Virus record (IMG/VR): IMGVR_UViG_2029527006_000008
Location: 106,168 to 126,167 of that record
Reading direction: 5' to 3' (one strand)
From: an uncultured virus (IMG/VR IMGVR_UViG_2029527006_000008)
Taxonomy: Duplodnaviria; Heunggongvirae; Uroviricota; Caudoviricetes
DNA: 20,000 bases
Shown piece by piece: positions 1-20,000 of this stretch. A program made the translations under genes and the position numbers. Every line of letters starts with the position of its first letter. The first letter of the stretch is position 1. Below the pieces are notes generated by a model. The model ran no database searches, was not told the origin of the DNA, and worked only from the letters and a program-made list of their open reading frames with translations.

Positions 1-9
1 TCCCTTTTA

Positions 10-65
10 AAACATAACCGAGCTTAGTGGGGTAACACCCACTAAGTCAGGTAAATTTTATGTTT
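10..65. terminator. Intergenic hairpin, putative terminator of the upstream unit
   Basis: CTTAGTGGG (23-31) pairs with CCCACTAAG (38-46) around loop GTAACA. Outer inverted repeat AAACATAA (10-17)/TTATGTTT (58-65), followed by T-rich sequence. Confidence 0.7.
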
Positions 66-88
66 ATTTTCATAAGGAACTTATCGCT

Positions 89-1600
89 ATGGGTGCCACA
101 CAAACCACCTTTGCCGGGTCCATAGAAACCTACCGCTCGATTACGCGACCGGTGATCTACGACTCTATTATTTCCGTACTCAAGTACTTTGGTCTTGAGG
201 GCGCTAAAAACGTTTATTTTAACGGTGAAGCAGAAATCACCAAAATGATCGGCAGCGACTTTGGTGATAATCAAGCCAACACGCTTTACACCGATGGCAT
301 TTTCCGGAACAAGGTTTATGCTGTTGCCGCTATCGAACCCTCGGAATTCAACAACGGCTACCACAACCAGCGTCGTGACGCCACAGAGATGCCGTTCTGG
401 TTAGACAAAAGCATCGGTATGTACTTCACGCCAGAGTTTGCCGGACGCACGGTAACCGTGGAGTTGAACTCGCACTTTACTTCTCGTATTGCCGCCCAAG
501 AATTCGTGAACAAAATCAACTACACCACCAGTCAGATGTTAACCATGATGACGTTTGACGGTGAAGGACACCTGCCGTTGAATGACGGTATCCTGGAGTT
601 GATGAGTGACGTTCACGCACTGCTGGTAACAAACAAGATACGTAGCGACGCTTTCCCACAATACCTGGTTGAGAAAAAGCTGCGTGACTTCACCATCATC
701 AACAACGTAGCCGGCAATAACTCTACCTTGGTCTACCCGATTAAACTGCGCGACATGCAGATTGAGTTTGAAGAGCCGCAGGTGCGTCTGGCTCAGAAAG
801 GTCAGACCATGGGGCAGTACGAGGTGGGGTTCGCCTATAAGTTCTTCTACAACGAGTTCATTGGTTGGCGAATTACCTATCCGTTGCAGGTGCATCAGGA
901 CGAGATCCCAGCGAAGTGGGTAGTCACCAATCGCGATCTGTATCGTCAGTCGGTTCCTTATCACGGCGCGGCTAACCCTGAATACGTAGCCGGGGTGCGT
1001 TTGCTCACCAACCTAGGTCTGACACAGGCCCCTTATTATCTGGTGCTGCCGCATCACGATAACTGGGAGCGCCCGCACAAGGCGAAACTGAACCAGCTTA
1101 TTCAGGTGCGTTTGCGCGTAGATGACGTTGCGGGTGAACAGCTGCTCTGTAATCTGTTTGAGATCCCTGAGTTCCAGTGGGATGATGATGCCAAAGCTTA
1201 CTTGTTGCGTCGTCATGACAAGGTATTTAACCGCCACGATACTCCGATTCACTTCGAGGTGTACTCGGACGATCTTCAGGTTGAACCCAATCAGCTGCGT
1301 ATGGATGAAGCAGGTAACATCTTTATCAAACGCGAACCCACCACCACGCGTTTACAACACCTCATTATCAACATCGACTACTCGGTAGAGGATTACTCTG
1401 ACGATTACTGGAGCGATGCGCGTGATAATGGTGGGGGTTTACTGCCCAATATCTTCCCGTGGTGGGATTGGCCGAACATGCCGGGGAATTGGCAAGAGAA
1501 CCTGCCAGACGGTTTACCGGTTGACATCAAGCGCAACTGGAATCAGTACGAGATGGAACTGGGGCTCATTGTCAAGAACATCAAAACCTTTAGGAGTTAA
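89..1600 (+). CDS. Putative virion structural protein (phiKZ gp98-like by synteny; possible tail-terminator/neck protein)
   Basis: 503-aa ORF with SD AAGGA upstream. First of four tightly packed genes before the helicase-MCP block. The segment RTVTVELNSHFTSRIAAQEFVNKI is reminiscent of T4 gp15-type terminators (weak, by eye). Confidence 0.55.
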   Translation: MGATQTTFAGSIETYRSITRPVIYDSIISVLKYFGLEGAKNVYFNGEAEITKMIGSDFGDNQANTLYTDGIFRNKVYAVAAIEPSEFNNGYHNQRRDATEMPFWLDKSIGMYFTPEFAGRTVTVELNSHFTSRIAAQEFVNKINYTTSQMLTMMTFDGEGHLPLNDGILELMSDVHALLVTNKIRSDAFPQYLVEKKLRDFTIINNVAGNNSTLVYPIKLRDMQIEFEEPQVRLAQKGQTMGQYEVGFAYKFFYNEFIGWRITYPLQVHQDEIPAKWVVTNRDLYRQSVPYHGAANPEYVAGVRLLTNLGLTQAPYYLVLPHHDNWERPHKAKLNQLIQVRLRVDDVAGEQLLCNLFEIPEFQWDDDAKAYLLRRHDKVFNRHDTPIHFEVYSDDLQVEPNQLRMDEAGNIFIKREPTTTRLQHLIINIDYSVEDYSDDYWSDARDNGGGLLPNIFPWWDWPNMPGNWQENLPDGLPVDIKRNWNQYEMELGLIVKNIKTFRS

Positions 1601-1602
1601 TC

Positions 1603-2880
1603 ATGGCTTTAAGTATCACGCCGGTAGGTCAAGCACCCAGCCCGCCACCAGAAGCGCCTAAGATCTATTCTGAAGCGTATAAGCACAGCATCGTGGAGAG
1701 CGTGTACCAGAACGAAGGATCGTTCCTCTCCATGGTTCCTGGCACGCCTGTGCTCACTGAGTACCATCGTCAGGCACAGAAGAACAACGAAGAACTGCAC
1801 GCTTTCCAGCCAGGGTCAGGCACCTACCAGAGTCATACCCGTATCAAAGACGTTATACTGAAGTTCCGTGATGAAAACTTCAGCTTTGATGCCACTACCG
1901 CAGTATCGGGTAAAACGGGTTCGGCTTATGCTTTCTTTGGCTTGGTGCCGTTGGTGGGCGATTTCTTTATTGCTGACATCGGCGATGGCAACGCGGGCTG
2001 GTTTACGGTTACGGCGCTGTCTATTCCTGAATTCACCGCAAACAAGGTCTATCAGATCGAGTGGGTCTTTAACGGTATCTTAACTGAACCAATATGGAAA
2101 GAGATGGAGAGTATGATCGTTGAGGACCTCGTGTACTCACGCGACCAGCATCTCAATGGCGGTACGCCAATCATTTCTACCGGCGAATTCGATCTCAAGA
2201 AAAAGATTTGGAGCTGGTACCCAACGATCGTTCACTACGTCTACGAAGAGTTCTACTGGGAAGAAGAGCGCACGCTGGCGTTAGAAGACAACGGCAAGCA
2301 CTATTACGATCCCTACTTGGTCAAAGCTTTCCTTTCTATGGCCAAGAGCGAATCCCTGGGAACGTATCCGCGTTTAACTACGTTGGGTCTGGAGTACGGT
2401 GGGAATCTAAAAGCACAGCACGGCGTGTACAACATCTGGGACGTGCTGTTCCGTGGTGACTGGAACACCCTGCGTCGCTGCAAGAACACCGCGGCTATCG
2501 TGGACGTGAAGCGTCTGTACTCCACGCGCACCTACAACAACATCCGTTCCAGCAGCTTTGACGGCGTAGTGGTGACTAACCCAGAAGATTTCGCGGATAT
2601 GTCGGGATGGTACAGTTGGATGGATCTCATTCCGACCTACAACCCACTGCCCAACATCAAGATGGCTTACCTGTTTAGTGAAGACTTCTATCAGGGCAAA
2701 CCACAGGGTGTGTTTGAGAACCTGGTTGTGGACGTACTGAAAAACGACATCGTCGATCTCAAGCGCATTCACGACTTCCTGGAAACCTATTGGGATCTCC
2801 CCACCAAGTTGCAGTTCTACTACGCGCCTATCCTATTGTTAATGATTTTTAAATCACGCAAGATGGGTAAAGTGTTATGA
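1603..2880 (+). CDS. Putative virion structural protein (phiKZ gp99-like; possible neck/head-completion protein)
   Basis: 425-aa ORF with strong SD AGGAG. Motif G-x-A...PLVGDFFIADIGDG-x-x-G-x-F-x-V is as I recall it in jumbo-phage virion proteins, and loosely resembles the P-x-x-GD motif of T4 gp14. Confidence 0.6.
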   Translation: MALSITPVGQAPSPPPEAPKIYSEAYKHSIVESVYQNEGSFLSMVPGTPVLTEYHRQAQKNNEELHAFQPGSGTYQSHTRIKDVILKFRDENFSFDATTAVSGKTGSAYAFFGLVPLVGDFFIADIGDGNAGWFTVTALSIPEFTANKVYQIEWVFNGILTEPIWKEMESMIVEDLVYSRDQHLNGGTPIISTGEFDLKKKIWSWYPTIVHYVYEEFYWEEERTLALEDNGKHYYDPYLVKAFLSMAKSESLGTYPRLTTLGLEYGGNLKAQHGVYNIWDVLFRGDWNTLRRCKNTAAIVDVKRLYSTRTYNNIRSSSFDGVVVTNPEDFADMSGWYSWMDLIPTYNPLPNIKMAYLFSEDFYQGKPQGVFENLVVDVLKNDIVDLKRIHDFLETYWDLPTKLQFYYAPILLLMIFKSRKMGKVL

Positions 2881-3587
2881 TTGAAATTGAACGTTACCAC
2901 GCAATAAGGTCGCGAGCAATTACGCTGCATGCGATAATTACCAAGCGCACCTTTCCGTTTTGGGTGTTCCCTAGCCACACCATGACCACAGACCAAATTC
3001 GTGACCGCGTCGCCTACATGTCCAACGATACCGTGCCGGATTCTGACGTCTATGCACGACCGGTAAAGCGTGGACTCACGATTGAGAAAGCCATTAAGCT
3101 ACTGGAAAACGTCACGGACGATCAACCATTAAAAGTTGATCAGCCCAATAAAAACGTGATTCAGATCGTGGACACGATTCAGGAGTATAACTCGCTGTGG
3201 TATGAGCTCTATCTCACGAACTCTAACTACGGCAGCATTAACCCTGAAGAGATACGTTACCTGGAACAGCTTGCCTTCTACATGTTTGACGACTACGCCC
3301 GCATCAAGCTCTATTTAGATCAGCGTGCGCATCGTGAAGATGAACGGCAAAGCGGCAAAGCAGGAAACGGGTTACTGGGATTGGTGGGGTTGTTCCAGTT
3401 AGACCACAAAACGGGAAGGCATCAACGTCCGGAGTTTATTTCCTATTACGATCTTCTTACCACGCGTGTGTTGCCGAACATCGGACACATTCCTCAAGAC
3501 GCTTACAACGTACCTGCCCGCAATAACGTGGACACTCTGTTGCGTCAAGAAGAAGCACGCAAGGAGTTTGGTATCTGGGGGTCGTAA
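2877..3587 (+). CDS. Hypothetical jumbo-phage protein (phiKZ gp100 position)
   Basis: 236-aa ORF with ATGA overlap on the upstream stop (translational coupling). No recognisable motif. Confidence 0.6.
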   Translation: MIEIERYHAIRSRAITLHAIITKRTFPFWVFPSHTMTTDQIRDRVAYMSNDTVPDSDVYARPVKRGLTIEKAIKLLENVTDDQPLKVDQPNKNVIQIVDTIQEYNSLWYELYLTNSNYGSINPEEIRYLEQLAFYMFDDYARIKLYLDQRAHREDERQSGKAGNGLLGLVGLFQLDHKTGRHQRPEFISYYDLLTTRVLPNIGHIPQDAYNVPARNNVDTLLRQEEARKEFGIWGS

Positions 3588-4925
3588 GTGGAAATCTCAA
3601 AACCGCTACAGAACTTAATCACGCAGGCCCGAACAGTATCCAAAGCAGGCACCAACCGCTACTACCGTTTGTCAGCCACGCTGATTACGCCGACGCAACA
3701 TATTCCGGTGTATTTGATCAGTCACTTTGATCGCACCGCGATGTTTGCGTCGTCTCGCGCAGACGACTACCGGTTAACCTGCCAGATTCAACCCGGTCTT
3801 TACCTCAAGCAAGTGTTGCCGTTTTCAGACAATCTCAAGCTAGAGGTCATTGAGCGAGAAGGATTGAAACAGACTTCCCGTATGTTTCGCTGCATCCCGC
3901 TGACCAACAACGATCCAGAGATGTCGGGCAACAACACCAAGGTCAGTAACCTGGAGAACTTTGATAGCTTAAACATTATCACGGTTAACCTTCAGCTACA
4001 GGAGCTCGGCTTCGCGATTCTGCGTAACAGCTTTACCACTGACTCGGTGTTCTTCCTGGCACGCACTGACAAGGCCCTACAGCACGCTCTGATCACAGAT
4101 GGAGCTGAAGTAGGGTTATCAGGTGCTGATGCTTTCCGGGGTGTAGATATGCCGATAGAGGGCGATAACGCCAAAGTCTATAAGCACATTGAAATCCCAG
4201 ACGGTACGCGGTTAATGGATCTTCCGACTTATCTTCAGAACGATGACAAGTACGGGATCTATTCTGCTGGACTGGCGTGTTTCTATCGCAAGGGAATGTT
4301 TTACCTGTTCCCACCTTTCTTGATGGGTCGATACAAAACAGCCGCTCGTGTATTGGATATCTTCCGCTTTCCTGAGGATGCTACACCAACGTTGGAAACC
4401 ACCTGGTACACCAACAATAAAACGGTGACGATCTTGTCAACCGGGCACTCCAAGCATCAGTCAACAGTTGACATCACGCGCCAGAACAACGGCGTGGGTA
4501 AACGTATTATTAACCCAGATGCACTGTCAGGCAAAGCCGGTAACTTCTACGCGAAAGGTAAAGCCATCACTACCCGCTCAGACTCCATGAGTGAGTACCA
4601 GACAGCACAACGCGGTTCGGGCGAACAGATCTCCGTCTATGACCGTAATCCCGCAGAGAACATCTACAAGGGTCTTTCTGAGACTGCTTACAACGATGGT
4701 GAACTCATTACGATTCCGTGGGATCAATCCAATGCTGAACTCATCACACCAGGCATGCCGTGTAAGTATTACTTCACGCAAGCAAACGATGTGTTGGTAG
4801 AAGTTGAGGGCGTGGTGTTGGGCGTTATCAGTCAGTCAGTGCAAAACGATACGCAGCCGAATACGGTGTTCCGTGAACGCTCAACGCTGTTTGTGTTTCT
4901 GGTCTATGAAGGTTTGGATACATAA
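3588..4925 (+). CDS. Putative virion structural protein, baseplate-hub-like (phiKZ gp101-like)
   Basis: 445-aa ORF whose GTG start directly follows the upstream TAA. Motifs LPTYLQ..YGIYSAGLACF and WDQSNAELITPGMPCKYYF resemble T4 gp27/VgrG-like hub architecture. Ends at a hairpin. Confidence 0.55.
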   Translation: MEISKPLQNLITQARTVSKAGTNRYYRLSATLITPTQHIPVYLISHFDRTAMFASSRADDYRLTCQIQPGLYLKQVLPFSDNLKLEVIEREGLKQTSRMFRCIPLTNNDPEMSGNNTKVSNLENFDSLNIITVNLQLQELGFAILRNSFTTDSVFFLARTDKALQHALITDGAEVGLSGADAFRGVDMPIEGDNAKVYKHIEIPDGTRLMDLPTYLQNDDKYGIYSAGLACFYRKGMFYLFPPFLMGRYKTAARVLDIFRFPEDATPTLETTWYTNNKTVTILSTGHSKHQSTVDITRQNNGVGKRIINPDALSGKAGNFYAKGKAITTRSDSMSEYQTAQRGSGEQISVYDRNPAENIYKGLSETAYNDGELITIPWDQSNAELITPGMPCKYYFTQANDVLVEVEGVVLGVISQSVQNDTQPNTVFRERSTLFVFLVYEGLDT

Positions 4926-4965
4926 CTCACTACTCTACTCCCGCTGGGGAGTAGAGTAGCTTATG
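4921..4965. terminator. Bidirectional terminator-like hairpin between convergent genes
   Basis: Perfect 13-bp stem CTACTCTACTCCC (4930-4942)/GGGAGTAGAGTAG (4947-4959), loop GCTG, flanked by CATAA/TTATG. Confidence 0.8.
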
Positions 4966-4975
4966 CTTATTGGGC

Positions 4976-6529
4976 TTATGCCGCTATGTCGAAATCATCT
5001 TCTCCCGGTACTGAATCACCAAAGTCATTAAGACGATGGGTGATCTTCTTACGACACATCGGCTTGCCTGCGATATCGTGAACCAAACCAAGTACAGGAT
5101 CCAGATCGTAGATACCAAATGAGAACGCAGGGTCGCCCGCATCACCACGAATCTTACCGATTGCGTAGGTGAAGTAGTTACCTGTTGAAGTCTTGGCAAC
5201 GTGAATGGTAATTTCTGCATCCACTTCGTTCGTTAACTTAGTGGAGGTTTCTGTCATCGACTTACCCGCTACCATCTGAGCAAAGTAAATCTCACTGTCA
5301 TCATCTGATTCCCTGAGCAGTCGTTTCGCGTCCGGGTTAAGCTGATGAGGCGTGTTGAAACAGATACCGCGAGCAGAAGTAAACGCACGTGCTTTACGCA
5401 GCAGGATTTGCAGTCGGTCAGATTTGCTGTCACCCAATATGCCATCGAGTTCCATCATCGCTAAGTAGTCATAGACATACATGATGATTTCGTGACCGCG
5501 CATTTCCAGCTTACGGATACGTGCGCAGAAGTTAGCGTAGTTATCTTTGTTCGGCTCAATCTGGTTAAAGATGAAGTACCAACCGTTCTCGATAAACGCT
5601 TCGGTAATGGTGGTGTAGATCTCTTCTGACGTGACTTCTTCAAACGGACGCAGCTTGCCGGTCTTGGCCACACAGATGAGTTTGTACATACGGTTAAGAA
5701 TAAGTTCGATACCGTCTTCTGCTGAATCCAGAACGATGGTTGGAATCTTACTCTTGTTACGCAGCATCGGTGTTGCTTTATTATACAGACCAGTCGATGC
5801 AATCGCATGACCCATCATGAGAGACTTACCACGGTTAGTCAGGGCGTTCCACAGATACGTCTTACCGCGACGCAACCCTTGGTCTGGACCTAAGCCCTTG
5901 TTGATGCCCTGGATGCCTAACTTAATGATACCATCGCCATTCTGTTCACGCTGAGCACGTTCAATGATTTCCAGGAAGGGATCTTTATCTTCCGAAGAAA
6001 CCGACTCAACAACCTCGCTCTGCTTCTCTTCATTATAAGCTTGGTTGATCTTGCCCTGAATGACATCCATGAACTCTACCCAGTCGTTTTTCTGGAACTG
6101 GCGGAGTTCTTTGAAGTGGAAGTCCTTGATCTTCTTTTTCAGTGCATCGTTGATCTTGGTGGTTTCTTGCTCCTTCTTGATTTCGTCGATATGTTTGTAG
6201 ATAATCTGACGAGTACGTTCTGTTGTCGGATAGTCTTCCAACCCCACTTCCAGCAGATCTTTCAGCTCAGGTGCTTCTTTTACAAACGAATACACCCTCT
6301 GCATGAGCATTGATTTTATGATCGCTTCATCGTCCGGTTGCTCTAAGATCCAGTCGATGGTGGAACGAATAGCACTGTCAGTCTTGCGATCTTGGACAAA
6401 CACATCCGTGTTGGGGGTTTTTAACGTTCCGAGAACATCGGTCAACTCATTTAACAATCCGCGGTCTTTCAACTTCTTTGCATGATAAAAGCAAGTAAGG
6501 ACTTTTACCAACATTAACAGATGACCCAT
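4976..6529 (-). CDS. dnaB: DnaB-like (SF4) replicative DNA helicase, phiKZ gp118-like
   Basis: 517 aa. GLRRG...ALTNRGKS Walker A, DSAED (H1a, catalytic E), YVYDYLAMM Walker B, TPHQL (H3), GKIRG arginine finger. SD GGAG upstream on the - strand. Lies antisense just upstream of the MCP, as in phiKZ-like phages. Confidence 0.9.
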   Translation of the reverse strand: MGHLLMLVKVLTCFYHAKKLKDRGLLNELTDVLGTLKTPNTDVFVQDRKTDSAIRSTIDWILEQPDDEAIIKSMLMQRVYSFVKEAPELKDLLEVGLEDYPTTERTRQIIYKHIDEIKKEQETTKINDALKKKIKDFHFKELRQFQKNDWVEFMDVIQGKINQAYNEEKQSEVVESVSSEDKDPFLEIIERAQREQNGDGIIKLGIQGINKGLGPDQGLRRGKTYLWNALTNRGKSLMMGHAIASTGLYNKATPMLRNKSKIPTIVLDSAEDGIELILNRMYKLICVAKTGKLRPFEEVTSEEIYTTITEAFIENGWYFIFNQIEPNKDNYANFCARIRKLEMRGHEIIMYVYDYLAMMELDGILGDSKSDRLQILLRKARAFTSARGICFNTPHQLNPDAKRLLRESDDDSEIYFAQMVAGKSMTETSTKLTNEVDAEITIHVAKTSTGNYFTYAIGKIRGDAGDPAFSFGIYDLDPVLGLVHDIAGKPMCRKKITHRLNDFGDSVPGEDDFDIAA

Positions 6530-6547
6530 ATTAACTCCGGTGACAAC

Positions 6548-7105
6548 ATGAAATTTATTTTGAAGAATGTGAACGAGAAAACCGACTTCTGGGTCTTGAC
6601 CTCAGACATGGTCAGTCTTATCGAAAAAAATGGTATAAAATATTCCGAGCTTAATGAGCTGGGGAAGAAGTTGAATAAATTAACATTTGATGAGGTGGGT
6701 AGTTTCTTTTTACTCCAGGGTCTTGTGTTAAAACGCCTGGGTAAACCGGAAGTTGACTATCCTATTGAGACGTCAAATGCAACACAGACTGCGCTCTTGA
6801 AAGAGGTTATCACATCACGTGATGACATTAAGCAGTATTTTATTGAATTATTGCAGCACCACAACACATACTTCTATCGTCGCGCTGAAAGCGGACTTGT
6901 TCTGATGATCGCGGACAGAGGTTGTGTGCAATCTGATTACCCAAACTGGACGATGCTTAAAGCAGACAAGTTGGCAATGGCGATCATGGATACACTCTAT
7001 GAGAACTTTGGTTATCAGGATCTGCACTTTAACGCAGTAATCCAGGCGGGTGTCAACGAGTTCACTCTCTCGAACGCATTCTATGCACTGGAACAAGAGC
7101 CTTGA
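6548..7105 (+). CDS. Hypothetical protein between helicase and MCP (185 aa)
   Basis: ATG 6548 is preceded by SD-like GGTG and is preferred over 6521, which would overlap the helicase start. No recognisable motif. Confidence 0.65.
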   Translation: MKFILKNVNEKTDFWVLTSDMVSLIEKNGIKYSELNELGKKLNKLTFDEVGSFFLLQGLVLKRLGKPEVDYPIETSNATQTALLKEVITSRDDIKQYFIELLQHHNTYFYRRAESGLVLMIADRGCVQSDYPNWTMLKADKLAMAIMDTLYENFGYQDLHFNAVIQAGVNEFTLSNAFYALEQEP

Positions 7106-7124
7106 CGTAGACTATAGCTATCAC

Positions 7125-7200
7125 TGTTATATTTTATGCGCAAGCGAGTTAACAAATATATTTGTTTATTTCATGTCTTAACTGAAACAGAAGGATTTAT
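7125..7200 (+). promoter_or_regulatory. AT-rich MCP leader with candidate late (nvRNAP) TATG start motif, 16-bp palindrome and SD
   Basis: ATTTTATG at 7131-7138 (phiKZ late promoters have TATG at the TSS). AACAAATATATTTGTT at 7151-7166. AAGGA at 7191-7195. Confidence 0.4.
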
Positions 7201-7203
7201 ACG

Positions 7204-9456
7204 ATGGCTTTTAAAGACGTCAAAGCTGGAGTTCGCAACACCGGCAACCTTATTAAGCAGGCGATGGACCTGACCAAGAACCAGTCGTTCGCTGCCCTGA
7301 GCGGCGTTGAGTCATTCAACGATGCACAGCAACAGTTCGGCACAATCTTCGGTGGCGAAGGCTTCAATACCTTCCAGAAGGGCATGACTGATAACCTGTC
7401 CCACGGCGGCTTCGACGCAGCTAAAGCAGCGATCGGTCGTAACAACATCAACGAAATCGCGGCGTCTGTCTTCACCACCGACGTGCTGAGCGACATCGCG
7501 AAACGTCAGGGTCTGGAATCTTTCACCCTGGCACAGTTCCCGGGCCAGAGCATGGAAACCAAAGCGGTTAACATCGTTCTGAACACCCAAACTCGTCTGC
7601 AGACCAAAGCTGCTGAAGAGCTGTACAAAACCATCTCCGTGCGTTACGAAGATGAAGGTGTGAAACTGACCGTGCGTGCTGCCGGCGTAGGTTCTTATGT
7701 TTCCGGTGCTTCTGCATGGGAAAGCATGACCGAACTGACTCCGATCTTCGGCATCCTGCGTAATGGCGACATCTTCAAAGATGACGTACTGCGCGTGTGG
7801 CCGGTTCTGCCTGCTGATGCAGACGACGAAAACGCACAGCTGTTCATCGACGCGAGCATCAAAGCGCCGGTTGATCAGGAATACCCTACCGGTGACGCAT
7901 ACGGTCGTCAGGATCACCTGACTCAGATGCTGGCCGTTCCTGGCGTAGTTAACAACCTGCTGGGCCTGTGCACCGCACCTGGTCAGCGTCCGTGGACCGA
8001 TACCGACGATATCGAATCAGCTTCTATCCGTATTCTGGAGCTGGGCTTCGCTGGTAAACTGAACGGTAAAGACATCCAGGCATTCGTGCCGACCGAGTCT
8101 ATGACCAACATCAACATGTCTCCGACCTCTGTTGGCCAGAACTCGAACGACCGTGATCTCGACATCACGCTGCGTCACCTGCCGGTTACCGCGCTGGTTG
8201 ACAAAGACGGTAAGTCTGTGAAGGCGCTGTTCCAGGCGTTCTATGACAAAGGCCTCGAGCCGAACCTGAACGTGCGCATGACCGCTCGTTATAACCGTCA
8301 GAGCTACCGTCTGGAGCTGACCACTGGTAAAGTTACCATTGAGTCCCTGACCGATCTGAACGACAACAACAAGCGTATCACGCACAGCAGCGCAACTGAA
8401 GATCAGAAAGCCCTGCTGAACGCGCTGAAAGGCGGCCTGGTGAATGCGGCGACTCCGTCCATGAACCTGACCAACGCCTCTAACGGCAACTTCGGTTACC
8501 GTCTGGAAGTGTTTGACACCAGCAAAGAACTGACCACTCGTCGTCAGGATCCGATCTCTGTCAAATACCCGGTCCGTCCGGAAGATGTGAACAAAGAAGC
8601 GCTGGACGACGCTGTTAGCTACATGGGTGTTACCATCCAGACTAACTGCTCGAAGAAAGCCTTCGAAACTGCGTACAAACATCTGGACTACCTCACCTCT
8701 ATCGATGGTGCGCCGGTTGTTGACAACGAAAACGGCGGTAACGATCTGCCGGGTCGTATGTACGTTAAAGCGTCTACCGTTCACCGTTCGTTCCGTATTC
8801 AGGATCACATCAGTTCTCCTGAAAACATCGACGTGTTCGATAACGTCTGCTCCCTGCTGCTGACTGAAATCCAGGACATCACTGCCGCGCTGGCATTCAA
8901 ATCCGGCATCGCCGCGATCAACGAATACAGCGGTATCGCGAAGACTAAATGGTCTGTGATCGTTCACCAGAACCTCGAGCGCTTCCTGATGCGTTCTGGC
9001 GACGCGCGTATCACCGCGTCTGAAGATTTCAACATCGTTGCGACTAACTTCGACAGCATGATCGGTAAGATCCTGATCGTTCCTCAGAACGACTCGACTG
9101 AAGATCGCATCAACCCGCTCGGCGGCATCGGTGTTAACGTTGCTAAAGAGAACGTCGTTCTGCACGGCCAGGTAACTCGTGGCAACCAGGACTTCGGCGT
9201 GATGATGACCATGCCGTGCTACCTGCACTGGAACCTGAACGTAATCGTTGGCTCTCTGGTCATCGAAGACGCTGCAGACTTCCTGGGCGACGCTGGCGTG
9301 TTCTTCAAACTGGGCGGCGTTAAAGTTAGCTCTGCTCCGGGCACTGCTGTTAACACCAACAGCAATGGCGCTGCAACTGGTCCTTCTGAAGTGAAGATCG
9401 TCAATGACGCTACTTCTCCGGTTGTGACTCAGGCTGTACCTGCCTCGGGAAACTGA
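7204..9456 (+). CDS. Major capsid protein precursor (phiKZ gp120-like)
   Basis: 750 aa, the size expected for phiKZ-type MCPs. Extreme high-expression codon bias (CTG, CGT, GGT/GGC, AAC, ATC). N-terminal propeptide with G-x-E motifs. Sits between the helicase and the nvRNAP beta gene, and is followed by a strong terminator. Confidence 0.88.
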   Translation: MAFKDVKAGVRNTGNLIKQAMDLTKNQSFAALSGVESFNDAQQQFGTIFGGEGFNTFQKGMTDNLSHGGFDAAKAAIGRNNINEIAASVFTTDVLSDIAKRQGLESFTLAQFPGQSMETKAVNIVLNTQTRLQTKAAEELYKTISVRYEDEGVKLTVRAAGVGSYVSGASAWESMTELTPIFGILRNGDIFKDDVLRVWPVLPADADDENAQLFIDASIKAPVDQEYPTGDAYGRQDHLTQMLAVPGVVNNLLGLCTAPGQRPWTDTDDIESASIRILELGFAGKLNGKDIQAFVPTESMTNINMSPTSVGQNSNDRDLDITLRHLPVTALVDKDGKSVKALFQAFYDKGLEPNLNVRMTARYNRQSYRLELTTGKVTIESLTDLNDNNKRITHSSATEDQKALLNALKGGLVNAATPSMNLTNASNGNFGYRLEVFDTSKELTTRRQDPISVKYPVRPEDVNKEALDDAVSYMGVTIQTNCSKKAFETAYKHLDYLTSIDGAPVVDNENGGNDLPGRMYVKASTVHRSFRIQDHISSPENIDVFDNVCSLLLTEIQDITAALAFKSGIAAINEYSGIAKTKWSVIVHQNLERFLMRSGDARITASEDFNIVATNFDSMIGKILIVPQNDSTEDRINPLGGIGVNVAKENVVLHGQVTRGNQDFGVMMTMPCYLHWNLNVIVGSLVIEDAADFLGDAGVFFKLGGVKVSSAPGTAVNTNSNGAATGPSEVKIVNDATSPVVTQAVPASGN

Positions 9457-9519
9457 TCATCCTCCCGTCAACCTTTTACGGTGAACTTGATCAGCAGGCT
9501 TACCTAGGATGATGGGAGG
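9447..9519 (+). other. Putative -1 programmed ribosomal frameshift signal at the MCP 3' end
   Basis: In-frame slippery heptamer G_GGA_AAC (9447-9453) directly before TGA. 7-nt spacer, then stem CCTCCCGTCA (9461-9470)/TGATGGGAGG (9510-9519). The -1 frame is open for 19 codons, to TGA at 9510-9512. Confidence 0.6.
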
Positions 9520-9544
9520 CCGCCCCCGACTGTTGTACTAAGTT

Positions 9545-9595
9545 AATAACTACTACTCCCACCCGGAAGGGTTGGGAGTAGTATTATTTATGTTT
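9545..9595 (+). terminator. Rho-independent terminator after MCP
   Basis: TACTACTCCCACCC-GGAA-GGG(T)TGGGAGTAGTA (9551-9583) with a GNRA loop and one bulge, followed by a T-rich tail. Confidence 0.85.
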
Positions 9596-9603
9596 GCCAT
9601 TTA

Positions 9604-9624
9604 TTTTTCAGACCTACATTATTA
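9604..9624 (+). promoter_or_regulatory. Candidate early (virion-RNAP) promoter
   Basis: TTTCA-gacc-TACATTAT (9606-9622) resembles the phiKZ early consensus (TTTaA...TATATTAC). It lies right after the MCP terminator and upstream of the unit containing the nvRNAP subunit. Confidence 0.5.
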
Positions 9625-9683
9625 GACCGTATACACTCAAAATGATCGACGGATCAGAGAACCAAATTACAGGGCCCTGAAAA

Positions 9684-10694
9684 ATGAACCGATGCTTTAA
9701 CTTAGACTACAAGATATTCAATCCTAAACGCGTTCCTCTTCAAATCCGGTACAAGGGGGGAATTAGTTATGAACTCCACGACAACTGGGATGACAGGGGA
9801 GAGCGGGTTTATATTGAGTTTCGTATTGATGGGGTCGATGTGCGCAAGCTACGGGTTAATCCTGAAGAAGCACTGACCAATTTCGATCGTACTGTGATGA
9901 CCAGCTTAAAGGCTCGTATCGACGACTTAATTAAAAGTCATCCGCACGACGATCTAATGTTAGCTAACCAAAACATTTTCTTTGTAGTAAACATTACGAA
10001 TCAAGAACTCGGTCGTAAGAATTCAGTACACAGCGAGTTGTTGGGTTTCACTCTTTACCTGGGCAAGTTCGATCGTGAAGTACATGCGTTGAACACGCCC
10101 AGCGAAGCGTTAGACAATATTGCCGATACAGCCAACGTCAGCAATAGCGTTAACGCATCCATTAAGTTAATTGACCCAGAGCGCCGTTTCAGCAATCTGT
10201 GGACAAACGTTTTTGGTCGTGCGGTAAAGGTGGATGCAGTGAGGGTGTCAGACCAAACGCCAGGTCTGTACTTGTTTTGTGAGGGCGAGGATGTCGACGG
10301 GATTCAGTGTTATTTCACGTTCGACGAAATTGATAATAAAATACTACAGCAATATGGTATATTCATGAGTGAACAAGATGCACTATTGGGAGGTAACACT
10401 GACGAGCTAATCCGCACTCGCAAGAGTCTGGATAACGTCAAGAAAGAAAACCGTGACCTAATGACAATGCTGTCTACCCAACGCACACGCATTGGTGAGT
10501 TAATCCAACGAGTAGCGACCGTTACAAATGAAGTTGCTGTACTTAAAGCTGAAGTAACCAAGAAGGATCTGGAACAGAAGTTCTTCGAGAAGTTAGAGAA
10601 GAAGAAAGCAGGCATGGATACGTTGGGAGGATACGTTAAGAATGCTTCGATTGTTTGTAGCGCGTTGCTGAGTATTTACAAAACAGTGACATGA
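9684..10694 (+). CDS. Hypothetical protein with C-terminal coiled coil (phiKZ gp122 position)
   Basis: 336 aa. Heptad-like stretch at about aa 240-308 followed by a moderately hydrophobic C-terminus. Lies between the MCP and nvRNAP beta genes. Confidence 0.7.
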   Translation: MNRCFNLDYKIFNPKRVPLQIRYKGGISYELHDNWDDRGERVYIEFRIDGVDVRKLRVNPEEALTNFDRTVMTSLKARIDDLIKSHPHDDLMLANQNIFFVVNITNQELGRKNSVHSELLGFTLYLGKFDREVHALNTPSEALDNIADTANVSNSVNASIKLIDPERRFSNLWTNVFGRAVKVDAVRVSDQTPGLYLFCEGEDVDGIQCYFTFDEIDNKILQQYGIFMSEQDALLGGNTDELIRTRKSLDNVKKENRDLMTMLSTQRTRIGELIQRVATVTNEVAVLKAEVTKKDLEQKFFEKLEKKKAGMDTLGGYVKNASIVCSALLSIYKTVT

Positions 10695-10710
10695 CACAAA
10701 TGGAGGGTTG

Positions 10711-11163
10711 ATGCAACCGAAACTGGTAGAGGCAGTTGATGCCACAATGCCGAGGTTCAACAAGTCAATTGTTGAAGGGTTCCATCTCCGAGAGTTTGAG
10801 GGCGGATATCGTTATCTTAACTATATCTATCGATTAATCTTCAAAGACGTTGAAAAGAAAGGCGTGATCTTTGATGGCATCAGTCGAATGAAGCCAAAGG
10901 AATATATTACATTCCTGCGTAACCGTCAACCTAAGGTTTACGACACGCACAAAGAGAGCTACTATCCTGTCACCGTCAATTTCTCCTGGCGCGATCCCAA
11001 GAGCGGTGAAGTTAAACCGTTCCCGCCGATTGTCACGATGCTGCTGTATTGTGATCGTTATGGCGATGTGTGGATCCGCGATAGTCAGTACTCGTTGCAG
11101 ATGGTTATGGCTGAACGTGGCCTGAGTGTAACGAAGAAAAGTCTATCTTCTTTAAGGTGTTGA
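10711..11163 (+). CDS. Non-virion RNA polymerase beta N-terminal subunit (phiKZ gp123-like), 5' fragment, interrupted by a frameshift
   Basis: SD GGAGG at 10702-10706 and ATG at 10711. N-terminus MPRFNKSIVEGF, and LLYCDRYGDVWIRDSQYSLQMV corresponds to the RpoB 'P-MT--G-F-ING-ERV' region. The frame terminates at 11163 while the -1 frame is already open from 11115. Confidence 0.65.
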   Translation: MQPKLVEAVDATMPRFNKSIVEGFHLREFEGGYRYLNYIYRLIFKDVEKKGVIFDGISRMKPKEYITFLRNRQPKVYDTHKESYYPVTVNFSWRDPKSGEVKPFPPIVTMLLYCDRYGDVWIRDSQYSLQMVMAERGLSVTKKSLSSLRC

Positions 11164-12389
11164 GTTTCAAGACAAAGATCGGTGCGGAATTCTTCCGTTT
11201 CGACAAGGTACATACCGAGCTGAGCAATCTGCCACGTTCTACCATTGACTTGAACTTAGCCGCCAACCGTTTTTATAGCCCCAGCGAGTCCCGAGCCATT
11301 ACCAGTAAGAAAACCCCGTTCCCTCTGTTGAGCTGGTATATCTTCGGTAACTTTGGATTCAGTGAGGCCATGCGTCTTTATGGCGAATGCGAGTATGAAA
11401 TTGGGCCGGTAGAAGTATTGACAAAACGTTGTCTTCCAAAAGATCGCTGGGAGATATTTACGCGTAGTGGCAGCTCCAACAACAAGTTCCTCGGTGACTT
11501 TATTCCGTTGGATTTGGGCATTGCCTTGCGTAATAAAAACGAAAAGCGTAAAGAGCTGTCTAGCATGGGCGTTCAGTATGCCGCCGCACTGTTGTTCGTG
11601 ATCTCGTGCATGCCGTCTTATTTTGAGATGGATGACATTGATGACAAGAACTACTGGCGATTACTGATTGGGCGCTGCTCGGTGAAGCCGGGTGACCCAA
11701 ATGATTATGTGCTGCGTCTGATGGACGAGCATTTTGATTCCATGAATGATTTGCTGGAAGAAGATTCCATTCGTAAGTTTGCAAGCCAATCGGTTTACGT
11801 TAAAGATATGTTTGAGCTCTTCAACTATATCATCGCGAACCGCAGTGAGATTGTGCAGACCACTGACCGTGGTAGCGCGTTGAACAAAGAGCTGGCAAGC
11901 ATGGAGTTTACCTTCGACGGTTTGAGCACGCTGGCAAACCAGTTCAAGCACTTCATCAAGAACAACTCTGAACTCAGTTATCAGAAAGTCAAGAACTTCC
12001 TCACAAACAGTAGCATTAAGCTTCGTTCTATCGACAATGCACGTTTGGCAAATATGATCTTGGAACCGACTCCAACGGACAACCCGTTCTCGGAATACAT
12101 GCTTGGCGTAATGGCTCAGCACAAAGTGTTCACGGGTAAAAGGAAGCAGGCTTCAGGTGACTTTGACGTGCACGACACGGCTAACCTCACAAACGCGACC
12201 ATGCCCTTTATTTTCAGTTACCAACGTGTAACCAAACCAGACCCCGATGCCAGAGGCTTCTTAGCCCCTTGTGTGTATACCATTAGTGGTAACCTCACTG
12301 GTATTCGTCCGGAGCGGATTCCGTTGGCTGGGGCCACGGAGACGCGTTTGAAAATTAGGGAGTCGCGTACGTACACTCAACAGGATTAA
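11157..12389 (+). CDS. Non-virion RNA polymerase beta N-terminal subunit (phiKZ gp123-like), 3' fragment
   Basis: 410-aa ORF lacking a well-placed SD. PLLSWYIFGNFGFSEA, YWRLLIGR and C-terminal TKPDPDARGFLAPCV are as I recall them in gp123-family proteins. Joined to the upstream fragment it gives about 559 aa. Synteny two genes after the MCP. Confidence 0.7.
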   Translation: MLSFKTKIGAEFFRFDKVHTELSNLPRSTIDLNLAANRFYSPSESRAITSKKTPFPLLSWYIFGNFGFSEAMRLYGECEYEIGPVEVLTKRCLPKDRWEIFTRSGSSNNKFLGDFIPLDLGIALRNKNEKRKELSSMGVQYAAALLFVISCMPSYFEMDDIDDKNYWRLLIGRCSVKPGDPNDYVLRLMDEHFDSMNDLLEEDSIRKFASQSVYVKDMFELFNYIIANRSEIVQTTDRGSALNKELASMEFTFDGLSTLANQFKHFIKNNSELSYQKVKNFLTNSSIKLRSIDNARLANMILEPTPTDNPFSEYMLGVMAQHKVFTGKRKQASGDFDVHDTANLTNATMPFIFSYQRVTKPDPDARGFLAPCVYTISGNLTGIRPERIPLAGATETRLKIRESRTYTQQD

Positions 12390-12391
12390 AA

Positions 12392-14761
12392 ATGGCACTC
12401 TCACCTCGTTACACTGGATCAGTACAACCAACTGCCGCAGCTCCGGGACCGGGACAACCCAACGCTGCCGCCAACCCACAGCAAGATGCCCTGGGTCTGG
12501 TAAAGCAGTTGGTCAGACAGTCGTCGCAGCCCACGAATTTCGACCCTGTCTATAATAACATTTATGAAGATAAAACTTTACAGGAGTTTAAACAACAGTC
12601 AGCAGAGAATAGCGAAGAACAAATCGCCTACTTCCGCCAGCACGCTTCGGTGTATGTGGTGCAGTTTGTTCAAGAGGTAAAAATCTATCGTCACGGACTT
12701 ATGTACGCAACATTCCGCGACATCGTAGACAACTACCCCGCTATCAACACCGTAAGCAGCCAGGTCAAGAAAGAGTACATCAAAGTACTGACCGACCGTA
12801 TTGATCTGCTGGATACGATCGCTGTTCGTACGTCCGTGTGGTTTGGCTGGATCATGGCCGAAATCATTAAGCGTACTGATGGCAAGCCGCCCCGCGCTGA
12901 AGTACTGAACGCGGTTAAAACAGCCACCGTTAACATTCTGAACCTGGAAATCGTAACGTGGCTGAACGGCTCTAGTAAAGCCGCTGCTTTCCTGTATAAC
13001 CCTACACAGGAGATCAGTGATCTGGTAAATAAGTTTGCTCGTCGTAAAGAAGTCGCATCACGGGTGTTTCAGTTCTTTGAAGAAACTTCTCCGTACGATG
13101 CAGCTAACTTTTCAGGCGACCGCATGAGCGAAGGTAACATCACCAACATCATGCCGGAAATCGCCAGACTTGGCATCGATCAACGTTTACCAGCGGATAA
13201 GAACAGTGGTATCACCGACATGACGGGACGTTATGTACCGGACTACCACGACGGGATGAATGCGGAAGAGCGTGATCTACTGCGGATCTCTTTTGACCTG
13301 ATGCGTAAACACAATCAGGGACCAGGAGATTACAACCAGGCACCACCTCCTCGCCAAAACCGGGACAGTTACGAAGACTTGAACATCTACGGAACGAGCG
13401 GTCAACGTTACCGTACGGATATTGAGAATATCGATATCCACAACCGTCATCTGTTTGATCTGCGCAGTTACTTTACCGCAACTGCCTGTGAGAACTGGTA
13501 CACTGTAAGAGAGGGAGATTGGAACTTCCTTAAACGTGCAATGAAACGTCGCGGTCGTATTCGTGCTGAAGACACCATCACCAAAGGGTGTGTGCGGTTT
13601 GTAGAATATGATTTCGATCACGAGAACTCGTTCCCAGGATGGCGGACGCGGACTATTCGTTTCACTGACCCAGCGGAAAAACAAATGATTCTGTCTGATC
13701 CTGATAAGTTGTTGCCTCTGCTGGACGTCGACACTTTCCAAAACAAGACAGTAGTACTGCCTGTAACGGAAGCAAAGGCGTTCTTCGATGAGGAAGGTAG
13801 AAAGTTAGGTCCTGATGCTGAAGTCTTCGAGAAACTGCGTGAACCTGGTTTTGATTTCCGCGTGATTGACAGTGGCGATAAACTGCGCACTGGCAATAGC
13901 AAAGATATCCTTGACCGCATGCTGGTATCCGGAAGTTCACTGGCAGAAGAAACCGAAAAACCTGTGGCTGTGCTGGGTGAATTCGAAATCACCGGTCGTC
14001 GTCTGTTTGCTACTCGTCAACAGCGTGATGGTGTTATCGCTCGTTTCCCTATGCTGTTCCAGGGTAACGAAAGTAACCAAGATAATTCCTACTTCGGGAT
14101 TATCGACAGCATTGCGCGCCAGATGGCACGCTCACCGATTGACAACGATGATACGCCTGATGAATATCGCTTTGATAACTTCATCAGTCAACGCCTGACG
14201 CTGGATATCAATGACTGGCTGGTTAACGCCTGCGGCTATGTGCTCAACCAGTACGATGGTGAAGTGTTAAACGTTGACAACATCTTGTTGGACTACCAGG
14301 AGCTCAAAGCCGTTCTTCTGGAGAAAGACAAGGAAGTGTATGACATCCTTAATCAGACCGGTCGTGATTCGCTGATCAAGTCTCAGCTTGAGATCTTTGA
14401 AACGCCTACCGCACCTACTGAAGAGATGTCAGTCACTGAGCGTGAAGAGCACATGATGTCGCTCTATCGCAGCCGTAAGTACCACAGCATCGTAATCTGG
14501 AATGAACCGGGTCCTAAACCAACCCAGGGCAAACCAATTACTCTGCGCCGTAGCAACAACCCGGAGTTCTTTAGTTTGGTCGACACTCTGCGCGCTCGCG
14601 TACAGGGTCAAGGTCAAGTGCTGGACACACAAAGCATCTTCGTGATGTATAAATATAGCCATGACATCTTCATGGTAACGCCGACTGTTTATGATGATAA
14701 CGTTGTGACGATCCGCACGGTCAGACCAACGCGTACCTTCTTAAGCCCGGCCTTTGGGTAA
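12392..14761 (+). CDS. Large hypothetical protein (789 aa)
   Basis: Long ORF starting 2 nt after the nvRNAP stop, with SD AGGA. P/A/Q-rich N-terminus; no recognised catalytic motif. Ends at a hairpin. Confidence 0.8.
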   Translation: MALSPRYTGSVQPTAAAPGPGQPNAAANPQQDALGLVKQLVRQSSQPTNFDPVYNNIYEDKTLQEFKQQSAENSEEQIAYFRQHASVYVVQFVQEVKIYRHGLMYATFRDIVDNYPAINTVSSQVKKEYIKVLTDRIDLLDTIAVRTSVWFGWIMAEIIKRTDGKPPRAEVLNAVKTATVNILNLEIVTWLNGSSKAAAFLYNPTQEISDLVNKFARRKEVASRVFQFFEETSPYDAANFSGDRMSEGNITNIMPEIARLGIDQRLPADKNSGITDMTGRYVPDYHDGMNAEERDLLRISFDLMRKHNQGPGDYNQAPPPRQNRDSYEDLNIYGTSGQRYRTDIENIDIHNRHLFDLRSYFTATACENWYTVREGDWNFLKRAMKRRGRIRAEDTITKGCVRFVEYDFDHENSFPGWRTRTIRFTDPAEKQMILSDPDKLLPLLDVDTFQNKTVVLPVTEAKAFFDEEGRKLGPDAEVFEKLREPGFDFRVIDSGDKLRTGNSKDILDRMLVSGSSLAEETEKPVAVLGEFEITGRRLFATRQQRDGVIARFPMLFQGNESNQDNSYFGIIDSIARQMARSPIDNDDTPDEYRFDNFISQRLTLDINDWLVNACGYVLNQYDGEVLNVDNILLDYQELKAVLLEKDKEVYDILNQTGRDSLIKSQLEIFETPTAPTEEMSVTEREEHMMSLYRSRKYHSIVIWNEPGPKPTQGKPITLRRSNNPEFFSLVDTLRARVQGQGQVLDTQSIFVMYKYSHDIFMVTPTVYDDNVVTIRTVRPTRTFLSPAFG

Positions 14762-14765
14762 CTCT

Positions 14766-14826
14766 TAGAAATAACTCCTACTCCTACCCGCGAGGGTAGG
14801 AGTAAGGTTGTTTCTATTTTTTTGTT
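14766..14826. terminator. Bidirectional terminator between convergent genes
   Basis: TACTCCTACCC (14779-14789)-GCGA-GGGTAGGAGTA (14794-14804). Outer arms TAGAAATAAC (14766-14775)/GTTGTTTCTA (14807-14816), then a T run. Confidence 0.85.
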
Positions 14827-14830
14827 TCAA

Positions 14831-17800
14831 TTAACCAAACGGATTGCTTTCACCTTTCTTGCTATCAGAGAGTTTTGTTGCATCGGCACTGACTGCAGCG
14901 TCATCTTCTGGTTTAGTTTCAGCGTTCTCGTCTTCTAGCGGCACATCATCCTTGTTTTCATCGTCTGGCTTATTCTCATCATCCGGTGCGTTATCCAGGT
15001 TCTGATCATCAGCATTTTCATCGACGTTGAGATCCGACGTGTCGTTGTCGTCTAACGGAGGTGCGTCGTCAGTAGGCGGTGTTTCGCCATTGTCTGTTGG
15101 TGTAGCAAATGGGTCGGCTGGCGGAGTTTCCTCTTCTTGACTTTGACCAGTCTTGGTTTGGAATTTCTCCAGCGCATTCTCGATCTTCTTGCTGAGCGTG
15201 CCGAACGACTTCGTACGTTCTTCAAGATCACGAATAGCCATGTTGCCCAGGAACGCGTAAAGCGAACTGTTCTGCGTGGCCACGCTTTCCACAATGCTCG
15301 CCATACCACCACCAGATGGATCGTCAACAGCATCGTCAAACGGAGACGGAATGTTCAAGAGTTTGTGCGCCTTCTGATACAGGTACGCCTTGACCATGCC
15401 CTCAACTTGTTCTTTGCTGTATTCGCCCGAGATGTTCAACGTTTCAGTTGCTTTCTCAATCATGGCAACTTTACCGTTGGCTTCCCACCACTGGTTAACC
15501 AAATCACCCGCGGTGCTCAGACCCTCTTTGAGCTTAGCCGCCTGTTCCATTACCGCAGGAGCCGGCAGTGAACACTCAATGTTGTTCAGGAAGTCTTCCA
15601 GGATAGTTTCGATCTTCTCGGCTTCGTTTGCACCTTCGATCTCGATATCTTTATTGTCTGGCTTCCAGAGGTTCTTGTGGGCGTTGATGGTTTGGATAAG
15701 AGACAACAGCAGAGGCTGATTTACGCGCACGTATTTACGCTGACGCTCAATCACAAAGTCCGCAATCTGTTCCTGCCAGTTCAAGGCCTGGTTGTACACC
15801 AGTCGGTGTTCATTCAGTGCTTCAATCTGGAAGTTGTTGTTTTCATCCGCAACGTCCAACCAGCTACGTGGCAGCATGAAGTAGTTGGCGATCTTGTTCA
15901 ACACTTCATTGCGACTATCGGTATCCACACGGCGGAAGTGCTGCTTCTCCTGAGGCTCCACCGTGATGTTAGGAACCGGCAAGTACGGGTTTTCACCCGC
16001 ATCCACTTCCAACGTCAAGGAGAGTTCACGGAACGCATCAACCAGCACCGGAATACTCATCTGGTTTGTTGCCAGCACGTTATAGAAACGCGGGTTAGCA
16101 CGGAAGAAGACTTCACGAGCCATTGCAATCGTACGCTCTGGGTTCGGGTCATCTTTGTTCAGCACAATACGCATCTTGTTAGAGCTTTGTGCGGCTTCCA
16201 TGTTGGCCATGGCATCTGCCAGATCCATTGCTGCTAAGCGCGCAATGTGCATCTTTGCTGCTTGCGTCAGCGACTGACCCACACCCAGTGCATTGTATTT
16301 AAACGCTGCATAAGTTACGCATTCACCCGGAACATACAGAGCACGGATACCCTGACCACGGAACATACGTGCCAGGAAGATCTTGTTGGTTTCCTCATCG
16401 AGGTCCACAGAGATCGTACCAGAACGACCCGAAATCACTGACTTCATAAAGGATTCAATAATGATGCCCTTACTTAACTCAGCAAACTCGCTCATGTCGA
16501 AGTCACAGTCTTTGCCCTGCTGAATCTGCTTCAAGTTATCAATCAGGGAGTTAGAGCTACCCTGCTGGTTCTTGTTGCCGATGCTGTCAGACTGTTTCTT
16601 GGAGCTCTGGTAATACTGGAAATCCGTAGTCGGGTTCAGGAACTCACCGGTGTCAGGATCAAACAGAATTACGTAGTCTTTCTTCTTACGCACATTCCCG
16701 TTGATATGAATCGGAATGATAGCCGCAGAAGGAACATGCCAGTCAATAGGCGTGCCGTAGTTCTGGACACCAAAATCAGTATCCTGTTTCACAAACTGCA
16801 TGAACTGGTTAGCCGCGCGACGATGAGGGAAGATCTCGTTTTGCAGACTGTTCAGCGTGCCCATGGACATGTTGGTGGTTTTGGACTTCGGCTGCTGTGG
16901 ACGCTTGGCCGATTTGTCGCCAGGCTTGGTAACTGTTTTGTCACGTTCATCTTCCGGCGCATCCTGATTACTCAGCGTCTTTTGAATCAGTGATGCAAAG
17001 TCCTCGTTGCCTGCGTAGAACTGTTCATTGAACTTCTTACGCTTCTCCGCCAACAGGTTAGTCGCCAGTACTGCCGGGTTATCCGTAAGGGTGATATCGA
17101 AACCAGTACCTTCGAGAGGTGTGCCTTTCAGAATATCAAACTCTGGCTGACTGGAGGTTTTAACGTTTTGCATGGAACCCATGACAGATTCCAAACCCGC
17201 CACGTTAAACACATTATCAGACTTATCATCCGCAGGACGCACGTAGTTACCGACGTTCATCACGCGCAGTTTCTTCGTGGTCCGGTCAAAGGTAAAGTTA
17301 CCCTGCGACTGTTGGTAGGTGTGAGCAGCTTTCAGATCTTCACTACCTGAACGCTCTACCACTTCCATGCCGTTGATCAAATAATCCAAGGAAATGCGGC
17401 TCAGCGTCAGTGTGGCATAGCTACCGGTGTTCCAGAGCATGTCATCAATCTGTTCGCGCAGTTCGTCTTCGATTTTATAGTCGTTTGTAAAGTAATCTTT
17501 CCAAACCTTTAATAATGCGGTATGCAACGGCGTATTTTTGTAACGAGATGCCCGCGTCGAGTAGTCCAGGATATTTTTCTGTTTCCCGTTGGGATACAGC
17601 AGCAACGAAGACCAGATCAGCTCAGCACGGTCGATATAGGGCGTAATTGCACGCAGGTCATGCGCGGCATTAATGTTGTTAGCAATGATGTTGCTTATGC
17701 GTTCGAGCTTGTGCGGCATAATCGCATTACGCTCATTTCCCGCAGTGAGTTCGTTTGCTTCCGGGGAGCGTCCGTTCTTTGGTACAGCATTGCGAAGCGT

Positions 17801-17896
17801 TGCTGCGACCAGGGGGTTAACCGATTTCACCTTATCGCGCAAGCGAGAAAGCTGTGCGCGGGTGTTGCCTCTGGTCATATCTCGACTTTGGACCAT
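14831..17896 (-). CDS. Portal protein (phiKZ gp129-like), 1021 aa
   Basis: ATG at 17896 with SD AAGAGG is preferred to the TTG at 17920. Large - strand gene divergent from a gp128-like gene. Motifs TGSYATL, IIPIHING, IFLARMF...LYVP...YAAFKYNALGVGQSL and a helical stem region are as I recall them for jumbo-phage portals. Long acidic C-terminal tail. Confidence 0.75.
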   Translation of the reverse strand: MVQSRDMTRGNTRAQLSRLRDKVKSVNPLVAATLRNAVPKNGRSPEANELTAGNERNAIMPHKLERISNIIANNINAAHDLRAITPYIDRAELIWSSLLLYPNGKQKNILDYSTRASRYKNTPLHTALLKVWKDYFTNDYKIEDELREQIDDMLWNTGSYATLTLSRISLDYLINGMEVVERSGSEDLKAAHTYQQSQGNFTFDRTTKKLRVMNVGNYVRPADDKSDNVFNVAGLESVMGSMQNVKTSSQPEFDILKGTPLEGTGFDITLTDNPAVLATNLLAEKRKKFNEQFYAGNEDFASLIQKTLSNQDAPEDERDKTVTKPGDKSAKRPQQPKSKTTNMSMGTLNSLQNEIFPHRRAANQFMQFVKQDTDFGVQNYGTPIDWHVPSAAIIPIHINGNVRKKKDYVILFDPDTGEFLNPTTDFQYYQSSKKQSDSIGNKNQQGSSNSLIDNLKQIQQGKDCDFDMSEFAELSKGIIIESFMKSVISGRSGTISVDLDEETNKIFLARMFRGQGIRALYVPGECVTYAAFKYNALGVGQSLTQAAKMHIARLAAMDLADAMANMEAAQSSNKMRIVLNKDDPNPERTIAMAREVFFRANPRFYNVLATNQMSIPVLVDAFRELSLTLEVDAGENPYLPVPNITVEPQEKQHFRRVDTDSRNEVLNKIANYFMLPRSWLDVADENNNFQIEALNEHRLVYNQALNWQEQIADFVIERQRKYVRVNQPLLLSLIQTINAHKNLWKPDNKDIEIEGANEAEKIETILEDFLNNIECSLPAPAVMEQAAKLKEGLSTAGDLVNQWWEANGKVAMIEKATETLNISGEYSKEQVEGMVKAYLYQKAHKLLNIPSPFDDAVDDPSGGGMASIVESVATQNSSLYAFLGNMAIRDLEERTKSFGTLSKKIENALEKFQTKTGQSQEEETPPADPFATPTDNGETPPTDDAPPLDDNDTSDLNVDENADDQNLDNAPDDENKPDDENKDDVPLEDENAETKPEDDAAVSADATKLSDSKKGESNPFG

Positions 17897-17921
17897 TATT
17901 AGCCTCTTTTTTGGAAACAAA

Positions 17922-20000
17922 ATGAATAGAATAGATCTCGATAATTTCTATTCCGACACTTTCCAACTCACTCGAACAATGGTGGTAAAGATAGAAGCCA
18001 TTGCAGAGCGTGAGAATCAAGTGTTGGAAAAGGCCGGACACACCGTTCTTAATGACAAGCGCACTTGGCGCTATTACATGAATTTAAACGGGGATTACCA
18101 CGAGACTGATGAAGTCATGACGGTGATTTCCTTGGACACTGGTGAAGAGATACCGTTTACCAAAGAGACGATGGCTCAGCATCTTCTCACCTACCGTCAG
18201 TATCTAAAGAGCGGCGACCTGTATAAGCGCCTGACTGAAACCTATGACGGACAGACCGTTTTAATTAACGGAATTCTGTTTCCGATTACATATGATGTTT
18301 CTATTGCCGCCCCGAACTATAAGATTCTTCGCTATAATGAGAGTCTGGTTCTGTGGAATGAAGAACAGCTGATTCCTCAGGTGCAGCGCTGGATTAACGG
18401 CAACGCTCCTGCAATGTTCGAAAACGAATACCACGTCACTGAAGACCTCATGCTTCACCAGATGGTGGTAGAGCTTTATGCCGGCATTACTCAATGTATA
18501 CACCTGACGCGTTTCCAGGCTATTAAGACTCGACACGCGCATGACTTCTATATTTGGAGTCACATTGATTCATTCGGTGAGTTTTCTGTTTATAAGAACT
18601 CACTGAACCAAGAACAGGTGATGTGGTTACACCGCAACATTGAGTGGATCAACAACAACGCCGGTAAAGAGTTTACGTTTGATAAACTCATGGAAAAGCT
18701 GCTGACTATGCGGAAGATTCCCATCGCGAAATATGAGATGGTGTTGAACACGCAGAAACAGTTAGAGGATCTGGTGCCCACGCCTCAGTGGAAGCGAACT
18801 CAGTTAAACATGAACGAAGACAAGCAAATCACGCCGGTCTACTTCAACACTGAGAAGCTCATTGAGAAAGAACGCCCGATGGCGGTGGACAACACCCTGA
18901 TGACCTCTATCTATCAGGAAGAAGCAAACTTCGAAGGCACGTACAGTTTACACAATGACTTGCCGACCAAGGTGCTGGAATCTGAGATGGCGGACTACAC
19001 CAACCGTCACAGCGACACCATGATGACCGTGGTGTTTAACCAGTGGATCTACCTGGCAGGTAAAGGCGTCTATCAGGTTAACATGGCGGTGGTGAATCCC
19101 AAAGATGGTCGTCTGCTGCGCCTGGATGCCAAGGATGCATTTACCCTGTGGCGTTACATCACGCGCCTGGCTGCTGGTCACCAACTGGAAACCATTGAAA
19201 ACGCTTTTTATCACAACGTGATGCGGTTAACCCCGCCCACTGTGAAAGAGTTACGTCGCGTGGGATTAGGAAGCAAATACATCACTGACGCCGTAGCTAA
19301 CAGCATCCGCGATCAGTTTGTTGACATTGTTTCCGTGGGGTCGTCAGAAGAACTGCTAAACGTTTCTAAGAGCATCTATATTGCGATGTGGAAGCATCGT
19401 AAGCTCTACAGCTCCTACGGTGATCAAATCACTCATGCTGCTGTTAAGAACGCTACGTCGCTGATGTACGAAACCGGTGAGATCTCGTTGGTAGACGATC
19501 ACAGTTATCTGCGCTTCTTGCAGAAGTATGCGCTGGACTTTGACGACTACAACTACGAAGAGCTTACTAATCTGGCTTGGGTGATCTTTAAAACCTTTAC
19601 TGGTTGGGATCTCAACAACAACCCATCACTGCGCAGCATTCAGAACGATCTCGTTGATCTCATGATGAAGCTGAGCTCTTATACCGTCCACACCATTAAA
19701 ACCATGGATGACGGTACGGATGTGATTGAGTTGTTGTCGCAGAACAGCATGGGTGATTCCGCCTATTTAGGCTTGGGTCATCAGCTTGAAGCCGATCTCT
19801 CTAATGTTCAGCTCAAGCTCAACCATGCATTAACGTTAACAGCGAAACCCGAGTTAGAAGTTCGTCTTCCTGACACTACCCATCCCAAGCTTGATCAAGC
19901 GTCAGCGATTATCACCGCACGCTTCCGCGATACCACACATCTGCGGTTGGATCACAGCAAAGACATTACTCCGCTTTCTGCTCTGCGTATTCCAGATACC
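17922..20000 (+). CDS. Virion structural protein (phiKZ gp128-like, putative baseplate), 3'-truncated by the window edge
   Basis: Absent from the ORF track because no stop was found in the window. Manual translation: MNRIDLDNFYSDTFQLTRTMVVKIEAIAERENQVLEKAGHTVLNDKRTWRYYMNLNGDYHETDEVMTVISLDTGEEIPFTKE... The TWxYYxNLxGxYH..D..M.V.SLDT.E.I.FTKE motif is typical of this family. The same frame is open at the window end (...ALRIPDT); at least 693 codons. Confidence 0.8.
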   Translation, partial: MNRIDLDNFYSDTFQLTRTMVVKIEAIAERENQVLEKAGHTVLNDKRTWRYYMNLNGDYHETDEVMTVISLDTGEEIPFTKETMAQHLLTYRQYLKSGDLYKRLTETYDGQTVLINGILFPITYDVSIAAPNYKILRYNESLVLWNEEQLIPQVQRWINGNAPAMFENEYHVTEDLMLHQMVVELYAGITQCIHLTRFQAIKTRHAHDFYIWSHIDSFGEFSVYKNSLNQEQVMWLHRNIEWINNNAGKEFTFDKLMEKLLTMRKIPIAKYEMVLNTQKQLEDLVPTPQWKRTQLNMNEDKQITPVYFNTEKLIEKERPMAVDNTLMTSIYQEEANFEGTYSLHNDLPTKVLESEMADYTNRHSDTMMTVVFNQWIYLAGKGVYQVNMAVVNPKDGRLLRLDAKDAFTLWRYITRLAAGHQLETIENAFYHNVMRLTPPTVKELRRVGLGSKYITDAVANSIRDQFVDIVSVGSSEELLNVSKSIYIAMWKHRKLYSSYGDQITHAAVKNATSLMYETGEISLVDDHSYLRFLQKYALDFDDYNYEELTNLAWVIFKTFTGWDLNNNPSLRSIQNDLVDLMMKLSSYTVHTIKTMDDGTDVIELLSQNSMGDSAYLGLGHQLEADLSNVQLKLNHALTLTAKPELEVRLPDTTHPKLDQASAIITARFRDTTHLRLDHSKDITPLSALRIPDT

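Follow-up and report, generated by a model that had tools for sequence, protein, structure and literature searches.

In phage lambda, a -1 slip driven by the heptamer G_GGA_AAG sets a fixed low ratio of the longer assembly protein G-T to G, and in phage Q-beta a leaky UGA yields a minor extended form of the coat protein, A1. In T7 gene 10A/10B and T3 gene 10, a -1 slip near the 3′ end of the capsid gene gives a minor extended coat protein (PMC5009743). Frameshift-extended major head or tail proteins are described in the same source from Lactobacillus phage A2 and from the Listeria phages A118/A500 (-1) and PSA (+1) (PMC5009743). The heptamers G_GG.A_AA.C and A_AA.A_AA.C are low-efficiency motifs in E. 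coli, and IS elements use them for -1 frameshifting despite this inefficiency (PMC4066793).

The window, which is the whole stretch of 20,000 nucleotides analysed here, is the terminal part of a 126-kb IMG/VR contig from a nucleus-forming jumbo phage. The contig represents about 54% of the phage genome and breaks off within a baseplate wedge gene. We consider it very probable, from sequence comparison, that the major capsid gene in this window ends in a programmed -1 ribosomal frameshift cassette. The region has the following features:

7204..9456, plus strand: major capsid protein gene, 0 frame, 750 aa (ORF; PF25620; PHROG 3231, major head protein)
9447..9453, plus strand: putative slippery heptamer G_GGA_AAC in X_XXY_YYZ phase, P-site GGA, A-site AAC
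9454..9456, plus strand: 0-frame stop TGA adjoining the heptamer (gene end TCG GGA AAC TGA, 9445-9456)
9453..9512, plus strand: -1-frame extension from translation, 19 codons (LIILPSTFYGELDQQAYLG) and the stop TGA at 9510-9512
9462-9488, plus strand: conserved tag LPSTFYGEL, encoded in the -1 frame
9461..9519, plus strand: candidate stimulatory hairpin of the minimum-energy fold, with a 10-bp outer stem (9461-9470 / 9510-9519, one G-U) and inner helices
9551..9592, plus strand: terminator-like hairpin with a U-rich tail, found by folding, 3′ of the cassette and ending the capsid transcript

The gene product was assigned to the PhiKZ-type major capsid proteins by a full-length match to PF25620 over residues 90-695 (E 1.2e-118; 397.4 bits, curated cut-off 27). 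Its C-terminal tail is variable and of low complexity. Positions 9345-9444, which encode this tail, are 69-71% identical to relatives whose proteins share about 90% of their residues, while the preceding positions 9145-9344 are 91-92% identical. Identity to close relatives rises to 95-97% within the cassette (9445-9521), compared with 69-71% and 56-59% on either side. The terminator-like hairpin at about 9551-9592 (-25.5 kcal/mol, z -4.84, one unpaired base within the stem) is 95-98% conserved among close relatives and has similar copies elsewhere in the contig; it is visible by folding, and a simple terminator scanner left it unflagged on the plus strand. An Rfam scan of 9200-9800 gave no match at E up to 1, and no tRNA genes were found within the window. 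In the database records of EL, RisingSun, Joad, FishSpeaker, MIZ-Pa99 and HHBS47_1 the capsid annotation consists of the 0-frame gene alone.

The layout described in the earlier note was recovered throughout: a phased heptamer, G_GGA_AAC at 9447-9453, in the final two sense codons before the capsid stop; a 10-bp stem (9461-9470/9510-9519) that begins 7 nt 3′ of it and proved to be the outer helix of the minimum-energy fold; a -1 frame that reads LIILPSTFYGELDQQAYLG beyond the heptamer and then TGA at 9510-9512; and a cassette lying upstream of the terminator at 9551, whose hairpin (about 9551-9592) is indeed 3′ of it. The frameshift that the note proposed on this basis was strongly supported by comparison with relatives, in which the heptamer, the hairpin and the -1-frame peptide are all conserved. 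The alignment of relatives' capsid 3′ ends that it had called for showed the heptamer in phase in 28/29 loci, a stem of differing sequence at the same spacing in 14/14 lineages, and a -1 ORF of 12-20 codons throughout, with the peptide conserved at the protein level.

Since the ORF ends TCG GGA AAC TGA, the window heptamer is in X_XXY_YYZ phase. A phased X_XXA_AAY was present within the last 2-4 codons of 28 of the 29 in-clade capsid-gene 3′ ends, as G_GGA_AAC, C_CCA_AAC, C_CCA_AAT or A_AAA_AAC, and EL, RisingSun, Joad and FishSpeaker were among the carriers. This total is made up of 17/17 loci, EL and FishSpeaker (the heptamer-positive two among 14 named phages compared), Joad, MIZ-Pa99 and HHBS47_1, and 6/7 further loci. 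Left out of it were duplicates of counted loci (L012-L014, L017 and L047), L050-L052 (capsid protein reported as 100% identical to that of L025), L054 (a contig fragment without the gene 3′ end) and vB_PQ1 (L046; capsid gene annotated in six pieces). The base X was G, C or A, and the third base of the preceding codon matched it always (TCG/CCG, GAC/GTC/CCC/AAC and GCA, respectively). The clade showed no heptamer of the A_AAG form. Across the 126-kb contig, 91 of 45,149 codon positions hold a phased heptamer, and just 3 of the 131 ORFs of at least 150 aa carry one within their final four codon positions. The arrangement had been described as a classic one for -1 frameshifting. That word overstates the expected efficiency, because A_AAC works poorly as an A-site motif in E. 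coli.

Among the relatives the distance from the heptamer to the 0-frame stop is 0-3 codons, and in most lineages 0-1 codon. This proximity suits a different mechanism, in which a single P-site tRNA re-pairs at the last sense codon, and the ribosome pauses mainly at the 0-frame stop and does not need the first half of the heptamer. The sole heptamer exception, locus L058, would suit such a slip: a phased heptamer is missing from its last 20 codons, yet C_CCG still adjoins the TAA and the tag remains in the -1 frame. L058 also has a -1-frame ATG just upstream of the tag. Several lineages also read CCA AAC CCG/CCT before the stop, which places a C_CCN site at the stop. However, 2-3 sense codons separate the heptamer from the stop in EL and its relatives, all seven heptamer positions covary in the 28/29 loci, and the spacing of the hairpin is fixed to the heptamer and not to the stop. 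In addition, C_CCA and C_CCG tetramers gave 1.8-3.6 times background in E. coli despite a strong pseudoknot, according to the data consulted in PMC4066793. We therefore regard the single-tRNA slip as improbable, and slippage on the full heptamer as the better account.

The window hairpin spans nearly all of the extension ORF. It folds at -30.1 kcal/mol (z -2.44, 5/200 shuffles equally good), and a second shuffle test gave z -2.23, with 9/300 shuffles equally good. Taken alone it is modestly unusual against shuffled sequence, and the case for it rests on comparative data. The 85 nt after the shift site folded better than shuffles in 14/14 lineages (z -2.1 to -6.8), and inspection of the folds by eye puts the start of the main helix about 5-8 nt 3′ of this site across lineages. 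The lineages were folded singly, as their loops differ too much in length for an alignment-wide consensus fold. The two arms of the helix have no sequence relationship from one lineage to another. EL preserves the spacing between heptamer and helix even with its 0-frame stop placed 3 codons further downstream, so the hairpin is positioned relative to the heptamer.

A hairpin at the 3′ end of an mRNA could alternatively serve stability. On such an explanation the whole region would be only a 3′ UTR structure that stabilises the mRNA, marks a processing site or binds a protein, the -1 peptide would never be made, and its conservation would be a by-product of that of the RNA. A strong conserved hairpin does follow right after the stop in 14/14 lineages, the heptamer is weak in E. 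coli, and in close relatives the whole intergenic region is well conserved, terminator and promoter included. We nevertheless consider this account very unlikely. Between lineages the hairpin arms lack sequence conservation; no Rfam family matches; the wobble base of the preceding codon changes in step with the heptamer; and the same peptide occurs in ordinary ORFs of the same genomes, only where the cassette is present. It is further opposed by variation concentrated at the third positions of the -1 frame, by length changes in multiples of three and by a tag Leu codon that alternates between CTN and TTR.

In every lineage the -1 ORF is 12-20 codons long and encodes a conserved motif, [LIV]-P-x-T-x-Y-G-x-L (in narrower form [LIV]-P-S/D-T-x-Y-G-x-L), past which the residues are unconserved. 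TAYGG was found in -1 phase in 12/12 sequences, at 17, 20, 23 or 26 nt from the heptamer, and changes in the length of the extension are in frame, in multiples of three. Within the tag codons none of the 9 third positions is invariant, against 4/9 second positions, and the Leu codons vary between CTT, CTG, CTA, TTA and TTG. Codon-pair differences (synonymous/non-synonymous) were 186/249 in the -1 frame, compared with 40/338 and 54/312 in the other frames. The few changes within the extension among close relatives are non-synonymous but conservative (Q to S, F to Y). The pattern is that of a -1-frame product under purifying selection at the protein level. By comparison, the 0-frame reading beyond the TGA of the window is unconserved and contains stops in relatives, so it lacks the conserved in-frame continuation expected of readthrough of the Q-beta A1 type.

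A peptide selected in the -1 frame might also be translated from a start of its own, as a free micro-peptide unfused to the capsid protein. L058, with its ATG two codons 5′ of the tag in the -1 frame, is the sequence that would suit this. In RisingSun, Joad, two metagenome lineages, FishSpeaker and L049, however, a -1-frame stop lies directly 5′ of the heptamer and leaves just two open -1 codons ahead of the extension, Pro and Lys, neither of them a start; the tag peptide thus cannot have its own start in these six sequences. The -1 frame of the window is open for 15 codons upstream and has no Met in its translation, and by eye no Shine-Dalgarno-like sequence is suitably placed there. We give an independent start almost no credence, and take fusion to the capsid protein by frameshifting as the route to the peptide.

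Lineages with capsid proteins just 44-49% identical still share the tag, the heptamer and the hairpin. Outside these lineages, 12 of the 14 named phages compared, as well as phiKZ, had neither a phased heptamer in the last 30 codons nor the motif. The cassette is therefore not a trait of phiKZ-like capsids generally. Because phiKZ and 12 other distant relatives lack it, we assign it to the EL/RisingSun-related clade. As a separate observation, capsid genes of the phiKZ clade have a conserved in-frame ORF directly after their UGA, the arrangement looked for in readthrough. It reads as tandem R-Y-L-E-D/N-G units, and the same units end gp143.

The tag was also found in other virion proteins. One carrier is the gene in which the contig breaks off:

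17673..20000, plus strand: baseplate wedge protein gene (phiKZ gp128 homologue; PHROG 3222), cut by the end of the window and contig

In phiKZ, gp128 is described as the baseplate wedge (PMC13250141). The ORF at 17673-19999 matched PDB chain 9xqs_C (PHIKZ128) with E 7e-79 over residues 84-679. A near-identical contig (997/1000 identical in the overlap) extends it by 85 residues, and these last 85 residues contain three tandem copies of the tag, PPTYYGEL, PDTYYGEL and PDTYYGIL. Two to four tandem copies were present at the C-terminus of the wedge protein in five genomes and one copy in RisingSun. A single tag was found near the C-terminus of a family of virion proteins of about 200 residues and of one longer paralogue. 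In an alignment of 21 sequences of this family the tag supplies 6 of the 21 invariant columns (P184, T186, D187, Y188, G189 and L191), and I183 is nearly invariant. Searching with back-translated P-x-T-x-Y-G-x-L gave 20 matches in 5 in-clade genomes, against 4 for the reversed-pattern control and, in 5 outgroup genomes, a single match that contained a stop codon. The in-clade matches sit at the C-terminal ends of real ORFs. The capsid tag also tracks the baseplate copies of its own genome, with PANYGRL in both EL proteins and TYYG in the window and two related genomes (G004 and G005). Apart from one internal PPTRYGYL, no other tag carriers were found in the phage's own contig, which is about 54% complete.

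Attempts to place these carriers by structure were largely negative. The tag-bearing RisingSun proteins gp206, gp198 and gp197 had no match by sequence among solved structures. The predicted fold of the family of about 200 residues (pLDDT 92) found nothing at E 0.001 or better with Foldseek, and profile comparison showed no relationship between the family and phiKZ gp143. The one match of the model that stood with VIA-align was 9xqd_0, a chain of the outer baseplate of phiKZ (127 aligned, rmsd 4.2 Å, Z 6.1 against 3.8 for the next best), a likeness between a predicted model and one chain that is suggestive only. Mimicry of the C-terminus of the nuclear-shell protein (chimallin) by the capsid tag was also considered: the shell protein of the contig (PHROG 4795) ends ...WDAYGVIG. 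This candidate was dropped because the homologues from RisingSun, EL and FishSpeaker end quite differently.

The two roles suggested for the extension in the earlier note fared differently. The docking tag gains support from the recurrence of the motif at the ends of baseplate and other virion proteins in these genomes, and we suggest that the extension is most likely a docking tag shared by capsid and baseplate proteins. The idea of a longer domain reduced to a remnant finds no support, as all lineages have a short peptide that is under purifying selection. A decaying, functionless relic of an older, longer domain once fed by frameshifting would be consistent with a very short extension (12-20 residues) and with unconserved residues beyond the tag. 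It sits poorly with a tag, heptamer and hairpin retained across capsid proteins 44-49% identical, with a tag that tracks the baseplate copies within the same genome and with a longer -1 ORF in no lineage; we consider it highly improbable.

From these features we infer the following course of events at the preferred frameshift site. Most ribosomes would terminate at the TGA (9454-9456) and release the 750-aa capsid protein. A minority, delayed by the hairpin 7 nt downstream, would slip one base back on G_GGA_AAC; both tRNAs most likely move, from GGA to GGG and from AAC to AAA. The slipped ribosomes would then translate 19 further codons in the -1 frame to give an isoform of 769 aa. As the heptamer is weak, this isoform is probably a small share of the total, but with many hundreds of subunits per capsid it could still amount to several tagged subunits per head. 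The extension peptide would stand at the end of the variable, probably flexible C-terminal tail of the capsid protein. Its most likely role is in docking, where a partner that recognises the baseplate motif would also bind a subset of capsid subunits; alternatively within this role, the tag may tie the tagged subunits into the same assembly step. A trans-frame peptide would be absent from standard mass-spectrometry search databases. The term "frameshift" does not occur in the main text of the RisingSun LC-MS/MS paper (PMC6034870).

A literature search found no description of capsid-gene frameshifting or readthrough in these phages, though subscription journals were mostly uncovered and absence is unproven. 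More tentatively, it is possible that nucleus-forming jumbo phages tag a few capsid subunits by recoding, copying a tail or baseplate tag, and that they do so by two routes, -1 frameshifting here and UGA readthrough in the phiKZ clade; we would not call this broader reading probable. If it is true, head and tail share one docking system, and the same adaptor or fibre might mount on both, or one assembly or trafficking factor might hold both. Two recoding routes to one end would also imply that the dose of tagged subunits, beyond their presence, is selected. On the main frameshift reading, the major capsid gene across a jumbo-phage clade, with the cultured phages EL, RisingSun, Joad and FishSpeaker among its members, would encode a second virion protein that annotations have missed. 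Instead of a domain, its payload would be a short motif that recurs on the wedge and other virion proteins, which offers a testable handle on the recruitment of accessory parts by large capsids and baseplates. A weak A_AAY site kept over deep divergence would be a natural case for the tuning of low-rate bacterial frameshifting, and the tag with its tether is a probable permissive display site on these capsids.

Among the known systems, lambda G-T acts in tail assembly and its product stays outside the virion, whereas the window gene encodes a capsid protein. A_AAG is an efficient bacterial A-site motif, unlike the A_AAC of the window. Q-beta A1 readthrough is the nearest analogue for the phiKZ clade and is inapplicable to the window. 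Transposases of the IS3 and IS1 families use the same heptamers, G_GG.A_AA.C and A_AA.A_AA.C, with downstream structure (PMC4066793). Their sites fuse two long ORFs into a transposase, whereas in the window a structural protein receives a very short extension and the 0-frame stop adjoins the site. The likeness to A2, A118/A500 and PSA is in recoding at the ends of major virion genes, which gives a second, longer structural species. The A2 extension is Ig-like, as in T3, while that of the window is a short motif, and the account of the A2 and Listeria phage extensions consulted in PMC5009743 describes none of them as duplicating a motif from another virion protein. T7 10A/10B has the same gene position and logic, with the window heptamer in the last two sense codons of a PF25620 gene. 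The T7 site, however, is a G_GU-type motif and that of the window clade X_XXA_AAY, and the T3 extension is an Ig-like domain, compared with 12-20 residues carrying a motif shared with the baseplate (PMC5009743). The window capsid matches the PhiKZ capsid family only, a family unrelated in sequence, and no homology of the extension was found; we regard the likeness as functional and do not class the two as relatives.

The window is the terminal 20 kb of a 126,167-bp IMG/VR virus contig with a completeness estimate of 54%. Because this contig (coordinates prefixed C1) encodes a nuclear-shell (chimallin) protein (C1:52715-54697, 660 aa, PHROG 4795, E 1.5e-77), the phage is placed among the nucleus-forming jumbo phages. 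Three features of the window enter the analysis:

7204-9456, + strand, major capsid protein, PhiKZ-type, 750 aa (ORF call and family matches)
about 9551-9592, + strand, terminator-like hairpin, separate from the capsid-end elements described below (folding)
17673-20000, cut by the window end, + strand, baseplate wedge gene, phiKZ gp128 homologue (homology)

The capsid gene ends TCG GGA AAC TGA, with G_GGA_AAC (9447-9453) in X_XXY_YYZ phase. Translation in the -1 frame from 9453 gives LIILPSTFYGELDQQAYLG, with a stop at 9510-9512. In the predicted fold, the outermost helix pairs 9461-9470 with 9510-9519 and starts 7 nt after the heptamer; the hairpin has a folding energy of -30.1 kcal/mol (z -2.44), equalled by 5 of 200 shuffles. 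An earlier note had proposed from the heptamer, stem, -1 ORF and terminator that a -1 programmed ribosomal frameshift may give a C-terminally extended major capsid protein, and all four elements were recovered at the same positions. Phased heptamers occupy 0.2% of codon positions in the contig, and only 3 of its 131 long ORFs end with one. The other two such putative ORFs lie outside the window (C1:102845-103846 and C1:51617-52132); their heptamers are A_AAA_AAG, a codon ahead of the stop and with 30 open codons in the -1 frame, and T_TTT_TTC, located at the stop and with 24. The terminator-like hairpin region (9530-9595) has look-alikes at C1:67993-68043 and C1:29670-29735 (83% and 76% identical), and is thus a terminator module that recurs.

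Heptamer, 0-frame stop, -1-frame extension and hairpin (the cassette) had no nucleotide-level match in named phages, the best blastn alignments ending within the capsid body, and the region matched no Rfam family. Relatives were gathered by protein-guided searches among viral contigs, metagenome contigs and named phages, giving 29 loci of the EL/RisingSun-related clade with capsid proteins at least 44% identical to that of the window. A phased X_XXA_AAY was found within the last 2-4 capsid codons in 28 of them, as G_GGA_AAC, C_CCA_AAC, C_CCA_AAT or A_AAA_AAC. The wobble base of the preceding codon was always X (TCG or CCG before GGA; GAC, GTC, CCC or AAC before CCA; GCA before AAA), a match that would not come from capsid-protein selection alone. 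The sole exception to the heptamer was an IMG/VR contig locus (L058, 2881-2949, genome G005), ending CCA GTA ACC CCG TAA with only C_CCG before the stop. It keeps the peptide motif of the -1 frame, with an ATG two codons upstream of it; either C_CCG at the stop may now serve as the slip site, or the peptide may be made another way.

The -1 frame of 12 distinct sequences shared the consensus [LIV]-[PS]-x-[TA]-x-Y-G-x-L (the tag; LPSTFYGEL in the window). TAYGG was invariant in -1 phase in all 12, at 17, 20, 23 or 26 nt from the heptamer, so that extension length changes by whole codons. Most variation fell at third codon positions of this frame, including five spellings of Leu, and synonymous/non-synonymous codon-pair differences were 186/249, versus 40/338 and 54/312 for the two alternative frames. 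Compared with relatives about 90% identical, the cassette was 95-97% identical, the capsid tail upstream 69-71% and the spacer downstream 56-59%. In six sequences a -1-frame stop immediately precedes the heptamer, making the peptide reachable only via a shift within a window of a few codons. From these alignments we infer that the -1 frame after the capsid heptamer is read as protein.

Folded singly, the 85-nt stretch that follows the shift site was more stable than dinucleotide shuffles in 14/14 lineages (z -2.1 to -6.8). Arm sequences differed from lineage to lineage, and in individual folds the main helix of the long hairpin was read as beginning about 5-8 nt past the shift site. In EL the helix keeps the usual spacing and engulfs the 0-frame stop three codons downstream; the structure is therefore positioned relative to the heptamer. 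Tagged capsid subunits would most likely come from the minority of ribosomes that pause at the hairpin and then slip on the heptamer, appending the tag to the tip of the variable capsid tail. Heptamers of this type are inefficient in E. coli yet known from IS elements (PMC4066793), so a low share of tagged subunits would be expected.

The back-translated tag motif gave 20 matches in five clade genomes (reversed control, 4). Five outgroup genomes yielded a single match, which spans a stop codon. One carrier, homologous to the baseplate wedge protein gp128 of phiKZ (PMC13250141), has 2-4 tandem C-terminal copies in five genomes and one in RisingSun gp89. According to a contig 997/1000 identical over the overlap, the window's wedge gene continues 85 residues past the window end, and the extended protein ends in three copies resembling the capsid tag, preceding hydrophobic residues included. 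Capsid tags vary in step with the wedge copies from the same genome (EL has PANYGRL; TYYG occurs in the window and in G004 and G005, two relatives' genomes). The other carrier is a protein family of about 200 residues with a 583-aa virion paralogue (RisingSun gp205, gp206, gp197), in which tag residues make up 6 of 21 invariant alignment columns. Its predicted structure (pLDDT 92) leaves the tag segment without regular secondary structure (pLDDT about 80), and the only standing structural match, a lead only, was a phiKZ outer baseplate chain (Z 6.1). Since the motif is common to capsid, wedge and other virion proteins, the capsid extension is putatively a docking tag.

Neither a phased heptamer in the last 30 capsid codons nor the tag peptide was found in 12 more distant named phages and phiKZ. 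Eight of the 12 capsids (among L031-L041: Miami, VP4B, PDCC-1, Kc263, pEt-SU, PS1, AH04, D6) end in a hydrophobic residue and proline (VP, IP or LP) right before the stop, which may represent a distinct C-terminal feature that is constitutive. Pseudomonas phage vB_PQ1 (L046, PQ516283.1) was left out: its annotation breaks the capsid gene into six pieces amid numerous short ORFs (488 features over 184 kb), which suggests many indel errors in the record.

In all nine loci examined from phiKZ, Psa21 and seven relatives on viral contigs (capsid identity 64-100%), the capsid stop was TGA, followed each time by 26-28 in-frame sense codons with conserved tandem R-Y-L-E-D/N-G-like units:

L117:12510-12593, in-frame stretch after gp120, phiKZ (NC_004629.1)
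L042:2926-3012, in-frame stretch after the capsid stop, Psa21
L123-L129, in-frame stretches in the viral-contig relatives
L122:4694-5227, phiKZ gp143 (virion structural protein by annotation, 177 aa), with the same units at its own C-terminus

This stretch shows synonymous changes, and the other two frames have stops in most of the nine loci. It is a candidate UGA readthrough extension, which looks like another way of producing tagged capsid subunits of this kind; our literature search found no paper on capsid-gene readthrough in phiKZ-type phages. The back-translated R-Y-L-E-N-G pattern had three matches in phiKZ (control 0) and one in Psa21. Three tandem units likewise form the C-terminus of gp143 and of its Psa21 homologue (L119); one preprint, as cited in a passage of another, calls gp143 a lysis regulator.

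Elsewhere in the window, the polymerase gene (PHROG 2943) is represented by two overlapping ORFs, 10708-11163 (151 aa) and, in the -1 frame relative to it, 11157-12389 (410 aa), matching profile positions 1-141 and 150-534. Homologues in RisingSun and phiKZ are annotated as single genes; the two ORFs may reflect a genuine split, a frameshift or a mistake in assembly.

The EL, RisingSun, Joad, FishSpeaker, MIZ-Pa99 and HHBS47_1 records annotate the capsid as a 0-frame gene only, and a literature search found no description of a frameshifted capsid extension in jumbo phages. Such extensions are known from T7, T3, A2 and others (PMC5009743), where, as proposed for the window's cassette, -1 frameshifting extends the capsid protein. 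The mechanism would be ordinary; the new part is what it adds, a short motif that the baseplate carries too.
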